Shown in pieces: positions 1 through 64,000 of a DNA stretch of 64,000 bases. The position numbers and the translations under genes were made by a program. The notes beneath the pieces are model-generated. The model was not told where the DNA came from. It searched no databases and saw only the letters and a program-made list of their open reading frames with translations. This DNA is from a virus. Its lineage: Duplodnaviria > Caudoviricetes. The stretch is from the IMG/VR virus record IMGVR_UViG_3300037400_008007, positions 10,616 through 74,615 of that record, one strand, 5' to 3'. Position 1 is the first letter of the stretch; each line of letters begins with the position of its first letter.

Positions 1-263
1 AGCGTATAAACAGGCTCTTCAAGGACATAAAGGTGAACTACTCTAAGGAAGAAATAGCAGCAGGTATACGGCAGCTTGACTTTGGTAGTTTTGGTGTCCT
101 TGATTGGTACGCAAAACGTATGGGAATCACCAACCAAAACGAAGTGCGAGACGTGGCTTGGGTGCGTATCTACCAGTGCATGAAGAACGATTGTATGAAG
201 AACGAGTACGAGCGCAGGCTGAGTCAGCAATACAAATCGAAGATAGGCAAAAACAAAAGATAG
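1..263 (+). CDS. 5'-truncated phage tail gene, possibly tail assembly chaperone
   Basis: Frame is open back to the window start; lies upstream of tail genes. Confidence 0.4.
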   Translation, partial: RINRLFKDIKVNYSKEEIAAGIRQLDFGSFGVLDWYAKRMGITNQNEVRDVAWVRIYQCMKNDCMKNEYERRLSQQYKSKIGKNKR

Positions 264-266
264 GCA

Positions 267-764
267 ATGAGTAAGTGTAATTGTTTGAAGAACGTGGCCG
301 CTCATGGCACAGTGGAGAAGAAAATCCATTCGATTGTAGACAGCATGGAAGCAGATGTTGCCTACTTCTTCTTGAACTGGGCGCAGGCCAACGAAGCTAT
401 TGACAACGTGGATAAGCCCTCTATTGTTTATGTACTCCCGCCGTCGGGAGAACTTGATGTTAGTTGGGCGCAGGTAAAGGACAGGCCAGAAGCGCAAATA
501 GCGTTTATAGCTCCCACAGACTTCGACTTCGATGGAGAAGCCAATGATGACATCATAGAGCAGATGAAGCGTTTGTGCGTAAGGTTCATAAAAGCCTTCA
601 ACGAGAGCGGCTTGTTTGAGATTATCGAAGGCAAATTGTCATATAGGGTGCTATATGATTATCTTGACCACAATGTGACAGGTATAGTTATTACTCCAAA
701 AATCAAGGAGGAAGAGGGAATTATCATTTGTGGCGATGAAGAGGTGAGAGCCGAGGATGAGTAA
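267..764 (+). CDS. putative tail terminator/completion protein
   Basis: 165 aa; size and position in tail module. Confidence 0.45.
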   Translation: MSKCNCLKNVAAHGTVEKKIHSIVDSMEADVAYFFLNWAQANEAIDNVDKPSIVYVLPPSGELDVSWAQVKDRPEAQIAFIAPTDFDFDGEANDDIIEQMKRLCVRFIKAFNESGLFEIIEGKLSYRVLYDYLDHNVTGIVITPKIKEEEGIIICGDEEVRAEDE

Positions 765-776
765 CCATAGTGGCCA

Positions 777-1286
777 ATGGAAGCGATAAGAGAAATAGTA
801 ATGCGGCACTTGCAGAACGTGCAGAAAGGCATCGTTGTAAACATGCAGAAGATGCACCGCACAACGTCTGGCCGTTCTGTCGCATCGTTGCTTATTGAGG
901 ATGAAGGCACAGACGGCATGGCTCATTTGCTCCTTACTGGTGATAAGCAGTGGGAAGTCATGGAGAGAGGGCGAGGGCCAGGCAATGTGCCACATAACTT
1001 CGCAGACATTATCAAGGAGTGGATATTGCGCAAGGGTATCAGTTATCAGCAGTTCGCTCCGAAGAAAGGGCCAACAGAACGAGGATTGACAAATCTCTCA
1101 TGGATGATAGCGCAAAGCATCATGAAGAAAGGCACAAAGCTCCACCGCGACAATGGATATAACGACATCTTTGACACCCTGCTAAAAGAAGAGACAGAGA
1201 AGCTGGCTATCGAAGCGCAGGGTATAATAGCAACAGAAGTAGATACAATAAACGACAAAGACGATGCAGAGAAGAGCAATTCGTAG
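777..1286 (+). CDS. putative HK97-gp10-like neck/tail completion protein
   Basis: 169 aa; RTTSGRSVASL and ERGRGPG segments resemble gp10-like proteins; position. Confidence 0.45.
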   Translation: MEAIREIVMRHLQNVQKGIVVNMQKMHRTTSGRSVASLLIEDEGTDGMAHLLLTGDKQWEVMERGRGPGNVPHNFADIIKEWILRKGISYQQFAPKKGPTERGLTNLSWMIAQSIMKKGTKLHRDNGYNDIFDTLLKEETEKLAIEAQGIIATEVDTINDKDDAEKSNS

Positions 1287-2838
1287 AACAGACTATGGAA
1301 CGTCCGGCACCGTAGATTTCCCTACTGGTGTTGTGTATGTGTTCAACCCAAACTATGTAGAATTGACGCTGAATGACTATACAGGAATAGTCGTGCTGAC
1401 TGTAAGTGACTCCCAAAACACCTACAGTATCGACGTTTCTCTGTATAATGGTTCAGCCAAGTGTTATATATCGAAGCTCCTGCAGCTGTTGTTTGATGAT
1501 TATGTGTCGGTACGCTCGAAAGAAGTCACTATTGCTTTAGAGACGAGCGACGGACATAGCATCGCATCTTCTACGGTTACAGCCTTGTGGGCTCATGTTG
1601 ACCTTGGGATGAAATTTGGTTACTACTTGCCATTCGTCTATGATGGTGTGTCTATGCCGCCAAGTGTCAGAGACGTTATTTGGTTTAAGAACTTACCGTT
1701 TAAGGTATCGCTATTCAGAGAGACACAGGAGTACAAGCTATATTCTATGAGGGATAAGACAAACTATGACGGTATCTACGACCCATTATTAGTGAGGCCA
1801 GGAATGTTAGGAATGCCTATTTGGGGAGGTAAGACAGGCATCTTTGAATTAGACCCTGCGGCAAATTACTCAAACACAAACAAGGTGTTAGAGTATGTCG
1901 TTATGAAAGACAGGCAGGTAAACAAATTCCCATCGATAAGTAGCGGTTGGGAAGGGGATAGTGGTAGTACCGTCGTATATGACACAACAGAATACGGCAT
2001 AAAAGACGCGCAAGGTGATTTGTATTCTCCAGTAATGTATATTCCGGCAGGCCAAACGCTTTGCTTTAGTTTTGACGACAACAACGAGCAGGTAGACGTT
2101 ATCTTTGCATGGATAACGAATAACAATTATGAGTGCAGTTCGGATATTTATGAAAATGGAGAATCCGTAACAGTGCAGAAGGAAGGCTCTGTTGTGACGA
2201 GAGACGGAAGAAGCAGAGCTTATTATCTCTTCACTACAACAGCAGATGCTTACCTAACCGTGAATATTCCATTTTCAAATTACATATACCGTCCGCAGCT
2301 TGAGTATTCAAATAGCCCATCAGTGTTCCATGTGCCAGGAAATATATTCAACCAGTTTGAAGCAAACTTTGATATGGTCTTTCCAGAACCAACGGAATTG
2401 GCATACATAGTTCGGCTTCATGTCTGTAACGACAAGGTGGGTGTGTATCTTCGCTGGATAGACCACTACGGCTTTTGGCAATACTATCTATTTGTCAAGG
2501 GAAGTAGAACAAGCAAGAACAGTCCCGACAAGAACGCTATAAATCTTGACTATGTGAGTAACGGTGTCCACCACCAAGCACAGAGGGTAATAGCAGTGGA
2601 GAATACAGACACGATAAAGTGCTGTGCTGTGAATATGCGAAAGGAAATACTGGCTTACGTCGAGACGATTTTTAAGTCAACTCACATCGACATGTATATC
2701 GGAAAGGATTTCAGCGGCAACGAAATGTGGAAGCCTGTGAACATAGAGAAAGGTTCTGTGTCGATTGCTGCAGAAAAAGGTCTGTATGACTATGAGTTTT
2801 CTATAACACTGCCAGATAGCGTAACACAAACACTGTAG
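1264..2838 (+). CDS. tail structural protein (distal-tail-like)
   Basis: 524 aa beta-rich; C-terminal YLRWIDHYGFWQYYLF typical of Bacteroidales phage tail proteins. Confidence 0.5.
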   Translation: MQRRAIRRTDYGTSGTVDFPTGVVYVFNPNYVELTLNDYTGIVVLTVSDSQNTYSIDVSLYNGSAKCYISKLLQLLFDDYVSVRSKEVTIALETSDGHSIASSTVTALWAHVDLGMKFGYYLPFVYDGVSMPPSVRDVIWFKNLPFKVSLFRETQEYKLYSMRDKTNYDGIYDPLLVRPGMLGMPIWGGKTGIFELDPAANYSNTNKVLEYVVMKDRQVNKFPSISSGWEGDSGSTVVYDTTEYGIKDAQGDLYSPVMYIPAGQTLCFSFDDNNEQVDVIFAWITNNNYECSSDIYENGESVTVQKEGSVVTRDGRSRAYYLFTTTADAYLTVNIPFSNYIYRPQLEYSNSPSVFHVPGNIFNQFEANFDMVFPEPTELAYIVRLHVCNDKVGVYLRWIDHYGFWQYYLFVKGSRTSKNSPDKNAINLDYVSNGVHHQAQRVIAVENTDTIKCCAVNMRKEILAYVETIFKSTHIDMYIGKDFSGNEMWKPVNIEKGSVSIAAEKGLYDYEFSITLPDSVTQTL

Positions 2839-2841
2839 GAT

Positions 2842-3024
2842 ATGACGTTTGAAGAGTTTAAGAAAGTAAAGGTTGGTAGCCAGTGCGTGATTATTAAGAC
2901 TGGAGAGCCGGGGAGCGTGTTATCTGTAAATAACGGAACTGGCGATGTCTTATTGCAGGCGAAGAGAGCCGGACGTGGAGTGACGAAAGAGTGGTTTCAC
3001 TATATACAGCTTGGGAAGTTATGA
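2842..3024 (+). CDS. small hypothetical protein
   Basis: 60 aa, ATG start, tightly packed. Confidence 0.5.
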   Translation: MTFEEFKKVKVGSQCVIIKTGEPGSVLSVNNGTGDVLLQAKRAGRGVTKEWFHYIQLGKL

Positions 3025-3146
3025 AGATTATGTTTGTTGTATTGGGCTTGTGCCTGTTTCTTTTGCTATATGCGGCCATTCGATTTGTACTGGCAGCAAT
3101 AATCATCTATGCTGATTTGCAGAAATATAAAGCGTCGAGGAAATGA
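3021..3146 (+). CDS. small membrane peptide (41 aa, not in ORF track)
   Basis: MKIMFVVLGLCLFLLLYAAIRFVLAAIII...; ATGA overlaps at both ends. Confidence 0.35.
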   Translation: MKIMFVVLGLCLFLLLYAAIRFVLAAIIIYADLQKYKASRK

Positions 3147-6139
3147 AAGAAGAGTTGTACGTTTTCATAAATGGCGAGCGCAAGCAGTTAGACTTGGAGA
3201 ACCCAAGCGGCATTACGATGAAGTGGGTGTCGAACTTGTTCAACGACCTAAGTAAGTTGACATGCTCCTACACCTACACATTCAATCTGCCTAAGACGAA
3301 CAACAACGTGAGGGTGTTGGAAAATGTCTGTGACATTCGCCACAAGACAGACATTCGCCATGCTGTGGTCGAGGCAGAATTTCTTATCAATGGAATATGT
3401 TTGTGCAAGAACGCCAACCTGCATTTGAGCGAAATAAAGGCAGACTCTTTTTCATGTGTCCTAACGTGGGGTGTGTTGAAGGCTTTTATTGAGCTGAAAG
3501 ACAGTGGCGTGAAGTTGAACGAGTTACCGTCTCTCGGAACAATGATATGGCAGGAGAATGGTTATGGATGGAAGTCAGCGTTTCTTACCAATATGGAAAC
3601 GTATGTCACTCCTTTGTATGTGGCAGGAAACCCTAACAAGCCTGGCAAACCGTGCATACCAGTCTATCGGCTCATTCAAGAGATTAACAAGTTCTTTGGA
3701 GTGAAATTTGAACTTGGTCGATTATTGAGGGACAGTTTCGGGGCCTTATCGGAATCGTGCTTTAATAATACATCGTATCATGGCGAGATACATAACGATG
3801 ACTTTATCACTTACGGGGCAATTCCTCTAACGGGCAATGACTTTAATGGAGGAACGTATAACATATCCGCTAACATTAATACAGGAAAGACGCTCACACT
3901 ATATGCTCTTGGAAGTGGTGGCCTTTATGTTGATAGTAACAGGTATGAACGAGACTGGGTTCAAGGTGTTTGGAGCAGAGGAATGTACGGAAATGAGACC
4001 TGTTTTCTGCGACTTGCAGACGGACAAGATGCTATACCATCCCGTGAGCCTCTGGCATACAGCATACCAGTTGTGCGTAATCTTTCTTATAACAATATTG
4101 TTCAACCATTATATGCTAAATGTGAAGATAACTCTTATGAGGCATTTATGATAGAGCAAGAGGAAAGAAGGGCTTATCTTACCGAATGGTTAAGGAATCA
4201 TCAATACTGGGAAGAGACGGTAAAAAGGGCATTTTATTTTGAAGCGCATAACAGCTTTATTAACGGCAAAAGAAACGAATATCAAAGTATTGGGTATAGA
4301 TGTATATTTGAGCATGAAGTCGTTGGTTCTCTCAAGCTTCATGTGAAGAAAGAAGCAGTAGATGCAAGAAGGGTTTCGCTGACAGAATTTAGATGGATAA
4401 GCATAGGAAAAGTCTCGAAGTCAAATGCTGAAAACGGGAATCAGTATTGGATAAGAAGCATAGATGTGCTTTCCTCGAATAATGTGGACAGCTGGGCAGG
4501 GCTTCAATCATACGGTTCAAGAATATTTGACCAGGCGACGAACACTTATGTCTATACCTTTGATTTTGGTGACGAATTGATAGCAAGAAAGCTTAACATG
4601 CCTGCGGCTGATTCCGACTTGATAGGCTACTTCTTTCTCCCGTACATTCCAGAAATGGAAACAGCAAACGATGTGTTGCGGATACAAGAAGGAGATCTGT
4701 ACATCACAGACCTTCATATAACAAGAATTGCACCAATTTTGACATTCACAGGTTTCCCCGTGAAGATAAACATAACGCAATCGCTGCCCAATATCTCTGT
4801 TTATGACTTCATGAGGTCTCTATTTGCATTAAACGGAGCATACCCTGTAGTAGATGCCGATGGCGAGACCATAAAGGCTATATACTACGACAATCTTAAA
4901 AGAGCCATTATGAACGGTGAAGGCTTGGACTGGTCTGACAAACTGATTGGCGACATCAAGACAAACACATCGACGAAATTCCTGCCAAAGCAGGTAGCCC
5001 AACATAACTACTTCAAGAATGCCAACACCACTTATGGCAAAACAGAAAGTGAGTTGCTGGAAGAATTTGACGAATACCCTCAAGGTTATGGTGATATTCA
5101 GTTTGAAGACACTACGTTGTCAGAGAATAAAGATATATACAAGTCGCCTTTCTATTCTCCGCTTTTGCTGGATAGACGTTACCCAAGCGTGGAGACAGGA
5201 GAAACTACGAAGATATGGAATGGTGTTGGCGAATATCAAGATACTGTCAACCCCATATATGGATATGTTCTATATGAAAACGAAAGAATAAGGTTGAAAT
5301 GCTTTGACCCATTCGACAACATAGAAAACTTCTACGGGTATCTTCAGAAGATATACGATGATTACGTTCAGATAAAAGAAACTTTCTTGTTGAACGAAAT
5401 GGACTTGTTGAAGCTGGATTTTGGTAAGCCAATTTACTTGAGCAAGTACAATGCGTACTTCGCCATATCAACATTACAGAGGAACAAAGGTGGAGATTGT
5501 GTAGCCGAACTGGTAAAACTGCCATCCCCAGAGGAAGAGGACGCAGGTATAGTTACAGCTGATATGTATGGCAACTTAGAGAAACAAGAGCCGTCACTAA
5601 CTTCCGAAGAGTGGCTGATTTATGCTCTAACTTATGCGTATGAGGATGGAACGGGGGCAAAAATTCAATGGAAAGACAGAGAATACGGAGCATGGCAAGA
5701 CTCTGCTTATGAAGACGTATATGTGTCTACTACTGACAATACTGTTTTATATTTCAGAATAAAACCAGCCGAAGTGTCAGAAGAGGAAGAGGAAACAGAA
5801 GGCGAGGAAGAGGCGAATGAGTTAAAGTATCTTTATGTCTCCGTAGAAGGTATGTTTAAATTCATAGACAGTTGGGGAAACGTAAAGAATGCAGCCTATT
5901 CATGTGAGCTAAGCACATACATTGATGGAGTCTTAAAGGAAACATATACGAGAAGTGGCCAAAGAACCATTCAATATGGCGAAAGAGCCGGCGAAGTTGA
6001 GGTAGATTCTTATAACGAAAATGTTTTGCTTCCTCAAAAGACAGACAGTTTCCACCCTGTAAAAATCATAGCAAAGATGTACTCTAAAGAAGGAGAATTG
6101 CTGACGACAATCGAAAGAAACTTCTATATATACTATTAA
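3143..6139 (+). CDS. baseplate hub / tail-tip structural protein
   Basis: 998 aa; N-terminus SYTYTFNLPKTNNN typical of Bacteroidales phage tail-tip proteins; adjacent to tape measure. Confidence 0.55.
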   Translation: MKEELYVFINGERKQLDLENPSGITMKWVSNLFNDLSKLTCSYTYTFNLPKTNNNVRVLENVCDIRHKTDIRHAVVEAEFLINGICLCKNANLHLSEIKADSFSCVLTWGVLKAFIELKDSGVKLNELPSLGTMIWQENGYGWKSAFLTNMETYVTPLYVAGNPNKPGKPCIPVYRLIQEINKFFGVKFELGRLLRDSFGALSESCFNNTSYHGEIHNDDFITYGAIPLTGNDFNGGTYNISANINTGKTLTLYALGSGGLYVDSNRYERDWVQGVWSRGMYGNETCFLRLADGQDAIPSREPLAYSIPVVRNLSYNNIVQPLYAKCEDNSYEAFMIEQEERRAYLTEWLRNHQYWEETVKRAFYFEAHNSFINGKRNEYQSIGYRCIFEHEVVGSLKLHVKKEAVDARRVSLTEFRWISIGKVSKSNAENGNQYWIRSIDVLSSNNVDSWAGLQSYGSRIFDQATNTYVYTFDFGDELIARKLNMPAADSDLIGYFFLPYIPEMETANDVLRIQEGDLYITDLHITRIAPILTFTGFPVKINITQSLPNISVYDFMRSLFALNGAYPVVDADGETIKAIYYDNLKRAIMNGEGLDWSDKLIGDIKTNTSTKFLPKQVAQHNYFKNANTTYGKTESELLEEFDEYPQGYGDIQFEDTTLSENKDIYKSPFYSPLLLDRRYPSVETGETTKIWNGVGEYQDTVNPIYGYVLYENERIRLKCFDPFDNIENFYGYLQKIYDDYVQIKETFLLNEMDLLKLDFGKPIYLSKYNAYFAISTLQRNKGGDCVAELVKLPSPEEEDAGIVTADMYGNLEKQEPSLTSEEWLIYALTYAYEDGTGAKIQWKDREYGAWQDSAYEDVYVSTTDNTVLYFRIKPAEVSEEEEETEGEEEANELKYLYVSVEGMFKFIDSWGNVKNAAYSCELSTYIDGVLKETYTRSGQRTIQYGERAGEVEVDSYNENVLLPQKTDSFHPVKIIAKMYSKEGELLTTIERNFYIYY

Positions 6140-6141
6140 TC

Positions 6142-9100
6142 ATGGCAGACGAGAGAGTAAAAATCATTGACATACAGGTAAGATACCAAGATGCGATCGA
6201 AGCTCTTGCCAAGTTCCGTGCTTCATTGGCAGAAGCCAAGAAGTACCAGACCGAGTTAAAGAAAGCTTTGAAAGACGGACAGATTACACAGGAGCAATAC
6301 GATAGTAGTATGGCAGCAAGCAATGTGTATATCCGCAATCAGAGTGAGCAGATGCGTACTTTGTCAAAGCAGGTACACAACCAGATTAAGGCCACGCAGG
6401 AACAGGAGGGTAGTCTTAAACAGCTTCGAGCCGAGCTTTCCAACGCTACAGCGAAGTGGGATGCCATGGGAAGAGCGGAACGAGAGAGTGCGAAAGGCCG
6501 TGCTTTGCAAGACCACATCAACAACATCACTACAGAACTCAAGACAGCCGAGGAAGCCACACAGCGTTTCTACAGGAATGTCGGCAACTACAAATCGGCA
6601 ACACAAGGCTTGGAGAATATACGAGTGAAGATTGCCGATATTGGCAAGCAGATGTTGGGTCTTATTGGTATGGGTAGTATGATGCAATTCAGTAAGCAGG
6701 TCATCGAGACTACCAGAGATTTTGAGGACGCAATGGCCCGTATTAAGGCCGTGACAAATGCAGCGCCAGAGCAGTTAGCCATGATGGAAGCCAAAGCCCG
6801 TGAGTTGGGTAAGACGACAATCTATCATGCTTCAGAAGCGGCAAATGCCATGGAAACACTTTCCCGTGGTGGCTTTACAGCAGCCGAGGCGACAGAAGCC
6901 GTTGGTAAGACGCTTCAGTTTGCGCAGGCCAATGTAATAGGACTTGACGAAGCAGCCGACATTATGATACGCACGATGCGAGGCTTTAAACTACCTGTCA
7001 GCGAAGAGGAAATGACCCGTGTGAACGATGTTCTTTCTAAGGTATCAGCATCATCGGCAACAAACGTGCTGGAGATTGCAGAAGCCATGAAGAACGCTGC
7101 ACCTTTCGGAAGCACTCTCGGACAGAGCGTTGAAGAAGTGAGTGCATCGTTAGGTGTGCTTGCTGACGTTGGCGTTCGTGGAGCTGATGCAGGTACCGCC
7201 TTGCGCATGGTTATGTTTGGCCTGGCAACAGAAACTCCAAAGCAGCAGAAAGTGTTTAAGGAGTTCGGAATTGAAATAAACCAGCAATCAATGGCCACAG
7301 AAGGCTTGACCAAGACCTTGCAGCGATTGAAAGAAAGCGGCATCATGGAGGCAGCGGACAGCGCAAACAAACTGGCCGCAGTCTTTGGCCGTCGTGCCAC
7401 ACCGCAGGTAATGGCTCTTGTCGGAAACATTGACCGACTCGATGAGAAGCTGGTGTTGTTGGGTGGCAAGGTGAATACATATGGAGAGCAGGCAGAGCAG
7501 TTGGTAGAAGCTACTGGTCAGCCCCTCAATCAGATAAACGCAACCCTCGCGCAACTGGAAGAGGCAGGGCTGAAAGGCGCAGCTGCCACAGAGGTTGTGA
7601 AGAGCGCGTATAACGGACTGTCAGCGCAGGCCGAGCAGCAAAGGGCTGTCTTTGATGCGCTTGGAGTGACAATTAACAAGCAGACGTTAGAGACTGATGG
7701 GCTGTCGGGGTCTTTGAAGAAGCTCAAGGATGCCGGAATACTCGAAGCTGCAAATTCCGCTCAAATGCTTGCACAGGTGTTTGGAAGCGAAGCCGCACCA
7801 ATGGTCGAGACACTTATTGAGAATGTAGATGGCTTGCAGCAGAAATTCGTGGACTTGAACAATGCTGACGTAGCAGGCACTACAGAACGAATGTTCAATG
7901 ACTCTATTAGCGAGCTAACGAAGTCAATCAAGACCCTATCTTCTGCATGGGAGGATTGGATAATCTCACTTGGCCAGACTTCCGACAGTGGAGTGATAGA
8001 TACCGTAAACGCTCTGACTGATGCAGTCCGTTTCCTTGGCTCTCATGTTAGTGAGGTTATCAATTTTATCATTACGGCTATAGCTTCTATCAGCTTCGCT
8101 AAGTTGGTGAACGGAGCAAGAGCATCTTTCGTTTCGATACGAGACTCTGCAATTAGTAATGCCGAGGCAGCTTCATCTACGGTGCGCACTCTGAACAGTC
8201 AAGAACATGTACTGAAGAAACAGATTGCTTCACAGGAGAAGATGCTTTACAAGGAGGTCAATGGCGAGAGGGTGATGAACGAGAATTTGACCGCCAACGA
8301 AATTCTGATGTTAGAGGCGAAGCTCGGAGCCAACAGGCGACAACTTCAGCAGACGCAGGCCCAGCAAGAGGCGGCTTTGTTGAACGAGAAGAAGCTATGG
8401 CATCAGGCAGCGGCTTTGAATACGAGTACCACATGGAAATCCGCTATGGTGGCAGCATCTACAGCGGTTCAAGGTTTCGTTGCAGCCAGTAAGACAGCCC
8501 TAAAGGGATTCATCTTTACTGCTGTCATTATGCTTGCATTTGAAGCTATACAAAAGCTCTTTAGCTTGATTGATACATCATCCGACAGTACGTTTGGAAA
8601 GATAACATCAGCCGTGACAGGGTTTGTCAAGAAAGGCTTGAATTTCCTTATCGACGCATTTAATTCTGTCGTCAACTACATCAAGGATTTTGTCGAGAAT
8701 AGCCGTATCATGCAAGTATGGCTGGTAGCAATCAAGACAGAAATGTCTATTGTGGGGGCGGTATTCAAGTCTGTGTGGTCGGTATTCAAGGCTGGTCTCA
8801 AAGAGATATGGAACGCATTTAAGTTGGTTGCAGGTATCGTAGGAGCTGTTGGCACAGCCATTGAAGGTCTGCTTACCTTAAATTGGACGCAGATGAAGAG
8901 GGGCATCCAGCAAGTAGCCAAGACAGCGACAGACTTCTGGAAGAACACAACAGACAACGCTAAACAAGCAGGCGCCGAGATTGCCGACAATATTGTTGGC
9001 GCATACAATTCGACTGTGGACGCAATTAAGAACGCAAATCAGAGCAAGGCTTTTGGTGGTGCTGGTACTGGAGTTAATGCCGCTGCAGCAGGGGCTTCGA

Positions 9101-10914
9101 TTGGAGGTGCTATTGGTGGAGGTGGTAAGTCGCCCGCAGAAGCCGTTGAGGAAGAAGCGTCAAAGGAAGGCGATAAGCCTAAAACAAAGTATGCGGAAGA
9201 TGCAAAGAACGCTAAAGAAGATTGGGATCAGGCCAAGGCTTATTACGACCAACTCATCAAAGACCAAAATGCCACTACGGAAGATGTACTTGCGGCTCGC
9301 AAGAATATGGCAGATGCACAGAAAGCCTACGAGGAACTGACAGGCAACAAGCAGAAGAAAGGTGGAGGCAAGAGCGGAGAAGATAAAGCAGACCGTGATG
9401 CCAAGAAAGCTGCAGAGCTGGAGCGTAAGGCTTTCGAGGATGCAGAAAAGGCCATGCTCGACTTAATGAAAGACACCGCAGCAAAACGCAGGGCGCAGTT
9501 GGAGTTCCAGTATGATGATGAAATCCGTAAACTCAAAGTCCGGCTTGCTACGGAGAAGTTGCTGACGGAAGATGCAAAAGAGGCTATCCGTAGGACTATC
9601 CTGCTGAAAGAGCAGAAGAAGAACGAGGAAATGGCCAAGCTCGATGATGAAGAGCTGAAGCGAGAAATCGAGAATCGTCAGAAAGTAATTCAGAGCCGCT
9701 TGTCTATTGCACAGAAAGGCAGCGAGGAAGAGCTGGAACTGAAGAGAAGAGCAAATCAAGAAAAGGCACAGCTTGACGTTCTCGCCCTCAAGCAAGAGGA
9801 AGATAACCGAATGGCCGATGCACAGGAGAGGTTGAGGATAGCCCAAGAACAGTATGGCGCAGAGTCGGCTATGGCACTTGCAGCCCAGCAGGACTTAGAG
9901 GCAGTCGAGCTTGAATTTGAGGAACGTCGCAATAATATCCGTGAGGCAGCAAGGCAAAAGAACTTGCAGTTAGAGGAACAGTATCAACAGCAGCTTGCTG
10001 CACAACGTCAGCAAGAGTTCCAAAATCAGATAACGGAATTGGAAATGCAGATGATACAGCAGAACGATTTGCGGCAGGGGTATATTGGCGACCTTGCTGT
10101 TGAGGAATTGGCTCAAGAGCAAATGCGCCTGAACGTGGTTTCGCAAGGAGAAATGGATGTCCTTGAAATCAGAAGACAGGCTGCAGAAGATAGATACAAC
10201 AGCATACTTCAACAAGGACAGCTTGAAGGCGAGACCGAGCAGCAGTACAACACTCGTCGCTTGCAGGCCGAGAAAGCTGTGTATGATGCGAAGGCCGCAT
10301 ACAGGAAGGCAGAGCTGACTAATGAGAAAGCTCACCTAACGGCCATGCGCTCATTGTCGAACAGTTTTGTTTCTTTGTCCGCAGCTATCGGTGAGAGTAA
10401 CAAGGACTTTGCCAATTTGAGCAAGATTATCACCCTTGCCCAGATTGCGATTGATACTGGCCGTGCGTTGTCGGGAGGTATCGCCAGTGCAGCATCACTG
10501 CCTTACCCCGCAAACCTTGCTGCCATAGCATCTACTATCGCAACCATTCTTACCAACGTGGCCACTGCCATCAGCACGGTAAAATCAGCACAATTCGCAG
10601 AAGGTGGTAAGGTGACAGGCCCAGGCACGGGAACTTCTGACAGCATACCAGCCCGCCTGTCTGCAGGAGAATTTGTGGTGACTGCCAAGGCTACCAAACT
10701 CTTTGAACCGTTATTGATGGCCATGAACAATATCGGTGCCGGAGTTGTGCCAATGATGGCGACCAATTCATATCGAGACTACAATATGCCGACAAACGAA
10801 CTCACGGAGAGCTTTAGAGAAGCAGCCGAGAATATACACCCCGTTGTGTCTGTGGTTGAGATAACCGAAAGGCAAGGGCAAGTCGAAGTAATTGAAAATC
10901 TTGATACACTATAA
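6142..10914 (+). CDS. tail tape measure protein (TP901-type core)
   Basis: 1590 aa, helical/coiled-coil; FEDAMARIKAVTNA core; C-terminal FAEGGKVTGPGTGTSDSIPARLSAGEFV; internal duplicated segment. Confidence 0.92.
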   Translation: MADERVKIIDIQVRYQDAIEALAKFRASLAEAKKYQTELKKALKDGQITQEQYDSSMAASNVYIRNQSEQMRTLSKQVHNQIKATQEQEGSLKQLRAELSNATAKWDAMGRAERESAKGRALQDHINNITTELKTAEEATQRFYRNVGNYKSATQGLENIRVKIADIGKQMLGLIGMGSMMQFSKQVIETTRDFEDAMARIKAVTNAAPEQLAMMEAKARELGKTTIYHASEAANAMETLSRGGFTAAEATEAVGKTLQFAQANVIGLDEAADIMIRTMRGFKLPVSEEEMTRVNDVLSKVSASSATNVLEIAEAMKNAAPFGSTLGQSVEEVSASLGVLADVGVRGADAGTALRMVMFGLATETPKQQKVFKEFGIEINQQSMATEGLTKTLQRLKESGIMEAADSANKLAAVFGRRATPQVMALVGNIDRLDEKLVLLGGKVNTYGEQAEQLVEATGQPLNQINATLAQLEEAGLKGAAATEVVKSAYNGLSAQAEQQRAVFDALGVTINKQTLETDGLSGSLKKLKDAGILEAANSAQMLAQVFGSEAAPMVETLIENVDGLQQKFVDLNNADVAGTTERMFNDSISELTKSIKTLSSAWEDWIISLGQTSDSGVIDTVNALTDAVRFLGSHVSEVINFIITAIASISFAKLVNGARASFVSIRDSAISNAEAASSTVRTLNSQEHVLKKQIASQEKMLYKEVNGERVMNENLTANEILMLEAKLGANRRQLQQTQAQQEAALLNEKKLWHQAAALNTSTTWKSAMVAASTAVQGFVAASKTALKGFIFTAVIMLAFEAIQKLFSLIDTSSDSTFGKITSAVTGFVKKGLNFLIDAFNSVVNYIKDFVENSRIMQVWLVAIKTEMSIVGAVFKSVWSVFKAGLKEIWNAFKLVAGIVGAVGTAIEGLLTLNWTQMKRGIQQVAKTATDFWKNTTDNAKQAGAEIADNIVGAYNSTVDAIKNANQSKAFGGAGTGVNAAAAGASIGGAIGGGGKSPAEAVEEEASKEGDKPKTKYAEDAKNAKEDWDQAKAYYDQLIKDQNATTEDVLAARKNMADAQKAYEELTGNKQKKGGGKSGEDKADRDAKKAAELERKAFEDAEKAMLDLMKDTAAKRRAQLEFQYDDEIRKLKVRLATEKLLTEDAKEAIRRTILLKEQKKNEEMAKLDDEELKREIENRQKVIQSRLSIAQKGSEEELELKRRANQEKAQLDVLALKQEEDNRMADAQERLRIAQEQYGAESAMALAAQQDLEAVELEFEERRNNIREAARQKNLQLEEQYQQQLAAQRQQEFQNQITELEMQMIQQNDLRQGYIGDLAVEELAQEQMRLNVVSQGEMDVLEIRRQAAEDRYNSILQQGQLEGETEQQYNTRRLQAEKAVYDAKAAYRKAELTNEKAHLTAMRSLSNSFVSLSAAIGESNKDFANLSKIITLAQIAIDTGRALSGGIASAASLPYPANLAAIASTIATILTNVATAISTVKSAQFAEGGKVTGPGTGTSDSIPARLSAGEFVVTAKATKLFEPLLMAMNNIGAGVVPMMATNSYRDYNMPTNELTESFREAAENIHPVVSVVEITERQGQVEVIENLDTL

Positions 10915-10937
10915 ACATAAAGATTCACGGAGAAAAT

Positions 10938-11171
10938 ATGACACGTTACGAACTTTTGACAACAAACAAGACGCTCATTGAGGCGATGGTGGAGAACTCC
11001 ATTGACATTCGGGACATCAAGTATCTCTCGCTATATGCAGAGTTTAAGGCGATGAAATCCAAGAAGCACAAGGTAGGCTACATTGTCCTGCACCTTAGCG
11101 AGAAATACAAGATGTCCGAGAGAGGCATCTACAAGCTGATAGACCGAATGAAGAAACGAGTCGCAATATGA
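10938..11171 (+). CDS. small basic HTH-like DNA-binding protein
   Basis: 77 aa; LSEKYKMSERGIYKLIDR resembles a Mor-type helix-turn-helix. Confidence 0.5.
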   Translation: MTRYELLTTNKTLIEAMVENSIDIRDIKYLSLYAEFKAMKSKKHKVGYIVLHLSEKYKMSERGIYKLIDRMKKRVAI

Positions 11172-11920
11172 AGCACTACAACACCATAGAGGAAAGTCAT
11201 CTGTACTTCGGGAACAATCTCGAAGTTATGGATGACCTGCCTGCGTACAGCATAGACCTTATTGTGACCGACCCACCTTACAACTTCACGAAGGCGAATT
11301 GTACCAAGATGTATAAAGAGACTTCTAAGAAGCTGATGTCGAAGTCTGGTCTATACGACTACGACGACGAGACGGAAGAATGTCGTATTAAGGCAGGCTT
11401 CAGTAAGGATGACATCTACCGATGGTTGGATATGACACCAAGGCTGGTAAAGAAGATGAACGCATACATTTTTTGTTCCGAGGTGCAAGTGCCTATCTAT
11501 GCCATGTGGGCAGAGGAACACGGTTATAAGTTCTCAATTCTCATTTGGGAGAAGCCGTTGGCCATTATCAGCAAAAGCCGTTATTCGCAGAATGTGGAGT
11601 TTATTGTGCGCATATACGATGACGGAACCGCCCTCAATAAGATCGATGACTGCGAACAGTACAACAGAGTCCTGCATATTCCAGTAGTCACCAAGAAGCT
11701 AACACCTACGCAGAAACCTGTTGCGCTCATGGCCAGGCTTATCCGTCTATCCTCGCAAGAAGGGGGTGTTGTTCTTGATCCGTTCTTAGGTTCGGGAACA
11801 ACGGCTGTTGCAGCCCAACGGTTGGGCAGGAAGTATATCGGCATAGAAAGAAATGAGCGATTCTATCGCATTGCAGAGAATCGCTTAAAGGAAGAGTGCG
11901 TCCAACAGTCGCTGTTTTAG
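11168..11920 (+). CDS. orphan DNA amino-methyltransferase (N6A/N4C, beta class)
   Basis: DPPY motif IV precedes DPFLGSGTT motif I; no cognate restriction enzyme adjacent. Confidence 0.9.
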   Translation: MKHYNTIEESHLYFGNNLEVMDDLPAYSIDLIVTDPPYNFTKANCTKMYKETSKKLMSKSGLYDYDDETEECRIKAGFSKDDIYRWLDMTPRLVKKMNAYIFCSEVQVPIYAMWAEEHGYKFSILIWEKPLAIISKSRYSQNVEFIVRIYDDGTALNKIDDCEQYNRVLHIPVVTKKLTPTQKPVALMARLIRLSSQEGGVVLDPFLGSGTTAVAAQRLGRKYIGIERNERFYRIAENRLKEECVQQSLF

Positions 11921-12495
11921 AATCCATCAGAGAAAGACTTTTGGGGCTTTGCATAGGCCGCTTTCATAGCCTGCCATTGGGCTTTTATTGCAGAGCCTAC
12001 CTTGTCTTTCTTGAACTCTTTATCGTACATGTCTGGTGAAATGCCGATACGCACTTTTTTAACTCCAGTATTGGCAATCTGCTCGATTTGGCTTTCTGTT
12101 ACAGAAAACATAAGTGTGAGAGAGTTAGAGCGGATAACAATTCCGTTTACATTCTGAACGTTTGGCTCTGACTTGACAGCGTCCGACAATGATTTGAACT
12201 CAAGCACGGTGCCATCATTGAGACGCATAAGCATTGGTGCTTCTGCATTTGCTTCAAAAGAAGTTGTACCAGTAAGTTTGGTGCAAAGGGATATGGACTT
12301 CTCGTTCTTATCCTTGTCTATTGTCGAGAAAAGGGAAACGGAAAGAACAATTTTGTCAGAGAAGCCACCTTTGCATACCACATCTTCAGTAGATATGACA
12401 CGATGTCCGTCTTTCGTTTCATCGATGGCGATACCCTGCGCATAAGATGACGCACAAATAATAGTCAGTAGGAATGTAAAAAAAGCCTTTTTCAT
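11917..12495 (-). CDS. secreted protein (moron-like), 192 aa from MKKAFF
   Basis: Signal peptide MKKAFFTFLLTIICASSYA; own - strand TACCTTTG at 12528-12535. Confidence 0.7.
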   Translation of the reverse strand: MKKAFFTFLLTIICASSYAQGIAIDETKDGHRVISTEDVVCKGGFSDKIVLSVSLFSTIDKDKNEKSISLCTKLTGTTSFEANAEAPMLMRLNDGTVLEFKSLSDAVKSEPNVQNVNGIVIRSNSLTLMFSVTESQIEQIANTGVKKVRIGISPDMYDKEFKKDKVGSAIKAQWQAMKAAYAKPQKSFSDGF

Positions 12496-12600
12496 ATTCT
12501 GTTTTTGAGGTTGTGTAAAATTGACGGCAAAGGTAATAATAATAGTCGAGACGTGAAAAGGAAGAATGTTTTTTATCAAATATTTAACATTATTCCTTTG

Positions 12601-12679
12601 TCAAAAATTTGCATATATGATAAATTTTGATTACCTTTGAGGTAGCAAATAAGATAAATACACTTCAAAACTTACGATT
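12601..12679 (+). promoter_or_regulatory. early promoter/leader repeat copy 1
   Basis: TTTG 12608-11, 20-nt spacer, TACCTTTG 12632-39, GCAAATAAGA, TCAAAACTT, ATG 12680. Confidence 0.85.
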
Positions 12680-13600
12680 ATGAACACAATCAATCTTTCA
12701 GACCTGCAGCAGCAGACACAGGAAATCAAAGAACACATAGCACGTTACGAGGCTACTCACGAACCATCGCAGTTCCGTGTGTTTCCTCGCGCCATGGAGG
12801 CTATTGCCGAGTATGGTGCCGAGAACATCTTTTTGGTGAGCGAGGTTTACCATGGTATGTATCACGATGACTATGCATATTTTGAGTACTATAACAATGT
12901 GACGGGCGAGACATTCAAGGACCAATGGACTACTGCTTTCTGCTGCCCAGCTTACCAGTTCTACAAGTGCGTAACGATTGAGGACGCATGGGAGTGTGGT
13001 TTTGTCAATGCCGAAAAGTGGCTCAAGTCAAAGAAAGAGGAACTGCTTGCGTATCTGTCCGCAGCTGCTATTCCCCACATTCCTGTAGCCGAACTTATCA
13101 AAGCGAAAGCCCTTGTGTCTGTCCGTAAAGGGCGCAAGTGGCAGGGTACTGGCTACATCATCAAGAAGCGAGACATGAAGTTTGGGTATAAGTCTGTGAC
13201 CTACGCAATCATATTCGACCCCATGACAATGACCATTAACGAGGTCAATGCCGACTACGTTCAGATAGAGGACATGGAGTGTCTGGAGAAGATGTGGAAG
13301 CAGGAGTGTAAGGACATGATTACGGCTTTGCAACCGTCAGACGTAGTTGTTTCTAACGGACGCATCGAGACAGGCTGCAAGGTAGATTTTATTAGCTGGC
13401 TTACCAAGCGCAACGAGGGTGTGATATTGGACTACTCGGAAGCGTCATGGCCTGCACAGGAAGCAAGAGATAAGAAAGCATCAGAGTTTAAGGAGAAGAA
13501 GATGGCCGAGCTTGTTGAGTGGGTCAAGACGAACACCGACAGGAAAGGCGATGATATTCAAGCCCTCGCAGAACGTATCTTCGCACGTCGTTACGCATAA
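12680..13600 (+). CDS. hypothetical protein
   Basis: 306 aa, first gene after promoter repeat 1. Confidence 0.8.
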   Translation: MNTINLSDLQQQTQEIKEHIARYEATHEPSQFRVFPRAMEAIAEYGAENIFLVSEVYHGMYHDDYAYFEYYNNVTGETFKDQWTTAFCCPAYQFYKCVTIEDAWECGFVNAEKWLKSKKEELLAYLSAAAIPHIPVAELIKAKALVSVRKGRKWQGTGYIIKKRDMKFGYKSVTYAIIFDPMTMTINEVNADYVQIEDMECLEKMWKQECKDMITALQPSDVVVSNGRIETGCKVDFISWLTKRNEGVILDYSEASWPAQEARDKKASEFKEKKMAELVEWVKTNTDRKGDDIQALAERIFARRYA

Positions 13601-13606
13601 AGATTT

Positions 13607-13635
13607 GGGCCTGTCAACAAGTGGTTGGCAGGCTC
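13607..13635. terminator. hairpin between cassettes
   Basis: GGGCCTGTCAAC/GTTGGCAGGCTC stem; followed by an A-run rather than a U-run on +. Confidence 0.5.
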
Positions 13636-13747
13636 AAAAAAACTTTGCAGGAAAGCAAAACTTTCTCGCTAAAAATTCGCATATTTGATAAAATCTTTGT
13701 ACCTTTGGTATAGCAAATAAGAAAAGTAACCTTCAAAACTCAAGACA
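13636..13747 (+). promoter_or_regulatory. early promoter/leader repeat copy 2
   Basis: TTCG 13676-79, 20 nt, TACCTTTG 13700-07, TAGCAAATAAGAAAAGT, TCAAAACT, ATG 13748. Confidence 0.85.
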
Positions 13748-14056
13748 ATGTGTACTTCAATTTTAGCAAGTCAGAACGAGATTAAAGCCAAGTATGGCAA
13801 GGAAGTAATCATCCTCTCTCTCTGTGGAGATTTCTATGAAGCATACGAGGATGACGCAGAGACCATAGCAAGGCTGTTGGGTATTACGCTCACCAGACGT
13901 AGTGAAAACGGTGATAGCAGAAAGGGCATCCGTATGGCAGGTTTCCCACGTCATGCGCTCGACACATATCTGCCAAAGCTCATCAGAGCTGGCCACAGGG
14001 TTGCCATAACCGAGCTTGTTGTCAAGGAGGTGGTTGCTCCTGGCATAGCACTATAG
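13748..14056 (+). CDS. stand-alone MutS domain I (mismatch-recognition domain) protein
   Basis: [42 protein letters not shown] match MutS_I; no ATPase domain. Confidence 0.85.
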
Positions 14057-14553
14057 GTTGAGCCGTAGGCGGCAGTTCGGGGTTCGACTCCCCGATGGCC
14101 ACAAAGAACGTTCTGCTGGTTATCCAGCAAGGAGAGTTATCCGTATTTTCGGTGTCGATGTCACTTTGAAGTTGCTCTCTCCATAATCAAAAGGAACTTG
14201 AAAGCTGGCGAGGCAGATGTTAGCCCAAACATTGTTTCCTTGAAACATAAAAGCAAGGCGGTGGTAAAGCGTCAGATTCCACTCTGCGGCCCTGGATAGT
14301 CTATCATCGGGAGGGCGGTGGCAACTCGGCCAGAAGTTGCAAAAGTCGATGCCACTTAGGGACTTTAAGGCAGTGGGGGCAAGCAACGGCCAAGCGAGTA
14401 ACATTGGGCGACAAAGGAAAGCGCACACCCAAACGAGGTGACCCGAAACTCGACAAACGGGCGCGGAGAGAGAACACACTCCGTACAAAAAAGTCCTACC
14501 GCTGGGCGATAGCGAAAAGCGCATTAGTTATTCACCAATGGAAACAGACAGTT
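14057..14553 (+). ncRNA. candidate large structured ncRNA starting with a tRNA-like T-arm
   Basis: CGGGG-TTCGACT-CCCCG at 14078-94; many local and long-range helices; no convincing + strand CDS. Confidence 0.45.
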
Positions 14554-14850
14554 ATGGCTAAATGGATTTTTCAAGGCATCAAGGACATTCAGAGCAAGCA
14601 CCTACCAAAGATTGTAGTTGCTGACACAGAAGAAGAGTTCAACCGACTAAGGGAGTTGTACTATGAGGCCTTACGCTCCAGCGTGGAGCCAGAGACCTAT
14701 GTGAAGTATGAGATCTGGACGAGTGACATCTACATTGATGTGGACTACATTATCGTTCAGACGGAAGCGATATACAAGGCCGCTGTGAGCCGTTCGCAGA
14801 TTGCCAGCTGGATTGAGCAGCACAAAGAGAGTCACCACGTTCTGCGATAG
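14554..14850 (+). CDS. hypothetical protein (98 aa from MAKWIF)
   Basis: ATG at 14554 preferred over TTG at 14404. Confidence 0.6.
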   Translation: MAKWIFQGIKDIQSKHLPKIVVADTEEEFNRLRELYYEALRSSVEPETYVKYEIWTSDIYIDVDYIIVQTEAIYKAAVSRSQIASWIEQHKESHHVLR

Positions 14851-14910
14851 CGTAGAGCGATCAAGAGGCAAGAGAGAAATAAATCTTGTACTTTTGGTAA
14901 GAAATAAGGC

Positions 14911-14990
14911 AAAAAGTTTGTGTATTTGATAAAATATGCTTACCTTTGCCAATGCAAATAAGATAAAGTAATAATCAAAACTTAGACATC
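14911..14990 (+). promoter_or_regulatory. early promoter/leader repeat copy 3
   Basis: TTTG 14917-20, 20 nt, TACCTTTG 14941-48, GCAAATAAGA, TCAAAACTT, ATG 14991. Confidence 0.85.
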
Positions 14991-15278
14991 ATGGCAAACA
15001 AAGTTGTTGAGAACACCGCAAGGCGCATCGTGGCTTTCAGCGATGACGGCACTTGCAAGCTCATTGCCACACGCAGAGCGAACAAGATCGAGCGTTTCGG
15101 TCGTACCGCTTTTGTTGGCTCGTACTGGACGTTAGAGACATTCCAGAGGCAGGGCGACAAATTTCAGCCAATGGTATTCAAAGGCTTACCCTCTCGTTAT
15201 GAGTTGAAGCAAGACGTAATTGCGCAGCTTCAGAGTTCCGTTCGTTTCACAGAAGCATATAAGGAGTTAAGTGTATGA
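14991..15278 (+). CDS. hypothetical protein
   Basis: 95 aa after promoter repeat 3. Confidence 0.75.
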   Translation: MANKVVENTARRIVAFSDDGTCKLIATRRANKIERFGRTAFVGSYWTLETFQRQGDKFQPMVFKGLPSRYELKQDVIAQLQSSVRFTEAYKELSV

Positions 15279-16813
15279 ATATCTTTAGTAACAATCCAGA
15301 CTTTTATCCAACACCAAGCCGAGTTATCGAGCAGATGATGATGGGTGAGGACATTATCGGCAAGACCATATTGGAGCCGAGTGCAGGCAAGGGCAACATC
15401 GTTGATTGGCTGAAACGAAATGGAGCTGGCAGGGTGATTGCCTGTGAAAACGACCCGAATGTACGCAAGCTGCTGGACGGGAAGTGTGAGGTGATAGCAA
15501 CGGACTTTCTGACGGTTACACCCGACATGGTGAGTCATATAGACCATATCGTTATGAATCCACCGTTTAGCAAGGGAGCAGAGCATATCCTACATGCCTA
15601 TGAGATTGCGCCTCCAGGCTGCATCATAACAGCCCTGTGCAACTCCGAGAACATTTACGGCTACAGCCGATATGACAAGCACAAACGTCTTGTGGAGTTG
15701 ATAGAGTCCGAGGGCCGTGCAGAAAATCTTGGTGCCGTCTTTGAGAACGACGCAGAGAGAACCACGCGCTGCCGAGTAAGCATGATAAAGCTCTACAAGC
15801 ATGGAGAGGGCGACAATGAGTTTGCTGGCTATTTCTTTTCGCAGTTTGACGAGGATAATGCCAACGCTAACCAGCGTGAGGGTATCATGCCTTATAACTT
15901 CATCCGAGAGTTGGTGAACCGCTACGTTTCAGCCGTGAAGATGTTTGATGACGTGATGGAGGCTACCAAGCGCATCAACGAGGCTGCAACCTATGTTGAA
16001 TATAAAGATGACGTGAACTCGCATGGAGAGCCATACAAGCGCAAGGTGGAGTACGGCTATCTGCCCGTGAGCTTCAAAGCCGTAAGCAGTGATGACCGTG
16101 CTACCGTTGTCAGTCATTCGACTTATCGCAAGGCCCTACAGAAATACTACTGGCGCATCATCTTTGACAAGCTGAACATGAGGAAATACGCTACAGCTAA
16201 GTTGAACGAGCAGATTAACAAATTCATCGAGGACAGCAAGAGCGCACCTTTCACGATGGCCAACATCTATCGAGTTATTGACATCGTGATACAGACCACA
16301 GGACAGCGTATGTTGTCAGCACTTGTAGAGGCTTTTGATACTATATGCGAATTGTCTGCAGAAAACTCGACCGCTGGAGAGAAATGGAAAACCAACGCGA
16401 ACTACATGGTCAATAAGCGTTTCATCGTGGACTGGATGACAGAATACGGAGATTACGGTTACAAGTACGAGCGAGTGAACCTACGCTATAGCGGAAATCG
16501 AAATAAGATTGAGGACGTATGCAAGGCTCTCTGTTATATGACAGGCCGAGACTACGACAAGATGGAGAGCTTGAGCGATGCTTGCCATAATCAGTGGTGG
16601 GGAACGTGGTTCGAGTGGGGCTTCTTCAAGTGCATAGCCTACAAGAAAGGAACGATGCACTTTGAATTTCTCGACGAAGATGTGTGGTACAAATTCAATG
16701 CCGAGGTGGCCAAGACCAAAGGCTGGGATTTGCCAAAGAAAACGGAGAAGAAACGCAAGGCTCCCGAACGCAAGAAGAAAGCGGAGTGTACCGATATGAT
16801 GTTGTTTGACTAA
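15275..16813 (+). CDS. adenine DNA methyltransferase with DUF4942-like C-terminal domain
   Basis: FYPTP, LEPSAGKG (motif I), NPPF (motif IV); C-terminal WFEWGFFKCIAYKKGTMHFEF. Confidence 0.85.
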   Translation: MNIFSNNPDFYPTPSRVIEQMMMGEDIIGKTILEPSAGKGNIVDWLKRNGAGRVIACENDPNVRKLLDGKCEVIATDFLTVTPDMVSHIDHIVMNPPFSKGAEHILHAYEIAPPGCIITALCNSENIYGYSRYDKHKRLVELIESEGRAENLGAVFENDAERTTRCRVSMIKLYKHGEGDNEFAGYFFSQFDEDNANANQREGIMPYNFIRELVNRYVSAVKMFDDVMEATKRINEAATYVEYKDDVNSHGEPYKRKVEYGYLPVSFKAVSSDDRATVVSHSTYRKALQKYYWRIIFDKLNMRKYATAKLNEQINKFIEDSKSAPFTMANIYRVIDIVIQTTGQRMLSALVEAFDTICELSAENSTAGEKWKTNANYMVNKRFIVDWMTEYGDYGYKYERVNLRYSGNRNKIEDVCKALCYMTGRDYDKMESLSDACHNQWWGTWFEWGFFKCIAYKKGTMHFEFLDEDVWYKFNAEVAKTKGWDLPKKTEKKRKAPERKKKAECTDMMLFD

Positions 16814-16825
16814 TATATACAAGCT

Positions 16826-16969
16826 ATGACCAAAGAGAAAATTTGCTACTATTGCAAGAAAGTTAAAAACGTAGGGATATACTGCCCGAAGTACCAATGC
16901 GGCAAGACAGGAGAGACCAAGGAGAGTTTCGACACTTGCGATGATTGGGAAGACTACGAAGAAAAATGA
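16826..16969 (+). CDS. small Cys-rich protein (47 aa, not in ORF track)
   Basis: MTKEKICYYCKKVKNVGIYCPKYQCGK...C. Confidence 0.5.
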   Translation: MTKEKICYYCKKVKNVGIYCPKYQCGKTGETKESFDTCDDWEDYEEK

Positions 16970-17062
16970 CAACTCTTCCAGTTGTCGGGGCTTCTGTCAA
17001 AATCTGTTAGCAATCATTCCCAAAACAGCAGCCCTATTTTGAAACCTCAAACCGATCAAGAT

Positions 17063-17422
17063 ATGAACAAAGTAAAACATCTGAAAATGGTAACGTGTTC
17101 ATGGTTCCCCATGAAAGGTTATCTGGCAATCACCATTCTGCGATGGATGATAGTCCGCAAGAATTTAGCAAACAAAGTGTCGCCAATCATTATAAACCAT
17201 GAGGACATTCATTATGCGCAAGAGCGAGAGCTGTGGTATATCGGCTTCTACCTGCTCTACTTGCTGATGTTTGTCTTGAACCTGTTGACGAAGTGGAATT
17301 GGAATCGAGCCTACAGAGCGATACCTTTTGAGGCAGAGGCTTACGCAAATGAGCGCAATCTTACCTATTTGGAGAACCGAGAGCGTTTCGCTTGGTACAA
17401 ATATAAGGGAAAAGAGATATGA
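17063..17422 (+). CDS. membrane-associated zincin-like protein
   Basis: HEDIH (HExxH) plus FEAEAY, with a hydrophobic segment. Confidence 0.6.
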   Translation: MNKVKHLKMVTCSWFPMKGYLAITILRWMIVRKNLANKVSPIIINHEDIHYAQERELWYIGFYLLYLLMFVLNLLTKWNWNRAYRAIPFEAEAYANERNLTYLENRERFAWYKYKGKEI

Positions 17423-17712
17423 GTGAGGGTGTGGCATTACTCCAAAGGGGAAGGCAGCGGTTGGAGTCTTTGGCTCCAGTCCGTTGCCACCAGCTCAAAG
17501 AACGTACCGTTGTAGCGTGGTGCGCTGGCTATGGTCAAGGGGCTACTGACGTATTGGAGAGGCTGAAAGGTGCAAGGCGCAAGATGGTTGAGACCTACGA
17601 AAAGAAGATGGAGGAAACGACCGAGAAAGACGCTTACCATGCAGCTGTGGCCACTATGGCTATTGAAGTAGAAACGATTATCGATGAAATATCAGAAGGA
17701 AAGGAATGGTAG
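17419..17712 (+). CDS. hypothetical protein
   Basis: 97 aa, overlapping start/stop. Confidence 0.6.
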   Translation: MSEGVALLQRGRQRLESLAPVRCHQLKERTVVAWCAGYGQGATDVLERLKGARRKMVETYEKKMEETTEKDAYHAAVATMAIEVETIIDEISEGKEW

Positions 17713-18086
17713 TACATAGGTTCATGTCGCAGGCAGAATACAATCTGTTTTGCAGTGGTGAAGAAGTCCGTAACAACAGCCGCCATATAGGTTATAGGAC
17801 AACGAGTATTGGCTTCTGTTTCTTTGTGGAAAACCCAGAGGAAGCGATACACTGGCTATCCGGCTGCTGTGACCCAGAGCAATGTGTTACGTTGGAGATT
17901 GACGAGAAACTGCTACAGAAAACGACTGGTCATTACCGAAACCCCAAGGGCGGTACAATAGACAGGACGGAATACTGTTGTACGTCCTACTCGTTGAGAA
18001 CAGCGCGATTGTTGGCAGTAACAGACAAATACAGAGGATTGGCTGAAATGCGTAAAGCGTTGCGTTTGCTCGGGCTTATTTGGTAG
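17706..18086 (+). CDS. hypothetical protein
   Basis: 126 aa; STSIGFCFF-like motif seen in small phage proteins. Confidence 0.65.
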   Translation: MVVHRFMSQAEYNLFCSGEEVRNNSRHIGYRTTSIGFCFFVENPEEAIHWLSGCCDPEQCVTLEIDEKLLQKTTGHYRNPKGGTIDRTEYCCTSYSLRTARLLAVTDKYRGLAEMRKALRLLGLIW

Positions 18087-18203
18087 AAAAAAACTTTGCT
18101 TTTTCTTAAACTTTCTTGGTCAAAAATTTGCATATTTGATAAATTATGCCTACCTTTGAAGTAGCAAATAAGATAAGTAACAACTTTTCAAAACTTCAAA
18201 ACT
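18086..18203 (+). promoter_or_regulatory. early promoter/leader repeat copy 4
   Basis: TTTG 18127-30, TACCTTTG 18151-58; 116/121 nt identical to copy 5. Confidence 0.9.
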
Positions 18204-18536
18204 ATGGCAACAACAATTTCGCAGAACAGCAACAAGAGTATGGTAATGAGAGCTGCTTGGGCAATGCTCAAAAAGGCAGAAGTGGCAAACATCAGCGAGG
18301 GTCTGAAACTCGCATGGAAAGCAATCAAGTTGAAGATTGCAATGGCCAAGGGAGTGGTTACGTTCCAGTACCGCAAGGCAAGTGGTGAAGTCCGCACGGC
18401 TATTGGAACGCTAAAGTCGGGTATCGTGAACTACGAGCCAAAAGGCACGAACCGCAAGCCATGCTACTCAACCGTAGCCTACTGGGACATCGAGAGAAAG
18501 GGCTTCCGTTCATTCTGCATCAGTCACTTAATTTAA
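18204..18536 (+). CDS. DUF2693 / SH3-like beta-barrel (WYL_2-type) protein
   Basis: VTFQYRKASGEVRTAIGTL ... YWDIERKGFRSF. Confidence 0.75.
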   Translation: MATTISQNSNKSMVMRAAWAMLKKAEVANISEGLKLAWKAIKLKIAMAKGVVTFQYRKASGEVRTAIGTLKSGIVNYEPKGTNRKPCYSTVAYWDIERKGFRSFCISHLI

Positions 18537-18598
18537 GTGGCTGACAGCAGACCGAGAGAAACAGAAAGTAAGTAAAACAAAACATAGGAGATACAGAT

Positions 18599-18988
18599 AT
18601 GTTACAGAAAATTAAGCAGCAGTATTACGAAATGGGCTTCAACCTGTTATCGGGAATCGTGGTTGACAAAGAGCTAAAGAACCAGTTGACAGCAATACTG
18701 GAGAAAGCCAAGCAAGAGATAAGCAATCTTATCAAGGACAACCCAGACCATTACATGATGACTAACGGCAGCTATGTCTATCCGTTCGGCAAGCAGACAG
18801 ACTTCAACTACAAAGAGCCGCCTCGTATGTTTGACCTTTCACTGGAGCAGAGACTCCACTTGTTAGACGCAGCATTTGCCGTGAAAGAAATCGAGCATCT
18901 GTTTGTGTCAGAAGAGAACATGAAGTTGGACGATATTAAGGCACAGGCCCAGCGAGCCATTGAGGACGAAATGGCAGAGCGTAAGTAA
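18599..18988 (+). CDS. hypothetical protein
   Basis: 129 aa, ATG start. Confidence 0.7.
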   Translation: MLQKIKQQYYEMGFNLLSGIVVDKELKNQLTAILEKAKQEISNLIKDNPDHYMMTNGSYVYPFGKQTDFNYKEPPRMFDLSLEQRLHLLDAAFAVKEIEHLFVSEENMKLDDIKAQAQRAIEDEMAERK

Positions 18989-19001
18989 TACCATCGTGAA
19001 T

Positions 19002-19283
19002 ATGGCAAACAACGTAAGATTATCGTTGGAGCAGATAAACAAGTTGAAACATGCGGTCGGGCTGAATAATATCAGATCGATGCCAAAGAACGGAATCTAT
19101 TCAGCCTACCGCAACTTCTTTTCCGCACAGAACAAGGACATAGATTGGGAAGAGCTGGTGAAGATAGGCTATGCTACCTGCCAGTATGTGCAATGGTGTC
19201 AGGAGTATTGCTATTGTGTCAGCACTGCCGGACTACGTTACTTGGAAGGATTGCTCGACATCAAAATTGAAGTAAAGAAATGA
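19002..19283 (+). CDS. hypothetical protein
   Basis: 93 aa from ATG 19002; YRNFF...DWEELVKIGYA. Confidence 0.65.
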   Translation: MANNVRLSLEQINKLKHAVGLNNIRSMPKNGIYSAYRNFFSAQNKDIDWEELVKIGYATCQYVQWCQEYCYCVSTAGLRYLEGLLDIKIEVKK

Positions 19284-19984
19284 AGAAGATAATGTTTAAC
19301 TCTCGATATGGTCTGGAGCAGGCAGTATTGAGAGGCGTAAAAACACAGACAAGGCGAGTGATTGACATACCGCAGGTGTGGCACGGGCTTGACGTACACG
19401 GCTCACATCGCTCAAAGGATAAAAGGTCGCTGGTGCTTACAGATAGCGATGACTGTATTTTGAGAGACGAAGCTGGCCGTTATGGGCAAGTCTTACCAAA
19501 GTTCCAGTTCAGTGAGTGCGTGGCTGTTGCACAGTCGTATAATGCTATCTATGACGCGATGGAAGAACAGTACGGCAACAGCAAGGCAAATGAATGGTGG
19601 TGTTCTGCGTGTGATTATGTCTATAATCATCAGCAAAATCAGTTTGGCCTTGCCACAACCGAAGGCTACAGAAACAAGATGTTCGTCAAGGCAGAACTTA
19701 TGCCCCACGTCATCGAGATAACAGACATCAAGGTAGAACGGCTGCAGGACATTAGCGATGAGGACTGCCTGCGGGAAGGGATTATAAAACGTGACGATTT
19801 GATAAACTGCAGGATGGAGAATATCATCCGCTATACATTTGAAGGTAGTTTTGAGAACCATATCTGGAAATCCTACACCACACCGCAAGAAGCCTTCTCC
19901 CGCCTTATCGATAAAGTATCGGGCAAAGGAACATGGGAGAGTAACCCTTGGGTGTTTGCTTATTCATTCCGACTAAAAGACTAA
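19280..19984 (+). CDS. ASCH-like domain protein
   Basis: GVKTQTRR ... VERLQDISDEDCLREG ... WESNPWVFAYSF. Confidence 0.7.
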   Translation: MKKIMFNSRYGLEQAVLRGVKTQTRRVIDIPQVWHGLDVHGSHRSKDKRSLVLTDSDDCILRDEAGRYGQVLPKFQFSECVAVAQSYNAIYDAMEEQYGNSKANEWWCSACDYVYNHQQNQFGLATTEGYRNKMFVKAELMPHVIEITDIKVERLQDISDEDCLREGIIKRDDLINCRMENIIRYTFEGSFENHIWKSYTTPQEAFSRLIDKVSGKGTWESNPWVFAYSFRLKD

Positions 19985-19990
19985 AACGAT

Positions 19991-20368
19991 ATGGCACGAT
20001 TAATAGAAAGCAAGTTCCTCGTCATCGAGGGGAAAGGTAGTGAGTTCCTACAAGCAGGATTTGGTGGTGGGCCAGTTCAAGAAGTGGGTGTTATCAAGAG
20101 CGGCCTTTTTGCAGGCTTCTCCATGATAAACGTAGGAGTTGGAGAAACATTGGTATGCGACACCTGTAACAGCGGAATATTGCCGTCAGAGACGTGTTAC
20201 TATATCGCAGTCCTTAATCGTCTGTACTGCTCCGACTGTTTTAAGAAATGGCATGATGGCGCAACGTACTATCCAGAAGATGCCGTCTATGAGCGCAGGC
20301 AGTACCAGCATACTGAAGCCATGCTTATCGAAGCCGGAATAGAAATCGAGAAAGGAGGCAGGCCATGA
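19991..20368 (+). CDS. hypothetical Zn-binding protein
   Basis: CDTC and CSDC pairs. Confidence 0.6.
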   Translation: MARLIESKFLVIEGKGSEFLQAGFGGGPVQEVGVIKSGLFAGFSMINVGVGETLVCDTCNSGILPSETCYYIAVLNRLYCSDCFKKWHDGATYYPEDAVYERRQYQHTEAMLIEAGIEIEKGGRP

Positions 20369-20742
20369 AGAATGTACCAAGAAAGATATGGCTACAGACC
20401 TATGATCCAGTACCTACAGAAGTTGGAGAGGATTTGCAAGACATCGACTTTGAAGAACTACACAGGAATGGAGTGGTCACATGGGAGAGCGAGCAAATCC
20501 ACTCAACCGACATCGAGTATGAGCATGTGGGCAGTCAGTGGCGAAAGTATGCAGAAGAGCCGCCTACAAAAGAGGGAGAGGTTGTGCTGGTGGTTTATGA
20601 CGATGGCAGCGTAGCGTTGAGCAGAACGTTTAAGATTTCTGACGGCTCCGTACAAATTCTTGTCGGGAAAGACTGCCAAGCCATACTTTGGATGCCATTC
20701 CCAGCAACACCCGAAGAACTGAAAATAAACATAAAGCTATAG
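20365..20742 (+). CDS. hypothetical protein (DUF551-like C-terminus)
   Basis: WRKYAEEPP ... ILWMPFP. Confidence 0.55.
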   Translation: MKNVPRKIWLQTYDPVPTEVGEDLQDIDFEELHRNGVVTWESEQIHSTDIEYEHVGSQWRKYAEEPPTKEGEVVLVVYDDGSVALSRTFKISDGSVQILVGKDCQAILWMPFPATPEELKINIKL

Positions 20743-20744
20743 TT

Positions 20745-21026
20745 ATGAAGAAAGACGTTACACAGATGCGGTTCTTTGCCGCAGAACTCCGCAAGGAGCT
20801 TGACAACAATGCTATTGAGGGATGCTATTGTGAGGTAGAAGCCTACGAGGACGGAACAGATGACCCGAAAATCAAGGTCAAGTCCAGTGCTGCCAATCCC
20901 GATCAGACCACCCTATACTGTCTTGATGAGATTTGCGAATACTGCCAGGCAAACGAGCTGAACCACTACATTACGGTGGAGCCATTGCTTAGTGGTGTAT
21001 TCATTCCTGTCATCATAATATTCTAA
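20745..21026 (+). CDS. hypothetical acidic protein
   Basis: 93 aa from ATG 20745. Confidence 0.65.
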   Translation: MKKDVTQMRFFAAELRKELDNNAIEGCYCEVEAYEDGTDDPKIKVKSSAANPDQTTLYCLDEICEYCQANELNHYITVEPLLSGVFIPVIIIF

Positions 21027-21036
21027 CGGCCATGAA

Positions 21037-21096
21037 GTGCAGCCACACTTTTCTTATTTGCTACTCAGAGAAGTTTTGATATATCACAGGCTGCAC
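21037..21096 (+). ncRNA. hairpin displaying antisense to the conserved leader boxes (candidate 3'-UTR sRNA)
   Basis: 8-bp stem GTGCAGCC/GGCTGCAC; loop holds ACTTTTCTTATTTGCTACTC and GAAGTTTTGA, reverse complements of leader boxes A and B. Confidence 0.55.
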
Positions 21097-21105
21097 AGGT
21101 CGTTT

Positions 21106-21133
21106 GGGAGTGTCATTTGGCACTCCCTTTTTT
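21106..21133 (+). terminator. intrinsic terminator
   Basis: GGGAGTGTC/GGCACTCCC stem plus T-run. Confidence 0.85.
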
Positions 21134-21135
21134 GT

Positions 21136-21253
21136 GAAAAAAACTTTGCTTTTTCTTAAACTTTCTTGGTCAAAAATTTGCATATTTGATAAATTATGCC
21201 TACCTTTGAAGTAGCAAATAAGACAAGTAACAACCCTTCAAAACTTCAAGATT
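21136..21253 (+). promoter_or_regulatory. early promoter/leader repeat copy 5
   Basis: TTTG 21177-80, TACCTTTG 21201-08, ATG 21254. Confidence 0.9.
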
Positions 21254-21580
21254 ATGCAAAAGAGAACCGTCATCAACAGAGCTTACAAGGCAGTTGCCGA
21301 GTCAAGAACTACTTCTCACATCTTCCGCGATGAAGATTGGAGCGGAGTGTCGCAGTTAGTAACCGTCCTGGAAAGCAGTCTGCCAAGAACAGCAGTCATG
21401 ACGCTGGCCAGTGCAGAATACAAAGGTGTGATTGGTGAGTGTGGCCACCGCAAGGTTTACCTCTACAATATCATTGATGAAGAGAATTGTATCGACATCA
21501 ATGCGCAGATTACCGCCAGTTTTTGCGGAACAATGGCCGACCCGATGGGTGCCTACGACCTTACCCTTATTATGAACTAA
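21254..21580 (+). CDS. hypothetical protein
   Basis: 108 aa after repeat 5. Confidence 0.75.
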   Translation: MQKRTVINRAYKAVAESRTTSHIFRDEDWSGVSQLVTVLESSLPRTAVMTLASAEYKGVIGECGHRKVYLYNIIDEENCIDINAQITASFCGTMADPMGAYDLTLIMN

Positions 21581-21598
21581 AGTAAGGAGGGAAAGACT

Positions 21599-21832
21599 AT
21601 GAAAGCAATCGTTATAATTCATCTGGCTCGTAAGACGAGGATGGGAAGATCAATCATCACAGAGAAGATTGAGCGCAAGAAAGAGAATATTGTGAATGCA
21701 GTCAATGACTACATCTATGAGAGAACGAACCGAAAGAACTTTATCCCTGTTGTAAAGTTTGAAGTCAAGATACTCAATTACAAGAACAAGGTGGTTAATC
21801 AATGGGAGTACACACCAACTAACAGAGGATGA
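21599..21832 (+). CDS. hypothetical protein
   Basis: 77 aa. Confidence 0.65.
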   Translation: MKAIVIIHLARKTRMGRSIITEKIERKKENIVNAVNDYIYERTNRKNFIPVVKFEVKILNYKNKVVNQWEYTPTNRG

Positions 21833-21835
21833 GTT

Positions 21836-22030
21836 ATGGTTGGAAAGAGAACAACTTTGAGTAGCGATGAAATCCGGCTTGCAATGGAAGCACTGGAATG
21901 TCAGATGAACACCATCGAGATAATCAGAGAGAAGCGTATCGGTATTGAGGACGAAGAGTTAGACCGTCAGAAAACCGAGTACCAGACCCTGTATGACAAA
22001 TTCAAGAAATTAAAGAGCAAGAGAGTATGA
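21836..22030 (+). CDS. hypothetical protein
   Basis: 64 aa. Confidence 0.6.
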   Translation: MVGKRTTLSSDEIRLAMEALECQMNTIEIIREKRIGIEDEELDRQKTEYQTLYDKFKKLKSKRV

Positions 22031-22359
22031 ACGAGCGAGTACCAGCATATATTGATGACAAAGACGTTACAACCGACTGGCTGGATAACATCTTTGATAC
22101 GTTGGACTTCCTGTATAGCACCAGGCGGCAGATTGGTATTGTCGCAGGCTGTGTGGTTTCCGTAAGCTGGCATAGCAATGTGGTCGAGTGGCAAGTGTCG
22201 AAAGACATGGGTGGCGACTACAATTCAGCTTACCTCATTTTAGAGGAACGGTTGAAGAGCATGGAGAGTAAAGAGCAGAACGTATATTCCGAGATAAAGC
22301 ATGAGAATGATAATGGAAAGCTCTGCATCTGGCAGTCGTTTTACTTTCGAGACGAATAA
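22027..22359 (+). CDS. hypothetical protein
   Basis: 110 aa. Confidence 0.65.
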   Translation: MNERVPAYIDDKDVTTDWLDNIFDTLDFLYSTRRQIGIVAGCVVSVSWHSNVVEWQVSKDMGGDYNSAYLILEERLKSMESKEQNVYSEIKHENDNGKLCIWQSFYFRDE

Positions 22360-22473
22360 AAAACTTTGTGGTTTTCGTAAACTTTCTTGGTAAAAACTTG
22401 CATATATGATAATTTCTTTGTACCTTTGAAGTAGCAAATAAGATAAGTACAAACCATTCAAAACTTAGAAATT
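22358..22473 (+). promoter_or_regulatory. early promoter/leader repeat copy 6
   Basis: CTTG 22397-400, TACCTTTG 22421-28, ATG 22474. Confidence 0.85.
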
Positions 22474-22806
22474 ATGAAAGAGATTATTCTGAAGCAAGAG
22501 ACTATCGACGCAATCATCGAGGCCATTAAGGAGGATTTGAGCGTTGAGGACGAAATCACGACCGTTGACGATGCCGAGTTTGAGCAGGACGGGAACACAA
22601 TCTTTGTAGGCTACAAAGTGTTCGCAGAGTGGAAAAAAGAAATGATGTACCACAGCGAAGTTCCTTATAACAACTACGAGGACTTGTCTAAATGGGAGGT
22701 GACTGGCAGTGAGGTTGAGAACATTGCTGCTTACGACGAAGACGGAGAGGAATTGGCAATCTCCGAGGAATACATCAAAATTATCAACAAGAAATTGGCT
22801 GCGTAA
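22474..22806 (+). CDS. highly acidic hypothetical protein
   Basis: 110 aa, 29 D/E versus 10 K and no R. Confidence 0.75.
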   Translation: MKEIILKQETIDAIIEAIKEDLSVEDEITTVDDAEFEQDGNTIFVGYKVFAEWKKEMMYHSEVPYNNYEDLSKWEVTGSEVENIAAYDEDGEELAISEEYIKIINKKLAA

Positions 22807-22860
22807 AGAAGCAGGGGAGTTTGCTCCCCACTTCTTACCTGCTTAAAAAAGATACCGACT

Positions 22861-23256
22861 ATGGAATTAAAAGAACTGACAGAAAAAGTACGAGAGGCTA
22901 TAAAAGAAGCCATCGAGGAATGTATCAGAGAGGGTCATAAAGCAGCTGTTGGCACAGTAAACCTCAATGACGGCTACATCGACATGATGGTAGAGAAAAG
23001 TCCAAATTGGGAAGCCATACTATACCACAACGACGATGATACCAGAACAAGCCCCAACATCGAGGCTTATGTCGAAAATATCATCAAGGAATATACGACC
23101 GAAAAGGCTTGGCTGGAAATCGAAATAGAAATGATGGAAGAAGCAGCTCCTACTCCAGAGGAAGAGTATTTCATGGATAGGAAGAGGTTGCAGTCCTTTA
23201 ACAAAAAGCTACGAGAGTTGAAAGCCATGTATAAAAAATGTCATAGTAATCATTAA
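22861..23256 (+). CDS. hypothetical protein
   Basis: 131 aa. Confidence 0.7.
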   Translation: MELKELTEKVREAIKEAIEECIREGHKAAVGTVNLNDGYIDMMVEKSPNWEAILYHNDDDTRTSPNIEAYVENIIKEYTTEKAWLEIEIEMMEEAAPTPEEEYFMDRKRLQSFNKKLRELKAMYKKCHSNH

Positions 23257-23267
23257 ACACAGAGATT

Positions 23268-23564
23268 ATGGAGATAGCAAAACTTTGTCCGAAAGACCTC
23301 GCAGACATTATGCGAGAGGCGCACAAGTTGGAACTTGACGCAATCGAAGCTGGAATAACTGTCAGCGTTAGTTTGAACCATCTGGATTGCCCTTATTTCA
23401 CGGTGTACGTCCACGACCCGAAGCCTCGGAAGGGAAGAAAGGAAATAGATAGTTTCCAGTTCAACCCACCGAGAGATTACTGCGACCATGTGAAAGAAAA
23501 CGCAAAAGCATATAATGCTATGCTCAAGTATTACGAACGGATGAAAGCCAAGGTGAAGAAATGA
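23268..23564 (+). CDS. hypothetical protein
   Basis: 98 aa. Confidence 0.65.
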   Translation: MEIAKLCPKDLADIMREAHKLELDAIEAGITVSVSLNHLDCPYFTVYVHDPKPRKGRKEIDSFQFNPPRDYCDHVKENAKAYNAMLKYYERMKAKVKK

Positions 23565-23899
23565 AGCTGTATATTGCGACACCGATTAACTCAAGAGCAG
23601 AGAAGACGATTGACGAAAAATTAAGGGCAGCACGTCATCGTATCAATCTGCTGTCGGAAATCATCAGAGGCGACGAGCGTTTCAGTGAGTACACCCAGCT
23701 TGTGAGTACGTTTAGCGTAAATCCATCGCAAGCATCAAAGCAACGAGAGGCTACAGTGATGGGTAAGTGTATTGAGCAGGTCATGGAGTGCGACGCGATC
23801 TATCTTGACCATGCCTGGCAATCATCGAAAGGCTGCAACCTTGAATATCGAGCAGCCAAGATATACGGAAAGACCATTTACGAACATGACAAAATGTAA
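23561..23899 (+). CDS. DUF4406 (nucleoside deoxyribosyltransferase-like) protein
   Basis: LYIATP ... CDAIYLDHAWQSSKGCNLEYRAA. Confidence 0.8.
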   Translation: MKLYIATPINSRAEKTIDEKLRAARHRINLLSEIIRGDERFSEYTQLVSTFSVNPSQASKQREATVMGKCIEQVMECDAIYLDHAWQSSKGCNLEYRAAKIYGKTIYEHDKM

Positions 23900-23904
23900 C
23901 TGTT

Positions 23905-24231
23905 ATGACAGAAGAATTATCCAAGAAGATTTTGCTTAAAGGTGCAAGTCTTGAAACAACAGAAAAGCAGTCCGGCTTCATGGTGGGAATAGGCTTCATC
24001 AGAGAAAGCGTATGGCATTACGATACCGAGCTGCCTAATGAGGACAAATGTGTGCTGACATACAATCCAGAGACAGACAACTGTGAGGTTGTATATGCAG
24101 CATTGGTCGGCAAGGGGTGTCGGTGGGCCTATTTGGAGGACTTGTTTACCGAGGATATGGCCAAGGCTATGCTCCGGCATGAGAAAGAAGTAGATGAGCG
24201 TTGGAGAGACGCTATAGATACAGCCCAGTAA
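23905..24231 (+). CDS. hypothetical protein
   Basis: 108 aa; SVWH...ELP and WAYLEDL motifs. Confidence 0.65.
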   Translation: MTEELSKKILLKGASLETTEKQSGFMVGIGFIRESVWHYDTELPNEDKCVLTYNPETDNCEVVYAALVGKGCRWAYLEDLFTEDMAKAMLRHEKEVDERWRDAIDTAQ

Positions 24232-24263
24232 ATTGCTGGGTACTGTGACTAAGTTTTGAAGGA

Positions 24264-24300
24264 GTGGCCATTGTCTGTGAAGATAGTGGCCACATTTCTT
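24264..24300 (+). terminator. 13-bp hairpin with GTGA tetraloop, preceded by an anti-box-B stretch
   Basis: GTGGCCATTGTCT-GTGA-AGATAGTGGCCAC; CTAAGTTTTGAA at 24249-60. Confidence 0.7.
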
Positions 24301-24418
24301 GAAAAAAACTTTGCTTTTCCCTAAACTTTTTCGGTCAAAAGTTTGCATATTTGATAAAATCTTTGTACCTTTGTTATAGCAAATAAGATAAACAACAAAC
24401 ATTCAAAACTTTAAGATT
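24301..24418 (+). promoter_or_regulatory. early promoter/leader repeat copy 7
   Basis: TTTG 24342-45, TACCTTTG 24366-73, ATG 24419. Confidence 0.88.
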
Positions 24419-25129
24419 ATGGCAAACGTAAGAAGAACAGCACGCGAAATTCGCTTGGAAGCAATCGTTGAACTCCAGAACGAGTTGAACCAGTTGAGAA
24501 ACGAGAACCCTGTCGATGAGCAGTGGGTACATAAGTATAACAATTACAAGTTATACGAGTTGGGCGAAGTCAAGGAGCGACTGACAAAAACCATCGAGGC
24601 CGAGAAGTTCCAGAAGAAAGTTGATGAGTTCTTTGCTGGAGAGGGTGCAAGCATCAAGGCAGAGATTGAGAGTCGCAAACAGCTTATCCGTGAGACCTAC
24701 AAGGCCATCCAAGAAGAAATAGAGAGCATTGCGGAGAAAGCTTTTGAAGGTACTGTGTGGACTGTGCAACGTAGTGGTGTCAATGCCTTTACTGCCTACA
24801 TCGAGCTTGGTATGGTCGGAGAGAACGGTTTGTATATCCACCATAATGATTTTGAACTCAAGTATGAACGTAAGTGGTTGGGAAATAACGAAGCAGAGTT
24901 TACAACAAACATCGGCACATGTGGCTCACAAGATGTCCTTGATGACAGTTTCGGCTCTCGCACATTCTATTACATTCAAGTTGGTATGCTCCTGCAGGAC
25001 AAAGCAAAGCTGGAGAAGCTTCGTGATGACATGGCCGCTCTCTGCAACCGCATGGGAGAGCTTGATGACATGAAGAGAAGAATAGAAAATGTAGAGGCAG
25101 ACCCTTTCACAAACAAGCTGGAGGACTAA
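24419..25129 (+). CDS. hypothetical protein
   Basis: 236 aa, coiled-coil N-terminal half. Confidence 0.8.
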   Translation: MANVRRTAREIRLEAIVELQNELNQLRNENPVDEQWVHKYNNYKLYELGEVKERLTKTIEAEKFQKKVDEFFAGEGASIKAEIESRKQLIRETYKAIQEEIESIAEKAFEGTVWTVQRSGVNAFTAYIELGMVGENGLYIHHNDFELKYERKWLGNNEAEFTTNIGTCGSQDVLDDSFGSRTFYYIQVGMLLQDKAKLEKLRDDMAALCNRMGELDDMKRRIENVEADPFTNKLED

Positions 25130-25131
25130 TT

Positions 25132-25257
25132 ATGGAGAACGTAACAATCGAGAACGTGCGTGATGCATTAGCCAAACGAGGCATACAGTTAAAACCTATT
25201 AACCGCGACCGTCAGGCGATCAAAGATGAGCCAAAGTGGGAACTTATAAAGAATTAA
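25132..25257 (+). CDS. small hypothetical protein (41 aa, not in ORF track)
   Basis: Fills the gap between neighbours; ATG start. Confidence 0.4.
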   Translation: MENVTIENVRDALAKRGIQLKPINRDRQAIKDEPKWELIKN

Positions 25258-25260
25258 GAT

Positions 25261-25821
25261 ATGGCAAACACTTGTTTTACGGACTACACCATTGTTGGTG
25301 AAAAGGAGAAAGTAGAAAAACTGCATCAAGATATGATGCGAGTATTCGAGACAAAGCGAAAGGACAAAGACGACACAAACTATGAGAGCTATAGTAACTG
25401 GTTAGGTTGGCTGGTTAAAGACCTGCTGGGAAAGTCTTACAAGGATATGCACTGCCGAGGCACATTCTATATGGAGAACGAGCTGACTAATGGCGAACTG
25501 CGTTTTACGACTTCATCAGCATGGGTTCCATGTAGCGAGCTTTTTAAGTCTTTGGCAGAGAAGTACGGAGTCGCTATGTACTACTATGCGGAAGAACTGG
25601 GGTGCAGTCTGTTGGAAACCAACGACAGCGAACAGAAGTATTACAAGAACCGCTTTGTGGTGTCATGTAGTGATTGCGATGACCAATACTTTGAGAGTGA
25701 GACAGCCTTGGTCAATGCCTTAAACGCATGGACTGGTAAGCGACACTCTACGCTTGAAGATTTACGGAATGACGAAGACATAGACAAGGCTTATAACATC
25801 TACGAGATTGAGGTAATATAA
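25261..25821 (+). CDS. YubB/DUF1281 ferredoxin-like domain protein
   Basis: MANTCFTDYTIVG ... FTTSSAWVP ... YYYAEELG. Confidence 0.55.
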   Translation: MANTCFTDYTIVGEKEKVEKLHQDMMRVFETKRKDKDDTNYESYSNWLGWLVKDLLGKSYKDMHCRGTFYMENELTNGELRFTTSSAWVPCSELFKSLAEKYGVAMYYYAEELGCSLLETNDSEQKYYKNRFVVSCSDCDDQYFESETALVNALNAWTGKRHSTLEDLRNDEDIDKAYNIYEIEVI

Positions 25822-25865
25822 ATTTCTTTTCTGCCAAATAAAGAACATCAGAACCTCAGTCTTTG

Positions 25866-25899
25866 GGCCGCTCACAATGCAGTGTGGGCGGTCTTTTTT
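25866..25899 (+). terminator. intrinsic terminator closing the early block
   Basis: GCCGCTCACA/TGTGGGCGGT plus T6. Confidence 0.85.
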
Positions 25900-25909
25900 G
25901 TGTGAATAA

Positions 25910-25979
25910 TTTGCACTTTGGAGTTCACTGCTTTATGGAGAGCTATTATTTTGGTGGTACTTATAAATATGTAAATTTG
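25910..25979 (+). promoter_or_regulatory. putative late promoter (head operon)
   Basis: TTTGCACTTTGGAGTTCACT 62 nt before TAAATTTG; same layout at 48593. Confidence 0.6.
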
Positions 25980-26007
25980 TGGCAGAAATCTATAAGTAAC
26001 AGAAGAA

Positions 26008-27321
26008 ATGGCAAAACTACGAATTTACAACGAGATTGTAGACGAGGAAACCAAGGTCATGTACCAAGACTGGTGCGGAACGGACGGTGTCTGCTATAAG
26101 GACATCGCTTCTTTCATTGACTCCATCGAGGAAGGTGACAATGTGATTGATATTCGTCTGCATTGCCCTGGCGGTGATTGTATTGAGGGCTGGGCTATCT
26201 ATGATGCTCTTCGCAATTCCGGCAAGGAGATTTCGGCTACCATTGAGGGCGAGTGTTCGTCTATGGCGACTATCGTCTTGCTTGCAGCCCCGAAGGAGCG
26301 TCGCTTCGGATTCGCAAATTCACGGCTCTGTATTCACAACCCTGCGGTTGCATGGCTTGACCTCTGGAGTGAAGAGCGTCTGACAGCAGACGAACTCGAC
26401 CGTTTGAAGGGCAAGCTTGATGTGCAGAAGCAGTCTATCATTGAGGAACAGAATAAAATCCTCAACCTCTATGTGGAGCGCACAGGTGCAGACCGTGGCG
26501 CACTGCAAGCTCTGATGAATGAGGACAAGTATGTCGAAATGGATAAGGCTATTGAGCTTGGCTTCATTTCCTCAACAGTTGCCCCCAATACGGCATCGAA
26601 AGCTAAACATCAAAAAACCAATAAAAAAATGAAGAAAACAGAAGTTAAAGAAAATGTGCTGAAGAAGCTGCTGGCACTGGCAGGCTTCGGCAAGATTGAG
26701 GACGTGGAAGCCGCAATACTCAATCAGAAAATTACCGCAGCAGACGGTACGGAGTTTACAGTTGAGCGCGAGGATGGCGACCCGCAGGTGGGTGACAAAG
26801 CCTATCCAAACGGCACCTACACGCTGGACGATGGAACAGTGGTTGTCGTGGCCAATGAGGTCATCGAGAGCATCACCCCTGTTGGTGGCAAAGACGATGA
26901 CGACGAGGCTCTCAAGGACTTGCAGCAGAAGGTCGATGACTTGACCGCACAGGTTGAGACGTTGACAAATGAGAAGCAGGCACTCGCAGACGAGAAGGCT
27001 ACTCTTGAGTCTGACAAGGCTGCACTGGAGCAACAGGTCACAGACCTCACCAACGAGAAGGCCACTCTCGAAGCTGACAAGCAGACGCTCACCGAGGCTC
27101 AGAAAACCGAGGAAGAGACTGCTATCCTTGACATCGTTACCAAGGCAGGCGGCAAGGCTTGGCTGGATAAGGTCTGCAACATGCAGTCCACGTTCCACCC
27201 TGGCAATCGTGCTTTCGTTGAGAAGAACGGTGGCAACAAGCATGAGGGTGAGACCAAGACCCAGAAGATGCTCCGTGAGCAGCGTGAGGCACAGGAAGCC
27301 AAGCGTAACGCTCGCAAGTAA
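26008..27321 (+). CDS. ClpP-type prohead protease fused to scaffold-like coiled coil
   Basis: CPGGDCIEGWAIYDALR, CSSMAT, IHNP; heptad repeats LTNEKATLEADK. Confidence 0.88.
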   Translation: MAKLRIYNEIVDEETKVMYQDWCGTDGVCYKDIASFIDSIEEGDNVIDIRLHCPGGDCIEGWAIYDALRNSGKEISATIEGECSSMATIVLLAAPKERRFGFANSRLCIHNPAVAWLDLWSEERLTADELDRLKGKLDVQKQSIIEEQNKILNLYVERTGADRGALQALMNEDKYVEMDKAIELGFISSTVAPNTASKAKHQKTNKKMKKTEVKENVLKKLLALAGFGKIEDVEAAILNQKITAADGTEFTVEREDGDPQVGDKAYPNGTYTLDDGTVVVVANEVIESITPVGGKDDDDEALKDLQQKVDDLTAQVETLTNEKQALADEKATLESDKAALEQQVTDLTNEKATLEADKQTLTEAQKTEEETAILDIVTKAGGKAWLDKVCNMQSTFHPGNRAFVEKNGGNKHEGETKTQKMLREQREAQEAKRNARK

Positions 27322-27367
27322 GAGCCAATAAGAAACAGAAGTAAAACATCAAAAACCAAATTAAATT

Positions 27368-28450
27368 ATGAATTTCGAACAGTTTACAGTAGACAATGGT
27401 GCGATAAGAGACCTTAACGAGCTCTTGTTCACCTCCGTGTTCAACGACCCCGATCTGGAGCGTGTTATCACTCCGATGACCAATGTTGAGAACGGCAAGA
27501 AGCTGGGCTACGTTGACCGCATGGGCGACGTCGGCACAGCTGGTAGCGGCTGCAACCCCACCTATACCGATGTGGAAATCACAGGCTTCGAGAAGACTTG
27601 GGATTTGGGCGATTGGGAAATCCCCAAGAGTATCTGCTACAAAGACCTCGAAGACACCATCGCCCGTTACGGCATGAACGCTGGTACCGAGCGAGCAGAC
27701 CTGCAGGACACTCCCTATTGGGATAAGTTCCTCATTCCTCTGCTCAAGTCGGCCATCAACGACATGTTCTGGCGACTGGTCTGGTTCGGTGACAAGCAGG
27801 CCCAGCATGTTTCCGATGGCGGTGTTATCACCGAGAGCGTAGACCTCAAACTTCTCAAAGTGTGCGACGGCCTGTGGAAGCGCCTGGAGGCTATTGTGGC
27901 AAGCAATCCCAATCAGAAGATTACGATTGCCGCCAACTCGGAGGACACCTATGCTGGTCAGAAGTCAGCTCTCCGCACGTCGGGAGTGGCTGTTGGCATC
28001 GTAGATGACCTGCTGACCGAGGCAGATGGTCGTATCTTCGACAAGCCAGACCACGCAATCTTCATGACCAACTCTCTCTTCAAGGCTTTGCGTACCGACG
28101 TGAAGAACCTCCACAACATTCAGATGCCTGTGGAAACCGTCATGTCTGGCATCCAGCTTTCGGAGTACGACGGTCACAAGGTGGTTGTGCTTGATGTATG
28201 GGACCGTATGATTAAGAAGTACGAGACCATCGTCACTGGTACTGGCAATGCCGCCAAGACAACCTTGAACTGCCCGCACCGCGCTCTGCTGGCTTCGCCT
28301 CAGAACCTCTTCGCAGGAACATCTGACAAGGACCGCATGGCCTCTCTCACCGTGAAGTTTGACGACCGTAAGCGCGACAACTTCATCTATGCAGGCTCGA
28401 ACCTCGGAACTCTCGTAGGTGAGGATGAGCTTATCCAGATTGCTATCTAA
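27368..28450 (+). CDS. major capsid protein
   Basis: 360 aa directly after the protease; size and composition typical. Confidence 0.75.
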   Translation: MNFEQFTVDNGAIRDLNELLFTSVFNDPDLERVITPMTNVENGKKLGYVDRMGDVGTAGSGCNPTYTDVEITGFEKTWDLGDWEIPKSICYKDLEDTIARYGMNAGTERADLQDTPYWDKFLIPLLKSAINDMFWRLVWFGDKQAQHVSDGGVITESVDLKLLKVCDGLWKRLEAIVASNPNQKITIAANSEDTYAGQKSALRTSGVAVGIVDDLLTEADGRIFDKPDHAIFMTNSLFKALRTDVKNLHNIQMPVETVMSGIQLSEYDGHKVVVLDVWDRMIKKYETIVTGTGNAAKTTLNCPHRALLASPQNLFAGTSDKDRMASLTVKFDDRKRDNFIYAGSNLGTLVGEDELIQIAI

Positions 28451-28471
28451 ACCCTAAAACCCCGATAGATT

Positions 28472-29083
28472 ATGTCAGAAACATGTGATTTCAAACTGGC
28501 TAAGGACATTGCAGGGTCTTGTGACAACCCGCAAGTCGCCGGAGTCAAGAATACTGGCTACCTCATCAACTTTGATGACATCGATTGGGACACATTGGCA
28601 AAGGATGGAAGCAACGACCACATCGTCAGCACACTGTTGCTGGCGAGTGGTAAGCGTGCTTACAAAGTGGTGGTGCCTGGCAGCACTCCTTTCACTGGTA
28701 CGCAGACCGTCCTCGCCACTGGAACCTATCGTAATAAGTTCACAAAGACGGCATCCATTGTTGTTCTTGACAGCGGCCCCGATGTAGCGAAGAACGTCAT
28801 TGACCAGCTGGCCAACGGACGCTTTGTGTTCATCTTCGAGAACAAGTACGCAGGCGAAGGTAAGCAGAACACCTTTGAGATTTACGGTCTCGAACAGGGT
28901 TTGACCGCAACGGAAATGACCAATGACAAGTACTCAGAGGAAACCGATGGCGGTTGGGCTGTAACATTGGAAGAGACTGGTGCTCCCACCAGTGGCCTGT
29001 TCTTCTTCAAGGACAGCATCGCAACTACACGTGCAGCTCTTGCTTCTCTTGTAACTGGAACAAACCCACAGGCTAACGAGTAG
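28472..29083 (+). CDS. major tail (tube) protein
   Basis: 203 aa; CDNPQVAGVK..GYLINFDDID and FEIYGLEQGL typical of Bacteroidales siphovirus tubes. Confidence 0.6.
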   Translation: MSETCDFKLAKDIAGSCDNPQVAGVKNTGYLINFDDIDWDTLAKDGSNDHIVSTLLLASGKRAYKVVVPGSTPFTGTQTVLATGTYRNKFTKTASIVVLDSGPDVAKNVIDQLANGRFVFIFENKYAGEGKQNTFEIYGLEQGLTATEMTNDKYSEETDGGWAVTLEETGAPTSGLFFFKDSIATTRAALASLVTGTNPQANE

Positions 29084-29094
29084 GCAGTGTGATT

Positions 29095-29811
29095 ATGGCC
29101 AATTACGAGGAAACTCTAATGACGCTTGAGGAAATGAGAAGTCGGTATCATACTGGCTTCTCATCTTCCGACAAGGGAATCATAGAACGGCTCTACTTGC
29201 AGGTATGTGGCAAGAGAGTCCGTAACACAGGGTGTAAGGATTGCTGGCGCGATGCTTACATTGAGACGTACACCAAATTAAAAAAGACAGGAACAATGAA
29301 GAAACCAAATTACACCTTGAAGGCAGGTGCGATTGTTCACCCCCAAGGTACGAGCAACTTTTATGCTCTCAACAACATCCCCGATGAGGTGGCAGAGAAC
29401 TGGCTCGGTCAATTCCCAAACGAGATTTTCAAGTTCGAGACTTATCCCGCTGATTGGGAGTCACGAGTCAAGGCGCGTAAGGAAGGCACCGTGGTAGAGC
29501 CGACCATCGACGAATTGAAGGCAAAGGTGGAGGCACTGGAAGCCGCCAATGAAGCTAAGGACGTAGAGATTGAGGCTTTGAAGGCCAATGGCAGCACCGA
29601 TGACGGAGCAGCAGCTATGGAGATTGAAACCCTCAAAGCCGACCTTGCTACTGCCAATGAGAATGTCGAAAAGGCAAAGGCAGAAGGTCAGGCAGAAGTA
29701 GAGGCTCTGAATAAGACCATCGACGAATTGAAGGCAAAGGTGGAGGCACTGGAAGCCGAGCTGGACGCTGCCAAGAAAAAGACCACAAAAAAGGCTGCAG
29801 CAGCCGAGTAA
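29095..29811 (+). CDS. hypothetical structural-module protein with CxxC and coiled-coil tail
   Basis: GCKDCWRDA; duplicated TIDELKAKVEALEA. Confidence 0.65.
   Translation: MANYEETLMTLEEMRSRYHTGFSSSDKGIIERLYLQVCGKRVRNTGCKDCWRDAYIETYTKLKKTGTMKKPNYTLKAGAIVHPQGTSNFYALNNIPDEVAENWLGQFPNEIFKFETYPADWESRVKARKEGTVVEPTIDELKAKVEALEAANEAKDVEIEALKANGSTDDGAAAMEIETLKADLATANENVEKAKAEGQAEVEALNKTIDELKAKVEALEAELDAAKKKTTKKAAAAE
29502..29758 (+). repeat. perfect 44-bp direct repeat within CDS
   Basis: 29502-29545 identical to 29715-29758. Confidence 0.9.
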
Positions 29812-29836
29812 CAAATATATTTAGCCCATTGCCATA

Positions 29837-31003
29837 ATGAATATCAATAATGTAAAACGTGCGAAGAAACGCATCGACACCGCTTATTTGAGTAACCTTG
29901 GCATACAGAGCTACGGACGTGACAACCTCTATCCGCAGCGAATGTATGACCTTATTCGTAGTAGTGCCAATGGTGGAACGTGCTGTGAGCGTTATCAGAC
30001 ATTCATCGAGGGCAATGGGCTGAATAATACTGACTTTGCCGAATACGAGTGCAACCGCATAGGGCAGACCGTTGATGACATCTACCGCTTGCTGGCACAA
30101 GATATGGCATATCATCATGGCTTTGCTCTTCATGTGAACTATAACATGATGTGTCAAATTGTGGAGATTAACCATATTCCTTTCATGCAGTGTCGTTTGG
30201 AGGAAGAGACTCCAGACGGAAAGGTAGTCCACATCAAGATACACCCAGACTGGACGGGCCACAAGACACGTAAGGGCAAAACTATCAGAGTATCGAACGA
30301 GAACATCAAGAACATCTACACGTTCAACCCTCGCAGGGAGGTCGTGATGTCGCAGATAGAAGCCAGTGGCGGCATCGAGAAATACAGAGGGCAGGTGCTG
30401 TGGTTTTCCATGGATGGCAAGTGGGACTACCCCGTGCCTATCTACGACAAGGTAGTGACCAGTCTTTCGTCTGATGAGGGGCTGGATAACGTGATGTATC
30501 GCAATGTGCGAAATAACTTCCTTGTTGCAGGTATGCTCATTCACAAGAAAGGTTCTACACTTGGCATAGACGATGAAGGCAATCCTATTAAGGACGAAAA
30601 GGAAAGTGACATCAGCGAGAGTCTGAACATCTTCCAAGGCGACGAAAACGCTTGCGCCATTATGGACGTTACGATCGAGTCGGAAGATGACAAGCCGGAC
30701 TTCGTGAAGTTCGAGGCCGCGAACTTCGACAAGAAGTATGAGCGTACCGAGGAAAGCGTCACGTCTCGAATCTATGCAGCTTTCGGACAGGAGCCTTGGT
30801 ATCGCATCCGTAATGGCTCACTTGGCTTTAGTAGTGAAGTCTTGTCAGAAGCCTACGAATACTACAACTCCTATGTCAGCAAGGAACGTCGTGCTATCAG
30901 CCGTGCGTTGAAGCGTATCTTTGACCACTGGCATGAAGATGTTAACCCCTCTGGAGATTATGAAGTACAACCACTTGTATATGTAAGCAACGCAAAGAAA
31001 TGA
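29837..31003 (+). CDS. portal protein
   Basis: 388 aa; YGRDNLYPQ, NNFLVAGML, IYAAFGQ motifs typical of Bacteroidales phage portals. Confidence 0.7.
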   Translation: MNINNVKRAKKRIDTAYLSNLGIQSYGRDNLYPQRMYDLIRSSANGGTCCERYQTFIEGNGLNNTDFAEYECNRIGQTVDDIYRLLAQDMAYHHGFALHVNYNMMCQIVEINHIPFMQCRLEEETPDGKVVHIKIHPDWTGHKTRKGKTIRVSNENIKNIYTFNPRREVVMSQIEASGGIEKYRGQVLWFSMDGKWDYPVPIYDKVVTSLSSDEGLDNVMYRNVRNNFLVAGMLIHKKGSTLGIDDEGNPIKDEKESDISESLNIFQGDENACAIMDVTIESEDDKPDFVKFEAANFDKKYERTEESVTSRIYAAFGQEPWYRIRNGSLGFSSEVLSEAYEYYNSYVSKERRAISRALKRIFDHWHEDVNPSGDYEVQPLVYVSNAKK

Positions 31004-31539
31004 CACACCTACTGACAACAATCGAGCTTAGAACACTCGGACGACCTATCGGCAAGGTTGCCGACGATAAACTTACAGCATTCATCACCGAAGCCGAGCA
31101 ACTGCACGTTAAGCCCATCCTCGGTGATGAATTGTTTTTAGAATTGCAAAAGGAGGTGGAAAACACCGATGAGGACAATTCTAACACCAACTTGCAGATG
31201 TTGCTTTCTGGAGGAACCTACTACATCAACCAAGGTTGCGAGAATGAGACCATTCGCAGTTTCCAAGGCTTAAAGACTGCTATTGCGTATTTCGTGTATG
31301 CGCAGAACCTCATGGTGGGCGACATCGAGAGTACACGTTTTGGTTCTGTCATCAAGAATGGTGACTATTCTACTCACGTCTCATCAAAGGAACGGTCGGA
31401 CGCATACAATAACACGCTTGAGATAGCCAATGCCTACCTCAAGGAATGTGTAGAGTTCTGCAAGGCCAATGGACTTATCAAGGTAGCTGGGAAGCCTGTT
31501 GCTTCTCTTGGAGGAATCACAATTAAACGAATAGGATAA
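31000..31539 (+). CDS. head-tail adaptor-like protein
   Basis: EAEQLHVKPILGDELF ... LKTAIAYFVYA; follows the portal. Confidence 0.55.
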   Translation: MTHLLTTIELRTLGRPIGKVADDKLTAFITEAEQLHVKPILGDELFLELQKEVENTDEDNSNTNLQMLLSGGTYYINQGCENETIRSFQGLKTAIAYFVYAQNLMVGDIESTRFGSVIKNGDYSTHVSSKERSDAYNNTLEIANAYLKECVEFCKANGLIKVAGKPVASLGGITIKRIG

Positions 31540-31545
31540 ACTGAT

Positions 31546-32547
31546 ATGATAAACATTGAAGGACTTTTAGGCAAGGTTGCTAATAATGGTGCGACGCTAT
31601 TGGGAATACTCGCACATGGAGAGTGGAATACGCTTGTGCAGGCTGTCCGTGAGTTGCAACAAATTGTTGCTTCTGACAGTCGGCTTGCCAACATGCAAGC
31701 AGCGATCAATCAGTTTAGCGAGGAAATTGAAAGTTTCAGCTCAACTTATAGCGCAGATTTGCAGAACGTAAATACTGCAATCGACAATAATCATTTGCTT
31801 TATGATGTAGTCAGAATTGCTGGTGTTCTTGATAGTGCAACAACAACAAGTGGGACAGTCACCCAGAGTGTCACTTGGGAAGATGTGTATTATGTCAAGA
31901 ACACAAACAGGTTCGTCTGTAAGAGAGGTGACGAATATTATACTTCTTGGAACGGAATGTTCGATTGGTGTGCTGACTCAAGCGGTGTTCCTTACAGGAC
32001 AAAAGCATATTTGGGTGACGGTGAAGTATACTCGTATGACACAAACGCCCACGAACTAAAATTGATTGGAGATGCTCGCTACCAAAGGCTCCTGACTGAA
32101 ATAAACGAACTGACAACAAATTTGGGGAGTCTTTACGAAGAACTACAAGAGTATGAAGCCAAGCAAGAAACAAGTTTGACTCATGCTCATTTTGAAGGTT
32201 TTATCAGCGGGGTTATACATATGGAGCAAATCAGTCTTGATAATTATGTTGCCGCGAACAGCCATGTGTTGTATTATAGAGATTTGCACAAGTTCATTCT
32301 TCGTTATGGTGTAAAGTATTATTCCTCATGGCAAAACATGGCTGACTATAATGACGCTAATACGGGGCATCCTTACACGAACAAAATATACATCTATGCA
32401 AATCAGATGTACATGTATGACTTTGATAATGGTATTCTTAAACCAATAAGTATCGGACTATTAGGCCCGATGACAGCTGCCGAGTATGAAGCCTTGGGAA
32501 GTGACGTAAACGACGATATTCTATACGCAATATACGAGGAGGAATAG
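31546..32547 (+). CDS. hypothetical tail-fibre-module protein with internal repeat
   Basis: 333 aa; two similar F..R...YY.SW..M units. Confidence 0.6.
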   Translation: MINIEGLLGKVANNGATLLGILAHGEWNTLVQAVRELQQIVASDSRLANMQAAINQFSEEIESFSSTYSADLQNVNTAIDNNHLLYDVVRIAGVLDSATTTSGTVTQSVTWEDVYYVKNTNRFVCKRGDEYYTSWNGMFDWCADSSGVPYRTKAYLGDGEVYSYDTNAHELKLIGDARYQRLLTEINELTTNLGSLYEELQEYEAKQETSLTHAHFEGFISGVIHMEQISLDNYVAANSHVLYYRDLHKFILRYGVKYYSSWQNMADYNDANTGHPYTNKIYIYANQMYMYDFDNGILKPISIGLLGPMTAAEYEALGSDVNDDILYAIYEEE

Positions 32548-32550
32548 CCC

Positions 32551-32724
32551 ATGCTATATTTGAGCAAGAAAGAAATCGTGGAGTTGTATCTGCAGGGCAA
32601 GGCTCTGACGGAACTCCGAAAGGGCGCAAGGCTTATATGGCAAGCCGTCCGTTCTTGCTTCGGTAGTGGCAGCTGGATAAACGACAAGCCTTGGCTCAAC
32701 GATGAGGGTTGGAGAAACAGTTAA
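32551..32724 (+). CDS. small protein, paralog of 32737-32967 (57 aa, not in ORF track)
   Basis: RSCFGSGSWINDKPWLNDEGW. Confidence 0.75.
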   Translation: MLYLSKKEIVELYLQGKALTELRKGARLIWQAVRSCFGSGSWINDKPWLNDEGWRNS

Positions 32725-32736
32725 GAGAACAGGCTT

Positions 32737-32967
32737 ATGGAGTATGTAGTCAAAGAAGGCACTGCCAGGCAGGTTGTCAGCCGTTACAAGGCCATTCTCG
32801 ACAACGAGACAAACACGATGAAGGCTGTCTCACTTAAAGCAATCTATCGTGTTATAGGGGGTGTGGCAAAGCTGGTATGGGAACTTATACGCTCCTGTTT
32901 TGGTAGCGGCTCTTGGATAAATGACCGCCCTTGGAACAATGCAGACGGTTGGAATAACGGAACGTAA
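32737..32967 (+). CDS. small protein with SCFGSGxWxNxxPW motif
   Basis: RSCFGSGSWINDRPWNNADGW. Confidence 0.75.
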   Translation: MEYVVKEGTARQVVSRYKAILDNETNTMKAVSLKAIYRVIGGVAKLVWELIRSCFGSGSWINDRPWNNADGWNNGT

Positions 32968-32981
32968 CTCAAATTGAAAAT

Positions 32982-34790
32982 ATGAAGCAAGAAATCAAGA
33001 CTTACAGAATAGGGAATGACCTGCATCTGAAGTGGCCGATACTCACCAATGGCGAGCCACAGCCACTTGATAGCCGTGACCTTAGTCTTTATGTCGTTGA
33101 CCCAATGGGTAACAGGAAACGCATAAAGGTGTTCGGTAGAGAGGCGAACGTCATTTCTTTTGTTTTCTCCCATTCAGACCAGAAGCATCTTGGAGTCTAT
33201 GACCTCATGCTCTACGAGAACGAGGGTAAGGAACATCAAACTGTTACTGATAGCTGCTGTGCTTTCCAGTTGGTTGAGAAGAGTTGCCATATACCTGCAA
33301 GCATGGCAGATGAGACCCCACTTGACGCTGGTGAAGTCAATGTAGGAATACACGGCTTGTCTGCTTACGAGATTGCTGTCAATCATGGTTATGAAGGAAG
33401 TGAAGAGAAATGGGTACAGGACTTTGAAACCGTACTCAATTCCACCGAACTTTGTGTAACGTCCGCTGAAAAAGCTGAAAATGTATTGGAGCGAACCGAG
33501 CAGCTGTTTGAAGAGCTTTCTACTATTGAAGAAGCGGAGCAGGGTCGTGTTGCCAATGAGGGGCAGCGTCAGCAGGCAGAAACAGAAAGGAGCGAAGCCG
33601 AGACACTGCGCTTGCAAGCTGAAAATGAAAGGGCTACAGCCGAGAGCAGCCGTTCGGAAGCCGAAGAGCAGAGAGCCGAAGCAGAGAGTTTGCGCGTCAG
33701 TGCAGAGCTTGTAAGAGAGCAGACGGTTACAGAAGGCGAGGCTCAACGTAATCAGTCGATTGCAGATGGTGAAGAAAGCCGTAATGAACAAGTTCAACTT
33801 GGAGAGCAGGAACGGAATCGAGTTGTTACAGAAGGAGAACAAGAGCGTAACAGAATCATATTAGAGGGTGAGACAAGCCGTAACAGGGTTATTGCTGATG
33901 GTGAAACCCAGCGGAATGAAGCCTTTAACGAAAGCCAGACAACTCGCATGACGCAATATTACGATGCGGAAGCTGGACGTGATGCTCAATATTCCCGTGC
34001 GGAAAACAGCCGAAATCTACAATTCGCAGAATCAGAGGAAGAGAGAAACACCCAATTCTCCGAGGCTCAAGAAACAAGAGTAACCACCTTTGAGCGTTCG
34101 GAGAGGACGAGACAAGATAATTACGAAGCCGCAGAGGCAGACAGGGAAATACGCACTTCTGCCGCTGTTGCAGAAGTCACAAATGGCACAAATAGGCTCA
34201 ACCAACTTGAAGAGGCGCATAACAATGCGGAGAGCGAGCGAGTAGCAGCTGAAAACAGCAGAAATGCCGCAGAGCTTTTGCGCAAAGAGAATGAGACTAA
34301 TCGTAAGCTACAAGAGACGCAGCGTTATTCTGCAGAGCAACGCAGAGACGCAGCCGAGAATGTAAGGCAGAACGCAGAAGTGGCCAGAGACCGTGCGGAG
34401 CAAGCGAGACTTCAGAGTGACCTTACTTATAAGGAGAGTGAAGCAATCCGAGTGACGCAGGAAAGGAGCCGCGACAATGCAGAACAGAACCGCATAGCGG
34501 CTGAAAGGCAGCGCGTGAGTGCAGAAAACGAGCGTATAATTGTAGACCAGCAGAGAACGGAAGCTGTCAACAATGCTGTGCAGGGCCTTGATGACAAGTG
34601 GACTGAAAAGGAGGCAGAGATCGATTCTGACATAAATACCATGTGCAACAATGGCGAGGCAAGGATAGACGCAGCCATTGCCGCGTTTAATAGAGTCGAG
34701 AGAGTTCTGACACAAGAAGAGTTTGATGCTATCGTGTCTGCAGGCGGGCTTGTAGAAGGCTGTGACTATAAGATAATCGAAGAGGACTAA
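32982..34790 (+). CDS. fibre/baseplate-upper-like protein with long coiled coil
   Basis: N-terminal Ig-like/BppU-like region, LSAYEIAVNHGY, then E..R...E..R repeats. Confidence 0.65.
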   Translation: MKQEIKTYRIGNDLHLKWPILTNGEPQPLDSRDLSLYVVDPMGNRKRIKVFGREANVISFVFSHSDQKHLGVYDLMLYENEGKEHQTVTDSCCAFQLVEKSCHIPASMADETPLDAGEVNVGIHGLSAYEIAVNHGYEGSEEKWVQDFETVLNSTELCVTSAEKAENVLERTEQLFEELSTIEEAEQGRVANEGQRQQAETERSEAETLRLQAENERATAESSRSEAEEQRAEAESLRVSAELVREQTVTEGEAQRNQSIADGEESRNEQVQLGEQERNRVVTEGEQERNRIILEGETSRNRVIADGETQRNEAFNESQTTRMTQYYDAEAGRDAQYSRAENSRNLQFAESEEERNTQFSEAQETRVTTFERSERTRQDNYEAAEADREIRTSAAVAEVTNGTNRLNQLEEAHNNAESERVAAENSRNAAELLRKENETNRKLQETQRYSAEQRRDAAENVRQNAEVARDRAEQARLQSDLTYKESEAIRVTQERSRDNAEQNRIAAERQRVSAENERIIVDQQRTEAVNNAVQGLDDKWTEKEAEIDSDINTMCNNGEARIDAAIAAFNRVERVLTQEEFDAIVSAGGLVEGCDYKIIEED

Positions 34791-34809
34791 AACCAACAAT
34801 CATATTATT

Positions 34810-37800
34810 ATGGCAAGAAAGAATAATGTAAGTTACAACGACATTCCCGATCTTCAAACAGACTGGGAAAAAGACCCTACCAATGGCAACAAACCATTTA
34901 GTGGCGAGTCTGTACAGAAATTCATCAAGAGGAAGCTTGGAGAAGCCGAGACGAAACTTGGTGGTATCGAGTTGAATGGTAGCGGAACGGCAGAGACTCC
35001 GAATGCCAACGGAAATGTTGAGCTGACCATCCCCGAGGTGGACTCACAACTCAACCAGACTACAAGCACTAAGGCGGCACAGGCAGGCGCGGTTGTTCAG
35101 AAACTCAATGCGGTTGATAGCAAGATGCCTGTTGGCGCACGTCTCGGAAATGTCAGCGGTGACGGTTCAGAGGTGACGCTGGAGTTTCTGAACGAGCAGA
35201 ACGATGTAGTGTTTGATGTAGAAATCCCAGCCGCACAAGATGTTGGTGAGGTTATCTATCCTGTAGTGAACGTAAGCCGACAGACAGCAGCACGTTTGAA
35301 AGTAGGCAGTGACATTGGTATCAACTGGTTATATGACTGTCGCTCCAATCAGAGTGAGGGCAGCGTAGCCTATAATGCCACAGTGGTCATTTCGGCCACA
35401 CACGCAGGCGACAACGGCACAACAGAGCTGAACCTCGGTAGCGCAGCAACAAGGGTTGATGTGCGCCCAGGCACAAGTGGGACGTTCACCATTGACGGCT
35501 CTCTGATTTCCTCGCGTGGCACCGTTACTGTTATGGTGACTGCAACTGCCGATATTGAAGGCGAGAGAAAGGTTGCCACAAAGCGTATCACCGTAGAAAT
35601 GGAAATGTTGTCTTTGACCAGTAGTTTTAACCCAGCCACAGGTCTTGCAACCAACAGCGGTGTTACTGGCAGCATCAACGTACCTTATAACTATAGTGTT
35701 CCAGATGGCACGACGTTACGTGCATGGCTCAATGGTTCACTATACACTTCTGCTGGTATCAGCGGCAGCTCAACAGGCCGTATAACCATTGATGTGGCAG
35801 ATATGGTTGCCGGACGTAACAACCTGCAACTGTTGGCCATAGACGGAGCAGGTCTGAAGAGCGATGTTATCAGTATAGACTTCCGTAGAGCATCTGGTAC
35901 TGCAAACTACTTAGGTCTTGTGCTTGTTTGCTCATCAGACGATGTGGACGCAGCCGATTTGGAGAATACGATGCCATTACCTTATGCGTATGGTGGTGCT
36001 GGAGTACCTTTGCAGGCTTCGCAGTTTGAAGAGATTGAGATACCTCTTGCTGCATGGAATAACGAATCTGTTACAAGTGAAGTAGAGGTTGCTCTTGACG
36101 GTGTCACCGTTCAGACGATTACTGCAGACCGTTCGAGACAGTCGCTCAAGCAGCGTTTCGATACGAGCGGGAATCATGTATTGACCATTACGCTCGGTAC
36201 TTTGGTACTGACGACCAATGTTGCAGTAACGGCCAGCGGTACTGTGGACGAAGAGGTTACGGGCCAGTATAAAGTTGCTCTGACATCGGTCGGCAAGGCA
36301 AACAGTCAGGCAGACCGTGAAGATTGGGGCGGTATTACCACTTTGACGGGACTGAACTATAGTGCTAATGGCTGGATAGACAACACTCTCTTGCTGACCA
36401 ATGGCGCAAAGGCTATTATCGACCTCAAGCCGTTTGCAGACTATACAGACGATAACGAGGGCTTGCTCCAGACAGGTATGACGCTGGAGATTGAGTTGAA
36501 AGTAAGCCAAGTCATGGAACGCGGTGCTGCAATCATGCACTGTCTATTCTTGAATGACAGTGGAGTACCAGACCCCAACGACAATACCATCTATCCGCGT
36601 GGTATCAAGATTACCACCGAGAAGGCTGGATTGTTATTCGGAGGTCCCGAAGAAATCCATACGACCGAAAAAGTGCAGGACGCTAATGGCAACTACCTGC
36701 GTTTCTCTGCTGTTTCTGTCAGTGAGGGCGATGACATTTCGGCTGCAGGCTATTATGTCAAGGTAAGCGATAATGTGTGGAAGCTCACAACAGATACGAC
36801 AGCGCAGAGCGGTACATCATATTACGAAGGTGTAACTTGTGACGAGGGCGATGCACAAGACCTGTATGTGATACGTCCTTACGGTGCTGAAATGAATATC
36901 GCAGAAGACAAGTGGATGCACCTTGCTTTCGTCATCGAGCCTGTGTCTGGCGGCAATGGACTTGGACTTCTTTACATCAATGGTGTGTTGAGCCGAGTGA
37001 ACCGCTACTCTAACTCTATTGCTTATGCTTTGCGACAGCTCACAGCCCAGCCGCTTACCTTTGACAGTGACAAGGCAGATGTGGCTATTCGTACCGTCCG
37101 TTACTATCGTTTTGCTCTTGACCGCGACCAAGTGCTTGCCAACTGGATTGCGACCTTGCACACAGGAGCAGAAATGCAGGTCGCACATGACAACAACGAT
37201 GTGGACGGAACGGACAGCAACAACCAGCCTACAATCAGTAAGGCCAAGTTGCTTGCTGCATCGAAAGGCCGTGGTGTTTTGACATTCGTTAAGAGTATGA
37301 ACTGCAAGACTGGTAGCGGCAACAATGGCATGGAAGAGTTGTTCGAGAACTCTGTGGGTAAGAAAGATGACTTCCGTGCAGATATGGTCGAGTGGGTGCC
37401 GCCTACTGGTGTCGGCACTGGTTTCGTAGCAAGGAACGTCCGAATCCGCATACAGGGTACGTCATCGGTGAACTATCCGTATAAGAATATTCGCGTGTAT
37501 CTTGATACCCCATTTGATGCAAACAACTATCCTGTCAGCTTGGAGATAACAGGCGGTGCGCTCTATAACGTCTATGAAAACAAAAAGCTGAAAGATGCAA
37601 ATGGCAACACGTTTGATGGCTACTGCTTGCGTGGTACTGGTAACAGCCGCCCGCAGAAAGTGCTTTGTGCCAAGACGGACTTCGTGGACTCTTCATTGAC
37701 CATGAACACAGGTGGCGCACATCTGTTCAATGACACGATGGAGAACCTTGGGCTGGTAACTCCACCTATGGAGATTGACCGAAGAGTTCGCCAGGCCATT

Positions 37801-40800
37801 GATGGTATTCCTTGCGATGTCTATGCTGCAGAGAGCGAAGCAGGGCCGTTTAAGTATTTCGGCCAGTTCGTTCTGAACAACGAGAAATCGAAATCCGGCA
37901 TGATATTCGGTATGGAGAAAGTCTATCAGAACGATGAAGAGGTAGATTTCCGTAGGAATACTGGTACGGCACAGAACCCTGTCTATCCCATCAACACCAA
38001 GCCTATCGCCTTGGAATCGCTGGAGAACCGTTATGCGCTTACACTCTTCCAGAGTGCAGGAACGCAGAACAGCCAAGCGTTGGCAAACCAGCTTGCGGCC
38101 ACTTTTGATGATGCCTTTGAGTTCAATCATCCCGAAGATGCAAAGTGGGCCACTATTGGAACTGGAAGTTTCGCTGATTGGGGTGGTGCGCAGACTGCTA
38201 TCAAGCGTCTGTTTGGTTTTATCTACGACAGCGTGGCAGCAAGTGGTGTCGACTTGAGCGATCCAGAATATGGTGACGCTAACGGTTGGAGTGATGCAGA
38301 CAAGGCAAAGTGGGTCAGCAACTATTTCAAGGAGCACGTTGAAGAGTATTTCAATGTGGACTATCTCTGCACCTACTATCTGTTCACTGACTATTGGGCT
38401 TCTGTTGACCAGCGAGCTAAGAATATCCTTTGGCGCACATGGGACGGTTATATCTGGTACCCGACCTATTATGATGGTGATACTGCTATGTCTATCCGTA
38501 ATGATGCGTTCATGGTGTATCTCTATAGCGTAACCCGCGACACATACGACACCGAGCGAAGCAAGTATGCCTTTGAGGGACATGACTCATGGCTGTGGTG
38601 TCTTGTGTTGGCAAACCTTGGTGAAGAGCTGGCAGAATGCGCTCAGAATCTCCGCACAAGACTCACCACGCAGGCTATGCTTCATGAGTTTAACGATGTT
38701 ATAATGGGTAACTGGTCTGAACGTCAATACAACTACTCGCAGAAGTTGAAGTACATCGACACGATGGACGTTAAGTATTATCCATATACACTGACTGGTA
38801 ATCGTGAGGCACACCGAACGCAGTTCCTAACCGACCGCGCCCAGCTCCTTGATGCGCAGTACACGGCAGGTAACTATAGTGGTGACCGTATTTCTCTTCG
38901 CGTGAACCGACTGGCTTCTGATGCAGCGAACACGCTGACTATTAAGAGTGGCGACCTGTATTATTACGGCTACTTCCTTAATACAGGTGGTGGTAACTGG
39001 TTACAGCGTCCTATCCGTGCCGAGCAAGGCCAGAGTTGTGTGCTAACATTCACCGAGGCTATCAATGGCGGTTCTATCCAGACATTCGTCTGTGGAGCAA
39101 GCCGTATGGCAGAACTTGACTTGACGGATATGTGCGGAAACCTGCTCACTACGGAAATGGACTTATCCGCTTGTGTCACTCTGACAAAGCTGGTTATTAG
39201 GGCAACACGTTCTGTATATGGCGGCATTATCACTCTCGGACAGACAGCCAAGTTGCAGCACATTGACCTTACGGGGCAGGTTGGTATCAATAACGGTACA
39301 GCCAATACGCTCAGTCTTGTTCTGCACTCGCGGTTGACCACAGCCTTGCTTTCCGGCACAGGTCTTGTCAGCTTGCAGCTGCCAGAAGGTGCGCCTATCT
39401 CAACGCTTGCGCTGCCAAAGACGTTACGAACCCTGACGCTCCGCAATCTGCCAAACCTGCTTACGAGCGGTCTGACAATGGAGGATAACGATTGGCAGTC
39501 AATCACAGGTATCAACTTTGCTACGTGTCCTGGCTTGTCATGGCAGACGTTGCTTAACACTTGTACCAATGCTCGCAATATTCGTATTGAGGGAATCAGT
39601 GGGCGAGTACGTTCAAGTATGTTGACACCGTTCATGGCTGGTTGGAATCCCTCTTCACCCAATGACTATAGTGGCCTAACATACCACGGTCTTGATGCTG
39701 ATGGAACATATAACAACTGGCCGCAGTTTGGTGGCTCTACCGTTACGCTCGTTGATATGATTGAGACAGTAACAGTCAATGGAACGACCTACACATTCGC
39801 ACAGATGAAGCAGTTCTTCCTTGACAAGTGCGGTCTTACCATTATCGAGGCTCCCTATTCCGTTTACAAGGAAAAGGACAGCGAGACGGACAGTGAGAAC
39901 ATCACCAACCTTGACAATCTGACTGGTTACGATTACAATAACGAGTATGAGCCAAGCGGCCATATCGTGAAGATACGCAATAAGAGTGTGCCAGTAAAAG
40001 GTCTGTATGATGACAGCAACGAAGAAATGTCACTCACTGCATTATCGGAGGAAAATTACAAGAAGCTCGCAGACGGCACAACATTTGACGCGACGGACGC
40101 TTTAGGCGAAGGCTTCGACTGTTTCATGTATATTCCAAACTTCTTCTACAAGGGTGTCAACGACTTCTTGAACGATGAAAAGTACACCCTGCTTTCAGCT
40201 CGGACAAAGACGGCTCCATCGCAGTCTTGGACGCAGAAGAGGGATGGAGTTTTGTCTGAACTGCTCTATGCGGATGAAGTCGGTCTTGCTTATTCAAGAG
40301 TCACCGTTGGCAGTGCGCTCAATGATAGCACAATGCTTACAAGGCTTACGAGTGCTGCCGTATATCGTATAGATGTGGAAGGAATGAAGCAGGTACGTTA
40401 CCCAGGCTTGAACAGCAACAGCTACGGAACGGCTTTCGTTGACGCAAACGGTATTGTGCTGGAAAAACATTACTTTGAGGCAGTAAGTGTAGAGGGAAGC
40501 CCCAACGGATTCGTAAATGGCGACTATCTCTTCCGTTCAATACCTGCAAATGCCAAGTGGTTGTACTTCACATTCCTGCGTGAGCAAAATGATGCAGACC
40601 ATTTGATATTTGCTATTGACAGCGACGAGCTTGAGGCAATCGAGCCAGGATGGGTGAAACATGAGTCTGAACTTATTGCTCTTTACGGAGCAAGCATAGA
40701 TGGAGACGGCATGATACGTTCACTCTCTGGCAAGGTGACAAAGCGAGGTACTGGTATACAGACTACTTCTGCAGATTGGAGGTATGATAGCGACACTGGT

Positions 40801-41532
40801 GAGCTTCTTAACACAACACCGCCTGCAAATCTCAACTACACAGGACAGGACTTCTACAATCTCTGTTACATGCGTGGTGAGGGCTTCCATGATGTCAGCT
40901 ATGAGCAGAACAAGATTATCGCTATCCTGTCTCGCTGCTGGTGTGGCGATCGTGACGACCAAGCCGTGTACGGCATGGGTGTAACGGCTGGTTACACCAC
41001 TGGCACTCTTGACAGCCGTGGTAAGCGTGACACAGCATCCGGCAACAATATGAATAAGATTTGGGGTCTTGAGGCATGGGTAGCTTGTAACTGGGAGTTC
41101 ATGGACTACGTTGGTGTAAACATTAGCAATTTCTCTGATTGGAGGAAGAACCACCGTCCGCAGTCTGGAACGGTTGATGCGAAGTGGCACATCTTCGACC
41201 CACGTACTAAGACGGAGCGTGTTGTGCAGGGTCTCTCCAGTTCGGGAACTTGTATTGCTCGCCTGAAGCATGGCCGTTATTGCGACATCATTGCAAGCAG
41301 TTGTAACTCTGACTCCAGCAGGTGGAACACCTGTTATGCTGCTGCTCACTATTACACTGCTACTGGTGGGCGCGTGGTTGGTCGTGCGCTCCACAGTGCG
41401 TATGCGAATGGCGGTTGCGTTTATGCGGGCGCGTACGTCGCTTCTTCGTCCTCGAATACGTACTACGGTGCGCGTCTCGCCTTCAGCGGAAAATTCGCAA
41501 ACGAGGCCGAAATCGACCCAGAGCTGCTGTAA
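34810..41532 (+). CDS. giant adhesin/tail protein; DGR target 1 (C-terminal CLec-type variable domain)
   Basis: 2240 aa; LamG-like, CotH-like and LRR-like segments; C-terminal VR1 in frame. Confidence 0.85.
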   Translation: MARKNNVSYNDIPDLQTDWEKDPTNGNKPFSGESVQKFIKRKLGEAETKLGGIELNGSGTAETPNANGNVELTIPEVDSQLNQTTSTKAAQAGAVVQKLNAVDSKMPVGARLGNVSGDGSEVTLEFLNEQNDVVFDVEIPAAQDVGEVIYPVVNVSRQTAARLKVGSDIGINWLYDCRSNQSEGSVAYNATVVISATHAGDNGTTELNLGSAATRVDVRPGTSGTFTIDGSLISSRGTVTVMVTATADIEGERKVATKRITVEMEMLSLTSSFNPATGLATNSGVTGSINVPYNYSVPDGTTLRAWLNGSLYTSAGISGSSTGRITIDVADMVAGRNNLQLLAIDGAGLKSDVISIDFRRASGTANYLGLVLVCSSDDVDAADLENTMPLPYAYGGAGVPLQASQFEEIEIPLAAWNNESVTSEVEVALDGVTVQTITADRSRQSLKQRFDTSGNHVLTITLGTLVLTTNVAVTASGTVDEEVTGQYKVALTSVGKANSQADREDWGGITTLTGLNYSANGWIDNTLLLTNGAKAIIDLKPFADYTDDNEGLLQTGMTLEIELKVSQVMERGAAIMHCLFLNDSGVPDPNDNTIYPRGIKITTEKAGLLFGGPEEIHTTEKVQDANGNYLRFSAVSVSEGDDISAAGYYVKVSDNVWKLTTDTTAQSGTSYYEGVTCDEGDAQDLYVIRPYGAEMNIAEDKWMHLAFVIEPVSGGNGLGLLYINGVLSRVNRYSNSIAYALRQLTAQPLTFDSDKADVAIRTVRYYRFALDRDQVLANWIATLHTGAEMQVAHDNNDVDGTDSNNQPTISKAKLLAASKGRGVLTFVKSMNCKTGSGNNGMEELFENSVGKKDDFRADMVEWVPPTGVGTGFVARNVRIRIQGTSSVNYPYKNIRVYLDTPFDANNYPVSLEITGGALYNVYENKKLKDANGNTFDGYCLRGTGNSRPQKVLCAKTDFVDSSLTMNTGGAHLFNDTMENLGLVTPPMEIDRRVRQAIDGIPCDVYAAESEAGPFKYFGQFVLNNEKSKSGMIFGMEKVYQNDEEVDFRRNTGTAQNPVYPINTKPIALESLENRYALTLFQSAGTQNSQALANQLAATFDDAFEFNHPEDAKWATIGTGSFADWGGAQTAIKRLFGFIYDSVAASGVDLSDPEYGDANGWSDADKAKWVSNYFKEHVEEYFNVDYLCTYYLFTDYWASVDQRAKNILWRTWDGYIWYPTYYDGDTAMSIRNDAFMVYLYSVTRDTYDTERSKYAFEGHDSWLWCLVLANLGEELAECAQNLRTRLTTQAMLHEFNDVIMGNWSERQYNYSQKLKYIDTMDVKYYPYTLTGNREAHRTQFLTDRAQLLDAQYTAGNYSGDRISLRVNRLASDAANTLTIKSGDLYYYGYFLNTGGGNWLQRPIRAEQGQSCVLTFTEAINGGSIQTFVCGASRMAELDLTDMCGNLLTTEMDLSACVTLTKLVIRATRSVYGGIITLGQTAKLQHIDLTGQVGINNGTANTLSLVLHSRLTTALLSGTGLVSLQLPEGAPISTLALPKTLRTLTLRNLPNLLTSGLTMEDNDWQSITGINFATCPGLSWQTLLNTCTNARNIRIEGISGRVRSSMLTPFMAGWNPSSPNDYSGLTYHGLDADGTYNNWPQFGGSTVTLVDMIETVTVNGTTYTFAQMKQFFLDKCGLTIIEAPYSVYKEKDSETDSENITNLDNLTGYDYNNEYEPSGHIVKIRNKSVPVKGLYDDSNEEMSLTALSEENYKKLADGTTFDATDALGEGFDCFMYIPNFFYKGVNDFLNDEKYTLLSARTKTAPSQSWTQKRDGVLSELLYADEVGLAYSRVTVGSALNDSTMLTRLTSAAVYRIDVEGMKQVRYPGLNSNSYGTAFVDANGIVLEKHYFEAVSVEGSPNGFVNGDYLFRSIPANAKWLYFTFLREQNDADHLIFAIDSDELEAIEPGWVKHESELIALYGASIDGDGMIRSLSGKVTKRGTGIQTTSADWRYDSDTGELLNTTPPANLNYTGQDFYNLCYMRGEGFHDVSYEQNKIIAILSRCWCGDRDDQAVYGMGVTAGYTTGTLDSRGKRDTASGNNMNKIWGLEAWVACNWEFMDYVGVNISNFSDWRKNHRPQSGTVDAKWHIFDPRTKTERVVQGLSSSGTCIARLKHGRYCDIIASSCNSDSSRWNTCYAAAHYYTATGGRVVGRALHSAYANGGCVYAGAYVASSSSNTYYGARLAFSGKFANEAEIDPELL
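41369..41480 (+). repeat. DGR variable repeat VR1
   Basis: 112 bp versus TR: 14 mismatches, all opposite TR adenines. Confidence 0.97.
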
Positions 41533-41580
41533 GCAGCGCAGAGCGTGGCACGTTGGGCAGGGGTAACAAGCCCCTGCCCA
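41523..41580 (+). other. hairpins 3' of VR1
   Basis: GCTGCT-GTA-AGCAGC (41523-37) and TGGGCAGGGG/CCCCTGCCCA (41554-80). Confidence 0.7.
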
Positions 41581-41711
41581 CGAGCCGAAAAGCCGCTGAG
41601 CCGATGACGAGAAACGAGGAACGACCACCCGAAAGTGAGAGCGTGAGACGAGAACGTAAACGGAGCGAAGCGACGAAACGAAGAACGAAAAAAAGGTAGA
41701 GGACTTCTCAT

Positions 41712-41823
41712 GGCGCGTGGTTGGTCGTGCGAACAACAATGCGAATGCGAATGGCGGTTGCGTTTATGCGAACGCGAACAACGCTTCTTCGAACTCGAAT
41801 ACGAACAACGGTGCGCGTCTCGC
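41712..41823 (+). ncRNA. DGR template repeat (TR)
   Basis: 12 AAY codons in the VR frame; lies between target and RT. Confidence 0.97.
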
Positions 41824-42035
41824 AAACAAGTTAATCGGCTCTATGGTGTATGCTTGCGTGACAGGCAATGACAATGGCCGACAAGTCCGAGCCTCGGCAA
41901 CAGCAATCTTTCCAGCCTGCAAAGAATTGGAAAAGATTGGAAAGCGGAAAAATCTAAGGGTGCAACCTATGATAGGTGAGTAAACAAGGAATTGGCTGAA
42001 AGTCTTAACGGTTGCGGAATGAAGGAATATTCACT

Positions 42036-43328
42036 ATGAGTAAAAGATATGGTCATATCATGCCACAAATCATCGAGAGACGGAACATGGATGATGCCTT
42101 CGATGAGGTGGTAGGAGGCTTAGAGGGAAAGGAGCGTCGGGAGCACTACGAGGCGCAGAGAGAGAGTATCATATCACGGCTGACCGCCAAGATAGGCTCC
42201 GGCACCTTTCGCATCACACGCTATGAACAGTTCTGGGTTCAAGACGGGCCTAAGCGTAGGTTGATACAGTCGCCCAGCGTGACAGACAGAATTGGTTGTA
42301 ATGCCGTGATGAGGGTTGTGGAGAAATATATCTACCCGACCATTATCAAGACATCTGCAGCAAGCATCAAAGGACGTGGCATGCACAGGCTCTACCGTAA
42401 GATGAGGACAGACGTGCGCCATGACCGAGAGGGAACGAGATACTTCTATATGTGCGACATAAGAAAGTTCTACGAGAGTGTGAACCAAGACATGACGTTT
42501 GCGCTGGTTAAGGAATATATCAAAGACCCCTTGGTGCTGCCGATACTGGAGAGCTTTATTAGGCTCATGCCGAAAGGACTTTCCATAGGCCTGCGTTCAT
42601 CGCAGTGCTTCGGTAATATGCTGCTGTCAAGAATGGGTCACAGGTTAAAGGAGAAAGAGGGTGTGCGCTACCTTTACATCTACTGTGACGACATTCGAGT
42701 GTATGGTGCAACAAAGAAGTGGCTATGGCATATCCGAGACATCATTCACGAAGAGGTTGAAAGCCTTGGACTGGAGATAAAGCCCAGCGAGGCTGTTAAG
42801 CCAACGACAGAGGGGAATGACTTTCTTGGATATATCGACTATGGCGATCATTCGAGATTAAGAAAGAGAACAAAACAAAAAGCCGCACGGAAACTTGCCC
42901 GAATAAAGAGCCGCAAGCGCAGACAGAAAATAGTCGGTTCTTTCAAGGGCATGGCGAAATGGGGAGATTGTAAACATTTATACAGAACGCTAACAGGTAA
43001 AGACATGGAAGAGTTCAAAGATTTTGGACTACAGTATGTAGCCGACGATGGTAAGAAACGGTTTGCTGGTGATGTAATCAAGTTGCATCAGCTTACCAAT
43101 ATGCACATTATCATTACGGACTACGAAGAGAACGTAGACACGGCTAACGGCAAACGTACTCTGGTGTCGTTCAAGTACGACAACGGAACGCCTGCCAAGT
43201 ATTTCACTTCTGACAAGCAGCAGCTCTATTTCCTGCAGCAGCTATCTTCGATGAAAAAGATACCGTTTGGTACGACTATCAAGAGTGAGAGCTACGGGAA
43301 CGGAAAGGTACGTTATATATTCACTTAA
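42036..43328 (+). CDS. DGR reverse transcriptase with ~107-aa C-terminal extension
   Basis: CDIRKFYES, GLSIGLRSSQ, YCDD, DFLGY; frame continues into MEEFKDF...RYIFT. Confidence 0.95.
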   Translation: MSKRYGHIMPQIIERRNMDDAFDEVVGGLEGKERREHYEAQRESIISRLTAKIGSGTFRITRYEQFWVQDGPKRRLIQSPSVTDRIGCNAVMRVVEKYIYPTIIKTSAASIKGRGMHRLYRKMRTDVRHDREGTRYFYMCDIRKFYESVNQDMTFALVKEYIKDPLVLPILESFIRLMPKGLSIGLRSSQCFGNMLLSRMGHRLKEKEGVRYLYIYCDDIRVYGATKKWLWHIRDIIHEEVESLGLEIKPSEAVKPTTEGNDFLGYIDYGDHSRLRKRTKQKAARKLARIKSRKRRQKIVGSFKGMAKWGDCKHLYRTLTGKDMEEFKDFGLQYVADDGKKRFAGDVIKLHQLTNMHIIITDYEENVDTANGKRTLVSFKYDNGTPAKYFTSDKQQLYFLQQLSSMKKIPFGTTIKSESYGNGKVRYIFT

Positions 43329-43339
43329 ATATTACGACT

Positions 43340-43840
43340 ATGAAATTAGAGAAAATCTATGGTGCAACGGCACGACAAGACGGTCTATATAAGATAGGCC
43401 GTAACAAGTATGAACTATTCTTTGGTTATGGCCAGGATGGAGAGAACGGCTACAACTGGCGCAGGAAGTATCGCTACCTGCCAACGGTTGAAGAGCTAAA
43501 GACCGACATCGAGGACACAGTGAACGCTCTGACAGACGAGAAGATTTTGACAGGCTTTTCATGGAATGCAAAGAACGTCTATCTTTCATCTGAAAACCAG
43601 TTCAACTTCAAAGCCGCCTACGACCTTGCAGTACAGACGCAGGGAGCGACCCTGCCTGTCAAGTTCAAGTTGGGTGAGGACTACGAAGGCAAGCCAGTGT
43701 ACCATACTTTTGAGAGTATGGAAGAGTTCACGGACTTCTACACAAAGGCCATCGCTTTCGTCAATCAGACGCTCAATAGTGGCTGGCTTGAGAAAGATGC
43801 AGTAAATTATGAAGAACTAATAAAGGAGGAACAGGTATGA
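43340..43840 (+). CDS. putative fibre assembly chaperone (DUF4376-like)
   Basis: ILTGFSWN...LSSENQFNFKAAYDLA. Confidence 0.55.
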   Translation: MKLEKIYGATARQDGLYKIGRNKYELFFGYGQDGENGYNWRRKYRYLPTVEELKTDIEDTVNALTDEKILTGFSWNAKNVYLSSENQFNFKAAYDLAVQTQGATLPVKFKLGEDYEGKPVYHTFESMEEFTDFYTKAIAFVNQTLNSGWLEKDAVNYEELIKEEQV

Positions 43841-44292
43841 TAGCAACATTGATTTCATTGGTAATTATAGCCGTATATCTCGGCTGGTATCTCAAATCCT
43901 ATGGAGTACCCGAAAGCATATCGCAGACGGTGTTCAAGCTCCCCCATGAGATAATCTTTACATTGGTGATGTGGGCCGTTGCAGGCCTTAACATTGCACA
44001 GATGTTAGAACGCTGTAGTGACGAAACACAGTTCCTTGCGTTTCTTACTATGGCCGGAATATTGTTCGTTGGTGCGGCTCCACTTGGAAAGGACTGTGAC
44101 GAGAGGGTGCATATTGGCGGTGCGTTGTTTTTCGGAATCTGCAGCCAGATAATGATTGCCCTTAATGCGCCCCTGTTGCTTTTGGCATGGCTACCGTGCG
44201 TGTGGTGGCTCATCAAGAGCGCAGGAAGTCACTTTAAGTTCTGGATGGAGGTTACTTGCATCGTAGATTTGCTAATATTCTGCCTGCTATGA
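43837..44292 (+). CDS. multi-pass membrane protein
   Basis: About 5 hydrophobic segments. Confidence 0.7.
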   Translation: MIATLISLVIIAVYLGWYLKSYGVPESISQTVFKLPHEIIFTLVMWAVAGLNIAQMLERCSDETQFLAFLTMAGILFVGAAPLGKDCDERVHIGGALFFGICSQIMIALNAPLLLLAWLPCVWWLIKSAGSHFKFWMEVTCIVDLLIFCLL

Positions 44293-44420
44293 AGCTGAAA
44301 GGCAAGGAACACCCTTGCTGGGGATGCGAAGAGACTTTGAACTGCATCAACGGACTGTATTGCACCCGTCTGAAGGGCTATTTAGAGTACGCACAGACGA
44401 AACCTTGTAAGGAATCGTAG
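44289..44420 (+). CDS. small Cys-rich protein (43 aa, not in ORF track)
   Basis: CWGC...CINGLYC; ATGA overlap. Confidence 0.55.
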   Translation: MKLKGKEHPCWGCEETLNCINGLYCTRLKGYLEYAQTKPCKES

Positions 44421-44448
44421 TAACTCATATTTTCAACGTGAATAACCA

Positions 44449-44489
44449 GAGCCGTGCTGCCTGTGACGGGTCATGCGGCTCATCTTTTT
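44449..44489 (+). terminator. terminator-like hairpin
   Basis: GAGCCG/CGGCTC stem plus T-run. Confidence 0.6.
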
Positions 44490-44490
44490 A

Positions 44491-44590
44491 AGAATTTGAT
44501 AAAAAATCCCTCAAAAAAATTTGTGTATTTGATAAATTTTGCTTACCTTTGCCATAGCAAATAAGATAAACGACTTCAAAACAAAAAATT
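44491..44590 (+). promoter_or_regulatory. early promoter/leader repeat copy 8
   Basis: TTTG 44520-23, TACCTTTG 44544-51, ATG 44591. Confidence 0.85.
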
Positions 44591-44815
44591 ATGGTAAAAT
44601 TCACGTCTGAATGTGATTACGCATCACTTACACTTGCGACAATCATGCTCGTTTTGAGCATTGCAGTAGTAATCTATGCAATTTGTGTCAAAGCTCCCTT
44701 TGGAAGCATCTTTATGAACGGCATTTTTGTTGCTTTCTCCTATGTGTTGTTCCGCGTACTTTGGAAAGAGGGTACAGTACATGTAACCAAGGGCAAGCAG
44801 CAGGAAAAGGTATGA
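44591..44815 (+). CDS. small two-TM membrane protein
   Basis: 74 aa, hydrophobic. Confidence 0.65.
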   Translation: MVKFTSECDYASLTLATIMLVLSIAVVIYAICVKAPFGSIFMNGIFVAFSYVLFRVLWKEGTVHVTKGKQQEKV

Positions 44816-44822
44816 GAAACAT

Positions 44823-45050
44823 ATGCAAAAGTGTAGTGGGGGGGTAAAACCCCCGCCTACTACATTCTGTAGAGAGAATAAAGCGCAAAAGACCGTTTTC
44901 GTTGACGTAATGCTTGACGGACGTTTCGTGTTTACACACAGGCACCGTTATTGTCCTTTGTTTCGTCTCGATCTGAAACAGATATACACGGAAGTCATGG
45001 AGAAACGGCCATCACTAAAAGGAAAAAATATCGAAATGTGGATTGACTGA
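44823..45050 (+). CDS. hypothetical protein
   Basis: DVMLDGRF...YCPLF...EKRPSLKGK. Confidence 0.6.
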   Translation: MQKCSGGVKPPPTTFCRENKAQKTVFVDVMLDGRFVFTHRHRYCPLFRLDLKQIYTEVMEKRPSLKGKNIEMWID

Positions 45051-45070
45051 AAACTCAAATTATAAAAATT

Positions 45071-45415
45071 ATGGAAGAAACGAAGAAATTAAAACTGGAT
45101 GGTAAGCATTTCTCAAAGGTGCTGGAAGATTACGTCGAGAGCTTAAAGAGACAACTCAACGTATTGGCGCAGAGCAAGAAAAGAATGAGAACCAATCCAT
45201 TGCTAACGCTCTGGAAGAGCAAGCGATTAACTAAGGAGTACATTCTGTTAGAAATGCCGAGGTTGCAAAACAAGACATCTAAGCTGCCAAGTTCCGAGAG
45301 GGCTGTACTTCATGACATCATTTCTACCTGCATCAAGAAAACTGCTTTAGAAGAAGCGAAAGCTGTTAAGGAGCAGTTAGACAAAGAGGCAGAAAGCGAT
45401 GCTGAGAAAGAGTAA
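45071..45415 (+). CDS. hypothetical basic protein
   Basis: 114 aa. Confidence 0.7.
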   Translation: MEETKKLKLDGKHFSKVLEDYVESLKRQLNVLAQSKKRMRTNPLLTLWKSKRLTKEYILLEMPRLQNKTSKLPSSERAVLHDIISTCIKKTALEEAKAVKEQLDKEAESDAEKE

Positions 45416-45442
45416 AGTTATTCACCAATAAAAAGAGAGACT

Positions 45443-46012
45443 ATGAAATTAGTATTGTTCGACATTGAAACGACAGGAATTGACAGCGTTAAGCACGGTA
45501 TTCATCAAATTAGTGGCAAGATTATCGTGAATGGTCAAGTCAAAGAGACTTTTGACTTTAAGGTGCGACCCAAGGACGATGCTGTGTATGATGCAGCCGC
45601 CTTAGAGGTTGGCAAGGTTACGAAAGAGCAACTGCTGGCTTATCCCACGATGAGAGAAGTCCATGCAAAATTCGTGACCATGCTCGACAAGTATGTGAAC
45701 AAGTATGACAAGACTGACAAGTTCTTCCTTGTGGGCTACAACAACGCTCATTTCGATAACCCGTTCTTACGTCAGTGGTTCGTGGATAACGGCAACAAGT
45801 ATTTCGGTTCATACTTCTGGAGTAACAGTTTTGATTGTATGGTACTGGCTACTGCCACCCTCGCGGAGAAGAGAGCAACCATGCCGGACTTCAAGCAGGC
45901 CACCGTTGCTGCAGCACTTGGTGTAGTTATTGAGTCCGAGAAGTTGCACGACGCAAGCTACGACATAGAGCTTTGCCATGCTATCTACGATAAGGTTTGC
46001 GGGAAATACTAA
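45443..46012 (+). CDS. DEDDh 3'-5' exonuclease (DnaQ-like)
   Basis: DIETTG, YNNAHFD, HDASYD. Confidence 0.9.
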   Translation: MKLVLFDIETTGIDSVKHGIHQISGKIIVNGQVKETFDFKVRPKDDAVYDAAALEVGKVTKEQLLAYPTMREVHAKFVTMLDKYVNKYDKTDKFFLVGYNNAHFDNPFLRQWFVDNGNKYFGSYFWSNSFDCMVLATATLAEKRATMPDFKQATVAAALGVVIESEKLHDASYDIELCHAIYDKVCGKY

Positions 46013-46018
46013 CAAGTC

Positions 46019-46603
46019 ATGCAGATACTTGAACCGAGTGCCAAACGTATAGACAGCAGTTCACTCGCTATCAACAAGCGTAGTGACTTTACAAGACGCA
46101 TCCCAGCTTACCCTCCAAAGGTGCAGGCAAGGGTGGAGAAGATTGTTAAGCAGCTTATCCATGCGTATGACGTAGAGGGCGACACAGAGAAGATGAGAAA
46201 TATCTTCATGCGAAAAGCCTGTCTGCTGCCAAATCCCTCCTATTGGGAGTTGTTGCGTACTGTATGGGTTGCAAGTGGAAAGACAGAGAACAGTAGAGAG
46301 TTCCGTCCTCTCTTTAAGTCAAGCAGGCCAAGCAAAAGCTGGTTTATGACGGTTGAAGATGCTGCGGCCCTCGATGCTATGGAATTTCCCATCACCGTCT
46401 ATCGAGCCTATGACCCCTACTATGATACTCCAGAAGGAATTGAAGAGGGTGGCGACCCAGGCTTGTCATGGACGCTTGACAAGGAATGGTGTGAAGGGTA
46501 TGCAGCTTCTAAACAGCGTGTCATCAAGAGCCGTCAAGTAGAACGTAAAGACATCTTTGCCTATGTCAGCAGACGAGGGGAAGAAGAAATTATCATCCTA
46601 TGA
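46019..46603 (+). CDS. putative ADP-ribosyltransferase-fold protein
   Basis: VYR ... GLSWT ... GEEEIII resembles an R-S-E triad. Confidence 0.45.
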   Translation: MQILEPSAKRIDSSSLAINKRSDFTRRIPAYPPKVQARVEKIVKQLIHAYDVEGDTEKMRNIFMRKACLLPNPSYWELLRTVWVASGKTENSREFRPLFKSSRPSKSWFMTVEDAAALDAMEFPITVYRAYDPYYDTPEGIEEGGDPGLSWTLDKEWCEGYAASKQRVIKSRQVERKDIFAYVSRRGEEEIIIL

Positions 46604-47058
46604 ATAGAGAAGAGGTCTTTAGAAAGATTGCGAAGCAAACAGGCAAAAAGCCGATGCAGTGCGATTGTGAGCAGTGCAAGCACATGTGTCACACTCCGTG
46701 CTTGGGAACACCTCAAGACATTCTTGCACTGATAAACGCAGGCTATTCCGATAAGCTCTGTTATACAGAGTGGATTGCAGGCATGATTATTGGCTTTACG
46801 TCTGATAGTATCGCAATGGTTCAAATCAAGAAAGAGGGTGAATGGTGCGTGTTCTTCCACGATGGCAAGTGTGAACTGCATGAAAAAGGGCTGAAACCCA
46901 CCGAGGGCCGACTGGCTTACCATGAAGTAAGCGAAAGGGAGTTTAAGCCGGAATACAATCTGACATACCAAGTAGCCAAGGAATGGGGCGATGGCAATTT
47001 AGATGTGGTCAAAGAGATTGTTGGAAAGTTAAGCGCGTTTTGGAACAGAAATCAATAA
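46600..47058 (+). CDS. Cys-rich (YkgJ-like) protein
   Basis: CDCEQCKHMCHTPC ... CVFFHDGKCELH. Confidence 0.6.
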   Translation: MNREEVFRKIAKQTGKKPMQCDCEQCKHMCHTPCLGTPQDILALINAGYSDKLCYTEWIAGMIIGFTSDSIAMVQIKKEGEWCVFFHDGKCELHEKGLKPTEGRLAYHEVSEREFKPEYNLTYQVAKEWGDGNLDVVKEIVGKLSAFWNRNQ

Positions 47059-47074
47059 CCATTAACAAAATGTT

Positions 47075-47917
47075 ATGAAAAAAGTTATTTTGAATGTACC
47101 CGACAATCGGGAAAGAGAGTTCTCCGAAAAGCTGGCAGAACTGATGAAAGAGTACGGAGTCACCGAGAGGTACGAGCCAAGAGAGGGTGATTTTGTGGCT
47201 TTCATGGATGACACAACAGATGAGCCGTTTATTGGTATCTTCTGTAGTTGGTACAACGATGAAGCGGACAAGATTGTTTGTTACGCTCATATTGACGATG
47301 AAGGCAGTCTGGAGCAAGAAGAAGAGTATTGGAATGCAGACACAATCCGAAAGGCAACAAAAGAAGAGAAGGATAACCTTTTGCGAGAGTTGGCGAAGTC
47401 TGGCAAGCGTTGGAATGCAGAGGAAAAGACGTTTGATGAATGTCAGACCTATGAGGCTATCCGTACTTTTGAGGATGCGATGACGGTTACAGGCATGACT
47501 TTGCCGTTAAGCGATGAGACATTATCGTTGCTGGGTGCTGATATTGTGGCTTATATGAAGCTTCGTGTTATTGTGGCAGCTATCAATGGTCTGTCAGAGA
47601 CAACCCTTGCAGAGTTCCCAAAGTTTACTACTGACGAGTATCGCTACTATCCTTGGTTTGCTCTATATACCAAGGAAGAGATTGAGGCTATGGATGAAGA
47701 GGACAAATGGCGCGTGGTTGGTCGTGCGCTCCTCAGTGCGAGTGCGGATGGCGGTTGCGTTTTTGCGTACGCGAACTACGCTTCTTCGTGCTCGTATACG
47801 CTCCACGGTGCGCGTCTCGCCTTCATCGACCGCGAAAGAGCGAAATACGCTGGCAGACAGTTCGCAGAACTGTATGCCGACTTCCTGTTTCTCCCACTTG
47901 AATTGATTGCCGAATGA
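47075..47917 (+). CDS. DGR target 2, non-structural-looking protein
   Basis: 280 aa, no signal peptide; C-terminal VR2 in frame (GARLAF). Confidence 0.9.
   Translation: MKKVILNVPDNREREFSEKLAELMKEYGVTERYEPREGDFVAFMDDTTDEPFIGIFCSWYNDEADKIVCYAHIDDEGSLEQEEEYWNADTIRKATKEEKDNLLRELAKSGKRWNAEEKTFDECQTYEAIRTFEDAMTVTGMTLPLSDETLSLLGADIVAYMKLRVIVAAINGLSETTLAEFPKFTTDEYRYYPWFALYTKEEIEAMDEEDKWRVVGRALLSASADGGCVFAYANYASSCSYTLHGARLAFIDRERAKYAGRQFAELYADFLFLPLELIAE
47709..47820 (+). repeat. DGR variable repeat VR2
   Basis: 112 bp versus TR: 16 mismatches, all opposite TR adenines. Confidence 0.97.
47852..47878 (+). other. hairpin 3' of VR2
   Basis: GGCA-g-ACAGTTC-GCA-GAACTGT-a-TGCC. Confidence 0.65.
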
Positions 47918-48537
47918 AGATGGAAAAGGAAAAGAAAGATAAGAAAGAGAAGCTGATGCGAGTTGACCGTTTGCGGTTTATTCGCATCAAGGCTTTGGGA
48001 AAATTCAAGAAGCCAGAAGTTGCGAAGAAAGACAGTATCGGGTACGATTTGTATGTACCCGAGTGTGTGAGTGTTCCAGCAAAGAGCCGTGTGCTTGTTC
48101 CACTGAACTTTGCCATTGAACTACCAAGAGGCATCGAGGGAAAGATTGAGCCTCGCAGTGGCTTTTCGGCAAAGGGAATGGAGGGCCTTGGCAGTCGAAA
48201 GAAATGGGTACTGAAGTGGGGCTGGTTGCCTTGGCGCATTACCGAGAGCGGAAAGCTCCGTTTCGACGCAGATGTGTTGGTCGGCAAGATTGACCCAGGC
48301 TACAAAGATTGTGTGAATGTTATTCTGAAAAACAACGATGTTGCTTTCACAATACCAGCAGGCACCCGAATAGCGCAGCTGACATTCTACAGAGTGCTTC
48401 ATGTGAAGAGGTTTGCTGAAGCCGAGGAACTTGACGGCTACGACCGCGGAGGTGGTATCGGCCATACAGGAACTGGAGAGATAAGAAACGAGCAAACCGA
48501 CAATACGCAAACTGATGAGCGACCTGTTGCACACTGA
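47914..48537 (+). CDS. dut: trimeric dUTPase
   Basis: GYDL, PRSG, GKIDPGY, RIAQL, RGGGIGHTG. Confidence 0.92.
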   Translation: MKMEKEKKDKKEKLMRVDRLRFIRIKALGKFKKPEVAKKDSIGYDLYVPECVSVPAKSRVLVPLNFAIELPRGIEGKIEPRSGFSAKGMEGLGSRKKWVLKWGWLPWRITESGKLRFDADVLVGKIDPGYKDCVNVILKNNDVAFTIPAGTRIAQLTFYRVLHVKRFAEAEELDGYDRGGGIGHTGTGEIRNEQTDNTQTDERPVAH

Positions 48538-48592
48538 CGATATTTGTGCCATGTATCGTGAAGAGGAAAAACGTGGCCGCCATCAGTAAAAC

Positions 48593-48662
48593 TTTGCACT
48601 TTCCAGTTCACTAATAATTTTCATTGCCTACGGCAAAGCATCATAGAATATGACTAACTTTG
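48593..48662 (+). promoter_or_regulatory. putative late promoter (lysis operon)
   Basis: TTTGCACTTTCCAGTTCACT 62 nt before TAACTTTG. Confidence 0.6.
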
Positions 48663-48674
48663 TCGAAAAAGAAT

Positions 48675-49193
48675 ATGGAAAATTTAGTGAACTGGAAAGT
48701 CATTTGGACTGCAATAGGCGGTATCTTTGGTTGGTTTGTGGGAGAGTTTGAACCGACGTTCCCATTGATGATTGTGGTGATAATCTTGATTGTCAGTGAT
48801 GCGTGGACTGCATATCAGTTAGACAAGAGAGTACACAAGCGATACCCAGACAAGGTAAAGAGAGACCAAGCCCACTTCACCAGCTTTGCTTTCGGTAAGG
48901 TAATAAGGCAGACCATTCCGAAGCGTCTGTGGCTTATCATTCTTGCTTATATCGTGGAACACTGGATATTCGTTCACGTCTCAATACCGTTGAGCTACAT
49001 TGTGGCCGGAGTTATTGCATTTGAACAAGTGTGGTCAATGTTGGAGAACGAGAGTTCATGTCGAGAGACCGACAAAGAAAGCCGTTTTTGGCGCATACTC
49101 CAAAAGATTATGATTGACAAGACAGAGCGCCATTGGGACGTTGACCTAAGCGACCTAAAAGAAGAGATTACAAAACCAGAAGAAAAAGAATAA
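48675..49193 (+). CDS. holin
   Basis: About 3 TM segments, WSMLEN motif, charged C-terminus, heads the lysis cassette. Confidence 0.75.
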
Positions 49194-49194
49194 A

Positions 49195-50478
49195 ATGAAC
49201 CCAAAACATAGTTTATTTACATCAGAAGCAGTTTCAGAAGGCCACCCCGACAAGGTGGCTGACCAAATATCAGACGCTATCCTTGATGCTTACTTTGCCA
49301 AAGACCCAAGCTCAAAGGTAGCGTGTGAGACTTTAGTGACCACTGGCCAAGCGATTGTAGCAGGAGAAATCCATTCGAGAGCCAAGGTCGATGTTCAGTC
49401 AGTAGTCCGAGAGACAATCAAACGCATTGGCTACGACCGCCCAGAGTTGAAGTTCGACGGAGAGAGCTGTGGGGTCATCAATCTGCTGCATGAACAGAGC
49501 GCAGATATTCGCAGAGGTGTTGAGCGTATCGAGCCGATGAACCAAGGTGCGGGTGACCAAGGGATGATGTTCGGTTATGCTACAGGTGAGACCGAGACCT
49601 ACATGCCGTTGCCAATCTATCTTGCAAATCTTATCGTTAAAGAGCTTGCCATTGTGAGAAAGAAGCGTGAAGCCATGCTCTATCTACGACCAGACAGCAA
49701 GAGTCAGGTGACTGTAGAATATGATGAGGATGGAAACGCTGTGCATATCGACACGATAGTTGTCAGTACCCAGCATGACGAGTTCGTTACACCCGACACT
49801 TGCAATCTTCCAGACGAAGCAGACGAAAGGATGCACGACATCATTGCTTATGACATCGAGAACTATCTGCTGCCAAGGGTCAAGGAGCGTATCAGTAGCG
49901 ACGAGATACTTGCTTTGTTTGATGAGAACACCAAGATACTTGTCAATCCTACAGGAAAATTCGTGATTGGTGGCCCTCATGGTGATACAGGATTGACAGG
50001 CCGAAAGATAATCGTTGATACCTACGGAGGTAAGGGCGCACATGGAGGCGGTGCTTTTAGCGGAAAGGACTGTTCAAAGGTTGACCGTTCGGCAGCATAC
50101 ATGGCTCGTTACATTGCAAAGAATATGGTTGCTGCAGGAGTGGCAAAGGAAATGCTTGTTCAGTTAAGCTACGCTATTGGAATAGCCGAGCCTGTAAGCG
50201 TAAACGTACAGACTTTTGGCACCGCTCAAGTCGATCAGACTGATGCAGAGATTGCGGTGGCCATAAAGAACTTGTTCGACCTACGTCCGAAAGCCATAGA
50301 GTGCCAGTTGTCATTACGACAGCCAATGTATCAAGAGACGGCAGCTTATGGCCATGTGGGAAGAGAGCAGACCTGCGTAACGAAAGTTATTGAGGGTGTT
50401 TCATATAACGTGGCTCTCTTTACATGGGAAGCTCTCGATGCTGTAGAACGCATATCTGCCTACTTCGCTGACAAATGA
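49195..50478 (+). CDS. metK: S-adenosylmethionine synthetase
   Basis: [42 protein letters not shown]. Confidence 0.98.
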
Positions 50479-50531
50479 TATAGCAGTCAATATCAAATAA
50501 AAATCGTAAACATCAAAAAACAAAAAAAACA

Positions 50532-51155
50532 ATGAAGAAAGCAATCATGATGTGTATGCTGCTTGTGTTCAGCATCACAATGGGGCTTACCTCCTGTGAC
50601 CCCAAGAAAAACAAACAGGAGCAGAAAGTGAACACGTTTGACGCTCTCGTAGTGGAAAACACAATCAGCACTGACAAAGAGTATGTGTTCATCAACTACG
50701 CTAATGATTACCGATGGTATGAGACTTGCGTTTTGATGAAGGACTTTTTGGACGCTGACTGTCAAGACGGAACTATCGAGGGAGTGTCAAACATCTTCTA
50801 TGTCGTTGAGATTTTTGAAAGTGGTGGCGATGCTTATGCTATTATGTGTACTCACAGCGATAATGGGAAAGATAGTATTGCCGTTGCTCATGGGTTGTGG
50901 ATTGAGGACCAAGATATGAGTAAAGAGTCCATCACAATTACATTCAGACAAGCATACGAGAAGATGATGCAGGCCAATTACAAGAAACCACATTCCAGAC
51001 ATTGCGTATTACGAAAACAGGTAGGCCCCGTCCAAGCTAACGCTCAATACATTTTCGGAAACCTAAAAGAGCAGATATACGTCGATGCGGTCACTGGAGA
51101 GGTGACAGACGAGAACCCTGCATTTAAGGGCTTCAATGAACCTCTCAAAGAGTAG
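50532..51155 (+). CDS. lipoprotein with PepSY-like C-terminus
   Basis: Lipobox GLTSC; YVDAVTGEV. Confidence 0.7.
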   Translation: MKKAIMMCMLLVFSITMGLTSCDPKKNKQEQKVNTFDALVVENTISTDKEYVFINYANDYRWYETCVLMKDFLDADCQDGTIEGVSNIFYVVEIFESGGDAYAIMCTHSDNGKDSIAVAHGLWIEDQDMSKESITITFRQAYEKMMQANYKKPHSRHCVLRKQVGPVQANAQYIFGNLKEQIYVDAVTGEVTDENPAFKGFNEPLKE

Positions 51156-51191
51156 AGTCTTTGACTGCTATATCATTAAACCAATATCGTC

Positions 51192-51671
51192 ATGGAGAAA
51201 ATTCAAAGTTTCAAGACCGACCACACAAAGATGCTGCCTGGCATCTATGTTGCGAGAAAGTATGTCACTCCAAACGGTGACACTATTACGACCATTGATA
51301 TTCGGATGAAAAAGCCGAATTACTCTATGATAAACCCAGAAGCCGCACACACGTTAGAACATCTTGGCGCAACATTTCTGCGGAATGAGGAATCGCTTGG
51401 AGAGCGTGTAGTTTATTTCGGGCCAATGGGTTGTTTGACAGGCTTTAGCCTAATACTTAGTGGAGATTGGGAAAGCCATCAACTTGTTCATACGCTTCAA
51501 AGACTGATGACTTATGTCATAGGTTACGAGGGAGAAGTGCTTGGCGCAACTAAAAAGGAGTGCGGCAATTACTCCTACCACAGCTTATCTTTGGCGAAAG
51601 TCGATGCGAGAGAGTATCTGGAGCTGCTGAACAATATTACGGAAGCAAATCTTAGCTATCCGAAAGACTGA
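51192..51671 (+). CDS. luxS: S-ribosylhomocysteine lyase (AI-2 synthase)
   Basis: HTLEH, GPMGCLTGF, CGNY all intact. Confidence 0.95.
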   Translation: MEKIQSFKTDHTKMLPGIYVARKYVTPNGDTITTIDIRMKKPNYSMINPEAAHTLEHLGATFLRNEESLGERVVYFGPMGCLTGFSLILSGDWESHQLVHTLQRLMTYVIGYEGEVLGATKKECGNYSYHSLSLAKVDAREYLELLNNITEANLSYPKD

Positions 51672-51691
51672 AACTTAAAACATCACCAACT

Positions 51692-52249
51692 ATGGAACTT
51701 ACAAAACAGCAACTGAAATCAATCATGCCCTATGCCCTATCGAAGAACTTAGACAAGTATCTTCCGCTGCTCAACGAGTTAATGCCGAAGTTCGGTATTG
51801 ACGGACGTTTACGAGTGTGCCACTTTATAGCCCAAGTAGCACATGAAAGCGGAGAGTTTCGTTATAGCCAGGAGATTGCAAGCGGCAAGGCTTACGATAC
51901 GGGTAGGTTGGCTGTTGCTCTTGGTAACACTCCAGAGGCAGACGGTGATGGGCAGAAATACAAAGGCCGTGGGCTTATTCAGCTCACAGGCGCGAACAAT
52001 TACAGACGTTTCAATGAGTATCTGAAAGCGAATTTTGAAGGTGAAGCCGATGTGTTGGAACACCCAGAAGTCGTTGCTACTCCTTATTATGCCGTGATGA
52101 CCGCCTGCTGGTTCTTCAAGACGAGCGGATGCCTTGCCCTTGCCGACAAGGATGACATTCGTGCTGTGACCAAGCGTGTAAATGGTGGTTACAATGGCTT
52201 CAAGCAGCGTTATCAGTATTTAGTACGTGCCAAAAAGGTAATCAAATGA
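51692..52249 (+). CDS. endolysin, glycoside hydrolase family 19
   Basis: FIAQVAHESG, YKGRGLIQLTG..NY, TKRVNGGYNG. Confidence 0.92.
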   Translation: MELTKQQLKSIMPYALSKNLDKYLPLLNELMPKFGIDGRLRVCHFIAQVAHESGEFRYSQEIASGKAYDTGRLAVALGNTPEADGDGQKYKGRGLIQLTGANNYRRFNEYLKANFEGEADVLEHPEVVATPYYAVMTACWFFKTSGCLALADKDDIRAVTKRVNGGYNGFKQRYQYLVRAKKVIK

Positions 52250-52812
52250 GAGTAGGAAAATTGTTACTTTGTCTCTTGTTGCTATCATCATGTGCAAGCT
52301 ACAAGAGAGCCGTGAAGCAAGATGTCAAACAGCAGTCCGTTGTGGCTTCTTCCACTACGACCGACTTGCAGGGAGAGGTCAACACTTCCACAGAATCTTC
52401 GTCCGTCAGTCAGACGACATTGCATGAACAGACAAACGACAGCTCCGAAACCGTAGTTATCCGTGAGACGACATGGTTCGATACGAGCCGTACAGACAGC
52501 AATGGGGTGTCGCCAGTACTCCGCAAGGAGCGAGTTACCAGTCTGACGCGTCATGGTAAGCGATCCGACAAAGGTTCTGAAGATAAGAGCAATACCGAGG
52601 GTCGGCAAAAGAACTCGGCTACTATAAAAAATTCTGCAAAAACGGAAGAGTCTGCCGCGAGTGAGAACAGAAGTGAAACGAAGAAAGACACGTCCACATC
52701 TGAAACCAAGCAGGTGGCCTATTTGTCGTGGCTATTGTTTGGACTGGCTTTCTGCATCCTAATGGCGGTACTCGCCTATTGGGTATTCACCAAGTATCGA
52801 CAACGACGCTAA
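52246..52812 (+). CDS. putative unimolecular spanin
   Basis: N-terminal lipobox LSSC and C-terminal TM helix; follows the endolysin. Confidence 0.65.
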   Translation: MRVGKLLLCLLLLSSCASYKRAVKQDVKQQSVVASSTTTDLQGEVNTSTESSSVSQTTLHEQTNDSSETVVIRETTWFDTSRTDSNGVSPVLRKERVTSLTRHGKRSDKGSEDKSNTEGRQKNSATIKNSAKTEESAASENRSETKKDTSTSETKQVAYLSWLLFGLAFCILMAVLAYWVFTKYRQRR

Positions 52813-52841
52813 TAAAGTTAGCCAACTTCCGAAAGTTACTT

Positions 52842-52879
52842 CCCCTCGCCCAAAGCAGACGGGTGAGGGGCTTTTATTT
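52842..52879 (+). terminator. intrinsic terminator after lysis cassette
   Basis: CCCCTCGCCC/GGGTGAGGGG plus T-rich tail. Confidence 0.85.
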
Positions 52880-52895
52880 CAAAAAGTATCTACCT

Positions 52896-53126
52896 ATGAC
52901 AACAAAAGAGAATGGCATTACCCTGCTCTGTCTTATTGAACAGATGCGAGACTGCCGAAAGAAGCAATCCGCTTTTCGTAGGCAGAAGAATACCGAGAAC
53001 TACAAGGCCATGCTTGCCTGTGAGGAAGCAACGGACGAAATGTTGAAAGCCGTGCGTCGCAATGTGGTATCTCAAATGAAAGAATTGAATATCGAAGTCC
53101 TGCCGTGTTTGTCAGCGAATACATAA
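52896..53126 (+). CDS. hypothetical protein
   Basis: 76 aa from ATG 52896. Confidence 0.6.
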   Translation: MTTKENGITLLCLIEQMRDCRKKQSAFRRQKNTENYKAMLACEEATDEMLKAVRRNVVSQMKELNIEVLPCLSANT

Positions 53127-53335
53127 GGCGCAAGAAGCCGACCATGAAGGCCAGATTTGGTGTTTGGGTGTACTGTCACCAAGGGGTGACAATCGTCTCT
53201 TGGTGGACGCACAGAGGAATACAGGTGTCGTTACGCTCACGCGCCCCATTTACTGAATACTGGTGGAAACGTCTGCGAGGTCTGTATGGTATGCACAAGC
53301 CGAGAAAACCGCGTAAGGGTTACATTCCGAAATAG
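53105..53335 (+). CDS. hypothetical basic protein
   Basis: 76 aa, GTG start. Confidence 0.4.
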   Translation: MFVSEYIRRKKPTMKARFGVWVYCHQGVTIVSWWTHRGIQVSLRSRAPFTEYWWKRLRGLYGMHKPRKPRKGYIPK

Positions 53336-53373
53336 CACTCTAAGAAGGGGTGCTATTTTTATGGGCGCACGTC

Positions 53374-53490
53374 AAAAAAACTTTGCTTATTTGATAAAAT
53401 TTCCGCCAAAAAGTTTGCATATTTGATAAATTATGCTTACCTTTGGAGTAGCAAATAAGATAAGTCAAACCTATCAAAACTTAGAAAAAA
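53374..53490 (+). promoter_or_regulatory. early promoter/leader repeat copy 9
   Basis: TTTG 53414-17, TACCTTTG 53438-45, ATG 53491. Confidence 0.88.
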
Positions 53491-53745
53491 ATGAAAAAAG
53501 TTCACTATGTGGGTCTTGAGTGTATTTCACTTGACCAGATGTTGAAAAATATGGCCGAATTGCAAGGCCATAAGGTAATCGTAGAGGTTCACCGCTTCGC
53601 GGACAATCTCTATAATCTGTCGGTCTATGGCGAATTGCCCGAGTCCTGGGATTGGATTGGTGAAGAGACAGGCGATGAGCTTTGGGAAGGTGAAAGGCAG
53701 TATGAGGCAATGAAATTATCATGGGAGAAATCTTATAATTCTTAA
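53491..53745 (+). CDS. hypothetical acidic protein
   Basis: 84 aa after repeat 9. Confidence 0.7.
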   Translation: MKKVHYVGLECISLDQMLKNMAELQGHKVIVEVHRFADNLYNLSVYGELPESWDWIGEETGDELWEGERQYEAMKLSWEKSYNS

Positions 53746-53791
53746 AGGTAACGGTGGGTCTAACCAGCCAACCACAAAAACAATTCATATT

Positions 53792-54880
53792 ATGGCACAC
53801 AACCTTGAAGTAAATGCTGGAGTAGCCAGCTATGTAGAGAACGGACGTAAAGAACGTGCATGGCACGGACTCGGACAGGTGTTTGACGGCCCTATGACCG
53901 TTAAAGAGGCACTGGAGTTGTCACACGCTGATTACACGGTGCAGTTACAGCCAGTAGTGGCTTTGTCGCCTGACATCTTAAAGGCGATGGAAACAGGCGA
54001 GAAGATTGACCCAGACCTGTTGCTCTCGCTGGTGGTCAAGAACCGTAAGGCCACAATGCGTATGGATAAGGAGATTGCTCTTGGTGTAGTTTCAGATGCC
54101 TACGGTGTAGTACAGAATGCAGACGCTTTCAAGTTCATTGACACGCTATGCTCCGGAGAGCTTGGTGACAGTCACACACCAATTATCGAGACTGCAGGAG
54201 TGCTTGGGCAGGGTGAGCGAGTATTCATCACCGCCAAGTTCCCAGAGGACATCATTCTCGACAACAAGACTGATGACCGAGTGGAAATGTATGTGGTATT
54301 CACCACCTCGCATGACGGCACAGGAGCCGTGAACTGCCTTGTTACTCCCACCCGAGTAGTCTGCAACAACACGCTCAACTTCGCCATGACGCACAATGTA
54401 GGCAAAATGTCGCTTCGCCATTCGTCGGGTATCATGAACCGTCTCGATCTGACACGTAAGGAAAACGCAGAGTTTGCTTACAAGACGCTCAACATGTACG
54501 AGACTTACAAGAAGTCGATGGAGCAGCGTTTTGCACACCTGCAGAATATCAAGGTTTCGGAGAAGTGGCTTGATGAAATATTAGCCGAGGTGCTGTTGTC
54601 AGAGAAGAACCTTGAGGTTTACAAGGCCACAGGTAACGTCCACCACGAAGATATTACGACTATTGGCAAGAACCTTGTCGATAAGGTCAAGCAGTCTGTT
54701 GAGACAGGTATTGGCCAGGAGTATGGAGAGCGTGGTACTGGCATGTGGCTCATCAACGGCATCACTACCTACTATCAGAATGAGGCCAGCTTCCGCAGCG
54801 AAGAAAGTAAGTTCGACAGTCTAATGCAGGGCAACGCAGCCAAGAAAGTACAGTTGGCCTACGACCTACTGACCGCTTGA
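53792..54880 (+). CDS. DUF932 family protein
   Basis: AWHGLG, VQNADAF, ETAGVL, RVVCNNTL, LRHS. Confidence 0.9.
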   Translation: MAHNLEVNAGVASYVENGRKERAWHGLGQVFDGPMTVKEALELSHADYTVQLQPVVALSPDILKAMETGEKIDPDLLLSLVVKNRKATMRMDKEIALGVVSDAYGVVQNADAFKFIDTLCSGELGDSHTPIIETAGVLGQGERVFITAKFPEDIILDNKTDDRVEMYVVFTTSHDGTGAVNCLVTPTRVVCNNTLNFAMTHNVGKMSLRHSSGIMNRLDLTRKENAEFAYKTLNMYETYKKSMEQRFAHLQNIKVSEKWLDEILAEVLLSEKNLEVYKATGNVHHEDITTIGKNLVDKVKQSVETGIGQEYGERGTGMWLINGITTYYQNEASFRSEESKFDSLMQGNAAKKVQLAYDLLTA

Positions 54881-54882
54881 CA

Positions 54883-55131
54883 ATGGCAGAGATACGCTAC
54901 TTAGGCTCAATGGCCAAGGAGAATAACGAGTATGAGGAACTGTACCGCCTATTCAGTTCCTCATACAAGTGTGCCTGTAGATGCGATCCAGACTTTTTCC
55001 CTCATGTAAAAAAGCTATGTGATATAGTGGGGAAAGACAAAGAACTCCAGTACGGACTGCTAACATTGCTAAAGAACTTCAAGGTAGCAGTCGAGCAAAA
55101 CGTCAAGTTCAAGGAGAGTACAAAAGACTGA
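54883..55131 (+). CDS. hypothetical protein
   Basis: 82 aa. Confidence 0.55.
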   Translation: MAEIRYLGSMAKENNEYEELYRLFSSSYKCACRCDPDFFPHVKKLCDIVGKDKELQYGLLTLLKNFKVAVEQNVKFKESTKD

Positions 55132-55140
55132 CTATCAGCG

Positions 55141-55255
55141 AAAAAAAGTTTGAATATTTGATAAAAAACTTGGTCAAAAATTTGTGTATTTGATAATTTC
55201 TTTGTACCTTTGAAATAGCAAATAAGACAAGTACCAAATTCAAAACTTAGTGATT
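55141..55255 (+). promoter_or_regulatory. early promoter/leader repeat copy 10
   Basis: TTTG 55181-84, TACCTTTG 55205-12; 88 bp identical to copy 12. Confidence 0.9.
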
Positions 55256-55534
55256 ATGAAATCTTTGAACAACATCAAGAAGCAAGCTGAATTGCTGAAA
55301 GCACAAGTCAACGAAGCAGAGCTGACTCTGCAGGGCTGTGAGGTCGATTTCCAAGAAGAGCAGACAAAAACCAATTTCGATGCTCTGGAGAAAGCGAGAG
55401 AGGAATACCGTAAGACTTACATGCTCTACGATAGTTGCATCAGTTACATCGCAAACTACGACTTCTACCGCCAGTGCGAGAAGCAGGAGAGAGAGGAAGC
55501 AGAGTGCCGCAGAATGGCATTAGCATATTGTTAA
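55256..55534 (+). CDS. hypothetical coiled-coil protein
   Basis: 92 aa from ATG 55256. Confidence 0.7.
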   Translation: MKSLNNIKKQAELLKAQVNEAELTLQGCEVDFQEEQTKTNFDALEKAREEYRKTYMLYDSCISYIANYDFYRQCEKQEREEAECRRMALAYC

Positions 55535-55552
55535 ACCAAAATTATAAAGACA

Positions 55553-56179
55553 ATGAACAAGAAAGTAATCAAGTCGATGTTTCAGAACATCTGCTCAAAG
55601 GACGAAATGCGTCCTATCATGGGTGGAGTCCACTTTGAGAAAGAGCGTTGCTACGCTTCAGACGGCCACATACTGGTCATCTTCAAGGAGGGCAGTGCGA
55701 AATTAGAGGGCAAGACAATCAGCCTTGATGGCCAGGAGATTGAGGGCCGTTATCCAAATGTTGATAGCGTCATGCCGAGTAAGGAAAATCAAGGAGAGTC
55801 GTTTGTCGTTGACTTTGTGCAGTTGAAGAACGCTTGCAACTACCATATACGTCAGATGTCGGCAAGTGAGCATGACAAGGTTGTCATCAACAATGTAGGT
55901 CTGAATATCCGTACCCTGCATCGTTTGCTTTGCACACTGACTGTTGTAGGCGACCCTCATAACATCAAGTTCTTTAGTATTGACAAGTCTCATGCCGTGA
56001 CTGTGGAGAGCGACCAGATGAAAGGGCTTATCATGCCGACGCTCTTTGAAGATGGCGACATTGATTATGAAACCGAGTTCGGAGAGAGCAAGACTTTCAG
56101 TTACGAGAACTTCATCAATGATTATGTATTCAATAGCTGGAGAAAGCAGCCGAAAGTAGAAATGGCTTGGGCCGACTAA
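55553..56179 (+). CDS. protein with sliding-clamp-like N-terminal region
   Basis: DEMRPIMGGVHF...YASDGHIL resembles DnaN domain motifs. Confidence 0.5.
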   Translation: MNKKVIKSMFQNICSKDEMRPIMGGVHFEKERCYASDGHILVIFKEGSAKLEGKTISLDGQEIEGRYPNVDSVMPSKENQGESFVVDFVQLKNACNYHIRQMSASEHDKVVINNVGLNIRTLHRLLCTLTVVGDPHNIKFFSIDKSHAVTVESDQMKGLIMPTLFEDGDIDYETEFGESKTFSYENFINDYVFNSWRKQPKVEMAWAD

Positions 56180-56230
56180 TAGCCAGCAATAGCATTAACC
56201 AATTTATTCACAATTCAAAACAAAATTCCT

Positions 56231-57940
56231 ATGCAAGTAAGAAACATTCCTTTGACAGACATCTGTCCGAGTAAGCTCAACCCTCGTAAGTCATTCGACC
56301 AAGAATCTCTGAACGAATTGGCCGAGAACATCAAGGCCAATGGCCTTATCCAGCCCATCACCGTGCGTAAGATGCCGAAAGGTAGTGAGCACAAGTTTGA
56401 AATCGTCTGTGGAGAGCGTCGTTATCGCGCCACGACCATAGCAGGACTTGAAGAAATCCAGTGTGTTGTTAAGGAACTCGACGACAAGCAGGCTTTTGCT
56501 GCTATGATTATTGAGAACCTACAGCGCAAAGATGTAGACCCGATGGAAGAGGCGGCAGCTTTCCATAAGCTCTACAGCGAGGGAACCATGAAGATTGCCG
56601 AGATTGCAAAGTTGCTGGGTAAATCATCGAGCTTCGTAACCAGTCGTATTCAGTTGAACAGCATCATCCCAGAGTTCGAGCAGTTGATGCGTAACGGCAC
56701 CCTGTATCTCGTACACCTGTTGGAGATTTGTAAGCTCACCAAGGAGCAGCAAGAAATTCTCTTTCGTGATTGCTTCAACGAAGCCAGCATATCCAGATGG
56801 TCACAGAAGATTTTGAAGCTCGACATTCTCCATGAAATGATTGATGAGCATGTAATGAACTATCTCGACACGGCCATTTTCTCTACCACCGACGGCTCAT
56901 TCTCCTGTGGTAAGGATTGCGAGGGCTGTCCGTTCAACACGAAGAACAAGCCAGACAGCTACAAGGATGCCGCACGGCCCCGTTGCATGGATGCCAAGTG
57001 TTTCCGTCAGAAGTCGCAGGAGTTCATTTTCCGCACGGCAAAATCGCTCGACATTCCAATAACGTATCAAGGAGGTATTGACGATGAGATTGTCAAGGCA
57101 GCAAAGGAGTACGGCCTGGAGTTGGTTGATATGACCAACCGTAGTTATCTCCAGCTTCCCAAAGAGCCAGACAAGGCTTCATTCTCCGATGAAGAGTGCT
57201 ATGAGAAGCGTATGCAGACTTACCGCCACGTTAAGGCAATTTTCGACAGCAACATTGCGGATGGCAATGTGCAGAAAGTCTATGAAGTCTGCTTCCATGG
57301 CAATCTTAGCGGACAGTTCAAATATGCCTACTCTATGCCAGCTGAGGAAGAGGGTAAGACAAAGGTGGCTGACAGTGACACCAAGGGCGAACAGATTACC
57401 AAGCTCAAGGACGCTTTACTCAAGACAGAAGAGCGAGAGCAAGAAGAGCTTGTCGAGAAGAAGCGTGAAGCACTGGCCATGTCCGAATACTCAAAGCAGA
57501 ACGGCACACTTTCTGGAGAAGAGCAACGCATCTTCCATGCCTGCATCATCAAGCGGCTGTCACACGACTTCAAGAAGTCTATCGGCTTGGAGTGGCAGAA
57601 CACAGAGGACTGGTTCGAGAAGTCTGCAGAGATTATCGAAGCCAACCGCAATGCGATCAAGCGTGAGTTTATCAAGTCCATGCTGGGCGAGAAGAGCGTA
57701 TGCTTCAGCCACGACCTGCAAGGCTTACTTGCAGCACTGATGTCCGAGTCCTTTGCTTCGACTACTAAGGAGATTGAGGACACAACGGCCAAAAAGTATG
57801 ACGGACAGCGTACCAAGATACAGAACGAGATTGATACCCTCAACGGCAAGGAGCCAGTAGAAGAGCAGAATGTCGAGGTGTCAGAGGCTCCCGATGAAGA
57901 AGGGGAGTTCGCAGAAGCCGAGGAAGTAACCGAGGCATAA
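56231..57940 (+). CDS. ParB/Spo0J-family protein with long C-terminus
   Basis: NPRKSF, GLIQPITVR, CGERRYRA, ENLQRKD. Confidence 0.9.
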   Translation: MQVRNIPLTDICPSKLNPRKSFDQESLNELAENIKANGLIQPITVRKMPKGSEHKFEIVCGERRYRATTIAGLEEIQCVVKELDDKQAFAAMIIENLQRKDVDPMEEAAAFHKLYSEGTMKIAEIAKLLGKSSSFVTSRIQLNSIIPEFEQLMRNGTLYLVHLLEICKLTKEQQEILFRDCFNEASISRWSQKILKLDILHEMIDEHVMNYLDTAIFSTTDGSFSCGKDCEGCPFNTKNKPDSYKDAARPRCMDAKCFRQKSQEFIFRTAKSLDIPITYQGGIDDEIVKAAKEYGLELVDMTNRSYLQLPKEPDKASFSDEECYEKRMQTYRHVKAIFDSNIADGNVQKVYEVCFHGNLSGQFKYAYSMPAEEEGKTKVADSDTKGEQITKLKDALLKTEEREQEELVEKKREALAMSEYSKQNGTLSGEEQRIFHACIIKRLSHDFKKSIGLEWQNTEDWFEKSAEIIEANRNAIKREFIKSMLGEKSVCFSHDLQGLLAALMSESFASTTKEIEDTTAKKYDGQRTKIQNEIDTLNGKEPVEEQNVEVSEAPDEEGEFAEAEEVTEA

Positions 57941-57999
57941 CTATCAAGGTCGGGAGGCAGAGCCAAGACCTTTGCCTCCCACCTTATATATAATACGGT

Positions 58000-58281
58000 A
58001 TGGCAAGACTATCTTACAGGCAACTGAATAAGGAAGCAGACGAATGTGGCTATGCGTCTTTCGAGCATCGGCTACTGGTTCACGTCCTTTCTGACCGTCA
58101 TTCCGATGTGGAGTTTCTTCTTGATATGGCTTCGCATCATGCACTTAAAAAGGTACTGGTTGACCTCATAACCACGCTGGGCGAGAGTAAAAGCATCTAC
58201 AGCCCTACCCAAATACAGAAGATTGTTGCACTGGCTACCAAGATAGTAGAGCAACGTCTGCTGAACATCAAAGAGGAATAA
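58000..58281 (+). CDS. hypothetical protein
   Basis: 93 aa. Confidence 0.6.
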   Translation: MARLSYRQLNKEADECGYASFEHRLLVHVLSDRHSDVEFLLDMASHHALKKVLVDLITTLGESKSIYSPTQIQKIVALATKIVEQRLLNIKEE

Positions 58282-58300
58282 ACATTATACGACATATACA

Positions 58301-58363
58301 TATTTGCTAATCAAGTTTTGAATTGTTTGCTTGGCTCACCGTCCTTGTGGCGGTGGGCTTTTT
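58301..58363 (+). terminator. anti-leader boxes followed by intrinsic terminator
   Basis: TATTTGCTA 58301-09, AAGTTTTGAATT 58313-24, hairpin GGCTCACCG/CGGTGGGCT plus T5. Confidence 0.75.
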
Positions 58364-58380
58364 GAGGTGAAAACATTTAT

Positions 58381-58483
58381 TTTTTCACAAACTTTCTTGG
58401 TCAAAAACTTGCATATTTGATAAATTATGCTTACCTTTGAAGTAGCAAATAAGATAAGTCAAACCTTTCAAAACTTAGAGATT
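58381..58483 (+). promoter_or_regulatory. early promoter/leader repeat copy 11
   Basis: CTTG 58408-11, TACCTTTG 58432-39, ATG 58484. Confidence 0.88.
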
Positions 58484-58894
58484 ATGTTACAGTCAGAATT
58501 TGAGAAACTGGTGCAGATGAACGTAAGTCCTGCAGAGTTCGAGCACATCAACGCAGTGTATATGAATAGCGATTTGTGCAAGGAAGAGTTTGCTGCGCTC
58601 TGGGTGCAAATGAACAAGACCAGAGTTAAGCAAGCGAAAGAGGAAGCAAAGGCGAAAGCCAAGGAAGAGAATCTGCGTGAGCGCCTTTGGAAAATAATCG
58701 GCAAGTATGGCTGGAAAGATTATTCATGGAAAGAGCGCACACTGGCCCACACTGCTCTCAATCAGCGTGAGGAAAAAGCCATCGAAGAGGCTGGTTTGGA
58801 GCTGAAAGAGTACAACAGCGATGCTCAACACTATTTGTATAAGAGGATGAGTACCATGCTTTGGGAAATCCGTAAGTATCTGAAAGCAGCATAA
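58484..58894 (+). CDS. hypothetical protein
   Basis: 136 aa from MLQSEFE. Confidence 0.75.
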   Translation: MLQSEFEKLVQMNVSPAEFEHINAVYMNSDLCKEEFAALWVQMNKTRVKQAKEEAKAKAKEENLRERLWKIIGKYGWKDYSWKERTLAHTALNQREEKAIEEAGLELKEYNSDAQHYLYKRMSTMLWEIRKYLKAA

Positions 58895-59082
58895 AAAGGT
58901 CATGGGGTGGCCAACCACCACCCCCAAACTATAAGATTATGGAAATGCCGAAAATCGCAGTGACTAACGAGGGCGGTAAATTCTTCTACCCTTGGGTAAT
59001 CAGAATGAATGGCCTGGCTTATGGTTCAGCAAAGACCAAAGAGAGAGAGCAGATAAGTTCGCCAAACAATTAGAAAAAGAAT

Positions 59083-59334
59083 ATGGAGAGTCTAATAATT
59101 AAGCTAAATTCAGTTGTTGCCCCACTCATAGAGGGTAACGGTAGTATGATGTCAGAGTGCAATCGCATCAAGCGACTTGCTCAAAAAGAGGTTGTCGAAT
59201 TGTACTTCTTTGATGACAAAGTGCGTATCACTGGAAAGAATAGTCGAAAGGTAAAGGTTCCAGCAAAAGCCTTAAAGAATGGTGCTGCACTCATCAGTTG
59301 GATGGAGCAGAGAATACAAACAGCGTGGAATTAA
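59083..59334 (+). CDS. hypothetical protein
   Basis: 83 aa. Confidence 0.6.
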   Translation: MESLIIKLNSVVAPLIEGNGSMMSECNRIKRLAQKEVVELYFFDDKVRITGKNSRKVKVPAKALKNGAALISWMEQRIQTAWN

Positions 59335-59346
59335 GAAAGAACGACT

Positions 59347-59580
59347 ATGAACAAGGCAAGAAGAAAGTGGCTTGAGGAAATCATCAGCAAGCTGGAAGAA
59401 CAGAAATCCGAACTGGAGAAAGTCAGAGACGAAGAGCAGGAAATGCTTGACTGTATGCCAGAGAGTTTACAGGAAAGTGAACGTGGTCAAACTATGAGTG
59501 AGAATGTGGACGAACTGGAAAACTCGATTAGCAGCCTTGATGACATCTTATCCGAGCTGCAGGGTATCGTCGATAAATGA
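59347..59580 (+). CDS. small acidic helical phage protein
   Basis: MNKARRK...EEQEMLDCMPESLQESERG. Confidence 0.7.
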   Translation: MNKARRKWLEEIISKLEEQKSELEKVRDEEQEMLDCMPESLQESERGQTMSENVDELENSISSLDDILSELQGIVDK

Positions 59581-59604
59581 GTTTGGGGCTCCGGCCTCAA
59601 ACTT

Positions 59605-59712
59605 TTTTGTAGTTTTCCTGAAAAAACTTGGTCAAAAATTTGTGTATTTGATAATTTCTTTGTACCTTTGAAATAGCAAATAAGACAAGTACCAAATTCA
59701 AAACTTAGCATT
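59605..59712 (+). promoter_or_regulatory. early promoter/leader repeat copy 12
   Basis: TTTG 59639-42, TACCTTTG 59663-70, ATG 59713. Confidence 0.9.
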
Positions 59713-60030
59713 ATGAAACACTTTTCAGTATTCCAGATTAAGGACGATGCAGCCAATGCACGTTACATCAAGTTCAGTGGTTTAGAACTTCTCGAAAGAA
59801 TGGGTCTGCGTGATCAGCTTTCAATCGACATCTATAATAAGGTGTACGAGGGTGACATCGAAGAGAACGGCACGACGGACGGAACGCTCGACAACATCTT
59901 CACCACGCTCAACATCGGCAAGAAGCCGGAAGGTTACAAGGGCCACAGTCTTTCAGTCTCGGACGTGATTAAGATGGATGGCAAGTATTACTATGTTGAT
60001 GACTACGGCTTTGAGGAAGTAAAACTTTAA
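59713..60030 (+). CDS. YodL-like domain protein
   Basis: VYEG...LDNIFTTLN...PEGYKGHSLSVSDVI...YYVDDYGF. Confidence 0.85.
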   Translation: MKHFSVFQIKDDAANARYIKFSGLELLERMGLRDQLSIDIYNKVYEGDIEENGTTDGTLDNIFTTLNIGKKPEGYKGHSLSVSDVIKMDGKYYYVDDYGFEEVKL

Positions 60031-60046
60031 TACGGAGGGCAGAGAT

Positions 60047-60238
60047 ATGGTAACAATCATCATTTTCAATACTCGCTTTATGACACGCGCAAGAAAGAAC
60101 TTCAAGACCAAGGAGCTTGCAGACGCTTTCTATGAGGCGAAGAGAGAGAAAGTAACACTGGCCTGCGAGCCGTCAGACAAGTGCTTTACCTACGTCAACG
60201 ATTGGGGTAATAAGATAATGGTTCAAAAGATGTACTAA
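60047..60238 (+). CDS. hypothetical protein
   Basis: 63 aa. Confidence 0.55.
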   Translation: MVTIIIFNTRFMTRARKNFKTKELADAFYEAKREKVTLACEPSDKCFTYVNDWGNKIMVQKMY

Positions 60239-60254
60239 CAGAAAGGAGTCAGTT

Positions 60255-60536
60255 ATGAATACCGAGACAACAAAACAAGCTGCATACGAAAGCGCAGTAG
60301 ATAAGCTCGACAAGGCATTTGCCAAGGGTGGAGTGCCAAGTATTAAGGGCTTCAAGAGAGTATTGGCAGACTACAACAGACGTATCAATGTACTGGTGGA
60401 CGGTGCTGAAATGTGCGCCAGGAACCTTGAAGATGTAAACAAGACGGAGTTGGCAATAGCTCGTCTGCAGGGCGAGAGACAGGCTTTCCAAGAGCGTTTC
60501 GACTGGTTTGCTGGCCTGTTGAACGGAAGAAAGTAA
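60255..60536 (+). CDS. hypothetical protein
   Basis: 93 aa. Confidence 0.65.
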   Translation: MNTETTKQAAYESAVDKLDKAFAKGGVPSIKGFKRVLADYNRRINVLVDGAEMCARNLEDVNKTELAIARLQGERQAFQERFDWFAGLLNGRK

Positions 60537-60540
60537 GGTT

Positions 60541-60741
60541 ATGGCAGCATACGATATTCAGATACACTTCGATTGTGAGGGCTGTACGTTTGCCGATGAG
60601 TGGGGGCGAGACTGCAAGCACGGATTGCTCTTCCCTGTACTCGCTTTCATAGCAGGGATGAGGACATGCACAAACAGAAAACCGAAAACAATAAAACAAC
60701 TAAAAGAGATAGAGCAATGCAGATTATTGAGAGACAAATAA
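60541..60741 (+). CDS. small Cys-rich protein
   Basis: CEGC...CKHGLLFPV...C. Confidence 0.6.
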   Translation: MAAYDIQIHFDCEGCTFADEWGRDCKHGLLFPVLAFIAGMRTCTNRKPKTIKQLKEIEQCRLLRDK

Positions 60742-60965
60742 ATCATGGTGGCCACAACTTTAAGTTTGACAATGGTGCTTGGGTGTGTATATGGCCGGAA
60801 GATGAGTCGTGGGAGTTCCAGAGTGATGAAGATGACGAGGAATCCTACATGAGTGGTGGTTACGAACTTGATGGGAATACCGTCGAGGGCTACGATGGCT
60901 GCTTCGAGTTGCCGAAAGAAGTACAGACCGCCTTAGAAGATTATGGCTACAAGTTGGATTTATAA
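60717..60965 (+). CDS. highly acidic hypothetical protein
   Basis: 82 aa from ATG 60717; 21 D/E versus 4 K/R. Confidence 0.65.
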   Translation: MQIIERQINHGGHNFKFDNGAWVCIWPEDESWEFQSDEDDEESYMSGGYELDGNTVEGYDGCFELPKEVQTALEDYGYKLDL

Positions 60966-60977
60966 AACGTCAATATT

Positions 60978-61148
60978 ATGGAGAAGTATCAAGTAGAGAT
61001 AGTAGAGACCCTAAAGAGGGTGGTGGAGATCGAGGCGAACAGCCAAGACGAAGCAGAGGATAAGGTGAGAGCCATGTATAAGAACAGCGAGATTGTCTTA
61101 GACGATGGCGATTTCACTGGGGTTGAGATAGAAACGCTTTCAAATTAG
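60978..61148 (+). CDS. DpnD/PcfM-like protein (56 aa, not in ORF track)
   Basis: KYQVEIVETLKRVVEIEANSQDEAEDKVRAMYKNSEIVLD. Confidence 0.8.
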   Translation: MEKYQVEIVETLKRVVEIEANSQDEAEDKVRAMYKNSEIVLDDGDFTGVEIETLSN

Positions 61149-61156
61149 CAGAGACT

Positions 61157-61393
61157 ATGAGCAGAAGATATAAGTGGTTCTTTACGGAAGAATGGGATGA
61201 GGGCGGCACCGTTCATGTTGCTGCCTATGGTCAGCGCAAGCGCAGTGAGATCGCCAGTATCAGCGACCAGATGGAGAGGTATTCACCTTATGATTATACC
61301 TGTCCGAATGAGAGCGATACCGAAGAAGAGTACAAGAGTCGTCTGCAGGCTCGTATCAAGAATGGTGCAGAAGTCAAATATTTTAACCAATAA
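61157..61393 (+). CDS. hypothetical protein
   Basis: 78 aa. Confidence 0.6.
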   Translation: MSRRYKWFFTEEWDEGGTVHVAAYGQRKRSEIASISDQMERYSPYDYTCPNESDTEEEYKSRLQARIKNGAEVKYFNQ

Positions 61394-61403
61394 AACAATA
61401 ATT

Positions 61404-61682
61404 ATGGCAAAGAAACAGTATCATTACATTTCAGTGTTCTACGGTTACGAGAACGAGAAAGGCGAGAACGCAACAGCTACATTAGCAGTGTTCTGTAGTT
61501 CAGAAACACAAGACAGCAAGGGTGGCATACCAACAATGGGGTATCTAATAAAAGTGGCAAAAGACAACTGCGAACAAAAAGGGCAGAAGTACAAGGAAGG
61601 CTCGCTTTTTATTGTTTCCATTGTGAAACTCACAAAGAGCCAGTACGACGCTCTCAATGATAGGACAGAACCAAAAGAATAG
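61404..61682 (+). CDS. hypothetical protein
   Basis: 92 aa from ATG 61404. Confidence 0.6.
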   Translation: MAKKQYHYISVFYGYENEKGENATATLAVFCSSETQDSKGGIPTMGYLIKVAKDNCEQKGQKYKEGSLFIVSIVKLTKSQYDALNDRTEPKE

Positions 61683-61687
61683 AGAGT

Positions 61688-61918
61688 ATGGAAGAAAGAA
61701 TTGTCAAGCCAGGAGAGGACTTCTCGGATGAAGTTGCACAGATGTCGGCTGGTGGCCAGCTCGAATTTGTAGCAGTAAAGAAACCGCGTGGTATAGTTAT
61801 CCGTAAGTACAAGAATGGCACTGTGAAAATCAGAATTGAAATGACGCAGGCTCAACTTGATGCAGAGATTGAAGCAGGGCTGAAAGCTCACGAAAAAGAA
61901 AAGGAGGGAAAGCCTTGA
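61688..61918 (+). CDS. hypothetical protein
   Basis: 76 aa. Confidence 0.55.
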   Translation: MEERIVKPGEDFSDEVAQMSAGGQLEFVAVKKPRGIVIRKYKNGTVKIRIEMTQAQLDAEIEAGLKAHEKEKEGKP

Positions 61919-62262
61919 CCGAATGGCGCGACTGCATATATTACCCAGACTATGCTGTGAACAACGAGGGTGAGGTGGTGCGCAAGCGTGACGGCCTTGT
62001 GATAAAGCAGTACAAGCAAAAAAGTGGTTACGTCTATGTATGGCTTAACCGAGGCTTTGGGAGAGCTTCAGTTCCAGTACATCGGCTTGTGTGCATCGCC
62101 TTTCATGGTGAAGAGGGTTATCGCCAAGGGTTGTACGTTGACCATATTAACACCATAAGGCATGACAACAGGGCAGAAAACTTGCGCTGGGTAACACCTC
62201 TTGAAAATGCGAATAATGAACAAACGAAAATTAACAGAAAGCAAAAGAAGGAATCAGTATGA
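61915..62262 (+). CDS. NUMOD4-HNH endonuclease
   Basis: YAVNNEG, VHRLVCIAF, VDHINTIRHDNRAENLRW. Confidence 0.88.
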   Translation: MTEWRDCIYYPDYAVNNEGEVVRKRDGLVIKQYKQKSGYVYVWLNRGFGRASVPVHRLVCIAFHGEEGYRQGLYVDHINTIRHDNRAENLRWVTPLENANNEQTKINRKQKKESV

Positions 62263-62423
62263 ATACGAATAAAACAGAAGATGAAATCTATGCTCTCTAC
62301 GACCAATGTGTGGAATACGAGAACAAAGATATTTCAAAATTCCCCGGCATGACCTATGAGCAGGGTGTCAAAGCTACAATAGCGTGGTTGTTTGATGGTT
62401 GCGAAAACCCTTTAGATGATTAA
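62259..62423 (+). CDS. small hypothetical protein (54 aa, not in ORF track)
   Basis: SKFPGMTYEQGV...WL. Confidence 0.6.
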   Translation: MNTNKTEDEIYALYDQCVEYENKDISKFPGMTYEQGVKATIAWLFDGCENPLDD

Positions 62424-62435
62424 CTGGCGAATAAG

Positions 62436-62774
62436 ATGACTGAACAGATGAGACAAGCCTTGGATAAAGAGGCTGAAGAGTGTAAGCAAGACTACATAGA
62501 GAACAACGCAGAACCTTGTGTTGGTGATGTGTCATACTTCATCAGGGAGGGCGCAGACTGGTATCGTAATAACGTGTGGCATGATGTATCGAGAGAACTG
62601 CCAGACAAAGGTAAGGCAGTATTGGCTACCACCATGTCGCCTAAAGGCCGTGGTATCATGGAAGGTGGTGTCACAATGGTAACCGACCGTGGGCTGCTGG
62701 AGGTAGACCATAAAGGCACATTTAAGAAGTGGGCCTACATTGAAGATTTGCTACCAGACAGAACGGACAGCTAA
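62436..62774 (+). CDS. hypothetical protein
   Basis: 112 aa; VWHD...LP and KWAYIEDLLP motifs. Confidence 0.65.
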   Translation: MTEQMRQALDKEAEECKQDYIENNAEPCVGDVSYFIREGADWYRNNVWHDVSRELPDKGKAVLATTMSPKGRGIMEGGVTMVTDRGLLEVDHKGTFKKWAYIEDLLPDRTDS

Positions 62775-64000
62775 ATTCCTGTTTCCTCAACAATCGCGTC
62801 CATGCTTTTTGTCGAGGCAGCGGCATCGAGTACCTTGCGTATGGCGGCATCAGCCATACGCTTGTTTACTCTCATGTAGGCTCCTATCACTTTACGGTTA
62901 GTTGTGACCGCATCACCAATACAGAACTCGATGATACTGTCTTTTATCATCAGTTCATTAGCCATTTGGGCGAACGTCTTTCTTGCAGAGTAATAAATCA
63001 AGCGTCTCTTGATACCGCATTGTTCAGCAACCATAGGCATATACCTGTTAAGCATAGCGCTGTAGCCGACGAAAGTTTTGGACTTGTCATTGAAAACAAA
63101 CTTGCCGTCCTTATAAATTCTATCAAGAATGGCTCTCGCTTCCGGCTGGATTGTAAACTCTGTAGCAAGTTCATCGGGCCTGCGGTTCATTGTCTTATGT
63201 CGTAAGAAATGGAGATAGTCGCCCGAGTAGTCCATGCGAAGCATATCTATAAGGTTCATGCCACAAAGGTAGAAAGATAGCATGAAGAGGTCACGTACAT
63301 AAGCCAACTGTTTGGCAAATTTACCAGTAAACACCTTGTCTCTTATGGTGCGCAACTCTTCAACACTGACAGCAATGTTTCGGGATAGTGATTTTGGTTC
63401 CTCGAAATCAGCAAAGGGGTAAACCTCATATTCAACATACTTATGCCGTACAGCATAGTTGATAATCTCACGCAGGACTTGGAAGTATATACTTTGGGTC
63501 GATGCGTTCTGACCGTCCTTTGTCATGAAGTCTCTGAAAGCATAGAGGGTCTTTGAGTCGAGATTTTTAAGGAAGAAAGCATCATCGAAGAAGCGCTTTA
63601 TTTCACGAACAGCAAACGATACTATTCTCATAGTGCCAGACGACACACCTTTCTCTTTATTCGTGACAAATTCATCAATAATAGCATAAAGTGTTTTGGG
63701 TTCACCACCTTTAATCTTTGTCTCGATCTGACTTAGGAGTTGGGAGCAGGAGAGGTAGTCGGTATCTTCCATTTCGTCATAAGCCTTATAGATGTCGGTC
63801 ATTCTCTGGAGTAACTTTTGGTTCATGTAGTTGGCATTTGGTATTCCAACAACATTCCCATTTGTCACGTTCTTTGGAGAGGGAACAACAAACCGAGTCA
63901 GAAAATAGCGCGTTGTTCCTCGGTGGGACATCGCTATTCTGACGCGGTGAGTTCCGTCCGCAAGAGCCTTGGCTGGCAGTATCGTTACTTTGAGGTTCAT
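62771..64000 (-). CDS. int: tyrosine integrase (Bacteroidales type)
   Basis: Arm-binding N-terminus, SAM-like core, FMLSFYLCGMN, RHKT, YSARKTFA, C-terminal Tyr. Confidence 0.88.
   Translation of the reverse strand: MNLKVTILPAKALADGTHRVRIAMSHRGTTRYFLTRFVVPSPKNVTNGNVVGIPNANYMNQKLLQRMTDIYKAYDEMEDTDYLSCSQLLSQIETKIKGGEPKTLYAIIDEFVTNKEKGVSSGTMRIVSFAVREIKRFFDDAFFLKNLDSKTLYAFRDFMTKDGQNASTQSIYFQVLREIINYAVRHKYVEYEVYPFADFEEPKSLSRNIAVSVEELRTIRDKVFTGKFAKQLAYVRDLFMLSFYLCGMNLIDMLRMDYSGDYLHFLRHKTMNRRPDELATEFTIQPEARAILDRIYKDGKFVFNDKSKTFVGYSAMLNRYMPMVAEQCGIKRRLIYYSARKTFAQMANELMIKDSIIEFCIGDAVTTNRKVIGAYMRVNKRMADAAIRKVLDAAASTKSMDAIVEETGI

Follow-up and report, generated by a model that had tools for sequence, protein, structure and literature searches.

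A conserved folded RNA at the 3′ end of an operon in a rumen Bacteroidales phage, probably a brake on twelve cassettes with a common leader

Among phage-encoded RNAs, the closest described systems are the c4 antisense RNA of phages P1 and P7, which belongs to the immI operon, and the CI RNA of satellite phage P4, which are represented by the Rfam family C4 (RF01695). Base-pairing sRNAs derived from 3′ UTRs are established in enterobacteria (i.e. those of the CpxQ, SroC and DapZ type), and in phage T4 early mRNAs are acted upon by two proteins, the translational repressor RegA and the endoribonuclease RegB. To our knowledge, post-transcriptional control in Bacteroidota and their phages has barely been charted. 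In Bacteroides, sRNA pairing at the start region represses mRNAs, and UTR-derived sRNA candidates have been documented (PMC7366714). For Bacteroides thetaiotaomicron, 21 such candidates were reported, and the GibS sRNA of this species pairs with, and thereby represses, start regions devoid of a Shine-Dalgarno sequence (PMC7366714).

The locus described here lies in a window of 64,000 nucleotides (i.e. the whole stretch of DNA that was analysed), which is part of a 74.6-kb IMG/VR provirus. Judged from its relatives, the source is a phage of rumen Bacteroidales; the 3′ end of one of its operons forms a conserved folded RNA, which is probably a brake on twelve cassettes. Positions 21027-21133 (+ strand) are best explained as the structured mRNA 3′ end of a seven-gene operon driven by one of twelve promoter-leader units. 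The promoter-leader of this operon occupies 18151-18206 (+ strand; -7 box at 18151-58, box A at 18159-78 and box B at 18188-97, followed by the start codon), and no + strand terminator-like site was found between this promoter (18151) and 21106. The first gene of the operon (18204-18536, + strand) encodes a WYL_2 protein with an Sm-like SH3 barrel (Pfam PF10902, E 1.4e-20) and is syntenic in the related loci L129, L132 and L133; the operon itself is likewise syntenic in relatives, with the WYL_2 gene at its head. WYL_2 homologues were also observed to follow leaders in 17 loci from many leader-bearing phages; a role of this protein as an RNA partner would be pure speculation. The last gene (20745-21026, + strand) encodes a Cys-rich protein of 93 aa, which matched no Pfam or PHROG family and whose orthologue is followed by the element in every lineage found. 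This protein displays conserved CYC and C..C motifs and invariant cysteines at positions 27, 29, 59 and 67, and is possibly a small zinc-binding protein.

The element (21027-21102, + strand) is located between the stop codon of the 93-aa gene (which ends at 21026) and a strong intrinsic terminator. RNA folding predicted an outer helix, designated here as P1 (5′ arm 21027-21031, 3′ arm 21098-21102), which is kept in relatives with G-C to G-U changes, and within it a second helix, P2 (5′ arm 21037-21044, 3′ arm 21089-21096). P2 corresponds to the perfect 8-bp stem described in the original prediction and was recovered both by an inverted-repeat check and in the fold, its 5′ arm reading GTGCAGCC. 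The hairpin at 21037-96 folds at -17.8 kcal/mol (z -3.49), with 0/200 shuffles folding as well. The loop of this hairpin had been described as 44 nt long and as enclosing two leader-complementary blocks; its size and content are as stated, but it is not open, since the minimum-energy fold contains an inner 8-bp helix, P3 (21047-54 paired with 21067-74), formed by the tail of anti-box A and the head of anti-box B. Anti-box A (21047-21066, + strand) thus consists of the P3 5′ arm (21047-54) and a 12-nt apical loop (21055-66), which carries the complement of the box A core and includes the invariant letters TATTTGC, while the P3 3′ arm (21067-74) overlaps anti-box B (21070-79), the two together covering 21067-21079. 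The terminator (21106-21133, + strand) is composed of a 9-bp stem, a 4-nt loop and a T run; as had been claimed it is strong, and its 21106-21127 part plus T run represents the only + strand terminator-like site within 17900-22600.

A scan of 20700-21400 against Rfam (E up to 5) returned three chance-level matches only and no family for the region. Two other readings of the stretch were rejected. A degenerate promoter would require a distance of 20 nt between the TTTG and the -7-like motif, which is here ~10 nt, and a small ORF is at odds with the lengths of the indels that separate the lineages, which are not divisible by three. Inspection by eye found no TAnnTTTG box in the 100 nt upstream of the element.

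The twelve promoter-leader units of the window are highly alike, each being composed of a -33 TTTG-like motif, a conserved spacer, a -7 box (TACCTTTG), box A, box B and ATG, with box B positioned at -16 to -7 relative to each start codon. For -7 boxes of this type, the consensus TAnnTTTG is quoted in PMC7366714. On the minus strand, 21047-66 matched the box A query (consensus) at 20/20 positions with 0 mismatches, representing the sole minus-strand match in the window, at a chance expectation for such matches of 0.00. The same query identified eight + strand leader copies at ≤3 mismatches, and this pattern scan returned the matches on which the original prediction was based (17/17 from 13711 within the second copy, 13708-27, and 19/20 to the ninth copy, 53446-65). 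The 9-mer core of box A was observed 12 times on the + strand, once per leader, and once on the minus strand, in the element. The complement of box B at 21070-79 is 10/10 and exact to 18188-97 and 21238-47, i.e. to the fourth and fifth leader copies, again as predicted. The conserved part of anti-box A stops at the base complementing the G of the box A core, which is close to the position expected for the first base of an RNA transcribed from a TAnnTTTG -7 box (a putative start site).

The leader is widespread, as a scan for the -7 box tail plus box A core returned at least 111 stretches spread over numerous phage contigs of IMG/VR, which frequently carry several copies each. A full-text search of the literature for the leader motif returned nothing relevant. 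As a separate observation, the promoters at 53379-53400 and 55146-55168 display an extra copy of the -33/spacer motif (TTTG..TATTTGATAAAA) ~32 bp before the real one, and the other promoters carry a degenerate version (ACTTTGCTTTTTCTTAAAC) at the same upstream place. An inverted copy of the spacer motif was also noted at 12571-12590, ~40 nt upstream of the first promoter-leader unit, with a DNA palindrome around the -33 region of that unit.

The leaders are predicted to be essentially unstructured, with folds of -1.4 to -6.9 kcal/mol that are no better than those of shuffles. Predicted binding of the element was calculated by means of a windowed duplex search in which the cost of opening was charged for each of the two RNAs; this replaced an unrestricted duplexfold, which gave unrealistic long-range duplexes with huge opening costs. 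The twelve leaders were predicted to bind the element at -7.5 to -18.5 kcal/mol. By comparison, 72 other gene starts gave a mean of -2.6 and a minimum of -8.3 kcal/mol, with two at or below -7.5, and 240 dinucleotide-shuffled leaders gave a mean of -1.8 kcal/mol. The original prediction had proposed a comparison of this type, against shuffled controls, and the leaders were found to perform far better. On the + strand, the individual values, in kcal/mol, were -12.4 for leader 1 (12632-12682, from -7 box to ATG), -14.1 for leader 2 (13700-13750), -9.6 for leader 3 (14941-14993), -14.1 for leader 5 (21201-21256), which is the next one after the element and pairs in cis with anti-box A in a modelled read-through RNA, -15.3 for leader 6 (22421-22476), -9.0 for leader 7 (24366-24421), -7.5 for leader 8 (44544-44593), -18.5 for leader 9 (53438-53493), -11.9 for leader 10 (55205-55258), -12.0 for leader 11 (58432-58486) and -11.4 for leader 12 (59663-59715). 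In two related genomes (G002 and G001), the local element was predicted to bind the leaders of its own genome at -9.4 to -15.5 kcal/mol.

Orthologues of the 93-aa gene were identified in six lineages (60-83% protein identity), derived from IMG/VR records, two contigs of rumen Bacteroidales MAGs (134 and 163 kb) and metagenome contigs. All carry the element directly after the stop codon, with the same layout of P1, P2, anti-box A, anti-box B and terminator. One of them is encoded by a complete 97.9-kb phage from IMG/VR (G002), which has terminal repeats and twelve leaders. The two MAG loci (L132, JAFXVN010000028.1; L133, CACWFV010000001.1) lie inside contigs of 134-163 kb from sheep-rumen Bacteroidaceae and Bacteroidales MAGs. 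The presence of relatives in such large rumen MAG contigs suggests that this phage group is temperate and that its host belongs to the rumen Bacteroidales.

The orthologues were retrieved with an alignment query, as a single-sequence search with the 93-aa protein returned no related loci. Comparison of 20000-22500 with the GenBank phage collection by blastn gave no match. A first pattern scan of IMG/VR for the anti-element returned chance matches in coding DNA only; looser scans returned true homologues only in L025, L097 and L080, the remainder being chance matches. In genome contigs the same pattern, which is too loose there, gave ~120 chance matches together with the two known MAG prophages. 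The expectation that relatives with the leaders would also keep the anti-boxes was borne out in the six orthologous lineages, but not in five other leader-bearing relatives (53-93% complete), where no antisense copy of the core and no covariance-model match was detected. The element is therefore not universal among leader-bearing phages.

Comparison of the orthologous elements revealed that the helices are kept while their sequences change. The 5′ arm of P2 reads GTGCAGCC, CGGCCTCC, CTTCCTCT, CTCCCC or CCTCCTGC, five sequences that are unrelated to one another, and each lineage has the matching 3′ arm, so that all pair. MAFFT misaligned the stems, and a covariance model built from one lineage was used instead for a structural alignment of eight sequences. 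Run across ~600 kb of leader-bearing loci, this model recovered the window copy (43.8 bits, E ~1e-7) and those of the other lineages, with no additional match. In the model-guided alignment, 96.7% of cells were paired, compared with 45-53% for slid partners, and changes on both sides were observed in 15/28 pairs (7/9 in P2 and 6/9 in the terminator), with 0/500 shuffles reaching any of these measures. These pair counts are inflated because the alignment was fitted to a model of one lineage; the replacements in P2 are nonetheless plain by eye. With that bias attached to the alignment, the helices are those of a conserved structured RNA, maintained through compensatory changes.

The anti-boxes exhibited the opposite pattern. 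Mean pairwise identity among five lineages was 0.77 for anti-box A and 0.93 for anti-box B, compared with 0.31 for the linker plus P2 5′ arm, 0.23 for the linker between the two anti-boxes and 0.16 for the 3′ segment of the loop; third codon positions in the neighbouring gene reached 0.54. Two runs of letters do not vary at all, TATTTGC in the apical loop and AGTTTTGA, and in each lineage it is the apical loop that contains the conserved core of anti-box A. A variant of anti-box B with G in place of A occurs in L114. Among the element-carrying phages, box A and box B are themselves nearly invariant; in L129 and L139, the element has a mismatch or bulge relative to its own box A. The covarying stems, the conserved anti-boxes and the position in a coding-strand 3′ UTR before a terminator support the view that the element behaves like a selected RNA.

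Further anti-leader copies were identified elsewhere. A sister clade, represented by seven near-identical contigs from one metagenome, carries a colinear anti-leader that follows another gene and directly precedes a terminator. Its order is anti-box B′ followed by anti-box A, as in an inverted leader minus the spacer, and anti-box B′ matches the clade's own variant of box B next to the ATG. Hybrids of -26 to -28.5 kcal/mol were predicted for most of 14 leader variants, and several of these genomes have exactly one antisense copy versus five or six leaders. A scan for further elements of this type returned only contigs that are nearly identical and come from a single metagenome. Three copies of the box B 9-mer (21071, 24251 and 58313) were observed on the minus strand of the window, all between a stop codon and a terminator. 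The copy at 58298-58325 (+ strand) forms part of a weaker second element, with a partial anti-box A and an anti-box B, flanked by a stop codon and the terminator at 58332-58366. The orthologous 3′ UTR in G002 (L033) keeps only the anti-box B part and the terminator, and the 58298 element was downgraded from an equal partner because its anti-box A part is not conserved there. The third 3′-UTR copy (24248-24260, + strand) comprises anti-box B alone, just before a terminator-like hairpin (24248-24300 region); the records analysed contain no orthologue of it.

With little better than even confidence, we favour the explanation that the element base-pairs with the leader-bearing mRNAs and lowers their translation. 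The nested helices P1 and P2 would hold out the smaller hairpin P3, with the intrinsic terminator next to them. In such an arrangement, the apical loop of P3 would present the complement of the bases with which the transcribed leader begins (the box A core), and the strand just 3′ of the apical loop that of box B (target at -16 to -7). The RNA could act within the full mRNA or as a processed 3′ fragment, with pairing starting at the apical loop and extending by the opening of P3. Since Bacteroidota mRNAs are without a Shine-Dalgarno sequence and depend on an accessible, A-rich stretch ahead of the start codon, pairing in that stretch should lower translation and, probably, mRNA stability. The outcome would be that one cassette operon exerts negative feedback on the whole set of cassettes. 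Pairing in cells, repression and action in trans are what we infer from these features; the roles named in the original prediction, i.e. a master regulator of all 12 cassettes operating on a timer or in lysogeny, would be further functions that such an RNA might serve.

The predicted pairing might also be confined to cis, which we regard as improbable. The anti-boxes of a read-through RNA would then pair with the next leader ~160 nt downstream, or with the 5′ leader of the operon itself, with the consequence that downstream genes would be translated only from transcripts of their own promoter, or that the operon mRNA would be closed on itself. When 21027-21275 was folded as one RNA, the structure of lowest energy had anti-box A paired with the downstream box A and P2 displaced, and each of the three anti-box B copies of the window is situated 120-160 nt upstream of a promoter-leader unit. 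In the sister clade, anti-box A similarly pairs with a box A-like repeat just past the terminator. However, L130 and L131 keep the element though no promoter-leader follows the terminator, read-through of a strong terminator should be rare, and the read-through fold leaves box B and the start codon free.

A different explanation, to which we likewise assign a low probability, is that box A mainly serves at the DNA level, as the target of a transcription regulator; its inverted copy within the hairpin would be an extra binding or decoy site on dsDNA, and the RNA hairpin would be incidental. In two of the five leader-bearing relatives that lack the element (G005 and G009), the box A core GCAAATAAG is found in 21-24 copies on one strand with none on the other, and many of these are spaced 33 or 66-67 bp apart, upstream of promoters and outside the leader. 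Same-strand arrays of this kind were located at G005:C1:41450-41850 (L277), G005:C1:48380-48640 (L278) and G009:C1:31450-31800 (L279), and look like a phased protein-binding array or tandem promoter pieces. Because of these phased copies upstream of promoters, box A may also, or primarily, be a DNA site. The -33/spacer region in the window, moreover, resembles box A, with ~11/16 positions agreeing by eye, and two of the promoters are preceded by a duplicate of it. Against this, all + strand core copies of the window are at leaders and none upstream, and L130 and L131 keep the element with no promoter nearby. Flanking helices would be dispensable for a DNA site, whereas compensatory changes have preserved P1, P2 and P3, and the best conserved block is anti-box B, which matches an RNA-level element beside the start codon.

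The order of the two anti-boxes bears on the origin of the element. As stated in the original prediction, anti-box A before anti-box B is not the order of the inverted leader itself, but its use as a sign of separate maintenance proved weak, because the element is colinear with the start regions of several cassettes (box B, ATG, GCAAA...). Read on the minus strand, it presents box B, a few bases and GCAAATA..., and cassettes starting with ATGGCAA are found at 14991, 18204 and 24419. In L129 and L139, anti-box A reads ...GCCA.., the complement of AUGGC with the start codon, and the L139 loop is approximately a continuous, almost perfect antisense of the cassette start region (hybrid of -26.4 kcal/mol). 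The element may therefore have arisen via inverted duplication of a start region, and may use two registers, i.e. box A at the mRNA 5′ end, or box B plus the start codon. On sequence grounds, it is the conservation of the anti-boxes, rather than their order, that is indicative of separate maintenance.

The same likeness would suit a relic, in which an inverted duplication of a cassette start (box B, ATG and first codons) is kept only as a 3′ stabilizing hairpin with no pairing function, and the sister-clade element also resembles an inverted leader with its spacer deleted. Such a relic should decay like the linkers (0.16-0.31); instead, the anti-boxes hold at 0.77-0.93 while the stems are wholly replaced, and the conserved core sits in the apical loop in every lineage. 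We regard a functionless remnant as improbable. Least probable of all is a loop bound by an RNA-binding protein (e.g. the WYL_2 or 93-aa product of the operon) with a secondary likeness to the leader complement, since, despite the conserved synteny of the operon headed by the WYL_2 gene and the constant adjacency of the 93-aa gene and the element, such binding is purely putative, adjacency alone is weak, and the exact complementarity to the two most conserved leader blocks would be left unexplained.

Base-pairing with leader-bearing mRNAs thus being the preferred reading, a broader version of it may be put forward more tentatively. It is possible, though we would not expect it on balance, that the operon 3′ end provides phage-wide feedback, acting in trans on the leader that a dozen operons share, at two sites, one at the mRNA 5′ end and one ahead of the start codon, and shutting all of these operons down together. 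This would constitute an RNA counterpart of shut-off of the T4 RegA/RegB type, of which related Bacteroidota phages would independently have built versions for their own leaders. The element represents a compact test case, with one RNA, one shared leader and twelve operons, complemented by natural stem variants and the second architecture of the sister clade. If the proposal is true, it would show RNA-based coordination of gene sets by gut and rumen phages, and would offer a leader/anti-leader pair as a portable means of controlling genes in Bacteroides.

Like c4, the element is a structured phage RNA whose two short blocks are each complementary to a different site in phage mRNA, one of these sites being at the ribosome entry region, and it is made from the same kind of transcript as the one to be controlled. 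In silico, these two blocks are anti-box A with box A at the mRNA 5′ end and anti-box B with box B at -16 to -7. It is not a member of the C4 family, as the RF01695 covariance model gave no match in 20700-21400 (E up to 5), and it differs in that it is situated at the 3′ end before the terminator, whereas c4 is encoded in the operon leader and released by processing. Furthermore, its predicted targets are a leader common to twelve dispersed cassettes, compared with one operon for c4, and the hosts are Bacteroidota without Shine-Dalgarno-based initiation.

The element resembles 3′-UTR-derived sRNAs in its location, after the stop codon of the parental mRNA and ahead of the intrinsic terminator that it shares with this mRNA (a layout found in six lineages), in a seed conserved above its surroundings (anti-boxes A and B relative to linkers and third codon positions) and in a predicted target at the translation start. 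In contrast to these sRNAs, it is phage-encoded, its predicted targets are the phage's own mRNAs, including that of its own operon, and a discrete processed RNA is only putative; its seed is displayed in an apical loop within nested helices and not in a single-stranded 5′ segment. As for GibS, which acts in the same phylum, start regions without a Shine-Dalgarno sequence are the (here predicted) target, but GibS is intergenic and host-encoded, has its own promoter and metabolic targets, and has no sequence relation to the element. The proposed outcome resembles that of T4 RegA and RegB, i.e. coordinated post-transcriptional shut-down via a signal shared near the start codon; there the effectors are proteins and here the effector would be an RNA, acting on putatively 'early' cassettes. 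The kind of regulation proposed is thus already known from c4-like action and 3′-UTR sRNAs, while the display of a seed in a loop within a 3′ UTR, a leader shared by many operons and the setting in a Bacteroidota phage are new.
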